Below are positions 1 to 64,000 of a stretch of DNA of 64,000 nucleotides, in pieces. Below the pieces are notes generated by a model, which was not told the DNA's origin, did no database searches, and saw only the letters and a list, made by a program, of their open reading frames with translations. The DNA comes from Rhina ancylostomus. Taxonomy: Eukaryota. The DNA lies in NCBI GenBank assembly GCA_030265395.1, contig JARFYF010000104.1, positions 70,276,261 through 70,340,260 of the forward strand, given 5' to 3'. Every line of letters begins with the position of its first letter. Positions within the stretch are counted from its first letter, which is position 1. The translations under genes were made by a program, and so were the position numbers.

Positions 1-250
1 GCATAGATAGGGTAATGAGAAATCTTTTTCCTGTGGGAATCAAAAACAAGAGGCCAAAGTCACTGCCAGAACATGTGGTGAAATCAGATACAATCACTGT
101 GTTTAAACGATATTTAAGACAGGCATTTAAATTGAAACTTAAATATAAAGCAGGCAAAATAGGTTACTGTAGATAGGCAAAAAAGGTTGGCATGGACCTG
201 GTGAGCCGTAGGGCCCGTTTCTGTGCTGCACAACTCTATGACTCCATGAC
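1..250 (+). mobile_element. CR1-clade LINE 3' end fragment
   Basis: 3' UTR-like ggcatggacctggtgagccgtagggcccgtttctgtgctg...ctctatgactc. Confidence 0.65.
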
Positions 251-829
251 AAGGCAAGAAGTCCATGGAGCATACGGATATTGAATGAGAGAATCACTGC
301 ATGAGAGGAAAAAACCTGATGAGCCAAATAACTTCCATGTAAGGTCAGAAAAGTGAACATCAAATTATTTTAGTACCTGATTCACAACAAGTCAAATTCT
401 GTTTACCCTTTCTGCCCACATCGTTATACTTTGAACCGTTTATAAGGAGTTCCCAATTCACATCAGTTTACCCCAGTTTCCTGTCTTCATGCACGGAAGA
501 TCTTAACAGTATGCACAAGTCAAACATCCATCCATAATTATTTACACAATCTAGTCGTGAATCGAGTAAAACATCCAAAGAAATAATAGGCAGCTTTGAA
601 ATTTCAGAACACTTTTAAACTGTAAGGCAAGCATTGTGAATAAAAACAAAGTATACATATTAAAAAAAACATTCACTATGTATTAATGCTTAAAAATATT
701 CAGGTAAATGACTAGTTGCATAATGAGTTATTGTTTTATGGAATAATGAAAAGTGCCCAGATTATAAGGTATCCTGCAAAGTGAGTAATACTGGCAAGTG
801 TATTACAGGTATACGTGTGTAGCTTGAGC

Positions 830-1375
830 ACCGAGTCCCATCTGGAGTATTGTCTTCATTCTTTGCAATAACACTAGGAAGATTATGACTTCTTTGGAGA
901 GGGTACAGAAGAAACAGGTTTCAGAAGACAGCTTCAGGGATGAAGATTGCATTTACATGCACAGACAAGTGAAACTGGGATTGTTTACTTTGGAGCAAAG
1001 GCTGCTATGAAGAGAATTGATACAGATGGATAAATTATAAATGATTTAGATGGATTAAATAAAGGGAAGCTACTTCTAGTGTCTTTAGGATCCATAACAG
1101 AAGGTACAGGTTTAAAGTGATTGGCAGAAGAACCAGAGACAGCATGAGAAAAAGCCTGATGCAAAATGTTTGGGATTTGTAGTTTGCTACCAGATGAGGG
1201 AAGTGGATATAGATTTGAAACACAATTGGCAAAACAATTGAAGGAGAATATTTTGCAGAAATATGGAAAAAGAGGGGAGTGGGATTAAGTGGATTGCTCC
1301 CTGGAAGAACTGGGACAAGCATGATGGGCTGAATGGTCTCCTATCTATCATGCTGTACTGCTATGTGATTCTGAA
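830..1375 (+). mobile_element. Decayed CR1-clade LINE 3' fragment
   Basis: catctggagtattgt (HLEYC), ttggagagggtacagaag (LERVQK), 3' end atgatgggctgaatggtctcct. Confidence 0.65.
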
Positions 1376-2821
1376 GGCCATTAAACTTTGCGGTCGCTAT
1401 AACATTAGGCATCAAAGACAACATGGCCAGCAATAGCATTTCTTTATACTTTGCAAGGAGCTTCAAAGATGTAATTCGAAGCAAAACTAAGTGGCAAAGC
1501 AAAGCACACAGCTCTCACCCTTGATGCATTAAGGTTTGCTTTTAAAATCTGAAGAAACAAGTGACAATCCTCAAGTTCAGAAGAATAGTTTTTAAAGATC
1601 TTAAAAATGTTTTAATGAGGTAATTGTTAATATTTACATTACTCATACAAAATTTACAGTGTATTGGGGAGGGGTGGGGAAGGACGAGGCGAACGGGACT
1701 AGCGGGATTAGTCTTTCATAGAGCTGGTACAGACTTGACAGGCCAAGTGGTTTCTTGTGATCTAATGACATTGGAGCATCTCTGCTTTGTCAGCAACTTG
1801 CCACAAAACGTGGCAGATGATGAAATACCATGTCTCCACTGAACTCACTCAAGTTACAAGCAATTCTCCATACATTCTCAGATGTACTGTGTTGAAAACT
1901 GCTTTGCATAATGATGTCATGCAAAATGCAATTGTTTGTAATTTGGGAGATTATTTTCAGCAATATTTCAATTTTTATTTTAAGTGGCAAAATCAGAACA
2001 TCTTATAAACTTATGCACTCAAGTTTTTTTAAGTACAGTACTTCACAAATGGCAATTTTAAATTTAATTTACAAGATGCTCTTATTGCCTGACAAACTGT
2101 TTAATGTTAAAATAGATGCATTGCCTATTTTATCCTCATTTCAAATCTGATGTTTATAATTGGTATATTAAGATCATTAATGCATTAATCACTGTTTAAT
2201 TCAATACATGCTACCATTTCTTTTAACTTCTTACCCAATTCCATGGTATAATAGATTCCTATAGAAGTCTTGAATGCAGAACTCTGACAGAGTTCTTCCA
2301 AAAGCCTGTATCTTTCTCCAATTTGCACCTCGCAACAGTTTCCATTATTTTACTGACAAGACTAATAGATTTTTTTCATGGACCAGGCCTACAACACTTT
2401 TTAAATCTTCAGTTAAATGCTTACTTTTATTACCATGCAACTTCACTATTATCTTTGGTGACCTTCCTGAATATCTTTCAGTCATGGTTTCCACCCCAAT
2501 CTTTCACATGGGAACATGCATAACCTTTCCCCCATCCTCAGGGAATCTGATAAATCTTTACCCCTTTCAAACATCTCTACAGATCAAATTTTCCTCTGCA
2601 TAATCAGTGGGGAGAAGAGAAAAGAAAGCAACTTAAGCTTTTTTCAGAAATTTTACAGAGGAAATAATAGCCTGATCAGGATTTCCAATCACAGGCTGAA
2701 GTGCAGCCCACTGTGACTGCTGAGTATTAGTCCCTGTGCCTGCAGACTTCTGCAAATTCAAATAATAATGATGATTGGCAGATGTGCCAGCTCTGTAAGT
2801 AGCACATGGTTTGAATCTTAC

Positions 2822-3019
2822 CTATGGGGTCTTCCACAGGGATAAGAGCTTTGAGGAAATTGAGCCAAAACGTCACCTGATTCAACTGTATTTCATATGG
2901 TTCCTCTAGACTGAAAAGCACCAAGTGGATAGCAGTCGAATCATTTGTTGCGAAATAATCGTAACAGCAGTAGTAGGCAGGATTGCCAGAGAACTCCCAA
3001 ACATTAAAATCACCAACAC
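2822..3019 (-). CDS. DAPK1: DAPK1 exon 22 (198 nt), ROC domain
   Basis: ttttag|GTGTTGGT...ATAG|gtaaga; GVGDFNVWEFSGNPAYYCCYDYFATNDSTAIHLVLFSLEEPYEIQLNQVTFWLNFLKALIPVEDPI. Confidence 0.95.
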
Positions 3020-4025
3020 CTAAAAAGAGGGGTGAATGTTTCAATAATACAGCTGCTTAATAACATTTTAGAAAAACTTGATGCAAGTTAACAGTTGCAT
3101 ATACTCTATTTAAAACTGCTGAATGATTAAAGTAGTGGCAAAAATTTAAGAATCGTTACACTGCTACGAAGGTGCCAGAGAAACTCAAATGGCAGCCAAA
3201 TATCTACTGAAAATNNNNNNNNNNNNNNNNNNNNNNNNNNNNNNNNNNNNNNNNNNNNNNNNNNNNNNNNNNNNNNNNNNNNNNNNNNNNNNNNNNNNNN
3301 NNNNNNNNNNNNNNCTACTGAAAATGAAAATTAACTAAATGTTATTTTTTAAGTTGACACAGTTAATCTAACCTGACTCCTCCCATGAAGAGTTTGCTGG
3401 TCATCCAATATCACTGCCAATCAACTATTTTCAGCTGAGATTTAATGATCATTGCCTGCAGGTTGTTTGACTGTGTGCAGCATCACATCCAAGCCATGAC
3501 ATGCTTGCATTTGACTTTCTAATAAGCATGCCCAACAGTGATTGTACATTTATCTGAGTGAAGGTCTCTGGCTGATTTCTTTCCCCAAAGAAATTATTCT
3601 GGGGACCACTGTAAAATGCTATGCTGGCTAAGATCAGCTGGCCTGGAGTAGGAATTCAATCTGGTTCTTCCTCATTAAACAGCTTAGCTACTCAACACCA
3701 TCAAGAGAGCAAATGCATAAATAATGCGATAATTTTAAAAAAACTGCTAGAGTAACTGCTGCACAAACACCACAAACTGATTTACTGAGGTCCTGAGGCA
3801 AGTGGTGAACTAACCTTTTGTATTCATTTGCAATTAATGCTTTAAAATGTTGCTTTAACTATTCAAATATTAATTCCTAACAACGCAACACAGAAACAAA
3901 AAGTTTATTTTCAATAAACACAATACTAAGTATGTCTTTTATATAAAAGAACGCTTTTGAATTCATAAGTAAGCAGCTCAGGGGTTCCAAGTTTTCATTG
4001 CTATATTAAAGCTGACATTTCTTAC

Positions 4026-4214
4026 CATTAACATTAGCATGTTGTATGTCAATTGCTTTAGTGCTCTGATCATCAATTGCATAGTGAAGATTGTGCGTAG
4101 GTGAAACGAAAGCTTGGAGCATGCCTTTGGTTAGGCTGGGTTCAAACATCATGCTCCGGCTCCTTACACTGACATTTTCACAGCCAGGGTACAGATTGGA
4201 AATGCTCACTGAAA
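4026..4214 (-). CDS. DAPK1: DAPK1 exon 21 (189 nt)
   Basis: tttcag|TTTCAGTG...AATG|gtaaga; VSVSISNLYPGCENVSVRSRSMMFEPSLTKGMLQAFVSPTHNLHYAIDDQSTKAIDIQHANVN. Confidence 0.95.
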
Positions 4215-5934
4215 CTGAAAGAGACAGGTCAATCAAATAATGAAGTTTATAAATTTAACTAGCAAATATTCTCAAAAATCATGATCTAACAAAAGATGTA
4301 AACTTGTAAAATGTTATAAAGTTAATAGAGTGGGGAGGGTATCTTCATTGACACTTGGATTACAGGCTCAGATCAGAACACAGTACTGACTGGGCAGTCA
4401 CAGCCATCCCTAATATTTTGTTTTGGAGCCCAGTGTGGGCCACATACTATTGTGTCAGCTCTTCCAGTTTTAACTTCAGACCTGATCTACAGAATCTCAG
4501 TCAATCATCTTGACTTTCTGCCTAGTGCAACAGATATTAAAGTAATTGCTTCCGTGGATATCTTTCAATTCTTTCCACATTCTGATGTAAAAACCATGTC
4601 ATTCATTCATCTTCAGTTTTATTTTTAAGCAGATTATTGCACCAGGAATTCTTTGTCTTCTCTGCTTCTGCCCTCTTCTTCCAAGTCTATCAATATGTGC
4701 GTTCATTAGAATGGAAGATGAAACATGAAGGACTTCATTTAAAATTTTACCTTACTTGTACATCCTGCAGAATCTAACGTAATTTTGAATGTTTTCCAAT
4801 TTCCATAATTTTTATTACAAAGATTTTTGGCTTTTGGACTTGGCTCTTGAAATCCCATATTGGGCAATCTAATGGAATCTACTTGCCATGCAGTCAAAAT
4901 CAGCAGATGTTCTATCCAAACCAACTGATGCACATTTGCCCTGATCCACATTAAACTGTGTCTCAACGAAGCCTAAAACCCCAAGTACCACATCAACAAA
5001 ACTGTATGCTATCACAGTAGAATTGATATAATATGCAGTTGTAGCAATTGGTGTAACTCTATGACTGAGCATGGTACTGGTGCTTTACTTGGTAAAATAT
5101 AACAACTTCGTCTTGAACATTTTTTCTGCAGACATAGAAAACATCAAATGGTGCCTTGAAGCTGATGACTAGAGACCCTCTAGGTAAAGTCTCCCAAACT
5201 AAATGTGCATCAAATTTTTATACTCTTAAGATCAAAGGTAACAGGTGATTCAATAGCTACAATCGCATCATTTACTTCAATATTTTGAGCCTGACAATGC
5301 TTCCATTGAGCTGCACATCTATAATGCGAGCCATGTCTGAAGGTTCAAACAGCTTTGCTGGGACAAAATAATTCACAAGGATGGTCTAAAAGCTTCTGAG
5401 GACAGAGATCCCAGGCACCCAAAATTGATGTTGTGAGGGCTGACACTCTGAGTACACAAATATCCCAAATACTGGTAGAGCAAATCTACCCAGGACCATG
5501 TTTGATCTGCTAAGTAACAATATCAGTCTATTCTGCAAGCTTCCACGAACTTAGTCACAATGGTGCAAAATAACTTAAGCCATAGTTGTCTGGTTTGATG
5601 TAGGCCAATTAACATCACCCCATTTGTCATTGTCTTTGGCTGAAAATATCTCATGGTCACATCACTTTGCCAGCCCCCTGCTGTGGTCCTGTAGCCTGTG
5701 CTCTGTAGACAGTACTATTTGTTTACAAAGCTGTTCTTTTAACTTCAATCTGATTATTGATGCACTTTGCATTAAGAACTGAAGACTGGTTCTCATTTGA
5801 ATTAATGCATGATATAAGTCACATAATTCTATAAGTCCTGAATCCCTAACAGACATTTTTTGGGAATGAGCATTGAACAAGAAACTTTTAGATGATGTAA
5901 ATACTGGGCTAATAAATTACACTTTTAAAAGTAA

Positions 5935-6540
5935 ATAAACAATAGGACCAGGAGTGGGCTATTTGGTCTTTTGAGCTTGGTCCACCATTCAACACGTAGA
6001 TGGCTGATCATCTATTGCAATACTATATTCTTATTCTCTATGTCTTTTGCACATACAAAGTTATCTATCCCCTTCTTAAAAATATACAGTGACTTTCCCT
6101 CCACAGCCTTCTGTGGTCATGAATTCCACATGTTCACTATCCTATACCTGTTGAATCGTCTCCTTCCCTTGGGAGATTTCAGTCCCAAATCTCTTGTCCT
6201 ATAACCTGAGGCACTGAACACTTGTTCTTCAGTGTCCCACCAGGGTAAACATCCTCCCCATATCAATGTCCAGCCCAGTCAGAATTTTGTAAGTTTCAAT
6301 GAGGTTCTTCTTTCCTCCTTTGATTGAATATAAACCTAGTCAACTTAATCTCTCCTCATACAGCTGTCCCACTATCTTAGGAACCAGGCTGGTGAACTTT
6401 TGCTGCATTCACTCAAAAGAAGGTATATCCTTGATTGGTAAAGAGACCAAAACTGCCAGGTGTGGTCTCCATAAGGCCCTGTATAATTTTAGAAAACATC
6501 CTTGCTACTGTAATCAAATCATCTTGCAATGAAGGCCAAC
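5935..6540 (-). mobile_element. CR1-clade LINE 3' fragment
   Basis: Reverse-oriented CR1 3' UTR and C-terminal RT remnants, similar to 23990-24645 and 55938-56080. Confidence 0.65.
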
Positions 6541-7575
6541 TCTCCATAATTTAGAAGAATTTTAAATAATAAAATTAGAGATGGAGGTAGAGGTTTTAAG
6601 ACACAGTTTCAGTCAGCAGGACCATTGCAGATGGTTTAGTGATGGTGTGTGGGAGAGAGAAGGCAGGATGAACAGTTTTGTCAGACTGGATTGTTCAAGG
6701 TGGGAGGTCAGATCAGGAGGAGAAAGACCTTAAGAGGTAGTGCAGAGATAAGGAGGGATGTGATTTATGATCTATGATAAGGATTTTAAATTTAAACACA
6801 AGGGATAGGAGCAAGAGAATGATGGCAAGATCAGGATGTCAACAAAGAATGGGAGAGGACAGAATGAGGTGCCATCTCACATGGATAAATCTCGACTATT
6901 TTTTACCATTTTATGTAACAGAGTCACTGACATTTGAAAGCAGGCAACAACTGTGACAGTTCACAGGGCTGACTTGGCCACAGAGAAGGCAGCAGATCCC
7001 ACAGTTCCAAAATTATATTTACAACACTGGATTTCTGCTATGATAAGGCCCCAAAATGCAAAACAATAATGCATTTATGCCATTATTTCAGAGTATACCT
7101 AATTTTAAAAGCAATTCTGTGACTCATGCTGTAAGCACTGAAGTTATCTGCATTTGTATTGCAATAGATTACCTTGGAGCCTGGAGAACCAATATCCTAG
7201 ATGATTCCTGGCATTTTCATTGGTAGACTTGATAGTCTTATACCAGTGACAAACTTCTTAAAGCTGNNNNNNNNNNNNNNNNNNNNNNNNNNNNNNNNNN
7301 NNNNNNNNNNNNNNNNNNNNNNNNNNNNNNNNNNNNNNNNNNNNNNNNNNNNNNNNNNNNNNNNNNAGGTAAATATTTAACTGTCCGTATATTTCGCCTT
7401 CTTTCAACTGAAAGAATGATTCCCCATGAGTTTAACCTTCTGAGACGGTCAAAGTCTATCAATATTGCCACTGTGCTTTTCTTTTCAAAACACAAGGAAT
7501 TACTTCTCATTGTGATCTTTCCCGTAATCGATAGGAAATAAAATAAATAATATTAAAATATGTTTCCCATTACAC

Positions 7576-8209
7576 TGTGACGCCACTTTCAGGGAATTAT
7601 GTATATGAATACCCAGATCACTTTGTTCCTCCGCACTCCTCAGTACCCTACCATTTACTGTGCATGTCGTACCTTGATTTGTCCTTCCAAAATGCAACAC
7701 CGCACACTTGTCTGCATTAATTTATATCTGCCATTTTCTTGCCCATTTTACCAGTTGCTCCAGATTCCTCGCTGTCCACCTCGCCTCCAATCTTAATTTC
7801 ATCTGCAAACTTTCTGATCCAATTTATCACATTATCAACTAGCTCATTGATATAGACAACAAACAACAAAGGCCCCAGCACAGATCCCCGAGGCACACTA
7901 TTAGTTACAGGTGTCTAGTCTCAGAAACAATCATTCACTATCACTCTGTCTTCTTCCACACATCCAATTTCGAATCCATAGTTTCTGAGACTCCTTAACT
8001 AACGTCCCATGTTGTACCTTGTCAAAGACCTTACTGAAGTCCATCGATGGGACATCCACAGCCTTCCCTTCAACTACTTTCTTGGTAACCTCCTCGAAAA
8101 ACTCTAGAAGATTCGTTGAACACGTTCTACCACGCACAAAACCATACTGTCTATTCTTAATCAGACCTGGGTTGTCCAAATACTTGTCTATCCGATCTCA
8201 CAGAACACC
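7576..8209 (-). mobile_element. CR1-clade LINE RT fragment
   Basis: ORF 7931-8179 (QYGFVRGRTCSTNLLEFFEEVTK...DFSKVFDKV) and ORF 7500-7700 (LHFGRTN...DLGIHIHNSLKVASQC). Confidence 0.88.
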
Positions 8210-8739
8210 TTAGGGTTAGGGTTGGGGGCTACACATGTTACCGCAGACAACTGTGCAATACATCGAGGCCAGAGATTCATCAACAATCAACACATTTCAA
8301 CTGGGGCATATTTCTTCCGATTCTTTTCTCAAAAAAGGTGCGCGGTTGTGCCTATGAAACGAGAGAAGGTAACACAATGAGGCGTGATGCTTGTGACTGA
8401 TCAGCATGTCAGCCGCGAGGCCTAACGTTCGACATTTCACTCTGGTCAAGTGAAATGGATCTCATCCGGTTGAATGCCAGATTCTAATACAACAGACATT
8501 TGGTTCAGTAGGGATTTGACAGCCCAGTAAAGCCATGAGCTACAGGATTTTGTCATTCATTAGTTGCGTCATGAATCAATACAACTTGTTCTCGTAATCA
8601 CACGCATATCGGCTATACTCGGGAAGAAGTTGGGGGTGAAAGTCAAATATTCCACTTAATTTCTTGCGAAGAGCAAACAGAATAAATTCTTCCAAAACCA
8701 ATGAATGAAGTTGAATTCAATTTCGTTTTTCTTCTGCAG

Positions 8740-9260
8740 CGAATTTGTGAGCCATCGTCATTCTGTCCCGCGGAAAGTGCTGTCTTTCCAAATGTCCCGT
8801 TACCTGGTCTTCATGGCCATAGGTGGCCTACTGGTGCGGATGTTTGAAGTAATTCTCTCTGAGATTAATGCTGGCTATTTCCCAAATTCATTGAAGAATT
8901 TAACTCCAATCTGCAGTCTCCACCATGCCCTCAATCATTTTTTTCCATTGATTGCTCCGTTTAGCTAACTATGGCCTTCGCCTTTGATCGATTTTTCACC
9001 TTTTGTTGTCAGAAGCTACGAGCGAAATATTGCACCGAAAAGAAACTGCTGCTCGGGTGATAACAGTGGCTTTTGTCTCAAGTATTTTACAAAATATCCC
9101 AATATATTTCATCTTCGCACATCGAGAAGTAATTGACAACGTAGCTTGGTACTGTATATTTAAATCATACTTTTACACCTTGACGATATTGGAAGCATTT
9201 TGGTCATTTGAAACGAATTTAACACCATTTGCACCATTCCTGGTGATTATGCTGCTAATC
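8740..9260 (+). pseudogene. Truncated class A GPCR pseudogene, GPR139-like (end of TM1 to TM5), nested antisense in DAPK1 intron 20
   Basis: Follows a polypyrimidine tract and acceptor (tttcgtttttcttctgcag|). Reading across 3 frameshifts gives ANL*AIVILSRGKCCLSKC/RYLVFMAIGGLLVRMFEVIL...TPICSL.../SIDCSV*LTMAFAFDRFFTFCCQKLRAKYCTEK/TAARVITVAFVSSILQNIPIYF...IDNVAWYC...LTPFAPFLVIMLL. It has a DRF motif at the end of TM3, TM3 and ECL2 cysteines, a TM5 P-F and two in-frame stops. Confidence 0.85.
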
Positions 9261-11185
9261 TATATTAACGGATTTATAAATCTTTGGTTGGGATGAGAGA
9301 GCCAGACTTCACAACCATAAACAGTGAAAACTTACATTCATGGCTGCCAGTGCTCCACATCTTTAATTAAATGATATTTTTATATCTATATTTATCTATA
9401 TCTATAAAATATATACAANNNNNNNNNNNNNNNNNNNNNNNNNNNNNNNNNNNNNNNNNNNNNNNNNNNNNNNNNNNNNNNNNNNNNNNNNNNNNNNNNN
9501 NNNNNNNNNNNNNNNNNNNNNNNNNNNNNNNNNNNNNNNNNNNNNNNNNNNNNNNNNNNNNNNNCTCGTTGTCTTTTAGCAGATAAACCACCAGTACTGT
9601 GCTTGGTTGTAGAGCATTTGCATCAATTAGTTCTTCCTCCCTGCCTTGATTTTTGCAAATTGGCATGATGTATTAGATAAAAGACAGTAAAACTTCCCCC
9701 TTACTCCTGATAGCATTGAGTTTATCCAGGGAACATGTGAATCTCTTGGAATAATGTTTTAATCCATGTTGGTTGATCTAAGACAACCAGGGTGGTGCTA
9801 TAGTGTTACAAATGTCTTTGAGGTTTTGGAGGTTGATGTTTTCCTTCATTTCCAGCACCTCTTGTTGCAAGTATACAACTCTGGTGATTGCAAGTAGATG
9901 AGTTTGGACCTGACTGTGAAGCCTGCTGGAAACGAATCAGTTATGAACACTGACCAAGAAGCATTGCCTGCAGAAAGTGATCACTTGGAACCAGAGGGAA
10001 CAGTGCCCATGGAACCATTCCCCAAAAGGTGGGGAATTTTCTTAAGAAAATGGGGGAAAAATACTGACAAGAAAAAATACACATTTGTAAAAGAACAGAA
10101 TTTAAAAGACCAGAATTCTAGTGTTGGAGATTGTAATCCGAAACTGACTTCCCATTCCCAGCTGCTCCCCAGTTTCTCTTAAAATAGGACCATACATAAC
10201 TATACATAAATGCACATAAACAACTACTACACTTGCCAGTATGAGAACATTTCTTTTGAAATTCTCTTGTTAGTAGAATTAAGCCGCAAGGTGCAATGAA
10301 AACCACTTCAAAAGAGCTCATGACTGAAAGGCAGGCATATTTTTTATTTTTTTAAATCCTCCTTTAAGTTACCCCACCTGTTTTTGTGAAACTGCACAGA
10401 ATACCAGCTGTACTAAAAAACAATGTTCAGAGCACAACTTCAAGTCACTATTCTATTGAATTTAAATTTATGTTAACTATACTTATCCCAGTCTTCAAGC
10501 CCATTAAGAACAATGGATACTTAGCCATCTCAAACAATGTTGGTCTTACATAATGCACAAAGTGATAAATTTCCCACTGTGGCAAACTCTAAACCAAACA
10601 GTACTTTTGCACAATTATAAGCAAACAATATCCTCAGAGAGCCAGACTCGAATCCTGGTTTTTCCAACATTCACATAAAATGCTCATAAATGGCAGATAC
10701 ATTAAGGTAGTTTAGCTGTTCTTGATTAAGTCTTGGAGTGTAGTATTTCACTAGCATTTAACTGACACATCATTGAAAACTGAATGGGGTTCTATGTTAG
10801 ACTGCATCTGCTCCTCCCTACTGAGTGGCTTCTGAGATATTGGATGGAGGGCACAATATAGATAGCCACAAATATGAAAACCACACATACAGTTTGGAGG
10901 AGACCAAGAAAATCACACATTATTGAATGGATAAATCTATATGGGAGAATTTACAAACCTGAATCTTCAATCATCTGTCAAAATCAACAACACTATCATT
11001 TGACAGCAACCTTGCTGGATTATTAATGCCATTTTAAGAAGTGAAATAAGACAATATTCAGTCTTGACCAGTCACGTAATGATCTGCAAAGCAGTTGTTT
11101 TAATAGATGGTTATTTCAAAATGAGACTGCTAAAATAAGGTAGACTGTGACCAAGGGAAATCACCGTTAGATTGGTTAATGATAC

Positions 11186-11411
11186 CTGTTGGTTTTGATG
11201 ATGATGATGGGGAAGGAGGATAACGAGTTGAGTTGGTCGATGACAGCCTTGGCCTGCGTCTCCTGAAGAAACTTCGCAGAAGTCCACATTTAAGAGACTC
11301 CACAAGTGCTGTTTTTCCTGAACCTGAATGTCCAAACAACTTGAGCTTTATTCGGACTTGGGAATTCTGAGAAGGCCTAAGCTGTTGAATGAAAATCCCT
11401 CTGTGTGTATC
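11186..11411 (-). CDS. DAPK1: DAPK1 exon 20 (226 nt), ROC domain P-loop
   Basis: ctttag|GATACA...ACAG|gtatca; DTHRGIFIQQLRPSQNSQVRIKLKLFGHSGSGKTALVESLKCGLLRSFFRRRRPRLSSTNSTRYPPSPSSSSKPT. Confidence 0.95.
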
Positions 11412-11959
11412 CTAAAGCAAGCAAAGCAACACAGTTAGTAGAATCCATTGATTGATATTCTTCACAGGGGAGGGGGAGGGGGTCATCGGAGACTGCAACA
11501 AAGGTATATTTTTAGTAACTGACTAAACATTTTAGATACTTGCATTATTCACCTAAAGTCAACATTGTTGAAATAGCACAAATGAGGTGACAAGAATATC
11601 AAGATTAGTGAATGAAGAAATTCCAAGATATAAATATAGACCACAATAAATTAAACACATTCTGAAACCTTGTAATCCTATAAGGAGCATGCTTGCATGT
11701 ATAATATGAAATAGTTGTCTTCCCTGATGCAAGCACACCCCAGCAGCTAATATAAACATTGCCACTAGAGGGAGTGGATTCTCTCTTCTGACCACACGTG
11801 GGCAGATATGCATCAAACGCCTGAACATTTTCCAGTCTGTATCATTTGCTGAAAGGGGTTCCAACAAAAGATGCGAATTAGGAGTTCCAAATACAATGCT
11901 TGATGCTTCACATTAGTAAGGTTTGGAGACAATGTTAAAGTCCTATATGTGTGCACAAA

Positions 11960-12198
11960 TGAAAATATCCCACAACACTTATTTTAAAGAACTGCTAGTG
12001 TTCTGGCCAACATTCATGCCCTATAACAGTTTAACTAGCCATTTTATCTTATAGCTATTTGTGGGACATCAGTGTGCTTAAATGGCTGGTATAATTGCCT
12101 GCACTACAGAACAGTTCGAAAGCATTTGACTAACAGTGAACTGTTTTGAGAGGTGCTACAGCTATTTAAAAACATTACCCATGCAAGTACTTTCTTTT
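11960..12198 (+). mobile_element. Decayed Deu-domain SINE (SacSINE/AmnSINE-like); a second remnant at about 26380-26530
   Basis: atcccacaacactattttaaaga...tctggccaacatt...tttgtgggac...aaatggctg...atgcaagtactttctttt follows the Deu-SINE body and tail as I recall it. Confidence 0.5.
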
Positions 12199-14585
12199 GG
12201 TATTCTGGAATTCTGATTAAGATGGATGGATTGAACATCATTGTTGTTGATGGCAATGGCAAAATGAAAAATAAGCTGCTTCCTAAAACAGTTCTCTGTC
12301 TAATATTTTATACAATTACATGCATCCCCATTTTTCAAATTACTTAGTTACTAAAAAATTAACATTTTGAATTTTCCTGCTATTTATTTGGAGGTTTAAA
12401 AAAAACAGTAATTATGGACAAGGAAGACTGGAATCTTTATTTTGTATCTAGATGACTCATAATTCAGTTGGTGTGTGTGGTTACTGTGCAATTATTATCA
12501 TTGTTGGTAGTCCCTCGGGATAGGGGATGACTTGTTCTATTTCTGAAAGGAAGGTGCCTGTGCACAAATCGTTTTAATGTAGTGTGGCTGCTGCACTTGG
12601 ATCCAATGGCAAGGCAATCCAAGCCCACTGGAGTCCAAGCTCTGTTGCATAGCCTTAATGTGCACGTATGCATACACACTAATGCATGCCACACATGCAC
12701 ACGCACATGCCCATAGTTCTCCTTGTCCACACCTTGCAACCCATCACCAACCACCCCGCAATCCAAATCCCAATCCTCCTTCAGTCTCCCACCTCAGACC
12801 TTCCACCCCTTTACATAGCCACTCCTTCTCCACACATTTCCTCCAGTAACTCTAAAGTAACTTTATTTTTTTTACTGGCATTCTTATGTAAATTTCTTAC
12901 TGGGGACAGTTGTAATATAAACCAAGTGTTGGTAATTTTCCTACTGGTAGGTCAGACCAGTTTACTACCATCTCTCTGCTTCCCTCTTCACTCACTCATT
13001 CACCTTATCTCCATCCTTTTCCCCTACCCCTTCCACAGATGCCAAGTAATTTTGATCTACTATGTATTACAGGGCAATTTGAGGAGCTCTTCTAGATTCT
13101 CTAGTGCTGCAAATTCCACCCGCAGCCATCAATAGCTAGCTTCGTGCAAATTCTGGTTGAAAATGGTTTGAAATGCAACGAGCCTCTATTTTGGCATGAT
13201 CCCCAATAAGGGTGGTAACAAAATGAGGAGGGATGCTCCATTGGTGTGTGGTATCTCCTTCCCACTTTCTTGGGAAAGGTACTTCAAGCTTACTTGAAAT
13301 TTGAGTTAAATTCCAATAAAAAAAAGCCTTGAAATTTCCCATCGTGATCCTATCCTAAAAAAGCTTTATTTTGTGGCTTCCAAATATTTGTTTTAGTTAC
13401 TGTGGTTATGGTTACTGATTAAGATGATACTGCAGCTGAATCTTTCAATTTTAATTGCTTCTACATGGCAGAACAAACTCCCATGTGAGAAAGAGAGAGG
13501 GTGAAAGAATTATTCAGTAAAGTAGGCATCATTATAGCATTTTAGACAAAATAAATAATTGAATGACGTTATGAAGCTTGGAAAGCTCTCCTTGTGAACA
13601 GCATGCAGCCCCAAGTAAATTTGTGTGTGGTTCCCTTGGTGGGCATGTGGCCAGCAACATTTCTTATCACCTGATAAGATAATCTGGTGAATGCACAGTG
13701 GGCAGCTAATGGTAATTAAGGAAGTCAACAGCACAATGCCTAGTGGTAGGCAAGATGAATCATGTCAATGCAACATTTATATTGCTAAACCACTTCTAAC
13801 TATAATCCTGCAATGTCATTGAGTAAACATCGTTTTGTGTGTACAACTGATTAGTTCTGACACTTTGATCAGATTATTATTAAAAACAATGATACATTGG
13901 TAAACAGAATTGAAGTCTTAAATAATCATTTCCTAGGCTGGTACCCAATTAATAAAATCTGTTCTGGCTAAATAACAGGCCATCCCACTTTGCCCTTATG
14001 GGACAAATTTGAGATTGCTGCAGATAAATGGACTCCAATGTTGCATTTGGCTATGGTGGCAAGTTGCTGCACACAAGAGAAGCTGAACTGCCATTCAGCA
14101 GAGTCTAATTCTCCTCTCTTGGATTGTGGCAGCTAAATAATTTTTCTTAGGGAAGTCAATCAAAGAATGTGAAACTGAGGTGGGTAAATAAAATTGAGGT
14201 AATAGCCAAGATCTAACTGAATGACAGAACAGGCCTGAATAGGCTACTCATGCTCGGAGCTGGCACCATAAACTTGGTGCTATTTACATTACTGTTCAGC
14301 TCGGGACTTCACTGTTTCTGCCGATGGTCATAGCTGAAGTTCTGCTTTCTCGTACAGTCATTATACTTGCACCCCATAAACAGCCACAGGGACACACTGT
14401 TTAAACTGCACCAAAAAAATTACTTTCTAACCTGAATTTCTAGCTTAATTGTCTGGCTATGTCACAGGACTCTGTTCATGAAGATACCACTGTGAGAGAA
14501 AGTAATACAAGCTGCCAAGTGGTCCTCGAAAGATGTATTAACATATGCCCGTTGTCAAAATCCTGGACTTGTATGTGTGCGTTAC

Positions 14586-14663
14586 CTTTTTAAGCCTGGC
14601 AAGCAAATTGGCAACTTGTTCATGTTGTTCAGCTTTAGCAAGATCTTCAGCAGTTCTTCCATC
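14586..14663 (-). CDS. DAPK1: DAPK1 exon 19 (78 nt)
   Basis: taacag|GATGGA...AAAAAG|gtaacg; DGRTAEDLAKAEQHEQVANLLARLKK. Confidence 0.94.
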
Positions 14664-14955
14664 CTGTTAAGCAATCAACAATCAATCCAATTAGTCAGAT
14701 TTCCGCTTAATTTCATAACTAACCTGCGAGAAGTCTCTCTGCAATCTGTGAATTTTATTCTCGCACTGTTGGGTTAGAATCCGAAAGATGCCTAACTGTG
14801 CAATCAGACACTGAGCCAAGAGCTGCTTAGCAATTCATTTGTGAAGATTTTGAAATGAACCAGATTTACTGCACTGACTGCATAGTAATTAGTTCCTGCT
14901 ATCACCACATTTAAACATAGCATTTCAGCATGAATGCATAAGTAAATGCCTGCTG

Positions 14956-14958
<3 letters not shown>

Positions 14959-14988
<30 letters not shown>
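14959..14988. repeat. (AG)15 microsatellite
   Basis: Uninterrupted ag dinucleotide run. Confidence 0.95.
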
Positions 14989-14992
<4 letters not shown>

Positions 14993-15611
14993 AACCTTCA
15001 CAAAATATCTCCCTATGTTACATTACTAATTAACATGGATATTAGCATTTTTATCCAGAATACTGGTGACGTTAGATGAAAGATTTTTTTTAGGTTTGGA
15101 AGTCGAGTCAATTATTGTTCATATAGTTCAAATAAACTCAAATACCATGGCCAACATTTTTTGTAAAGAAGAACTTATCTTCTCCCCTCACCACCCACTA
15201 TATACACACAAACCTCCCGAATCTCACAATGGAGGTCAGACAACAGCAACTGTACTACAGCTTGTATATTCCCCCTGATGTGGTCTTTCTCCAAACCCCT
15301 GCAAGCACTCACGTTCCCATACTCCTTTGTGCCAGTCATTTATATTAACTCTCTTCTTTCTCTTTCCAAGTGCATCATTTCACACTTATGTTAAATTTCA
15401 TTAGCTATGTATCTATCAATTTCATCTAACTACAGTTTCAGGGCTCTAAGTTGTCAACCATAACAAAGAACTAGCCTATTCATTTGTTATTATCAGCCAA
15501 ATAATTTATTATTATCTGCATAATATTCATATAAATGCACTTTTCAACGGCAGGCTGATGCTCAAAAACAGCAAGTTCAACTGTTGATTCCATTCGATTT
15601 AACATATACCA

Positions 15612-15740
15612 GAAGTCTTGATGCAGGGTTTCGATGCAAAACATTGACAATTCTTTTCCTCCCAAAGATGCTGCTTGATTTGCTCAGTTCCTCCAGGAAA
15701 TTGTTGCTGCAGATTCCAGCATCTGCAGTCTCCTGTGTCA
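15612..15740 (+). repeat. Short palindromic interspersed repeat (Penelope-associated type); further copies at about 17272-17320, 17740-17830, 32080-32175 and 47005-47235
   Basis: Shared motif agatgctgc(c/t)tga(c/t)ctgctgag...tccagcatt...cagattccagcatctgcagt. Confidence 0.6.
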
Positions 15741-16629
15741 CCAGAATCTGAACCTGGATCTTCTAATGTATAGGTGGTACTACACTAAATCTTTCTGCAC
15801 TGTGAAACTCTTAAACAGAGATGTCCACACAATTTCCAAATTGGGAAGCAACCCCAGTGTAAAAGGGAATAATTGCAAAACCAACATCTGGCTCCCTCAG
15901 CCTTTGCACTTAGACATACCACTCTGGTGGCTCCAGGAAACTCCTAACACTTCAATTGGAATCAGTACATGAGCAATCTCTGAAATATATACATCATGCT
16001 AAATGTTTTTCAGGAACACTGTGACTTGCAACAGGCTCAACCAGTTATATTCCCATACCGCCACCATGGGGACATATACCTAACTGCGCATTTAAATCAC
16101 TAAAAATTAATTAGTTCCATTTCAAAGCTCTGCTGTGTTCAGCAATTGCTTTACTTTTGTTTTAAAAAAACAAAAACAGTCGATGAGCATTTTAGCAGCT
16201 GCACTGATCTAAAACTGACATTTCTGCTGTAAGTTAGAAATGTGAAATGCTTATACCCTTCTCCCTACATGCTTGTTCATAGATCTTCACATTTGACTTT
16301 ACTGCTTTTGCGGTTCAGTCACTGGTTTTTGGCTGTAAAAAAGTAAAGAGACCACAGCTTAACAATATCTAATGAGGATTGAAATCTGCCATTAAGATTT
16401 TAAATGAACCAAATGCTTCAAAATTTACAGGAGACTAATATTTGCTCCTTAAATTATATATGAGCAAACTTCTGATTTCTGCAAGGACATGTTCAAAACT
16501 GGGCATGCACGTGGAGCTGAAGTTTCAATGTGGAAATCTATCTGCTAGCCACACCCACAAATTAAATGGTAAATGCTCTTGGATGATCTTCTGTTTGATA
16601 AAATAAAAGTAAACTGAATTCAGGGTGGC

Positions 16630-17260
16630 ATGGCTATAACAAGGTACAGCAAACAATTAGGAAGGCAAATGATACGCTAAACTTTGTTGCGAGGATTTGA
16701 GTAGTAGAGTAGGGACGTCTTGATCAAATTATATGCAGCCCTTGTGACACTGCATCTGGAATAACCCAAGGAAGTATATAGACACAAAAGAGGGAATGTG
16801 GTGAAGATTCAGCAGATTGATTGCTGGGATGTTGGGTCTGATGTATTAAGAGAGAATAAACAGATTGAGCTTAAAATCTTGAGTTTTGAAGAATGAGGTG
16901 CAATGTCATTTAAATGTACAACATTCCTTTGGGGCTTAATAAGTTAGGTGTGAAGTTGATATTCCCAATGTCTGGTTGTCTAAAATCAGGGGTTACAGTC
17001 TCACAATAAGGGGTCAACCATTCAGGATAGAGAAGAGAATAAACTTCTTCACCTTGAAGATAGTGACATTTTTTTTAAAACCAAAAATACTGCGGAGGTT
17101 CAGTCCCCAAGTACATACAATACAGAGAAACAGATTTTCTGATATAAAGGGAATTGAGGGATATGAGCTTAGTGCAAGAAAGGGGCACTCAGCCGAAAGA
17201 GGAGTCTGATCTTATTGAATGCTAGAGTGGCTATGAGGGGCCAAATGGTCTTTTCCTTCA
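16630..17260 (+). mobile_element. CR1-clade LINE 3' fragment
   Basis: ORF 16976 (IRGYSLTIRGQPFRIEKRINFFT) resembles the CR1 ORF2 C-terminus; 3' UTR follows. Confidence 0.7.
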
Positions 17261-19122
17261 TTCTTAATGTGCTGTCAGACCTGCTGAGTATTTCCAGCAT
17301 TTTTAGGTTTTATTTGTCCTCGTTGATCCAGGGGGGCCAATGCCAATATGACACCTCATTAGCAGCTAGCTAACATCAGCTTCTCTCATACAAAGTGAGA
17401 AATGAACCTGGGAGCTTCAGGTTCTGCTCTACTTACATCAGCAACATAACACAGCACTGATATTTTGTGTCAAGGTACTCAAGTGATTTGCTCTATTTTG
17501 ACTGAATTTTTTGTTTTAATGTCTTAATATTCTATTTTGATACTTTTTCTTTACTTGTGGCTTTCTTATGCTGCTGCACATTCCAATGTTCTTTTCACAT
17601 CTTTTCATAACCTTAACTTCACTGATATTTCATAACATTTAACAACTATTTTCTGTTAAGTAGCTTGCAAGTGATTTAACCATTTTGCATCCTGCTTCTC
17701 TCCTGTCTTAATTTATCTTTCGAGATCTTCCTAAACTTTCTCCAGTTCTCAAAGTGGGTTACATACCAGAAATGTCAATGCCTCATTTATCTTTACTGAT
17801 ACTAGTAAGCATTTGCAAAATATCCTGCATCCGAACAAAAAAAACCTGTTCTGTAATGTAAATTATTAAAAAATAAGATCAAGTGCTTCAAATCTCAGCA
17901 CATAATTAACATGTCCACATATACACTCAGAATAACCAGAAAGAAGCAGCTTAGTGACAAAAAAGATCCATCCTGGAAATGATCAACAGATAAGGCAGCG
18001 TTTGTGGGGAACGAGTGAGAGGGCTGCAGTTAATTCTGAAATATTAACTAAGGCATTAATGATACAAATAAAAGATTGCTAATATGAAATTTAAGCTTTG
18101 TGGTTCCACCAGTGCTGCCTGATCAGCTGACTACTTCCTTTTTTTTCTGTCTAAATTCAAGACTTCTGAAATTCATATTATTGCTTTCAAATGAGACAAG
18201 CAGTTTGCATTAATACAGCAGCGCATATCTTGTATTTTGAAAATACAAATTAAAATGAGAAAATTATTAATCACCATTTAAGTACATCAAAAGATTTACA
18301 ATTCCAATTCAGTTAACCAGCAAGAACTAGGATTATTCTTTTGCACGCAGCCAAACCNNNNNNNNNNNNNNNNNNNNNNNNNNNNNNNNNNNNNNNNNNN
18401 NNNNNNNNNNNNNNNNNNNNNNNNNNNNNNNNNNNNNNNNNNNNNNNNNNNNNNNNNNNNNNNNAAAATAAATATTAAACTGAAAATATTTAACCAGTTA
18501 AACATCACTCAAAATCCCTAGCCTGTGCTGAATTATCTGATCTACCAGGAAGCACCTAGTTTGCATCATCCTTAGCTAAAAAAACGAACAAAAATAGCCA
18601 AGTTTCGTATTCCTTTCACTATTTAGAGACTCTGAGGAGGTTTAGATGGCTATACTAGCCCTACTGCATACTTAGTGAAGAGTCAGTGAGTGAGATTGCA
18701 GGCTGCTGATGTTCAACCCATGATCTCACAATTTGCCCCTTTCAGTAGAGAAAAGGGAGCAAACAAAGGAGAAAAAAAAATCAGGACGATTATGACTTGC
18801 ATCTATTTAGATGTTGCCTCAAAAAGATTAGGACAATGCACTGACTTTGTGGGACCTGCGTATTTTTTTCCACTGAATGGAGAGACAGAAGTTCATATCA
18901 GCTTGCTCTATCAATATAAAAGTAAGCCAAGTTAGTATCTTGGTTTCCTCTGTCAGTTTGAGTCAATTCAGAAAATTCTTTGGAAACATTGATCATAATT
19001 CAAACATCATTCCTACCTCACTAATTTTAAGCTAATTTGTTTTATTATGAGGTGAGACCATTGAAAATTAATAGAATGAATTAATTAGAGCTTCAATAAA
19101 AATGATAATCTGATCAACTTAC

Positions 19123-19221
19123 CAAACTAACAGCTTCCACATTAACACCAGCAAGGCAGAGGTGGCGCACAACTTCAAGACTCCCTGAATTAGCAGCTAG
19201 GTGCAAAGGTGTTCTTCCATA
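19123..19221 (-). CDS. DAPK1: DAPK1 exon 18 (99 nt), ankyrin repeat
   Basis: acatag|TATGGA...AGTTTG|gtaagt; YGRTPLHLAANSGSLEVVRHLCLAGVNVEAVSL. Confidence 0.95.
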
Positions 19222-20779
19222 CTATGTGGAGAAACAAACACGATTAATGCAGGAAAGGCAAAGATATTTAAAAAGAATGAAACAACTTCTGCAATGTAAC
19301 ATTTTTTTCTGGAAAGGGGAAGCATTCAAATTGCTAGCACATCTCTTATCCCACAGGGACAAGGCGGATTAGGAAAGGCTTCAATTGGTTGCTGTTCCTC
19401 ACGGATGAAGGAGGGCTGATTTAAATGCCTATGGAGAGGTTGTCTTTGGTGATCTCCTTAATCCCAGACTCCAATGCTCATGAATGGTGAAGTTCATTTA
19501 ACAGTATTGAGAAAAAAAGAACACACATTTGTGTATATCCTCAGGATTTGAGATCCAAAACAATTTTACACAAAACTTCAAAGTACATGCACCAAACTTT
19601 AGGGTGCATTGCTGGATAGCCAAATTTGATCAGGGTTTAAAAACTCTTGTTTCATACAGATGATAAAATCTATCTGTTGGAAATTCACTTCCTCATAATG
19701 GGTGCTGCNNNNNNNNNNNNNNNNNNNNNNNNNNNNNNNNNNNNNNNNNNNNNNNNNNNNNNNNNNNNNNNNNNNNNNNNNNNNNNNNNNNNNNNNNNNN
19801 NNNNNNNNNNNNNNNNNNNNNNNNNNNNNNNNNNNNNNNNNNNNNNNNNNNNNNNNNNNNNNNNNNNNNNNNNNNNNNNNNNNNNNNNNNNNNNNNNNNN
19901 NNNNNNNNNNNNNNNNNNNNNNNNNNNNNNNNNNNNNNNNNNNNNNNNNNNNNNNNNNNNNNNNNNNNNNNNNNNNNNNNNNNNNNNNNNNNNNNNNNNN
20001 NNNNNNNNNNNNNNNNNNNNNNNNNNNNNNNNNNNNNNNNNNNNNNNNNNNNNNNNNNNNNNNNNNNNNNNNNNNNNNNNNNNNNNNNNNNNNNGGCAGT
20101 GGTTGGACAGACAATTCTGAGAGTGAGGCGGGGGTATGTGTGCTGTCAGACTGGGTGTGAGTCAGGTAGATGAGGTGTTGAAAAGCAAAAGGGTGGTCAG
20201 GAGAACACAGGAATGACCAAGCTAAGAGCTAACCAAAGGTAGGAATGAAGATTTCAATAGTTCATGAGCTGACGAAGTGATGGAGGTAGATAACGTTAAG
20301 AGCGTGAAATGATAGAGCTCATGTTATGGATTAAATATGACCACAATACTGCAGCAAATATGATTCAGTTATGAGGGAAGGATAGATGTGGTGGTTTGTG
20401 AATGGAATTTAAAGCAGGGAATTAAAGGTAAAGTCTTCATTTTGAGGAAATTTCTGCTCATACAGTACTGCAAGACAAACAGGAGTATGACACATTACAG
20501 ACCAGGTAGAGAGACAGCGGTGGCAAGCTAGAGCTTAGTAGGATTTCTAAAGAACCTATTCTGTTTCTGAATGACATTGCTAAGGGAGTGGGGAAGGAAG
20601 GAGGCAATGATGGATCCTTGATGTACTCCAGATGAACCCGACTCCATCACAGTCTTCATTCAATGAATATTTCACTCACCAATAGCAATATCTTGCAGTA
20701 CTTTGTTACACATTTATTTACTATTATAATGCGAGGTTAAGAAATTCAAATAAAACAAAAAACTTAGTGATGACATTAC

Positions 20780-20977
20780 CTTATTAGTTATATCAAGGTT
20801 GCAGTTTGCATCACAAAGAGCCATAACAATAGCTATGTTGCTATCTTTGCAGGCTATGTGCAGAGCTGAATTACCATGCAAATCTTGCACATCTACAAAG
20901 CACCCTTGACTTAGTAGGTACTTCACCACCTCTATCTGGCATCTTCGTACTGCAAGGTGCAGAGCTGTGTGACCATC
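20780..20977 (-). CDS. DAPK1: DAPK1 exon 17 (198 nt), two ankyrin repeats
   Basis: tttcag|GATGGT...AATAAG|gtaatg; DGHTALHLAVRRCQIEVVKYLLSQGCFVDVQDLHGNSALHIACKDSNIAIVMALCDANCNLDITNK. Confidence 0.95.
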
Positions 20978-22294
20978 CTGAAAAAAAAATTAAGCAGTTT
21001 AAAATTATGCAACAAAACACAAAAGGTAGAAACTGCTGTTTGCCTTTCTTGGAGTGAAACAAACCAGGCATTGGATTCCTTGAATATGCATCTTATGTAC
21101 TTCACAGCTGTTAAAGAACACATTTTGATAAATTCTTCACTTCTGGAGCAGGGTAGGAGTCAGGCGGTTTCACTTAGAATTCTTTGCAATTCCTAGTCGA
21201 AAGGTGAGGAATTTAATTTAACTGTCAAATGACGACCCCTTGACTCAGACAATGCCTGTAGCACATATGTTCCAATTCTGTGCCATGAAACAGGGTCGAA
21301 CTAATTTCTGCCCAATATGTGATACAAACTTAATGTGAAAACAGACCTATCTGACATAGAAAGGCAACTCTTGTTTAAGGGTAGATTAGCTTAAATTTAA
21401 ATAAAATGCTGCCCTGCACCATCGCAACTCTGAAATCACCACTCCAACTCTCAAGTAATTATGTTATTAATGCACTTGAAGTCTGACCATCTCATGGTCC
21501 CAAGAATGCTCTAAGCACTGCATGTAAGGAAACCAGGACACAACTGGAACTTCCCTAACAAAGTATTAAATGGAGAAATACTTTAACTGATGGCCATTTC
21601 CTAAAGATTTGGGCATTAATATCATATACCCTGGATATTTGCAGACACAAGATCTTTGCAAACATGCTTCATGTAACATTAGAAACTCTGCAAAAAAAAA
21701 TAGCAGCAGGGCAGTAAATTTAGGCACATCTTGCAAATAAACAACCTAACTATTTGTTGAATTCTGTCCTGTCTGTCTCCTTTTAGGATGTCTGAAATTC
21801 CATTTCAGCCCTCTGGAATAACTAGAACATTCGCATGCATCAGTTCTCTTCCCAGTTTGCTTCACTTTTTATTTCTATCCAACTAATTCCTAGTCCAATT
21901 CCTACTTAGAGATCTTTTTTTATTAAACCATTGGCCATGATACCTCAAACCCAAGTGAAGCTCTGGTTACCTGGTTCAAATCCTGCCATCAGGAGAAGGA
22001 ATTCCTGATGATATTGCACATTACCAGATATTCTGTGACCATTTGTAAAACCATTATTCCCCACATGAAGTAGAATGTGTGATACTGCTATTAACTAGTT
22101 AAGCCTATGCATCCTATTCAAAAGCAATGATTTATCCACAATTGCTCACTCACATTTCTGACCATCAGCTTGACATTGGATAACTACATATACATATGCA
22201 CATTCACATATTGGCTGGTAGTGAGGAGCCTCATAACAAAATCATATCGCATTTTCAAAAGTCATCTTTCCCAGGACTACAACTGAGATTTTCC

Positions 22295-22520
22295 CAGTCT
22301 ACATGGTTCATGTAGAGTGTAGTGGGTATAGGGAACCTGCTGCCAGAGGATGCTGTGGGTACAATTACAACATTTAAAAGACATTTGGTTAGGTGAATGG
22401 ATAGAAAAGGTTTAAAGGGTATGGGCAAATGCAGGCAAGTGGGACTAGCTTTAGTAAGCATCTTGGTCAGCATGGATGAGTTGGGCCAAAAGGCCTACTA
22501 CTGTGTTGCATGACTATTTA
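22295..22520 (+). mobile_element. CR1-clade LINE 3' end
   Basis: ggaacctgctgccagagga...acatttaaaagacatttgg...gggccaaaaggcct. Confidence 0.7.
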
Positions 22521-23534
22521 CTGCAACAACCAGAAAAGATACAAGGAAAATAATATTTTCTCCATTTGAAGCTTTAGATCTTTTTGCTCCTTAGTGGTTT
22601 GATACCTTGTACTCATTGATCACAAAGATTTGAATGCCCAGATGTGTTAATCTGATAAATATAGACTTGTGTGAATTGTTAGCTCCTTTTGCTTAATTTA
22701 TGGCAAAGTAGAATTGTTGGCGTGTGTGCACAGAAGTTAAAAGTTGCAGAAATGTTGACTGTGGTGCGAGCCAACAAAAAACCCCACTTTCATAATGGTT
22801 TTGGTTGCATTGTTCTAGTTCCAGAAAATCTACTCACTTTCATTCATTATATATAGATATTTGTACTATATATTTGGTGCCATCAGCAAAGACTTTAATT
22901 AAAATGTGTTCTCACATCAGCATTAATTTACTCTGGATTGTGTGAAGTTGACATTCACGTGCCACTCCTAAACCTGTCTTCTTCCCAGCAGAACTTACTT
23001 TGTACATTTGCAATTCTGTTGCCAGGATGAGAGCCAGATTCAATCACAATATCAGGAGATGCCAGTATACAGTTTTGGCCTCCAATGATCTCAACTCAAC
23101 AAGTGTACTTATAGGAAGTGCTCATCTCCTTTACAGCAGCATTGCTGAAAGTAGTAATCAGAATGCTCATCACAGTGCAAGAGCAATCTGAGAAGAAAGG
23201 GTCTGTTGTCATAAAATGGTTTTCAAAAATGAGAAGTGATTCATTGACAAACCTTGTGTTCCATGAGGAGAGCATGAGCCTTGCTGTAATATCACTGTTG
23301 CAAGAACATACAAATATTGTGACATTGGAAAGGAGGAAAAAAAGTACCATCATCTTCACGGGGTATACTGCTAAAATAATAACACAGAGCAAATAACAAT
23401 TGGCTCTATGGCTAGCACTGACGCCTAAAGGAAAACACACCACAGTGTGGATTGGAAAATCAGTCTCCCAAGGACTGGTAACATTATGAAGTGGCATAAT
23501 CAAACACTAATCAAGTTATGTGCTCAAAACTGAC

Positions 23535-23732
23535 CGTGTCAACTTCATCCATGTCTGCACAATGTTCCATCAGACATTCCACAATATCCACATAGCCTCT
23601 TGCAGATGCAGTCAAGAGAGGCGTCTCTCCTTCTTTATTCTTAATGTGAACATCACAATCAGCTTCACAGAGTGCTTTGGCCACTGCATAGTAACCATGC
23701 CATGCTGCACAGTGCAATGGGGTTTCTTGTTC
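23535..23732 (-). CDS. DAPK1: DAPK1 exon 16 (198 nt), two ankyrin repeats
   Basis: taccag|GAACAA...GACACG|gtcagt; EQETPLHCAAWHGYYAVAKALCEADC...GETPLLTASARGYVDIVECLMEHCADMDEVDT. Confidence 0.95.
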
Positions 23733-23989
23733 CTGGTACAAAGAAAAAATAAGGGGAATTAAAATTTTAGTAATAGTGAATAAATTAGGTACAATTACAA
23801 TCAAGTATTAAAAGATAATGGAACTAGAAATGTTGCAGTGGTGAAAGAAATAACACATCAATGCAATTTAAAAAGAGTGAACTGAATATGCATTGAGAAT
23901 CACTGTTTATGAAAATGCAAGATCCAAGACAAATCTTTGAATGGCACCACTTCAAAATAACCTGCATCCTGACTCATGCAAATAAATAT

Positions 23990-24645
23990 ATAAAATAGGA
24001 ACAGGAATGGTCCATTCAATCCCTCAAACATTCTGCTATTTAATAGGATCATGGCTGATCTGATTGTAACCTCAACTCCAGTCTACCCACTGTAACCTTT
24101 ATCCTTTGCTTATCAAGTATCTGCCTACTTTTGCCTTAAGGTTCCACAGCCTTTGAGGGTGTATTCAGGACTCACAACACTCAGAAAATTTCTTCCTTCC
24201 ATTTTAAATTGACAAGCCTTCATTTTTTAGCAGTTACCCTTAGTTCTAGATTCATCCACAAGAGGAACCATCCTCTCCTCATCCACCCCGTAAAGATACT
24301 TCAGGATCTTATGTTTAAATCAAATGCATCCTCACTTTTCTAAAATCCTACAGATACAAATCTATCCCATCTGAACTTTCCTCATAAGGCATTCACCCAT
24401 TTCAGGTATTGATCTAGGAAACCTCCTCTCAACTACTTCCAATTCATTAACATCCTTCCTTAAACAAGGAGACCAATATTGTACACAGTATTCCAAATGC
24501 AGTCCTATCAATGCTGTACATAACTGAAGCATAACTTCCCTATATGTGTTCAATTCCCCTAGCAATAAACAAAATGTTCCATTAGTTTTACCACTTACTT
24601 CCAGTACCTCCATACTAGTCTTTTGCCAGTGATGCACTAGGACAA
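23990..24645 (-). mobile_element. CR1-clade LINE 3' fragment
   Basis: ORF 24362-24637 (LHLEYCVQYWSPCLRKDVNELEVVERRF). Confidence 0.8.
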
Positions 24646-26694
24646 CATATCAATAGCAGAGGTAATGAGTGTTCAGGGTGATGAATGGGTCACTAAATGC
24701 ATAGGCTGATTTGCCCTGAATGGTGTTGAACTTGAATGTTGTTAGAGCTTCACTCACCCAGGCAAATTTCAAGTATTCCACCACATTCCTTTATTTATTG
24801 ATATTTTTATTTGTACATGTCACTGACTAGCTAAGCATTTATTACCACATCCCTATTAGCCCATGAACAGATTGGGTCGCAAGGCCATTTCATTTAAGAG
24901 TCCACCACAATGCTAAGGGCCCAATGTCACACATAAGCACAAGCAGGCAAGGATAACAGACAAGCATAGCAGATTTCTCTAAATATGCATGTGAACTGAA
25001 TGGGTTTTTAATGACAATTCAGTAATTTCATGGTCAACATCACTGATGGAAGCTTTTTATTCCAGATTTATTTAAAAGCACTTAAGCATACTATCTCACC
25101 ATACCCAACTGAGCAGATGGTTTAATTTTTTTTAAACTTTGTTGTGATGGTAATGTTTATAAGACAACAGCATTTTCAAAAATTATACTTTATACATCAC
25201 TTTAAAATAAATAAATGGATATCAGAAAGTTCCTCTTCACAAAAAGTAATCAACTCATGTAAATCCCTGGTCATTTAACAGTTAAATATTGCAAAGGGAA
25301 AATTTTGGTGGATATCTATTGGCTTTGGACTGCCCATTCGGATAAAAGTCAAAATTTTGATTCCTTTCTTAAAATAGAATATATGGGCTTATCAAGGGTC
25401 TGAATCAGTAAATGCATGATGTGATTCTACACCAAAGAATGCCAGGTTTGATTATGGGTTTTGGCTTAGCTAACTGATCTCAGCTACAATCAGAGTGACG
25501 CTAACATCTATTATCTGTGATCTCTCCTCCTTGCATTTATTTGGCAGCTCTTGCTAAAGTGCAAATTGGATAATGTAGCAGGACAGAACTGTGCTTTGGT
25601 GTTTTGTGATCTGAAGGTCAAAACTTGCTGACTGCTGTCAAGGGGTTCCACACAAATTAGCCACTCCTGTAAGAATCATACCTCAGCACAAGCAGCAAAT
25701 TATGAAAGGAAAAGGCAGCTACCAAGAACATTTCATCATAGTCACTCCATGATATTTCACTGAAAACCTTTTGAAATATTAAATTTGCCTTTAAAAACCA
25801 TGAGCAATAATTTATGAATGGTACAATTGTGAACTCTGAATCTGGAAGTGCAAAGTACACCGCTTTATATTCCTGTGCATAGTCCATAAATGTCGTATCC
25901 TTGCTAACATTTATGTTTCTTTATTGTCCATGTGTTAAATCATCAATGCAATAAATCTGTGTTGTTTAAACTGTACTGAAGAGAAATTAGATTTGACAGA
26001 TCGTTTTTAGGGGTCATAAGTGCTGCAAATTTGCTGGCTATGCTTTAATAGAATTGCTTGATATAGTTAACAAATGTATAAATCATTGACTGCAAGCAGG
26101 CTAAACTGCAAGTATCTTTGTATTCTATCTAATATATTTGTATTCTACCTTCAATCAATCACATATTTGTCATTTATGATGTCTCATTTTTATACTGTTT
26201 TTCTCACCGCTGATGAAAGTTTCTAGTTTAGAGAACTCCGCCAGAACTACAGAATCTGACTACTGAAAAGTGTACGAGAAGCTCCCAAGATTTCTTGCGT
26301 CTGCCCTTGCAGGGAACGGACAGGTCTTTGGTCTTATCCCAATCTTGTTATAAGACATTCCCACAAAAGGAGATTAACCTGGGGGACAATTACACCAAAT
26401 TACTTATGGTTTTGGCCAAACCTGATGCTTTGATTGATATTACAGATTATCTGACTTTTACATTGGGCATTCACTGTGCAAAAAATTTGGTTGTTGTGTT
26501 TCCTGCAGTAACTAAACTTCCAAACTCTTAACAAGCTTGGCAGGGGCATGAAAACCACAAGGGGAATTCAGGAAGGAAAGAAAGAAAGCAGGAAGTGGAG
26601 GGTAGAAAATAATAAGCAAAATAGAGAACAGAAACAAAAGGCAGGTAGAAAAGAGGGTCAAAGTACAGAAAAAATATTAAATTGACCATTGTTA

Positions 26695-29460
26695 ACTATG
26701 CTACATCTTAATGTGCACAGAATTTACAGCAAGGTGGATAAAATAATTGAACAAATAGTAATGAATGGGTGTGATCTAATTGCCATCAGAGAAATGATCG
26801 AACAAAGGTGACCAAAGTTGCAAGTTGCATGTTCAAGGATATTTGATGTTTAGGATATCCAAGCAGAATGGAAAATGAGGTATATGGTGTAATTAATAAG
26901 AGGGGACCAGTGCAGTGGTAAGAAATGATCTTGGCTCAGCAGAGCATGATGTGGAATTACAATCAATTTGGAAAGAGCTAAGAAATAGCAATGCACAGAA
27001 AACATTATTACTGTTATTTGTAGGCCACCAAATAGTAGTTGAAATACTGGGCATAAATCAGGAAATCTTATTGCATGTAATTGGAATAGTACAGGAATCA
27101 TGGGGGACTTGTCTGGACGGGTCAAATTCACAGTCATGAGATGGAAGACAAATTTAGGAAATGCATGTAATGGTTTTTTCATTCGCTATGTTGAACTATC
27201 TTGAGAAAAGGCAATTTCAGATCTAATTTTGTGCAACAAAAAGTGTATAACTGATGATCTTATTGTGCGGGATCCTTAAAGAGTGACCATAGCATGATGG
27301 AGTTCTTCATGAAGCTGGAAAATGAAGTGGTTTAATCTAAGACTAGCACCCTACATCTAAATAAAGGAAACTATAAAAAGGTACGAGGAGCGAGTTGACT
27401 AGTATAGATTGGGGAAATTCATTAAAAAGGCACAATGGTGAATAGGCAATGGCTAACATTTAAGGAACAAATGCAAAAACTGTAATAATTATGCATTCCT
27501 CTCTGCCACAGAGGAAAAGCAATCCTACAACGGCTAACAAGTGAAGTTAAGGATCACATTCGATCCAAAGAGAAGTCATATAAAGTTGCCAGAAAAAGTA
27601 GTAATCCGAGGATTGACTGTTCAGAATTCAGTGAGAAAGGATCAAGAGATTGGCCACCAGATAAAAAACAAAGCATGACAGAGCATATAAGGGACAAAAA
27701 GCAGATAGTAAAAGCCTCAACAAATATGTAAATTGAAAAAAGATTAGTAAAAGACAATGGTACTTCTTTACAGTCAGGAATGTAAGAATTTGTAATGGGC
27801 AAGATGGAAATAGCACAGCAATTAAACAAATATTTTGGTTTTGTCTTCAGGGATGCGAACACATATAATTTCTCAAAAAACCAGAGGTCTAATGAAGAGA
27901 GGAATTAAAGGAAATTAGTAGTAGTCAGTGCTAGAGAAATTAATGAGACTGGAAAGTGATTAAGTCCTCAGAACATGATAATATGCATCCTAAAGTACCA
28001 AAAGTAGCAGCTGTGAAAACAGTTGCGAAATGCTTCCAAAATTTTTCAAGAAACTTCTTTCAAAATCTGATTGATTATAGAATGGTCCCTGCAGACAGGA
28101 GGGTGGCAAACATAAACCCCACTATCTAAAAAGGGTGGGAAAAGAGAAAGCAGGGAACTGAGTAGTGGTTACTGAATATCAATAGTAGAGAAAATGTAGA
28201 AGTATATTAGAAAGATGTGAAATTTAGAATATATCAATGGGATTAGATAAAGTTAACATGGATTTATGAAAAGGTACTCAAGTTTGATAAACTTAAGAGT
28301 TTTTGAGGATGTAACCAGTAGAATTGATAAGGATGAGGTAGTGGATGCAAGGTGTTTAAATTTTCAGGGAGGTCTTTAATGAAGTCCTACTTAAAAGATC
28401 AGTGTGCAAAGTTAAAATACAAGGGATTGTGGTAATACACTGGATTGAAAGTTGGTACACAGGCAAGAATAAATGGGTCTTTTTCAGTGTGCAGGCAGTG
28501 ACTAATGGTATACCATGGGAATCAGTGTTTGGGGTCCATTTATTCATAATATTCATCTATGATTTGGATAAAGGACCCCAAATGTAATGTGTCTAAGTTC
28601 GCCCATGACACAAAGCTGGGTGGGCCTCTTAAGTCACGAGGAGGATGCAAAGAGACTTAAAGGTGACTTAGACAAGTGAGTGAGTACGTAAAAACATGGC
28701 AGACACAATATAAAGTGAATAAATGTGAAGTTATTTACTTTGGCAGGAATGTTTATGTACAAAGGGATTTGTCCATTCTTGGACACCAAGCACTGACAGC
28801 AAACATGCAAATGGAACAAGCAGTAAAGGTGGCAAATAGTATACCATCTTTCAGTGTAAGAAGATTTGATATAAGAGCTAGGATGTCTCTCCACAATGAT
28901 ACAGGAACTTTGTAAGGTTCTACAGAACTGTGTACAGCTTTCGGCTCTTTACTACCAAAAGAAAAACTTACCACTGAGGGAATGCTACATCAGATTGAAG
29001 CCTGGAATGGCAGTGCTGTTGTACGAGGAGAGACGAGGTTGAGTAGGTCTTTTATCACCAGAGTTTAGAAGGATGAAAGGAAATCTCATTGAAACCACAA
29101 AATTCTGACAGGGCTCGACAGGGTGAATGCAGGGAGGATGTTTTCCTTGGCTTTGAAAGTCTGGGAGTGACTAGAACTAGGGCTTCCATCTCATGATACA
29201 GTGCAAGGTATTTAGGACTGAGATGAGGAGAATTCCCATCACGTAGTGAGTGGTGAGACTATGGAATTCTCTGTGCAGACCAAATTGCTGAATATATTTA
29301 AGAAGGAGATAGATACATTTCTGGAACAAAGGGCCTCGAGGGGAAATGGGAAGAGAACCAGAATATATTTGGAGATGGAGGATCAGCCATGATTGTATTG
29401 AATGGTGAAGCAGGCTCCAAGGAACAAAAGGCATATTTCTGCTTCAATTTTTCCTATATT
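26695..29460 (+). mobile_element. Long decayed CR1-clade LINE ORF2 (endonuclease, RT, 3' UTR)
   Basis: Endonuclease-like start near 26700; RT remnants (VTNGIPWESVFGVHLFIIFIYDL; aagttcgcccatgacacaaagctg = KFAHDTKL; KTWQTQYKVNKCEVIYFG); CR1-type 3' end gatcagccatgat...gaatggtgaagcaggctc. Many stops and indels; limits approximate. Confidence 0.85.
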
Positions 29461-31116
29461 TGTAAAGCACATGACTCATTGTAAATGCTATTGATGTGAA
29501 AGGGATTATAACATTTTCTTGAGGGAAAAATCAGGTTTGCAAACAAGCTTCCCACTGTTCAATGATACAGTGCACAAGAGTTCCAATCATCTGCCCTTAT
29601 TCCAGTTGCAGCAACATCTATTATAGCGAATACCAAAACATACATCCCTTGAAGTGATTAAGTGGCTTCTGAAAGCAAAACATAAATTCATATTCTATAC
29701 TGGCCATTTGATTTGTTTCCTGTGAGTAGATTTCAATTTCCAGAGGGAGGAAGGGGATAATTAAAGGGTGTCTCCGAACAGGGATCAAGAATAGTATTAC
29801 CAGAGGTCAGGAAACAATTAGGGCAATCCACTTCCTTAGCTGACTAATGGCATGTCGTGTAGAGAAAAAGGGTAATGAAATTGCTGTTCATGAAAAACTG
29901 AGAATAGAACATTATTCATAATCTTCACATGACACAAATATTATTTGGTCTTCAAATGTTGACAACGATGTAAACTATATCCATTATTAGGCCTGTTACT
30001 AATCCATGCCAAATGGTCAAGATTCGTATTAAGTATTGGATTAACTGATCTCACTGAGCCAGTTGTAACAGAAATCTGGTCTCATTATTACCAGGTAATG
30101 AAAATGTAGGTTTTTTTAAAAAAAAATTGCACTTCAGATCAGTCTCTGTAAAACTTATTAGAAAGTATTGCATAGATACAAGTTGAAGATAGGTTGAAGG
30201 CCAGATGTGATCATCCACCTGCCACATGGCCAACACTCAGCCTCATTAGAGGGAAACAGTTTGGATGAGTCGCTTGAGGGCTGTGGCACAATGGAATATC
30301 CTTCCATTATGTTTGTATCCTCAGATCAAGAATAGGAAATGATTTTTTTTTGTACAAAGGCAAGTTTGTGAATTAAGTAAAAGGGAAACTTTTTTTTAAA
30401 AACGCATTGTGTGATTAGTGTCTGGAATGCACTGCCAGTAGTGGTAGTGGAAGCTGATTCAATTGTAGCATTCAAAAGGGCTCCAGACAAGGATATAAAA
30501 GGGAAGAATTTGCAGGACCATGGGAAGAGGACAATAGAGTGAGAGTAGTTAGATAGCCCTTATGTAGAGCTGGTATGGATTTAAAGGGCTGAAGGCCCCC
30601 TTTTCCTGCTGTTGCACTGTAATAGATTTGTAGAATCCTCTGTTGAAACATAAAGCTAAACTAATTCCAAAAATGTGTGCAAGAAAATACTTACTGAATT
30701 CAATCTTTCCCAGTCTATAGAGGTGAGGTAAATGCAGTGAATAAACAAGTTTTTAAGAAACACTTTCAAGTGTTTCCTGATTCAAAGGATAATAGTTTCA
30801 TTAACATCTCTGGTACCTGGCTGTACATGGTTATGTCCACCATTACAGATTAATTTTGAATATGGGAGCAATTTTCAATGTCTTAAGACAAACCATCAAA
30901 CTTAATTTCCTTGCAAGGAAAATGGGTGGAGTGAAAGACAATATTGCATTATATATTCCCAGGTGGAATTCTTTATTCCAGTTCCCTTCCACATTCATTG
31001 CATAATCATTAATCAGCTGATTATGTGCATATCCTAATACCACAGAGAATCAAAAAGAGTCAAGTTGAATTGAAATGTAATTTTTAACGTGGCAGATCTA
31101 CTTTACATGCTCTTAC

Positions 31117-31215
31117 CCTGTCTTGAAGATCTGGATTAACACCAATTTTGCAGAGGTATTGCACAACTTCAACATTACCATAACGAGCTGCTACATGGAG
31201 GGCAGTTTCACCAGA
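31117..31215 (-). CDS. DAPK1: DAPK1 exon 15 (99 nt), ankyrin repeat
   Basis: ctgtag|TCTGGT...GACAGG|gtaaga; SGETALHVAARYGNVEVVQYLCKIGVNPDLQDR. Confidence 0.95.
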
Positions 31216-32056
31216 CTACAGTAAAATATAAACAAAATAAAAGTTAAAAATCTGACTAAACCCAAACTAAAATACACCATAGTGTTTAAGCTCCATTTAT
31301 AAAGACTCATTTCATATTAACATTTGCTATGGGACTTTCTATGTACAAAACATTTAAAAATGCATCAATGCTTGGCTACCTCGCACAAGGTTTTTTGAAA
31401 AGTTAGAGATGGATAAGTAATAATTACAAACTAGCAGTCTTACAGAGATACATCTATAGGAAATCAAAATAAAGATGAGGAGTCAAAATTTGATGGAGAG
31501 AGTAGGTGGAGTAGAGTGGGAAGATGAAGGAAGTGAAGAGCAAAAGATTTGCGAGTTCAACAGAGCTAATAACAAGATTAGTCAACATGACTATAATTAG
31601 GCCACCCTCTTGTCAAGAACAGTTAAACAAACACAACCACATAATAAATGGAGGTCCCTGGAACCTCTGAGTATTAAGGAGAACTCAGTGTTGTAATACA
31701 GGCACTACAGGATTGGAAATACAGCAGATTGGAGGGGCAGCACTCCTGCTTATACATACTCTTCAGCTACAATGCCAACTTTCCAAATAGAAAAACCGTT
31801 AGGTTATGGGTGTAACTGACACAGCTTCTGAAGATGAGCTCCAATGTACCTTTTACTGTAACTAATCACAGGGATTTTGGTTTCTGTTCCTCCTTCATCC
31901 TCAAATACATTCCAGATTAGTTCCACCCAGTACCCATTACACATCCAATCACATCAGGTTATCTTATACTTTGATCCCAACAATCAATCTTATACACTAT
32001 AAAACTATAAAATCAACTGTATGGCATTTTCAGAATTCGACTAGTTAAACTAAAAC

Positions 32057-32195
32057 ATAATAAACCAATACCAAAATTAGAAAATGCTGGAAAGTCAGCA
32101 GGTCTGCGACTTAAAACGTTGACTGTTTCTCTTTACAGATGCTGCCTGACCTGCTGTTTTTCCAGCATTTTCTAATTTTGGTATTGGTTTATTAT
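32057..32195. repeat. Perfect 37-bp inverted repeat with a 65-nt spacer
   Basis: 32057-32093 ataataaaccaataccaaaattagaaaatgctggaaa is the exact reverse complement of 32159-32195. Confidence 0.92.
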
Positions 32196-33245
32196 TGTCA
32201 CTTGTACCAAAGTACAGTGAAAAACTTGTCTTCCATACCGTTCGTACAGATCAATTCATTACACAGTGCATTGAGGTAGTACAGGGTAAAAACAATNNNN
32301 NNNNNNNNNNNNNNNNNNNNNNNNNNNNNNNNNNNNNNNNNNNNNNNNNNNNNNNNNNNNNNNNNNNNNNNNNNNNNNNNNNNNNNNNNNNNNNNNNNNN
32401 NNNNNNNNNNNNNNNNNNNNNNNNNNNNNNNNNNNNNNNNNNNNNNNNNNNNNNNNNNNNNNNNNNNNNNNNNNNNNNNNNNNNNNNNNNNATATCTTCT
32501 TCCCAATGGGAGTGGGGGAGAAGAGAGAATGTCTGGGGTTGGTGGGGTCTTTGATTATGCTGGCTACTTTACTGAGGCAGCGAGAAGTGTAGACAGAGAC
32601 CAAGGAGGGGAGGCTGGTTTCTGTGATGTGCTGAGCTGTGTCCACAACTCTCTGCAGTTTCTTGCGGTCCTGGACAGAGCAATTGCCGTACCAAGCCATT
32701 ATGCATCCAGATAGGATGCTTTCTATGGACTGTCGATAAAAGTTGGTTAGTGTCAAAGGTGATATGTCAAATCTCTTTAGCCTCCTGAGGAAGTACAGGC
32801 ACAGGTGAATTTTCTTGGCTGTCGCATCTATGTAGTTGGACCAGTAAGTTCACTCCTAGGCACTTGAAACTCTCAACCCTCTTGACCTCGGCATCATTGA
32901 TGTATACAGGTTTACGTACACCGCCTCCTTTCCTGGAGTCAATGACCAGCTCTTTTGTTTTGCTGACACTGAGTGAAAGGTTGTTGTTATGACACCATGT
33001 CACTCAGCTTTCTATCTCCATCCTGTAGTCTGACTCATTGTTATTTGAGATACGGCCTACTACAATGGTATCATCTGCAAACTTGTAGATGGAGTTAGAG
33101 CAGAATCTGGCTACACCGTCGTGAGTATATAGGGAGTGGAGTAGAGGGCTGAGGATGTAGCCTTGTGGGGCATCAGTGTTGAGAATAATCATGCTGGGAG
33201 GTATTGCTGCCTATCCTCACTGATTGCGGTCTGTTGATCAGTAAG
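32180..33245 (-). mobile_element. 5'-truncated Rex1/Babar-type LINE (RT C-terminal half plus 3' UTR), spanning an N gap
   Basis: ORFs 33004-33192 (LNTDAPQGYILSPLL...IYKFADDTIVVGRI), 32767-33003 (WCHNNNLSLSVSKTKELVID) and 32259-32756 (FYRQSIESILSGCIMAWYGNCS...KLQRVV); 3' tail ACAATAATAAACCAATACC. Confidence 0.88.
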
Positions 33246-33894
33246 TCAGATTTCCAGCACCTGCAGTATTTTGTTGATTTTCATGAAATCATATTTCCTC
33301 TGCAGCTGTTAATACTGATTAAGTGACACCAGAGACAAATTTCTCATCAGAATATGTATGAAAAATTGAGCAGCACAGTCCAGCAAAGTCCTCAGCTTAA
33401 ACCCAGTCTAGGCAGAACTAACTGCTTATCTACAAGAACAGCAGTTAAACAACAAGTAGCCCAAGATCAACATTCATTTCATTCCCAGATGCTTCACAAC
33501 AGTTGAAGAAGATTGTTCAAAAGCAAGGAAGGATCTTAAGTAGAATATCAGACAGGGTTTCCTCTCTCAATTGCGATCCAGCAACTTCTCTAACAACAGC
33601 TTGATAGTAGAACTGAAACTTAAGGGATTAAAGAGCAGTGGCCACATGAACACGAGAGAGTTGTGGCGACTGGTTGCTTTGCAGACTAGAGGAAAATACG
33701 CAGTGGTGTTCCCCAGCAACCAGTATATATTAGAACAACACCTTTCTAAATTTGTGAATGTCATGAAAATCAAAAACATAATGAAGAACGAGGAGAGTGG
33801 TAACAGATTCCAAAAAGGCAGGCAGACAAGTAAAACGGGCAGACACACAGCAGATGACACGTAAAACAACAAAGTGTGAAATGATTACTCACGT

Positions 33895-34920
33895 AAGAAC
33901 AAAATCACAGAAACTTATGGCAGGGAAGGAGACCATTTAAGCACATGCTGTTTCCACCACTGGTAATAGAAAGCTACTCAGCAAAATCATACTTCCCAGC
34001 TCTTGATATGTCTATAAGGAACAAGTGCTTATCAAATAGGTTTTTTAAAAAAATGTAATGAGGCTTTCAGTTTCCACTATCCTTTCAGGCAGAGTTCCAG
34101 ATACATCTTTGATCCCAATAGTTTAATCTTTTGGGTGAATTTTTGTTCCTCTACCAGACTACATGCCTAGTTACTTATCTCACAGCTAAGGGAAATCAGA
34201 TTCTTCCTATTCAGCCTCTCATAATTTTATAAAGATCTTAAATTAAAATATTCTCCCAAGCGCCATCATGTCAAAGAAATCAGCTTCAGCCTGCCCAATC
34301 TTTCCTCACATCAAAACTTCTCCACCCAAGCAATTCTCCTATAATTTTCCTCTGCACCCCCTCTACTGTCGTCACGTTCTTCATGTAATGTGATAATGAG
34401 AACAGTGCACAGTGCTCTAGCTCTGGCCTGGAGTTTTAGAAATTCTAGAAGTTCTCTTAGCCAATAAAGCATTCTTATGCCTTCTTACATTCTTTATTAG
34501 TCTACTACCTTCATGGATCGTAAATGAGGAGAGGCAATTTTATTTGAATGCAGGATCGGAGAGGGATATATTCACGTATTTTTGAAGTTGGTATGCCAAA
34601 TTGATAAGACAATTAATAAGGAATTACTGTCATTTTAGGAAGCAACGTGACTTCACTTCTTTTGTATTCTAAGCTAGACTTCAATAGAAGACAGGTTGGG
34701 TCTCAGCTAAAGAATTTTTGTCAATACAGTAAGAAAAATGTCAAGGTCATTGAGGAAATTTACTGGAAATGGAACCCAGAATGAAACACTGGGATTGTTC
34801 TTCTTAAAGCAGAGAAGCAGCAGAAGAGATTATGAAAGACTTCCAAAATCTTGAAGTGCTTTAATGGAGTAAGTTGCTTCCTATGCCAGAAATGCCAGCA
34901 ATCAGAATGGTAATTGGCAT
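33895..34920. mobile_element. Two adjacent decayed CR1-clade fragments in opposite orientation (about 33895-34520 minus, 34520-34920 plus)
   Basis: Degenerate CR1 3' UTR and RT-like text read by eye; boundaries approximate. Confidence 0.5.
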
Positions 34921-37088
34921 TTAAATTGCTATAGATTGGAATGCACAGTCTATTAGAAGAGAATTAAGTATTTGCAGGAGAATATTTACAAAGCTGGTAA
35001 ATCATACTATTTGAATGCTTCAGAATTCACTGGCAGCATCTGTCAAGTCCACAGTTACCTGCAGTGTAACTTTTTCCAATGAAACTAGTTATTACCTGAT
35101 TGCGAGACCCTATGTAATGCAAATCTAAGTAACATCATTTGGTAGGACCAGGAGAGGCTGAAAAATAAATGCTGAAAAATAGCCTCTGGCAGCCAGGCAT
35201 GTGCCATCTAGGCTTAATCACCTCCCAAAAGTGAATGATTCTGAATATCCCTGACATACAAAACCATTCACAATCATTAAAAAAACTGAAACACTGCCAA
35301 CAATTAAATGCATTGCTGTTACTCAATTAATTCAAAAATTGTAGACTACCCAAAATATATCCCTCTCTTGAACTGCTGCTTTCTATTGAAATGCATAGAG
35401 TTATTCAACATGTGCAAGGTCTTACTTGGTACATACTTAGTGGAATGATTTCCCAGCATAACTGCTAGGGAACTATGGGAAGTTGGCACCTGGTGTTGGA
35501 CTCCATAAAAAGTCCAACAACTGAGTGCAATCAGGTAGCAACTCTCAGGAAATTCGGGACTTCCTACGCAGGAGTTCCTAGCTTCCTGACAATTACTTAG
35601 GGAATGTCATTAATTCTGCATCAAATTGCCATTGGTTTCTCGACAATATCTGGCCCAATATCATTTTCAAATAGCTGGCAGTTACAATGGGTCGAGCAGC
35701 CTCATTCTATGTTGTGGCATCCTGTACTCCAAAAAGGATTCAAAGTGATTTTACCCATCCTATACAATCAGTATTTGCCTCTTGAATTCTGGCTTGGATC
35801 AGGCAGCAAATGTCCCAGGCACATTCTGGAAAATGATGATGCCCTTGCATTCACATGATGCATTTGATGTAAACAAAAATCTTCACAGGACACAAGGAAA
35901 ATAATTTCTGAGAGTCGACATTATTGGGATAGGTATCTAAATGGTTAGTTGAACATGTGGGTTTAGTGAGGAGAGTGAAAGGAGACAGAAGTAGAAGTAG
36001 AAGGAGACAGACGTAGAGGGACTAGAAAGAAAATTCTAGACAATATAGGAGCTTGGAATCTGAATGCAGTGGTGGGGAGAATGGAGGAGAAATGTACAAT
36101 CACTCAGAGGAATAAATAGCATGACTAGAGGAGAGAAGGGTAGAAATTTACAGTTAAAGGTAGTCAGGTAAACATCTTTCTGATGGAGAGGGTACAAGAG
36201 AGCAAGTAGCTTGGAGTTGAACAGGATGAGGTCCAGGCCAAGTACATGGGTACCCAACCACCTGCAGGTTCCCCTCCAAGTTGTACAACATTCTGCCTTG
36301 GAAAAATGTCATCATTTCTTCATTGTCACTGAATCTAAACTCTGAAAAATTAAGCACAAAAAGGATGCTAAATCTGCAGAGTCTGGTTCATTCTGCAAAG
36401 TCTGAGGTGGCAGTCAGTGGCAAAGGAGCGAAGTGTGTGGGTGGAGTCAAACATCAATGGAACAAATCTTTATGAAGGTCAGTTGGAAGTAGTTAAGCTT
36501 CATCTTGATGACACAGACATAACGAAGTGTTTGAGAAACAAGGTGGGCAGGTAAGGCTGGGTTATATTTGGATTTGAATGATACCCCCTGTGTGTTTGCA
36601 TATCATCAAGAAGCAGTATGTACATAAAGATGAGTGCATTATGGGTGGGTTCCCAACGAACTTCAAGGCTGGTGGTATAGGGATGGGGAAAAGGAATCAT
36701 TATTAAACATACCCCACTTTATAGTAAAGTACAAAGAGTGACGATAGTCCAAACAATATGCACAACAGATTATAATGTTGGTAATATTAGCAATGTAACA
36801 ATATTACAATGATGCAAAAAAAATTTTTGTCAAATTTTTAAAATTTGTGATTATTATTGTAAATTCTGATTAATTCCCTGAAATTCCATTTTATATCTTT
36901 GTTAAATTTTATTAACTTTTTAGGAAGTATTATTGCATCTTTAAGGCAGACAGCAACAGTAATAACTCTTCCCATGAATTCACTCATAACAAATTTCACT
37001 TCACACAAATATGCTACATTCTTTAAAAAAAAGGGTAATTTAAGTACATTTATTTTTGTAAGGGTGACAGTGGTGTTCATTTTCTTAC

Positions 37089-37187
37089 CTTATCTTGAAC
37101 ATTCAGAGGACATTCTTGTTGATGCAAAAACCTTAATGTTTCAGTGTGACCGTGTCTTGCAGCCCAGTATAGTGCATTGGAACCAGA
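37089..37187 (-). CDS. DAPK1: DAPK1 exon 14 (99 nt), ankyrin repeat
   Basis: ttccag|TCTGGT...GATAAG|gtaaga; SGSNALYWAARHGHTETLRFLHQQECPLNVQDK. Confidence 0.95.
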
Positions 37188-37473
37188 CTGGAAAAAAATT
37201 TAGATTACTTTCCAAAAAGTCTGAAATGTTTGATACCCAAAAATGTTAATCTACTTTCAGTGAATTTTATTAGTCTCATTCACAAACTTTTGAATGTCCG
37301 GTCAATTAAACACCGTCATTAAAGTAAATTTACCTAAACAGCAAACGTGATCATTTTTTTTTCCTCCAGTGTAATACCAACTGCATTCAAAAACCTATGA
37401 TAATTAATGTGAAAAGAAACAATAGTCTTTCAGACAAAATCAAGAGAATATTTTAATAAGTTCCATTACAAAC

Positions 37474-37572
37474 CTTGTCTTGGACATCAATCTTTGCTCC
37501 CTTCTGAATGAGCAAGTTAAGAATTTGGATGTTTCCACAACCAGCTGCTACCAACAGCGGAGGCGTTCCATG
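37474..37572 (-). CDS. DAPK1: DAPK1 exon 13 (99 nt), ankyrin repeat
   Basis: ttgcag|CATGGA...GACAAG|gtttgt; HGTPPLLVAAGCGNIQILNLLIQKGAKIDVQDK. Confidence 0.95.
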
Positions 37573-39419
37573 CTGCAAAAAGATTAAACCAATAACATGT
37601 TTGGGGTGGAAATGTAAGTGTCCAATTTTCCTCTTTTGTTTAAACTGATTGCCCTGTCAAGAGTGAGCATCTTGTAGCTCCAAGGCCAGTTGCATCACTT
37701 GGACTGCATCTAATCCATTAAAACTTGCTGCAACATTTGTAATTACATTTTCCAAGACTCTCCTGCACTTTACCATTTTCTGAATCCTTGAAATTATCTT
37801 GCAAGCTTATCCCAGCATCTAACTGCTGCAGAGGTTCTTCATCTGAAGGGTTTCCTCAAAATGAGCCAGCAAATTAGGCTGAAATTTTAAAATATGTTTT
37901 ATTTAGTATAGAAAAATACCGCTATTTTCAGCCACTTTCCACCTATCCTGATGTCAGTGCCTTTATCTGTGAATAAAAAAAAACAATTTCCAGGTTTGAA
38001 CCTGGACTAAATTAGCTGGGTGCTACAATTGATCTGAGTCCCCCAAGGATGCGCAAAGAAAAATAAATGCAGTAAATGAACCTTCCTGGAAATTTATTTT
38101 GTGAATATCATTTCAATACAATTGCATTTCACTTGATTCCCCCATATTAAAAATTCAAAAAAATGCCGTTTCCAAATGTGCAAAGATTTATTTCTCCTTT
38201 AAGCAAGCCACAATAGTTTCCTCATGGGAAATACATGCATTTTTGCTTCTTAGCCACAGGTGGTGCAAGGTTGGTAAGGCAGTACTGGAAGCACAGAAAC
38301 ACGCAGCCACTGGTAAATACACATCAGTAACTAAAGATAGAGGCACTCCTACTACTAGTTGTCACTGGAGTGGTGACTGCAGAAAATGTACTTTGAGGAA
38401 TGCATTATGGAGTTATCGCATATTCCAACCTGTTTAGAAGACTACTTCCGCCACAGGCACACTACTGCCACTTTCGATACATGGCACAAATATCCCAGAA
38501 CGTAATGCTTCAGTAGTGATGTGCACAGGAGATTAAATGTGTGGGCTTTATACTTTCAGTGAAAAAGTGCATCCATAATCTTGCATTTTATACTTTTATT
38601 GGATGATTATTGGAAGGCCTTTGCCCCTCCTTACCTCCCTCACCCTTGCACATTTCCTTATGCTCCATGGCCATTCCATCTCCCTGACATGAAAAATACC
38701 AGCCAAACATATGGGTGAAAAACAACAATTAAGTCATGACAGGTCTGAGAAATCATAGGGTGTATCTACACAACCTTAGGAACTTCTTTCTTCAATGCCA
38801 TCACCAAAGGCAACAAAGGTAAAGAACTGCAACCTCTCATCCAACAGCTTGCTTGTGACTAAGTGCATCCCAGCACACAAATGAATGCTTTTAATTCTGA
38901 GTGCTGCCACGATGGCTCTATTTGTACTAATATATTTTTATCCAAAGCTGGATCCTCTACAGCCATCTTTCATACTTATCTAGATTTCCCACAAACTAAA
39001 TTGAGTAGTGGTAATAATGAAGTCACTAGCGTAAAAATTAAACTTCAGGCACCTGCATTGAACAGGTTTGCTGGGGGACCTGCAATAGTTGTGTTTAGGT
39101 CAGGGATAATAGGATATTTTCTTGGAAGAACATTAGATAACAATTTTGTTTAAATAGTTCCCTGATAGATTCCATGTTTATTTGTTCTGATGCCAGAAAG
39201 AAATATGGCAGTGTAGAGATTATATTGACTTTTCACTGATGAATTTAGATTACAGAGAAAGTATTACTTTATTTTGGTTAATGTCATCATTTTGTTTTAA
39301 AAGGTGGAAGGCTTTATTCCTTGAATGTACAGGTAGCTATCACTTGTTAAGGTATTCATCAAGACAGAACAACGAACATGAACAAAATAAGAATTAAGAA
39401 AAGTCACCTAACCAGAATT

Positions 39420-40045
39420 TTTAAAAATTTATTATCTGCAACTTGGGCAATATCAGTAAGGGCAGCATTTACTGCCAACTCCTAATTAACCTTGAGGAGG
39501 TGGTGGCGAGACACCTTCTTGAATTGCTGCAGTCCCTCCATTGAAGGTATTCCCATTGTGCTGTTGGATAAAAAATCCCAGTATTTAGATCCAGTGACAA
39601 TGAAGGTCCAGCGAAACACTTTCAGGTCGTGATGTAGTGTGACTTGGAAGGGAACTTGCAGACAATGTGCATTTCCATACATCTGAAGCTCTTGTCCATC
39701 TTGGTAGTGGAGGTCTCAAGTCTGGGAGGTGGTGTCAGAGTAGTCTAAGGGAGTAACTGCTGTGCCTTTTATAGATGGTACAGACTGAAGCCATAGTATA
39801 CTAATGGTGCTTGGAATAGATGTTTGGGATGATGTAGGGATCATCAGTTAATTGGACTGCTCTGTCCTGGAAGGGCTCGAACTTCTTCAGAGTTGTTGGA
39901 GCTGCAATCATCTGGGCAAATAGCAAGTCAATTGCCTAGGATTTGCAAATGGAATTGAACACTGCATACATCAGTGAACTTCCCTACTTCTCGCTTTGAT
40001 GGAAAAGAAGATCATTAATGAAGCAGCTGAAGATGATTGGATCTC
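39420..40045 (-). mobile_element. LINE 3' fragment (CR1/L2 group); related pieces at about 24660-24870 and 36245-36330
   Basis: ORF 39482-39682 (FIVTGSKYWDFLSNSTMGIPSMEGLQQFKK) resembles the W..LP...V......FK C-terminal motif of these LINEs. Confidence 0.65.
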
Positions 40046-40296
40046 ACCTAATGTAACCACAGTTATGCTACAAAAATAAAATATTCATTATACAAGGATA
40101 CACCATGTGGCAAAATTTGTTTTATATCATCTTACATACTTTGCTCACTTTAAGCTGCAAACCTCAGTTCTACAAGTGTTTTATCAAATATAACACTACT
40201 TTTAAAGATGTTAAATTATTCCCTATTCTGGAAACTGGGAAGGAAATAATTCTTGAGGCATTAACAAAATATATTAAAGGATGCACAAAGCTTTAC

Positions 40297-40416
40297 CTTG
40301 TTTGCCTGGTTTATGTCATAATTGGCAAGGGATCCAAGGAGATGTTGCAGACCAGGAACATTATCATCATTGATGGCATGGATAATTGCTTTCATCACAA
40401 AAGAATCCTCTTCATC
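40297..40416 (-). CDS. DAPK1: DAPK1 exon 12 (120 nt)
   Basis: ctgataag|GATGAA...AACAAG|gtaaag; DEEDSFVMKAIIHAINDDNVPGLQHLLGSLANYDINQANK. Confidence 0.95.
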
Positions 40417-41341
40417 CTTATCAGAAAGCGAGAAATAAAACTAATCACTCTTGGATGTCAACCATTCTTCTGAACATATGGGGGAGCAAGTAAGAATATT
40501 TATGCCATTTTCAAAAATAGAATAATTTATACATAGATACAATCCTCTGCCAATAATTCTGAATCATGGAAATCCAACATGTAATTACACTTTAAAAACA
40601 ATACAGTTTAAGTGAGGATGGCAGAACTGCATCTGCTTTAGCTGTATTAGGTCAAAATCCATGACCTCCACAGATTTATCAGCAGGTTAATCCACTGAGC
40701 AGTTAATCAGTACAGGTTTCAAAGATTCTAGGCTGAACCTGATCTGTTCTGTACTACCAAATATTATGCAGAGCAGCAGTTCGAAGGCAAGTTAGTTTGG
40801 ATAAATGAACCTGTATTTAACAATGGTCAAAGTCAGAAGCAGCTTTATTGGAGTATAATTAGATGAAAACTGGCATTGAGCCAAAGAGACTGGGTCAAAC
40901 GGAGTGTTTTCAGAACTGGAATACTATGCAACACTTCTCCACATAACCCAGTTGCTAGTCCGTAATTTGCACGTGAGCTCTCAGTGCAGATAAACTGTAA
41001 ATGTCATTGAAATCATCCTCCTGAATAATGGAAGATGAACAGCATTAAGGGAGTCAATATTGCAACAGGGATGCTCTTTCAAGGATAGGGAAGCAAAATG
41101 GATGAGGAATAGAAAATTAAAATAGAAAATTTGTTGTTCAAAGATTGTTTCCATCCCTTTTCACTGGAGGGTAGAGACTTGGGCTGTATGTTAAAGTGAA
41201 CCACGAGTGAGCCAGAGAGAAACAGGAAACTGACCCAGATTATAGCCAGCATACAAATACACACAATTCTTCCTAGTTCTCAGCATCACAAAAAGAAACA
41301 AAGCCCTCAGCTGCTGAATGGATTTTTGTTCAGGTACTTAC

Positions 41342-41434
41342 CAAAGTGTCCTCACTCCTAGCAACACTCATGTTGCTCCGAGAAAGGAATGATCTTGATA
41401 GCCGTTGGCACAGTGATATTAGCCTTACTGATTG
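41342..41434 (-). CDS. DAPK1: DAPK1 exon 11 (93 nt), CaM-binding region with Ser308-equivalent
   Basis: tttag|CAATCAGTA...ACTTTG|gtaagt; QSVRLISLCQRLSRSFLSRSNMSVARSEDTL. Confidence 0.95.
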
Positions 41435-42678
41435 CTAAAGGAACAACAATTTAACAAAATAACTTGGGTGGCTAAGTTTCAATTGAACACATTGAGAACT
41501 CTCACTTTACAAAAATAATTGAGCTCGCAATCACTAGCAATAGAACATGGAGTGAATTCCAAATAGTTGAAATGTCACAGACAGCTTTAAATTTGCAGGC
41601 CTTACTTTGGTCATGGAAATTAAAAGCATATCAGAAAGGAAAATTACACAATTGCATTAAGGATTCAATTGTCACTGAAGATGGGTCACTTTGTTCTACC
41701 ACATGTATGAAATACAAATGTGTTTGCATGTAAAATCGTATATTCATATTGATTTATGTTGATCACTTCTCGTGCCAGTTTTTATTAAACACCATTTGCA
41801 ATTACCTTTCATTTAGCAGGTTTATGCACTGAATTAGTAAGTGCAGTAAATGTTAACCAAGGTATGACATATTTTGTAACAACTGAGAGTAAACAACAGG
41901 GCAAGTCATAACATGAAAAGAAAATAATTTCCAAGAATTAAATATTCCAACTTCACAAAATATGATAATTTGCAGATAGAAGTAGTTAATTTTTCCATCC
42001 AGTTTATCCATCGGTATACAGAATAACACCCCATTGCACTACTATATGTTATAAATTAATCTCATTAAACGACACCTCACATTTTCTCTCATTTAAATTC
42101 CATAGTATTTGCTGTACTATTCATATTGACAATCAACTTCACGTTAATTAATCTCTTGCTGAAAAAATTTTCCCTGAACATTTAACTTGCTTTTGCTGAT
42201 CTTAATTTCAGACAGCGATTTCTTGTTTTTCAAATTAGCAGAGAAGAATTCATATTCTCAAAGGGCTATGCAAGGTTAAGTTTTACTATTAAATTATCCC
42301 TTCTACTTTCAAGGTAATAGAAATCCAAATGCCAAGCCTCAAGCTACGCTTAAAAAAAGTAATGATCTTAGACACACTTGGAGATATCCAGAAGACATTA
42401 AAGGTTCTACACAAACGTATTTGCTCTTTCTCTTATTAAACATATTGAATATTGTCTGAATTTTTAATTATGAAACAACTATTTTTGAAACAACTTTCCC
42501 CTCTTCCCCAAAAGTTTTCCAGCGTCAGATCATTCCTTGTACTTTTCTCTGCATGACTCAAAAAATAAACGGGCAAAATGCCCTGATCCAGATTCCTTTG
42601 GAAATTTATTTCCAATTCTAAATGAAGTGACCTAGCAAGCTTATGTAAATATTGAATATTAGTTAAAAATCCCCATAC

Positions 42679-42768
42679 CTTCCATTTCCTGCGAGCTGCA
42701 AACTTTTTGAACTTCTCCATATTTACAGCAGATGCTTTTCTGCTGAGAGCCTGCTGACTGTCTTTTGG
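42679..42768 (-). CDS. DAPK1: DAPK1 exon 10 (90 nt), autoregulatory segment
   Basis: ttcag|CCAAAA...TGGAAG|gtatgg; PKDSQQALSRKASAVNMEKFKKFAARRKWK. Confidence 0.95.
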
Positions 42769-43771
42769 CTGAAATATCATATAAATAAAAATTAATTACA
42801 TCTTAGCTTTTTTGACTTGGAAATAAATACAAATAATGTAACTCCTGCATTACAGTATCATAGACCTGGGTAGTCACTGAATCATCTTTCCCTCTGTCAA
42901 TAAAGCAAAGCTGTCAGATCTTGTAGACTGTTGTATAATCCACAGAAGAATTGCATTGATGGTAATTGAGCATGAGGTGCAGGAAGAAACATGCATGTTT
43001 CCCTTATTTTATCTGAGGTTGCTAGGAAGGCTCAAGACCTGATGAGAGTCAAGATACTTAACTCAAAAACTTACTGCAGCATGCATCTGCCTGAACAGAA
43101 TATGGCTAAAAATATCAACATTCAATTTGAGTTTTTTGGAAATCCTGGCCCAATAGTACTGTTTCTTTATAATTTATCTGCATACATATATAAATTTTAA
43201 TTTCTATTAACATTGTGATCTTGCTTTGAANNNNNNNNNNATATTACAAATATGCAACGGATGCTGTGCAATTATTACTTTGGATGGACAATGCTTCCAG
43301 TGCAACAGTAAGGCCAACACTAGGAAGCAAGTCACATTCTAACACTTATTTCTCAAGGATGCTGGAACATTCTTTAGAAATGTTCCACCAAACTTAGTTA
43401 GTTATCTTCCCAGCTTACTCACTTGAGCATGATAGAATAAATAATTTTGTCAGATAAATCACAGGGTAGGTGGTAAAGATGCATTTAATCCTCCAAATTT
43501 TAATTTTTGAAGTAATTCTAGGGGAGTTCTAATATACAAAAGATAATCACACAACAGATCAGTTCCACTGGAAAAATAACTAATTCCAAATTTAAAATTA
43601 CTTTTTCTTTTAAAGGAGAATTATAATGGTTTTATTTAGAAAACAGATGATTGCCAATCATTTTCTTTAAACTTAGGCACCATAATGTATTGGAAAAATG
43701 TATTTAAGATGGGTTACATATTTTCTCCTTTTGCGTTAAGCCAAAGTTTTAAATACTTATAAAAAGCACAC

Positions 43772-43817
43772 CTTGATCCATGGGTGCTGCAAGCTATCTT
43801 GAATTGTCATTCTTTTC
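43772..43817 (-). CDS. DAPK1: DAPK1 exon 9 (46 nt)
   Basis: aacag|GAAAAGAATG...ATCAAG|gtgtgc; KRMTIQDSLQHPWIK. Confidence 0.94.
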
Positions 43818-44875
43818 CTGTTAAAGACAAAGGTAGAATGCAGAACTGTTGAAGATACCACAACAATCTTATGAAAACAGAATCCTGTCACACAAACAAA
43901 TCTTCCAACTCAATCTTATTCCAGATTGCCATGGGATATTTCAGTTTTCTATCAAAAACAGTACTTCACATGTCATAATGCATAAAAGTGATCCTTGAAA
44001 AGGGCACTTAAAAGAAAAAAAGTGTGTGGTGTGTGTTCAAGTATGGAAACAATTTTTTTAAATTCTTCCTTTCACCTGTTTTAGTTCATCCTTTCTGTAG
44101 CTAGTGAGGTAGTGAGGATGGAAACAGATTTTCATGCCACAGCTTGGTCCTGAGTGCTAAACATCACTTCTGAGGTCAGCCCTCTTGTGATCACAAATAA
44201 GCTCAGAGCAGCTAGAGTTACCTTGGTGATCTTTGACACAGTTGAACAAAGGTTGTAGTTTGGCAAAGTTATCATACAAGTGAAAGCTTTGTGAAATCTT
44301 TTACTTTTAAAAAAATTACGTTGCATGTTTCTAATACTGTAATATCAATCATTGTGTAACATGGGGAGAATTGGTCTTCACTGAATAATATTAACAAGCA
44401 AATCTGTATTGGGCATAGAATGTTAACCTGACTTGCTTTTGCAAGCAAAAGAATTTTAACCTATGATGCCCATTTGACAACTATAATTTCTTCACTGACA
44501 CAAAAAAAATGGGTAATGATTTCACAATTATTTCCTGTTGATTTCATTAAGTAATAAGGGAAAAACTGGAGGATGAACTATCCTTGTTTTTCAATGACAA
44601 ACAGACTTGGGTATCAGTATGTCAGCTGGCTGGCCAAAGGAATATCAAAACTGGATTTCTTACCAAACCACACACTGAACTGCTATCAGAAGCAGAAACT
44701 AGGAGAGATATTTCCCCCTCAAACTCAGAGACAGGGAAGAGAGTTTCAGACCCAACTGAGATCAACTTTCAGATCTTTTGTGCCCAAAATGGCACAGAAC
44801 CATCACACACTATAAAATTAACATTTTCAATGTTCGTACATCATTAACATGCATCTAATATTAAAAGTTCACTTA

Positions 44876-45088
<213 letters not shown>

Positions 45089-46106
45089 TCAGAACAACAT
45101 CATGTATGTGATATAGCTGTTAAAAATAGTACACTCCATGGTTATCTACCCTTTCTTAAAACAAATACTGCAAAGGATTGAGCCTAATACCAACAAAACT
45201 ACAAAGAGGAATTCCTCCTGCATCAATTTGACTAGGTATAACCACATCCCAATGGAAACAACCAAATTGTCAGCAAAAGTAGCCTCCTCTGCTAATAGGA
45301 TTAATTTTAGACTCCTTGTGTTTTTGAAACTTTTTTTGACAATTCCTGCATAAAGCTTTTAATTAAACTAATTCAATTTTATCTTGCACTTCCCTAACTT
45401 TCATAATAATTCAAACACAGCACAATCCACATTGCAATGCCATTCATATTTTATTCCATATTTAATGTTTTTCTTAATATGCCTTCACTTAAAAGCAAAA
45501 AGATCTTTGAGTTCCTTCTAGTTACTCAAAATTCAAAATAAAATGTGGAGTTATGCAGTTCTGCTTAATAAGTGAAACCTGTGACCTCCCTAAAATGAAA
45601 CACCCAGCTACTCTTGGACTTGAATATCTGGTCAATCAAGGGTAAGTTCACTACACTATACACACCTTGTGCTTTGAAATTATTTTAATAGTTACCTAAA
45701 ATGGAATGTCTTCTTACCCAATACAAATTTTGGTGTATTTAATGTTTATTTTTAAGTTATTTCTTTGACTAGAATTGTTCACCTCAGTTGCCTCACCATC
45801 CATTTCTCCCTCCCTCCCCCCCTCAAATAGTAAAGGAAAACCATACCACACAAAGAAGGATAATTTGTAAGGGGATACTCATAATTTAAATGAAAGAAAA
45901 GCTGAATAATTATCTGTGCTCCATTGCTACAGATCTCTACTGCTTAGCACAACTTTAAAAGGAATTATAATTGTTTTAAGATTTTATTATACTTGGGACA
46001 ATCCCGTTGACTTAGGCCTCTAAGCAACTATATACGAGAAAGACAGTCTCAGTGACCCAAATGCAATTTGGATTGTCTCTTTACAAATTTCAATTCAAAT
46101 TACACA

Positions 46107-46541
46107 NNNNNNNNNNNNNNNNNNNNNNNNNNNNNNNNNNNNNNNNNNNNNNNNNNNNNNNNNNNNNNNNNNNNNNNNNNNNNNNNNNNNNNNNNNNNNN
46201 NNNNNNNNNNNNNNNNNNNNNNNNNNNNNNNNNNNNNNNNNNNNNNNNNNNNNNNNNNNNNNNNNNNNNNNNNNNNNNNNNNNNNNNNNNNNNNNNNNNN
46301 NNNNNNNNNNNNNNNNNNNNNNNNNNNNNNNNNNNNNNNNNNNNNNNNNNNNNNNNNNNNNNNNNNNNNNNNNNNNNNNNNNNNNNNNNNNNNNNNNNNN
46401 NNNNNNNNNNNNNNNNNNNNNNNNNNNNNNNNNNNNNNNNNNNNNNNNNNNNNNNNNNNNNNNNNNNNNNNNNNNNNNNNNNNNNNNNNNNNNNNNNNNN
46501 NNNNNNNNNNNNNNNNNNNNNNNNNNNNNNNNNNNNNNNNN
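46107..46541. other. Assembly gap (435 N), the likely location of DAPK1 exons 6 and 7
   Basis: Largest gap between exons 5 and 8; no APEIVNYEPLGLEADMW or SIGVITYIL coding sequence found elsewhere in 45063-49483. Confidence 0.7.
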
Positions 46542-49439
46542 TGATGTTTCCCATTCTTAAAACATTTTTGCTGCTGCTACTACTCCCCATTTCTTCTTTT
46601 GGCTGATAATCCTACTTCAAATCAGTGACCTCTCTTCCTTACCATCCTAATTCAAGAACAATTGGAATTTACTTTGATACAGCACTTTTCACAGCTGCTT
46701 CAAATTCAGGGGGTCTTTAAGTATTATTTCAGTGCAGGTGCTATGATTGTTCCACCATTACTTCTTACTTCATGCTCACTGATTTCTATTTGTTAAGTTC
46801 TGCATCTTTTCAGTTTGGAGTTCATTTTGCCTGAAACAAACTGTGTTAAAATTAATGACCTTTTACAGAAGGTGTTCCGAACACGCAGGGAGATTTGACA
46901 CCAACTATAAAGCCGCTAATTTCCCATTTGGATCTAGGTCATTTAAACCATTTGATTTTGCATGTTTAAAAAATGTTTGAATCTAATCTAGGATTAATCA
47001 ATCAAAACAGAGAATCCTGGAACTACTTAAGAAATCTGGCAGTACCTGTGGAAAGATTCAACAGTCTTCAATAAAACTGGGTCAGAACTCATCAGAACTC
47101 TTGCCCAGTTTTCATGAAGGGTCTAGGTCCTGGAGCTTGACTTCATTTCACTTTCTATGGAAGCTGCCCAAGTGTTTCCTGCATTTTCTGTTTTTAATTC
47201 AGATTTCCAACATCTACAGTTTTGTTTTTGATTTTCATGTACATCAATTAAATACAGGTGTAATTATTCCTGAAAAGGCCTTTGGAAATCTAATATGCTA
47301 CTGTGAAAAAGAAATCAAGTTTTAAAAATGAGCCTGGAAGAAAGATTTACCTCTTTCCAAACTTTTTTTTACTTCTTAAGATTTTGGCACACTTTGACAT
47401 TATATTTAAAATGTAGGAACAGTTCATTTATGAGCTTCCTTCCACCCTTCTCCATCTAACCTTATTAACACATCCTTCAGTTCAATTCCCCTCTTGTTTA
47501 TCTGGTTTCTCTTGAAATGTATCAACAGGGTATCTTAACATTTCCTTGTGGTATCAAGCTCTACATTCTTTGGATAAAGAAATTACCACCAAATTCCCCA
47601 ATGTATATAATAGTGAATGTCATACTTACAGAATCTAATTCTGGTCATACCTACAAGTACAACCAGTTCTTAATCTTAAAAATTTGCATCAGATCATCTC
47701 CCATAGTTTTATTTTCTAGAGGAATCTTTCCTGCTAGGTCCCTCAGTTCTGGTATCATTCAAGTTGATGTTTCTCTGCACCTTCTCCAGTGCCTCACGAT
47801 CATTTCATAACATACAGACCAAAACTGTTTAAAGTATCCCAACTTTGGGCTTAGATTAAAGTTTGATACAACTTCTCTGCTTTTCAGTGTCATCCCCGAG
47901 TATTAACTCCTGAACTTAGCTGGCTTTTTCCATTCCTTCATTTATCTGTGGCACCTCTTTTTGGAGATATAAATGTACATATAATTAATACTTCTCCCCA
48001 GCCTGTTTAAACACCTCTATGTTTAAACTTAGAAACCATAGGTTTCCTAAGTTTTTCTGCCAAGATATCCTTTTTGATATGTTGCATTAACAGACTGCGG
48101 TCAAGCCACTCAACTGTCTTGCTGATTGGTTGCCCATTATGGATAAGATCTATACAGCAAGTTTTAGCAAGACAGTCAACCACAGAAAAATCCTGCCCTC
48201 ATTCATTGTTTTTTCTGTCCTGTGCCCTATCCTAGATCAGGCACATGGAGGGTTAATGCAACACCACCTTCAATATCACCTATGCAATTAGTTAACATGA
48301 CACAAATCAAGGATCAAGACTGGACTTTGCTAAACCACTTCTACATGGTGTATTAAATCTTTCAAACAAGTTATTAGAAAAGCCCTTTATATACTTTTTT
48401 TTCTGAAATGTCAATATGCCTTAATGGAAATATATAGATAGTAAAAGCATAAAAAGTGGAAATATTGAACGTTAAACTCTTGAAGATNNNNNNNNNNTTG
48501 AAGATTTAAGACTTTACAAACCGTCTAGCTTAATTTGGTTGCTTTTTAATTTGTGTGTTAGCTGCAAGTTAAGCTGCAAACTGTATCTTAGACTAATCAC
48601 AGCCTAGAATCAAACAACTGGGAAAAGAGAGACTATAAAACATCATTGCTCCTTTTGTTATTTTACTCCTACTGATGAAATCTCAATAATCTTTTCCTGT
48701 TGTTTCCCTTTTCAAATGCCAATGACATTGGATACAAAATGGCAAAAGGATCTCAGGCCTCTATCAGCAAGGGAATCAACTCTAGGGTTACATCATTTTG
48801 CCATTTTAATATACTATGGGATGAGAAAATGGGAAGAAACACAAGTTCATGTTATTTCTGAATAAGAATGCAGCAAGCTTGAAGGAGGCACTAGAAAGCA
48901 GGATGCAAAAGAGTGGTCAGGTGCTCTGTGACAATTAACCTTCCAGTAGAATGCACAAGGACAAATTCATAATAACAAATTGTGCAACCTTGCAGTCCAG
49001 AGCTGGTGGATAAATTCCACTGTATGTCTGAGTGATTGATATTGAAGGGATCCAGTCCTGAATATGCATTCTAGGCAGAAGTTAGGAAGGGCAGAACCCC
49101 AGACCTTTAAAACTTGAGGTCTAGTGCAACTTTCACTACCAGATGCGAAACAGGTGCAACCCTAATGGCTCCCCTAGTCTATTTATAATTGTTAGTTTTG
49201 TTAACACCCTAATTCAATGAACTGCTATTTTGTTCCTCAGCATCATATGCATCCTTAGTAATTGGGATGTCTTCAGCATGCACGCAGTTGTACCATCAAT
49301 CCACTGCTGCATACAGCCCACCTGCCCATTCCCACCTACTATAAACAGAACATGGCATAACTATATAACTTCACAAACTACATATCTCTCAAAGAATTGA
49401 AAAAGAAATTTCATCACTCAGTGAACAAAGAAAAGGTCA

Positions 49440-49697
<258 letters not shown>

Positions 49698-52354
49698 TTA
49701 AAATAATGCACTGTGAAAATTTGCTATTTTAGATAAAAAATAACTTCAAAAAATAACAGTATACTTAAATGTGAACAGAAAGGTTCAGTTAATTGCTTTA
49801 TATTACAGTTCTCTGATGTTCTAAGGTTGCTTGTCTATTGGTACAAGGTACAATTTGTACATCTCTCAAAGATTGCTGTTATATTTGTTCAGTTATAAAA
49901 TCTGAGTGATTACCATATATAAAGCATGCTTAGCAATTTAGCCTTGCTGATAGTTACTTTGGCTTCACCTACATTGAAGACAACAACTACAGCAAGGACA
50001 TGGATCCAGTGAATGAGAAGTAGCTCTACATTACCTCACCAAAACCACTGTGCATGAAAAAAATGTTAATTTATGTATCATCCCAAGATTTCACTGTGCC
50101 TAAGTAATGTCGAAATGAATTCTCAATCAGCATCTAAATAATGCACTACAGCATTACTGGGATAGCAAGAGACAGAACTTTGGCCTTTCCTCATCCTTCT
50201 CAACTCAGAAATGTCAAACCAAACTGTGAATGAAACCTAACTGAACACAGAGTGAATACGAATCCCCCAAGTATTGTTTAACTCTGGTACAATACTCAGC
50301 AATACACTTTTACTTAACACTGGAGGATTAAACAACCTGATGAAATACAACCACCTGGCAAACCCATGTTATCCCCTCAAATTTTTACTTATCAAATGGA
50401 AACACTGGAATAGGAAACGTCTTGACAAGTGCAATCAAAAAGTGCATCCCTGTTACTGTGTATTTTGTTTGTTATCTTCAGCACTGTATTTCTTTCTTAT
50501 CGGTCTTTTTCGATTGAACTTAATTTTGTGATATTCCATTTAATATATTTATGTGATAGATCAAATATTACATTTACAGTAAAATATTACAGTTTTCTGG
50601 ATATCAGAAACAGAACTGGCTGCAATGAGGATCCATTTATTCCCTGAAACAGGCTTGTTTGTTTAAAAAAATTCAAAAGCATCAACGATTTACCATTATT
50701 TTAAAAGGAACTATAAACTTATTGCTTTTGCTTTGCTGCACTGTTTACATAAAACTTCTCAACTTTTCAGGAAAGCAGATGTCAGATGGTAACATAGTTA
50801 CCAAATAAGCTATGGTTCTCAGCTGGTTAAACTGACTACTTCTACCCCTAAACAATTTGTATGGTACAAATAAAGCAGAAGTCATAAAACACCTTTTGCA
50901 ATCCCTAGGTATTTAATGTCAGGACTCATCATCTGACTATTGGAAAAACAAATATTTCCAGCACTACAGTTCCCTATTGATTTAGGTGATTTGGCTGTAG
51001 TTCAGAATACACAAGCAGATCTATGCAATATCTTTTTACACACACGAGTCTTCCAATGCATGTGCATTATTCCTCATTAATCTAACTGTAAAAATACAAT
51101 GATATCCATTGCTCAATCAACTGCCTTTATATTCTTGCACCCATGACATTTTGGCTTTGAGCTTGCATTTTTCATATTAGCAAAATTATTGCAAACTGGC
51201 AGGTATTCCCAAACATAAATATTATACCTAACTGAACAAATATAAAATATACCTTGAAAACATGACAAGTCAGATTGTTGTACTTTTCACTTTTGTTCAA
51301 ACCACAATTCAATTTAAATCACAATTTGTTTGTACATAAAATAAAAATTGAATAAAATTTAAAACACATTATCCAACTTCCCATTTCTTTGCACATGTTG
51401 AAATGGCTGTTAGACCTTACGTTTCATAGGCCGACCTGCAGTGGCAGTTTCAGGTGGAAATAAAAGACCAGCATCAAGAATCAAACTGAAGGTGGACACT
51501 GGGTTGAACCAATGGGTCCATAAATAGTGGAAAGGGGATTAACTTTAAAAAAATGAAATTTTAACCTTTGTGGGGACATCTTTCTTAAATAGAGTCCAAG
51601 AGTTGTGGAAGACCAGGCCACATTTACACCACTGTGCTTTTGCAGGTATCAAACCCGAATGTGATTCACTCAATTCAAAAATCCCCATTTAGATTAATAC
51701 AACATTCAACTGTATGAAAGTAGAGTGAGGAAGGTAATGCATACTGAACTGCACTACTAATACAGTGGATTTGGTGGAACTATCACCTTCTGGGAGTGAG
51801 ATTTGGCTCAGAAATGAAGTTGAGGGAAGAGTAGTTCGTCTATTTATTTAGAGAATAATGGAATAAGTAAATCAAAATAATCAATGAAAAGAACTACAAG
51901 GACAGGAACTCCAGAAACACAGAAAAGTATGATGCAGAAGTAGCACATTGCAAGAATGCCTGTCCTTGTAGGACATATTCCTGGAGGTGTGAACACATAA
52001 CTACCTCATAAGGAATTTGTCCATAGTTTGCAAATCTTAAATTTTGGAGTAGGCCATTCTGTCATTCAAGTCTGTTTGTTCTGCCCTTCAATTACATCAG
52101 AGCTGATCTGTATCTCAACTCCATCTACCTGACAACCTTATTTAACATTATATAAATTATTGTTCTGAAAATTTTACTGAATTCCAGAGTCAGTTTTTGG
52201 AAAAAGATTTGTATGGTGAATCTAAACCCACTAAATACTGTCAAAACTGCTGCAAGTTTATGTTGTGTTGATGGTTCACAGTCAACAGAGATGCAACTTC
52301 CATCCCATTAGTATGGAATGAGTGTAGCATTCTCAGCCAAGATGTCTGTTATAC

Positions 52355-52646
52355 TGTGGTGACCTACCTTCGGGTAAAACGAACCAGCTCCGTGAATGGG
52401 GCATGCGTTGGTGAGGAGGCCGGCCGCAAAATGGTGCGGGGCCTTCTTCTCTGACGGAGAGGAGGAAAAGCCCGCGCACAAGAACCATTCGATGACATAC
52501 TGCGGGCATCACTTCTGCCTGGAGAGGGCAGGATCTGTAACTGGCTTAAAAAGCCAGCGCGGGAAGTTTAAATTAAATCAATCAGTCTCGAGCACAGATC
52601 TCCGACTGCGTTTCATTCTTAGCTCGGTGTGTAGCACCTCGCTACA
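52355..52646 (+). repeat. 5' LTR (292 bp)
   Basis: tgtggtgacc...cctcgctaca, aligns end to end with 55335-55625. Confidence 0.93.
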
Positions 52647-52647
52647 T

Positions 52648-52661
52648 TGGTGACCCCAACG
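52648..52661 (+). other. Primer-binding site, tRNA-Trp type
   Basis: TGGTGACCCCAACG one base after the 5' LTR; near-complement of the tRNA-Trp 3' end (TGGTGACCCCGACG). Confidence 0.8.
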
Positions 52662-55315
52662 GTTCAAATGGGATTTGGACTGAAGATGAGCAACCCTTCA
52701 GCTGTTCACGCAGTTTCCCTTAAACTGCCAACTTTCTGGATGCTGTGGCCCAGACTGTGGTTTGACCAAGCAGAGGCCCAGTTCCAGATTAGACAGATAT
52801 CTTCCGACTCCACATGCTACTATTGTGTGGTGAGCGCCCTCGACCAACAGACAGCCGCCCAGGTCACGAAACTTCATCCTGTCACCCCCGGAAGGTGGCA
52901 AGTAGGCAGCATTCAAAGCACTGCTCATTAGCACCTTCGGCTTCTCACGGTGGGAGCGAGGCGCCCGTTTGCTGCACCTGGACGGTTTGGGAGACAGGCC
53001 ACCGTCCACGCTGATGAACGAAATGCTGGCCCTGGCAGAAGGACACAAGCCCTGCCTCATGTTCGAGCAGGCCTTTCTAGAGCAGCTGCCCGAAGACATA
53101 CATCTACTACTTGCTGATGCGGATTTCAGTGACCCCCGGAAGGTGGCAGCCCGGGCAGGAGTGCTGTGGAAGGCCGAGAGAGAAAGCGAGGTGTCCGTCG
53201 CACAGATCAGCAGGCCATGGGCCCAGCGGCAGACCAGACCAGGCCTGGCAATGGAGTGCGCGCAACCCAGAGGCAGAAGTGAAGGAGCCAATGTCAGTGG
53301 TGTTTCTACCACCAGCGGTGAGGTGCAGAAGTCCACCAGTGTCGCCTGCCCTGTGAGTTTCTGGGAAACGCCAAAGCCAGCCACCACTAACAGCTATGGC
53401 AGCTGGCCACCAAGACAGCCTTTTGTTCGTCTGGGACAAACAATCAGGATGCCACTTCTTGGTTGACACCAGAGCCGAAATCAGCGCTTTACCACCGATG
53501 GGGCGCAACACCTGCAACAGGGAGCCAGGACCCAGCCTCAGGGCCACGAACAGTGCACATTATGCACCTACGGTACCCGCACGGTGCAGCTGCAGTTCAG
53601 CGCCAGCTGGTTGACGTGGGACTTCACACTGGCCACCGTGGCCCAGCCACTCGTGGGGGCAGATTTCTTGCGGGCCCAAAGCCTACTGGTTGACTTGCGC
53701 GGGATAAAACTGGTACATCCCAAGACTTTTCAAACATTCTCCTTGGGCGAAGCCAAGTTGCCGGCCCCACGCCTGGACTCCGTCATGCTGTCGGATAACA
53801 AATTCACCAGAATCCTGGCAGATTTCCCATTGGTTTTGGCACCGCAGTTCAGGGCAGCCATACCCAGACAGGGAGTGCAGCACTGCATCCCAACCAAGGG
53901 ACACCCCTCCCATGCCCGCACATGACAGCTTCCCCCGGACAAGCTCTGCCTAGCAAAGGAGCAGTTTAAGCGGATGGAGGAGGTCCGGCAGCCCATGGGC
54001 TTCCCCCCTGCACATGGTGCCCGAAACAGGCAGAGGCTGGAGACCGTGCAGCGCCTACTGTCGGCTGAACAAGGCCACAACCCCTGACCGCTACCCCATA
54101 CCTCATATACAGGACTTTGCAGCAAACCTGCACGGGGTGAGCATGCTTTCCAAGGTAGACCTCGTCCGGGGATACCATCAAATCCCAGTTCACCCTGAAG
54201 ACGTCCCCAAGACAGCGCTCATCACCTCGTTCGGCCTATTCGAGTTCCTCCAGATGCCTTTTGGCCTAAAGGACACCGCACAGATGTTCCAGCGGCAGAT
54301 GGATGCTGTAGGATGCAACCTGGACTTCATATTCATCTACTTGGATGACATCCTCATTGCCAGCTGCAGCCACCAGGAACACTTGTCCCATCTCCGCCTG
54401 CTTTACTCCTACTTGAGTGACTTCAGCCTCACCATCAACCCGGCCAAATATCAGTTCGGGCTCGATACCAATGACTTCTTGGGCCACCGAATTACCAAAG
54501 ACGGGGCAACTCCCCTGCCTGCCAAGGTAGACGCGGTCCGCCACTTCGCCCGCCCCACCACAGTCAAAGGCTTGCAGGAATTCGTTGGTATGGTCAACTT
54601 CTACCACCGTTACCTCCCCTCAGCAGCACAGGTCACGTTGATCTTTGTTCACCCTGATGTCGGGTAAGGGCAAGGACATTACTTGGGATGAAGTGGCTGT
54701 GATCACTTTTGTCAAAGCCAGAGAAGCCTTGCCAAATGCTGTGATGCTGGTGCACCCCAGAACAGACATTCCAATCACCCTCCCAGTGGGCGCATCCAAC
54801 ACAGCAATCAGTGGGGTGCTGGAGCAACTCATCGAGGGGCGCCGGCAACCCCCAGCATTCTTCAGCAAGCACCTGTGGCAGCCTGAACTCAAGTATAGTG
54901 CTTTTGACTGGTAGTTGCTAGCACTCTACCTGGCAATCCGGCACTTTAGGTACTTTTTAGAGGGCAGGCCGTTCACCACATTCACGGACCACAAGCCATT
55001 GACCTCCGCATTCACGAAGGTGTCCGATCCCTGGTCAGCCCGTCAGCAGCGACATCTGTCCTACATCTCTGAGTACACGACAGACATCCAGCGTATCTCA
55101 GGAAAGGACAATATGGGGGACAATGTGGTATCCCGGCCCTGTCACAGGGAGTGGACTGNNNNNNNNNNNNNNNNNNNNNNNNNNNNNNNNNNNNNNNNNN
55201 NNNNNNNNNNNNNNNNNNNNNNNNNNNNNNNNNNNNNNNNNNNNNNNNNNNNNNNNNNCCACCCAAACAGCGTCTGCCCCAAACTGTGGACTTTGGGAGA
55301 GGTATTGCTGGTTCT

Positions 55316-55331
55316 GGGGGGGTGGGGGGGG
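55316..55331 (+). other. Polypurine tract
   Basis: G-run gggggggtgggggggg 3 nt before the 3' LTR. Confidence 0.8.
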
Positions 55332-55334
55332 TCA

Positions 55335-55625
55335 TGTAGCAATCTACCTTTGGGTAAAACGAACTGGCTCCATGAACGGGGCGCACGTCAGCGAGAAGGC
55401 CGGCCGCAAAATGGCGCCGGGCCTTCTTCTCTGGCAGAGAGGAGAGAAAGCTTGCGTGTGGGAACTGTTCGATGACGTACCGCGGGCATCACTTCCACCC
55501 GGAGGGGGGTGGGATCTGTAACTGGCTTAAAAAGCCAGAGTGGGAAGTTTAAAATAAATCAGTCTCGAGCACAGATCTCCGACTGCATGTTTCATTCTTA
55601 GCTCGGTGTGTAGCACCTCGCTACA
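55335..55625 (+). repeat. 3' LTR (291 bp)
   Basis: tgtagcaatc...cctcgctaca; AATAAA near 55553. Confidence 0.93.
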
Positions 55626-55937
55626 ATATCTTCATTTTCAGTCAGTCAGCGATTGGGTAGTATCTGGAGGAGGCAACGAATTGTGGAGAGGAAAGGACAA
55701 AACTTAAGCATTTCTAATGTTTGTGTCCAAAACAAGAAAGCAACCATAAAAAGAAAAAAATTCTGATATTCATTCACTTGCAAATAATAAAACGATTATT
55801 TTGTGTTTACATTGAAACATTTTTTCCTCAAAGTTATAACAGAAACATCCTGAGCAACGTTATTTGAGAAAGGGTATCCAAAAGAATTTCATTATGGTCC
55901 CATTCAAATAATTCACCATTTTAGTGATTTGATATCT

Positions 55938-56080
55938 TTAAGACCATAAGAGATAGGAGCAGAATTAGGCCATTTGGCCCATCGAGTCTGCTCCACCATT
56001 CAGTTATGGCTGATTTTTTTCCCAACCCCATTCTCCTGCCTTCTCGTCAAAACCCTTAATCCCCCTACTAATCAAGAACC
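55938..56080 (-). mobile_element. Relatively young CR1 3' end
   Basis: taagaccataagagataggagcagaattaggccatttggcccatcgagtctgctccaccattc. Confidence 0.7.
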
Positions 56081-56453
56081 TTTACAACCACTCTCTAGTA
56101 TCATAGCCTCAGCATAAAGTAATGTGAAACCGCAGCTCCCTGCTTTGAGAGCTTCAAGGAGGAAAGACCAACCAAGATAAGATCATGAACCACTTAACCT
56201 TCCTAGCTTTTAAAATGGGACGAGGCAAGGTGGTAAGGAAGCAAAGTAAAATACTGAGCATCAACTCTCAGTTATTGAGAATAGAAACGCACGACAGTTT
56301 TCAGTGTATCAATTTAACTATTGAATCATATGTGCCATGGCTAATGTATCTCAAAGTCAAGAGCATTTAAAAAGACATTGTGGTTTAAACATAATCAAAT
56401 GAGTATTTTTCACCTGATGCATTTAAAAAAAAAGCCAAATAATTTCACACTCA

Positions 56454-56609
<156 letters not shown>

Positions 56610-57649
56610 TCAAGAAAAATAACTTCACAGGATTGTTTCCAACACACTTAAAATGATTGCTCAAACATGTTGATTTTAAGATCCCTCAAATAAAATATAC
56701 TATTTAAGATTGTTAAATTAAAGCTACTTGCACTGAGTGATACAGCATTGACAATGGCTTTGGGTTGATAGCTAATGGATTTTGTCCCATAAAACCAGCT
56801 CTTATTTGATCTCTTAGAACTTTGGTACAACATTACGGTTAAAGGATTTAAGTTATCCAAGCCCATTTTTAAGATTTGAATTGACAGAAGTTAATAGCCT
56901 GCAGTCATCTGAAACTAATTAATCTGATTTACCTGATTTATAGATATACTATTTTTACATATTATAAGAAAAATGAACACTATAAAGTAGGCACACAGAA
57001 TATTTCTAATGAAATAAAAGCCTCTGACCTGCACAACACTAAAATCCATTGAAACAACTTACAGAACCTTTTTAAGTCCTTTTATTAAAAAAAACATCAC
57101 ATTGTTAAACATAAATATTTCGCCTCACTCTACTTGGAGTTCTTCAGGATTAATCAATACAAATGTTTTGAACAAAAATACAATATAGTAATTAATTTAA
57201 AAATTTAATAGGTCTTAGTATTCCAGTTCTATGAGTATCATGGACAAACTCACCCATCTATTTAAGGTTTTTACTTTTATGGAAAAGACCAAGAAAACAG
57301 AATCAAGTAATTTGCATGCACCTTTCTACTTTACCCAGAATAAAACTGGTCTGATATAGTACTTGATGATCATACTTAAAGATTTTGATTCAGCCCTTCT
57401 CTTGTAGTTCCACTTGGTATCATTCCCAGCCTCTATGTCCCCACACTTGTGGTTCTCTAGTCTTAATTCACCTATGCTTTCCCTTCTACTGATTCAATCA
57501 CCAGCTTATCTATACTGCCAGTCCTATTTAACACTACAACAAACTGTGTATTTCAGGAAGTGTAATTTTTACGTTGGAAAACTCAAATAGTTATTATTTC
57601 TGTATTTCTCTGAACCAAATTCAATTTATGGCCTTTCTGTACATACAAT

Positions 57650-58680
57650 CAGATTTACAGCACACAGGGAAACATTCACAGCCATCATATCCATGCTGGA
57701 TGGAAAAGAGCTACCCAGCCTAATCACCCACCTTGAAGCACCAGATTATTGCCCAAGTACAGACACAAGTACTAATTTTTTTTTTAAAAAAGTAATGATG
57801 GTTTCAGCCTACACTACTAAAAAAGGACCTCTACCAAGAAAAGACTTTGCTTTATTTGTTCTAATTCTGTTCTTTCTTGTAAAATTTGTGAATAACTTTG
57901 TTCTTCTTGTGAATGCTGCTTACCTGATGCTATGTCCCTGTGATGTTGCACTGCAAGTAAGTTTTTCATTGCACCTGTGCAATATATGTACAATAAACTT
58001 GACTTTGACCTTTCTAACAATTAGTTCCAGATCCCTACCGTCTTCTAAGTGGATTTTTTCCCCTTCATCTGTAATCCTCCTACCAATAATCTTAAATCTA
58101 TATCCCTCAATTTTTGACTTAAAGGAAATGGGTCCTTCCTACTTGCTTGTTCCAGACCTCTCATAATTTTAGATGCCTCAACTAAATGTCACCTCTGCCT
58201 CCTCTACTTCAAAGAAAACACTAGCTCTTCCGATCTTTCTTCATATCTACCATTCCTAGCAAGATTATAACAGGCTCCTTGCCAGAACAATTGCATCCTT
58301 CTTTGCAACGCTGTGACCAGAACTGCATGCAGTACTCAAACTATGGTCAGCTGCTGCATAACCTCCTTGCTCTTATATCCTACACCTCAGAAAATAAGGT
58401 TAAATCATCCAATTCTTATGTTCTTACGCATGTACCATTTTAACCTTCTTATTGATCTGTCCTGTTATCTCAAAAGATATGTAAATATACACTCCAAAGT
58501 CCTTTATTTCCACCCATTTATTGTATATTCCCTTGCAACAGTGGAACTCCCAAATGCTTTGCCTCAGTTCTCTCGATTAAATTCCATTTGCTAATTTCTG
58601 TCCAACAGATCAGACCATTCAAACATTCCTACAATCTGACATTTTCCTCATTATTCTCAACTGCATGGGCAATTATTGAG
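57650..58680 (-). mobile_element. Decayed CR1-clade LINE interrupted by a plus-strand Rex1-type 3' end (about 57820-58010)
   Basis: CR1-like reverse text on both sides of an insert ending ...tgtacaataaacttgactttgac. Confidence 0.6.
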
Positions 58681-59055
58681 ATCTGAATTTGCTCCCTTAT
58701 ATTGTTTACTCTTCCTGTACTTAATAGTTTAATCTCATGGATTTCTAATCTCTTTAATTATATACATTTAACTAAGTATTTATAGGAAATTTGACAAATA
58801 TATTTCTGACATCGCTGAATAAACTTTGGAATTAGAAAAGAATTTTCTAACTTTAACCAAATTTCTAACTTTAGAATTTTCTAAAAATTTACTGGAATTT
58901 TCTACTGGAACTAGAAACTAGTAAATAACAAGGAGAAATGTATTCAATAGAGTAATGAGATCATGTGAAAGCTCCTTCTTATACTGAAAATTAAGGAGAG
59001 AAAAGCTATCTCACAAAATAAATGCATAATCTGATTTGCCATGTGTAATACTATA

Positions 59056-59321
59056 CAGTAAAACTCCATTAATCCAGCACACATGGCACCGAGCTGCTGC
59101 AAGGTTCAAGCAAGCACAGATATCAAGGCTCCCACCAATTTGAAGGGAGTGCAGAACACAGGCCCTGGTGAATTTAAGGACAGCGTTGGAAACAGAGCCT
59201 GTAAGTTTAAATAGGGGGCAGGAAATGGGGCCTCAGTTTAAATGGAACATGGGAAACATCACCCAGTGAGCCAGGTATCAAACCATTGCAATTTCCAAAT
59301 GAATGGATTGTAATTTTACTG
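59056..59321. mobile_element. Non-autonomous pogo/Tigger-like DNA element (MITE) with internal degenerate tandem units
   Basis: Left end ta|CAGTAAAACTCCATTAATCC; right end GGATTGTAATTTTACTG (imperfect inverted terminus); about four units of roughly 33 bp of the form tttaa.gg....g.ggaaaca.ggcc. Confidence 0.55.
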
Positions 59322-62149
59322 TTTATAAAATACCTCAACAGATTTTCTTTGGCATTACTCCAGTGCATCAGAGGTTATTATGCTTTTGCTGTGCCATGGA
59401 GAGGTGGGGAAAAGTGGAGAGTTTATTTTCTAGATTCACTCACTGGATACAGCTATCACTGGCATGGCTAGCATTTGTTGTCCATCCCTAGTTGTTCCTG
59501 AGATGCTTGAGAGGCAATTTCTGAAGATTGTTTACAGGGTCAACCACATTGCTATTGGTTTGGGATTCTGTCAGGAGTTTCTTCTTTGAAGGACAACTAT
59601 ATAGGTTTTATCCACAGAGCAAGTCATATCACAGTCACCATTAATGATATTATTCCAGTTTTACTTAATTGAATGTAAATTCCCCAGCTACAAAGGTGGC
59701 ATTGAAGTTTCTGATCATTAGTTCTGACCTTCGGATATCAGTCTGATGTGGTCACTAAACTACTACATTTGCTTAAATCTGGAAGAAAGAAAACTGTCTG
59801 TAATAGATTGATCTTAATCACAACATAAACCAGGGTATTTTTTGCTTAATTGGAAATTTAGATCCTTTCTGTCTGTTAACAGTTGCTTAAAAGGCAGCTA
59901 TTTAATACTATCTTCTGTGAAAGAACTCTCTTAGCTTAGTGTGGGCAAAGGTGAGAAATACAAAACCTGCACTAGTTTAATATAAATTTGATGATGACAA
60001 TGTTCTGTGGTGAGATAGATAAAAGGTATTTTAAAAACAGGACAAATGCCTCACAAGTAATAAGAGACAAAGGATTACAGTGACAATAGCTTGAACTGAA
60101 AGGATTTGGAAGTGATCATTTATTATACTCAAATACTTGGCAATGTTAATTCAGTTGCTGTTAAACATGCAGTAAATGATAACTGATACTAACTGTGCAG
60201 AGAACAGAACAACATTGGAGTGCAGGTACAAAGATCCCTCATGGTGATAGAGCTGTTGAGGCAGCAGGAAGAGAGGGATGTAAGAGTTTGAGATCTGACA
60301 GAGGATTGCTATCTGATGTCTGTTAGTCAAAAGTAGCCTGCAAAGCTGTTGTGATATTTTTTTGAAAGTTCTCATTCCCCACTGGCATGTATGATTTTAT
60401 GCATTCATGATGATTAACTGACAGACCAAAAAAAACATTTACATCATGGCCCAGAATTAACCTAGAACAAGTATTTTAAGCTTGTTTTGAAATAGTCGAT
60501 GTAAATGAAGTATTCCATTCAGATTTGCAATTTATTATTTAATCAAAATCATATGGGTCTCAAATGATATAGGCAATTAAGTTATGCTTGTTTGGATGGT
60601 AAAATGTGGTTACAAGTAACAAGGCTTAATGACATTGGACAATAATTTCCTTCCGGTTTCATGCAGAATAGACTGGGTTAGAAGGCAAAGCACATTATTA
60701 TCAACTCTCAACCAAATGGCTTCTGAATCTGCAATGTGTCATGGCAAGTCCATTTCCTTCTCAATCATTCAAATATATTTTTGAATTCTGTTAATTTTGC
60801 AATGGTTAATAGACAAATCACCATTTTGCCCTGCTGAATGTGCTTGCTTATGATGTAATTACGTGCACAGATATCAAGTTCTGTGTAAGGAAGCAGATTT
60901 TACCAATTTTATTGACCAGTAACTGGTTGAAAAAGAATCCGTGCAATCAGATCCTGACTTGAGGTGCAGCCCAGTGCAGAATATTGTTTATTCCCTTTGT
61001 GATTTTGAAGCAATTTTATATACAATGATTTCTTAAGGAGGTCATGCATAAATCTTCAATTTAAAAGTAGATGCTATGGTACCTATGTGCTTGGAACATT
61101 TGTGGATGACTTACAAAGTCACTTTGGTATGGCTCAAAAGGCACTACCCCACTTGAAATATCACAACTGAATGACAGTGTATGAAACAGGAACATACATC
61201 ACACAAGGTGTGACACTCTATTGACTTCGTCTAGTTTGCATGGAGGTAAAATTACAGATTTTGCAAAAGAAACCACCCAAACTGAACGTTAACAAGATAC
61301 AATGAATGAAGGAACATGCAAGTGGAAAACTGAGTGAAAGGAAAGAACATAGATCAAGGAGAGAAGGGAAGCAAGAAGGATTAGGGTGAATACAAATATG
61401 TTAATAAAAAAAATAACTCAGAAGGCAAAGAGTAACTAAAGAGTTAATTCATGGATTATGAAATATAAAAAGTCAGCGTTGGAATAAGCCCCTTAAGGAG
61501 TGGTAAGATAAGATCAGGATTTTTAAAAAATGCCTGCAATGACATAAGAGAAGAAAAATTAATCTTTTATTATTAGGGAAATAGTCAAGCTGACTTGACA
61601 TAAGAAGATGAGGCTGGAAATGATATCCTCATTTAAAACAGACAGGTGAAATATTAAATAAACTGAACAAATAAGGATAAAACTCCATCTAGGCAAATTA
61701 AGAAAGGTGTATATTCTTGGCCAAGGAGCCAATAGTGTGGAGCTAATGGAGTCATTCAGCACAGAAACAGGCCCTTTGGCCCAACTGGTCCATGCTGATT
61801 AAGATGCCCATCCAAGCTAGTCCCATTTGCCAAAGTTTGGCCCATAACCTTCTATTGTCAGAATGTCAAAAGTCAGGATCCCAACTAAACATGAAACTGG
61901 TCACTAAAAAGATGAAAAAGGTGCAAAGCCAGTTCACTGATGTATAATTAATATACTCATATTTAACAAAGGAGTTAAATATGTCCAGAAATTATATCCC
62001 TGGTGATGATAGCCAGTTGCATTTATGTGACAACGCAGTAAAATCTTACAGACGATTCACAGGAGTCTATCAAGTATGAGATTGGATGACCTAAAGCATA
62101 GTGTAGGACATTGGCTTCAAGGGGTCTCATAAGGAAAAAAGAGAGTGGA

Positions 62150-62950
62150 AATGCAAAGCTACCAAGGGCACAGCATTTAAATTTAGTAATGATTAAAAGG
62201 CTAGGAATGGAGAAACACAGATATTTCACATGTTGTTGGGCTGGAGGAGTTAAGTGAAGGATCTGGGCAAGGCCAAGGAGGGATTTGAAAAACAGTATGA
62301 ACCATTTTAAAACAGAAGTCAAGGCATTGTTTAACAAAGAGCTATTGGAGGTCAGCAGTCAGACCTGGTCATGCATATACAGGGCACAATTCCACGTTTG
62401 CAGATGACATGAAACTCCTAGTTATGAGGTCCATATTCAAAACATTCACTATTAAATCCAACAGAGAATTCATTTTTTTTACTGAGTGCTTGAAATATGG
62501 GACATCACTAGGACATTCAAGGAAATATTAGGACAAATGATCAAAGATATTAGTTTTAAGGAGCGCCTTAGAGGAGGAAAGACAATATAAAGCAAGGAGA
62601 GAGATCCACACTTTTAGGCCTTGGTCTCTGAAGACATGGCTACCACTGCTGGAGCAATTAGATTTGAGAATGCTCAACAGTGTAGAAATGGGAGGACCAC
62701 AGGTTTCTCCAAAAGGTAATAGGGCTGGAAGAAAACACAGAACAGAGAGAAGCAAAGCCAGGGAAGAATTTGAAAATAAGGATGAGGATTTTCTTCATAT
62801 ATAATAAAAAGCATTGCATAATTGAGAGCCAATGTAGTCAGTAATGTAGGGCTGCTGGGTCATGTGTTGGAAGAGTTAGGACACATGGAGGTTTTTTTTT
62901 TAAAACCAAGATTGAGGGGGTTAAAAAGGGAAGTCTACCAAAATTGAACT
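62150..62950. mobile_element. Old L2-like LINE 3' remnants; similar pieces at about 6580-6880, 20095-20640 and 35840-36245
   Basis: Recurrent purine-rich motif gg(g)atttgaaaa(c/t)aaggatgagga(a)tttt(aaa) shared between the pieces. Confidence 0.45.
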
Positions 62951-63129
62951 GGTTAACCAACTATTCAATAAAAAATAAACTCCGTAAATAAAAAGGATGA
63001 ATGAGGTCTTCAGGAGTGGGTTTCTCCAAGTCAGGTAATATTATAGGAGGTAAAGATAATTGTTCTTAGTGATGTTGCAAATATTTGGGTTGAAGTATAC
63101 CTTCTTTCGGATAATGCAAACTATTTAAT

Positions 63130-63450
63130 GAGCAATGAGAGATAATAGAATCTCTTAAAAGGAGAAAGAAAACCAAATGGAATCCAAAAATATAACAATG
63201 AATAATTAATATGGATTTCAAAGGGAAACTCTTGACTGAGCAACCACAATTTCTGAGAGGGGTTCGGGAGATGAGACACACAGATGTCATCTATCTAAGT
63301 GTTCAAAAGACCTTAATGAAGGTACCCATAATTTGATTGAATAAGGTTCGAGTATGCTGAGTTAGGGGATAAGTTGTATAATGGGAAGCCAACTAGTTGA
63401 AAGACAAAGGAGAAAATAGGGGTGAATGGAAGAAGACAGTTTTTCAGATT
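63130..63450 (+). mobile_element. Decayed CR1 RT fragment
   Basis: ggatttcaaagggaaactcttgactgag...ttcaaaagaccttaatgaaggtacccat resembles the GF.KG.SC...FQKAFDKVPH block. Confidence 0.55.
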
Positions 63451-63708
63451 AGCAGAAGCTTTGGAAGTGGATTCCTGCAAAGATCACACCACTTTTCACA
63501 GCCCCATAATAGCAACTTAAACTTTGGAAGCAAAGCAAAAAAAAATTAGAGAATGGCATTATTTTTAATTCTACATTGTTTTCTCTTTGCTTCTTTTGGT
63601 AGTGCTGCTCACAATAACGCCTGGAAAATAAACTCACCCACTCAAATAAAAGATGATTTTTCACTTCATCTATAACAATGAGGGCAAAACAATTTAAGGA
63701 TTTACTTA

Positions 63709-63951
<243 letters not shown>

Positions 63952-64000
63952 CTATAATGTATAATGTAAATATAACTATCACATAAATATTTCATAGGTG

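Follow-up and report, generated by a model that had tools for sequence, protein, structure and literature searches.

The receptor-like DNA at positions 8740-9258 of the window, the 64,000-nt stretch of Rhina ancylostomus DNA analysed here, is an old, DNA-derived and dead copy of part of a rhodopsin-class receptor gene. As a locus it is unremarkable, a pseudogene fragment, and the family behind it is large and apparently undescribed in print. On balance we favour reading it as a dead DNA-level fragment, likely copied from a tandem cluster into an intron of DAPK1, and as a member of a family that is likely chemosensory.

The region, on the plus strand, is the front half of exon 2. The preliminary description had read it as TM1 to TM5 of a G protein-coupled receptor, and every receptor motif that it quoted was located there, spread over three frames. 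In a tblastn search an intact relative of 326 aa from a stingray record (P0002) aligned as four frame pieces (combined E 1e-53) that cover aa 23-196 at 61-80% identity. Pfam gave no 7tm_1 match for any of the three receptor pieces of the window, because they are too short and frameshifted; the intact paralogues tested matched 7tm_1 in three of three cases (E~1e-19 to 1e-20), above the cut-off. The reading frame is interrupted by two in-frame stops (TGA at 8748-8750 and TAG at 8962-8964), a 4-bp deletion near 8795 and 2-bp insertions near 8937 and 9041, and the same three indels appear against each of four intact paralogues. The match breaks off in TM5 as abruptly as first described: homology ends at 9256-9258, codon 173 of ~303, identically against all four. 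Exon 1 is gone, and the copy has neither the open frame nor the seven helices of a functional gene. It was called dead from the outset, rightly, and is almost certainly a pseudogene of this receptor family. Its nearest paralogue is also broken, but through different lesions, and no lesion or truncation was common to the window copy and either L002 or the C68 148.9-kb unit. For the lineage of the window copy pN/pS was 0.5, a value based on few changes (22 and 12).

Table 1. Features of the receptor island and of the DAPK1 intron around it (window coordinates).
Feature	Position	Strand	Evidence
DAPK1 exon, aa ~742-805	4024..4214	-	tblastn of P0122
DAPK1 intron holding the island	4215..11185	-	GT/AG borders read
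100 N, masking the left junction of the island	7267..7366	.	
Non-coding stretch that lies ~0.6-1.1 kb upstream of exon 1 in intact receptor units	7367..7560	+	
Internal LINE (reverse transcriptase) fragment, 0.63 kb	7572..8204	-	
Pair of exact telomere-type hexamers where the LINE fragment meets the intron	8210..8221	+	
3' half of the single coding intron of the receptor gene, with acceptor	8231..8739	+	
Truncated pseudo-exon 2 covering TM1-TM5, with three frameshifts and two stops	8740..9258	+	
Single-copy tail not of the family, with an AT-rich microsatellite at its end	9259..9418	.	
146 N between the contig of the island and the rest of the intron	9419..9564	.	
DAPK1 exon, aa ~668-742	11186..11411	-	tblastn of P0122

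As shown in Table 1, the contig at 7367-9418 is one decayed receptor unit. Its upstream DNA (7367-7560) is also found 5' of exon 1 in the tandem cluster on C68 and had 38 matches in the genome; the best non-self match (87%) was on contig C65424, which also carries the best match (84%) to the intron and exon 2 of the window copy. The LINE fragment, which matched RVT_1 at E 1e-4 and 9e-4 (neither passing the Pfam cut-off) and had very high depth in sequencing run X1, stands in place of ~1.56 kb of the unit (2035 to 3597 in paralogue coordinates, skipped in the alignment) with exon 1, its proximal promoter and the first half of the intron. Exon 1 was sought in the window and the adjoining 50 kb and was not found. 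At the LINE/intron junction a degenerate third hexamer extends the telomere-type tandem to 8227 (8210-8227); this tandem is unique within the window and occurs once more in 1.12 Mb of retrieved loci. The hexamers suggest repair of a break, which may have been telomerase-assisted. Intron and acceptor are retained, as had been claimed, in the form of 510 bp of the 3' half with AG at 8738-8739; this sequence is 84% identical to L002 and 70-75% identical to other paralogues. The break at 9258 is followed by 110 bp of single-copy DNA, which gives way to an AT microsatellite (repeat at 9381-9406). The tail at 9259-9418 matched only itself in the genome, comparison of 9250-9418 and of the intron flanks with the family loci gave no match, and the tail is possibly host intron DNA.

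Because intron and upstream DNA are both present, the copy very probably did not move via RNA. Intron loss, poly-A and 5' truncation, the marks of a processed retrocopy, were all missing and the cut is at the 3' end, in agreement with the original view of a DNA-level copy rather than a retrogene. That view extended to a family spreading by segmental duplication or transduction. A large family with dispersed DNA copies was supported, and retroelement transduction was not, because the LINE piece is internal, lies in a deletion and has no 3' end or poly-A beside the receptor piece. A LINE that moved the fragment, by 3' transduction or as a retrocopy of unspliced RNA, would account for the LINE piece inside the island and for the AT-rich tail. 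However, that piece is antisense and sits between two collinear parts of the unit, upstream non-coding DNA came along, and the receptor has lost its 3' part, whereas retrocopies are cut at the other end, with no poly-A at the break; we regard such a move as very improbable. We infer segmental duplication or break repair as the route of the copy. Duplicated (unprocessed) odorant receptor pseudogenes are scattered through segmental duplication, and the window copy is like them in being a decayed DNA-level fragment far from its cluster with a repeat insertion, although its placement depends on two unbridged N stretches. In the course of events that we propose, one gene unit of a several-hundred-member, two-exon shark and ray family would have been copied out of a tandem cluster and would have entered the DAPK1 intron long ago by segmental duplication or break repair; the copy lacks ~1.56 kb with promoter and exon 1, a deletion filled by the LINE fragment.

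DAPK1 lies on the minus strand and the receptor piece on the plus strand, inside a 7-kb intron (4215-11185) that we take to be intron 20 under human-style numbering with a non-coding first exon. The DAPK1 exons keep their order over more than 15 N stretches, so scaffolding in this area is generally sound; a pair of small exons, at aa ~186-209, was not found. We think it fairly probable that the island is truly nested in this intron. In X1, the single sequencing run examined, which may be the assembly's own sample, no contig bridged either of the N stretches flanking 7367-9418, and coverage was absent at 7248-7439 (92% likeness) and at 9319-10323, holes that prove nothing. One X1 contig agrees with the window over 8606-9040 and continues after 9041 in L002-type sequence. 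Its interpretation as an allele was rejected, and it is best read as a graph chimera over an identical stretch of 39-40 bp.

The 2-kb contig might instead be an ordinary broken unit of a C68-type cluster that was scaffolded into DAPK1 by mistake. N stretches flank it, its very first base already belongs to the family homology, and small unplaced contigs carry many close paralogues, the nearest on contigs of 1-14 kb; the C68 cluster has many broken units that carry insertions, and a comparable island at C104:39.9 Mb also adjoins a 100-N stretch and is missing exon 2. Against this, the right-hand junction falls within the contig and leads into single-copy, non-cluster DNA, similar islands with in-contig junctions occur at two other interstitial sites, and the order of the DAPK1 exons is kept across many gaps. 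We consider misplacement somewhat unlikely and retain the nested position. Elsewhere in the window, a remnant of a Gypsy-type LTR retroelement was seen at 52700-54700 on the plus strand of a DAPK1 intron; judged by their motifs, its frames are presumably gag-, protease- and reverse transcriptase-like. Another plus-strand feature, an open frame of 377 codons with low complexity (L050:317-1447), lies ~39 kb before the start of the window, just past the last exon of DAPK1, and is probably an exon of a neighbouring gene.

Dispersal of this subfamily at other sites is real. On the same scaffold as the window copy, a 3-kb island of the same subfamily (L180, C104:39901848-39904750) has upstream DNA followed by exon 1 and the intron, both apparently intact, before it ends at its 100-N stretch, and exon 2 was not found within 30 kb. 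This island continues, inside one gap-free contig, into ~4.5 kb without cluster-like DNA, compared to 28-90% cluster-like DNA in pieces of the clusters. A 2-kb island at C17:32203000-32205000 (L183), which like L180 adjoins a 100-N stretch on one side, has cluster-type upstream DNA and no receptor exon. Among 19 dispersed copies, five were in gap-free 10 kb and four in closed spans of 2.4-7.2 kb; the gap spans around these copies did not separate real dispersal from misplacement. A common 5' boundary of the dispersed islands (unit positions 1781, 1808 and 1858) was considered and proved not to be special; several cluster-type copies likewise begin aligning near 1807. Among the first 100 matches listed, 89 were on scaffolds of known length, and 55 of these lay within 2 Mb of a scaffold end vs 8 expected, a bias that reflects either subtelomeric spread or a habit of the scaffolding. 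Copies pile up near the ends of C2, C12, C22, C46, C50, C53, C54, C57, C62, C63, C64 and other scaffolds, and the small scaffolds C70-C81 are rich in family members. The window locus itself matters only as a record of units leaving their clusters.

The family is arranged as tandem clusters, near scaffold ends, and as strays. An intact gene has two coding exons, of ~23 and ~300 codons, separated by a phase-1 intron with a median length of 1.5 kb (178-4577; 47 gap-free introns of the 52 found among 99 members). A 33-nt degenerate motif had 444 exact matches in the genome and its reversed control had none. Since the motif catches 65 of the 99 intact members and 17 of 28 matches of a distant query, we estimate ~680-730 loci. 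Motif matches made up 18 of the 19 dispersed loci retrieved, all of them family members, as were all 128 candidates scored among the 3529 of the protein search. Two other estimates were discarded: 369 loci by capture-recapture, which is below the hard count of 444, and 1006 loci, which was inflated by non-family matches. Counting intact against broken copies, as the preliminary description had proposed, showed no internal stop in 114 of 129 rows of the protein search, a sample biased toward intact genes. The birth-and-death pattern that it had suggested is visible on C68, where intact and broken units alternate over 150 kb. The 99 intact members have a median identity of 51% and, since no pair among them is 97% or more alike, are not haplotype duplicates. 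Residues D2.50, DR3.50, P5.50, N7.49 and Y7.53 are kept in 96-99 of the 99. Where an organism is named, the best 120 of 2247 database relatives come from sharks, rays and skates, and most carry the label 'probable GPR139'. No description of the family expansion was found in the openly accessible papers searched. The passages of a 2025 GPR139 review reached by a term search make no mention of sharks (PMC12208981), and in the portion of PMC12294341 that was available GPR139 is named in a reference only.

Assignment of the fragment to a 'probable GPR139' family was correct as to the database label and incorrect as to identity with GPR139, the family being a separate lineage. The genome has one true GPR139 (C112:20.82 Mb), to which family members are 22-34% identical, and a GPR142-like gene (L152, C50:8900869-8901576) that is 54% identical to GPR139; the family members are the next matches in the genome after these two. 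The L152 frame seems to end early after TM7, with two stops inside the match. The intron AG is at the identical codon in 103 of 105 loci, GPR139 included (five loci are duplicates), and because the GPR139 intron has the same codon and phase, the kinship with GPR139 is real. A common intron position and phase, together with nearest-neighbour status by sequence, puts the family in a GPR139 superfamily; the reciprocal best match, common clade and ligand residues expected of GPR139 orthologues were not found. Among solved structures the best match was to the GPR139/GPR142 pair of L-Trp/L-Phe orphan class A receptors (PDB 7VUG, 9M42; PMC5430874, in part), specifically to human GPR139, and was weak (E 5e-12; next match 5e-8). 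GPR139 and the family have in common a short N-terminus, a phase-1 intron before the TM1 asparagine, W6.48 (98 of 99 members) and a non-canonical NPxxY. They differ in the C3.25-ECL2 cysteine pair, which is present in 97 of 99 members and absent from GPR139 of this genome, and in copy number (hundreds vs one). Unlike in GPR139 and GPR142, P6.50 is present in only 6 of the 99.

In a quick maximum-likelihood tree of 82 rows, containing 38 of the genome's 99 members, GPR139 and GPR142 formed one clade (99) and the family formed another (99) with a salamander orphan, P0334. P0334 sits on a long branch, and orphans of coelacanth, silverside, anchovy and bichir are the next groups. Its matches to the 119 scored loci were about equal (29-37%), as expected of a one-to-many orthologue. 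On these sequence comparisons the family is closer to the salamander and bony-fish orphan than to GPR139. The orphans of salamander, coelacanth and ray-finned fish are probably the 'GPR210A/B' subtypes; Rinne et al. (2019), who name GPR210 subtypes, make no mention of sharks in the part of the paper available (PMC6504862). In the clusters seen, GPR139-related orphans of bony vertebrates appear to be few-copy, in contrast to the hundreds in the shark and ray family. Several amphioxus proteins are likewise labelled GPR139 (P0369, P0372), and the quick tree placed them neither in the GPR139/GPR142 clade nor with the shark family.

The family could consist of GPR139 duplicates that have kept the sensing of tryptophan and phenylalanine, or of neuropeptides, in brain and gut, an idea with which the best solved-structure match, the shared phase-1 TM1 intron and the near-universal W6.48 agree. 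Four residues, F109, H187, W241 and N271, are needed for activation of GPR139 according to the part of PMC5430874 available. All four were present together in none of the 99 members; 53 had one, 40 had two and 6 had three, and F109, H187 and N271 were kept in 36, 9 and 8 members, respectively. A single true GPR139 and a GPR142-like gene also exist apart from the family, the identity to true GPR139 is low, and the clades are separate with 99% support. We judge retained GPR139 function to be improbable and treat the family as a lineage of its own.

As to its role, we lean slightly toward a putative chemosensory repertoire. The family is large and clustered, evolves by birth and death, and has a variable pocket with a conserved signalling face, as is expected of chemosensory receptors. 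Like OR, TAAR, V1R/ORA and V2R/OlfC, it has tandem clusters, pseudogenes, stray copies, a variable pocket, a conserved inner face and, in part of its promoters, EBF-like sites; unlike them, it is of unrelated origin and has two coding exons. The olfactory organs of cartilaginous fishes are large, yet their olfactory receptor repertoires are held to be very small (PMC10116579, in part), and all four known families are small in these fishes (PMC10116579, PMC11979771, each in part), with 2 canonical OR and 32 V2R genes in catshark (PMC11979771, in part), so the present family would be ~10 times larger than all four. More tentatively, and with slightly less than an even chance of being right, the ~700 genes may be a fifth vertebrate chemosensory family of sharks and rays, ~10 times the known olfactory repertoire, born from a GPR139-related orphan that is few-copy in bony vertebrates and spread by chromosome-end exchange and stray DNA copies. 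Several hundred intact variable-pocket receptors hidden behind an automatic 'probable GPR139' label would, if chemosensory, overturn the small-repertoire count; if immune, they would reveal a large family of immune sensors.

The promoters bear on both possibilities. The signature sought was an EBF (O/E) site plus a homeodomain site. With one mismatch allowed, an EBF-type site was present in 20 of 47 proximal promoters, at a density of 0.47 per 400 bp vs 0.06 far upstream and 0.09 in introns. This is a 5-8 fold enrichment, and the sites are mostly near -105 to -115, directly 5' of a TATA box. Odorant receptor promoters have an EBF site plus a TATA close to the start. Exact EBF palindromes are rare (4 of 47 promoters), the homeodomain motif was not enriched overall (156 vs 143 ± 13), and none of 14 promoters of the window's C68-type subfamily has the one-mismatch EBF-type site, all of which count against a chemosensory role. 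So does the list of the 50 most enriched genes in a catshark brain-plus-olfactory library, which, in the portion available, includes no GPCR (PMC11979771). The targets of EBF factors also include genes of B cells, fat and other neurons (PMC3113313, in part), which weakens the chemosensory reading and favours its main rival, an immune or inflammatory repertoire of leukocyte sensors for peptides or microbial metabolites. Birth-and-death evolution and variable pockets fit that rival equally well, and the OR genes known from sharks are expressed in organs such as the spleen rather than in the nose (PMC11979771, in part). Such a repertoire would be comparable to the expanded FPR or MRGPR families. 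However, no immune GPCR family is known to have several hundred members at a median identity of 51% with so short an N-terminus (exon 1 of ~23 codons), and the EBF site with a TATA near the start resembles odorant receptor promoters. We rate an immune repertoire as unlikely and continue with the chemosensory one.

In the proposed mechanism, remodelled pockets would give every intact member a small ligand of its own, all members would signal through one shared G protein, and EBF-type sites would drive expression in sensory neurons. Entropy was 2.19 bits at 25 pocket sites, compared to 1.67 at 31 other outer sites (p=0.006) and 0.77 at 75 inner sites (p=2e-8). From a variable pocket and a conserved inner face we infer many ligands and one downstream path, although variable outer halves are common in non-sensory families of paralogues. 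Positive selection was not shown, dN/dS being under 1 in every site class, which counts against a chemosensory role. The family is under purifying selection, with dN/dS of 0.23 over 42 independent pairs, 0.11-0.13 at the inner face and 0.22-0.31 in the pocket.
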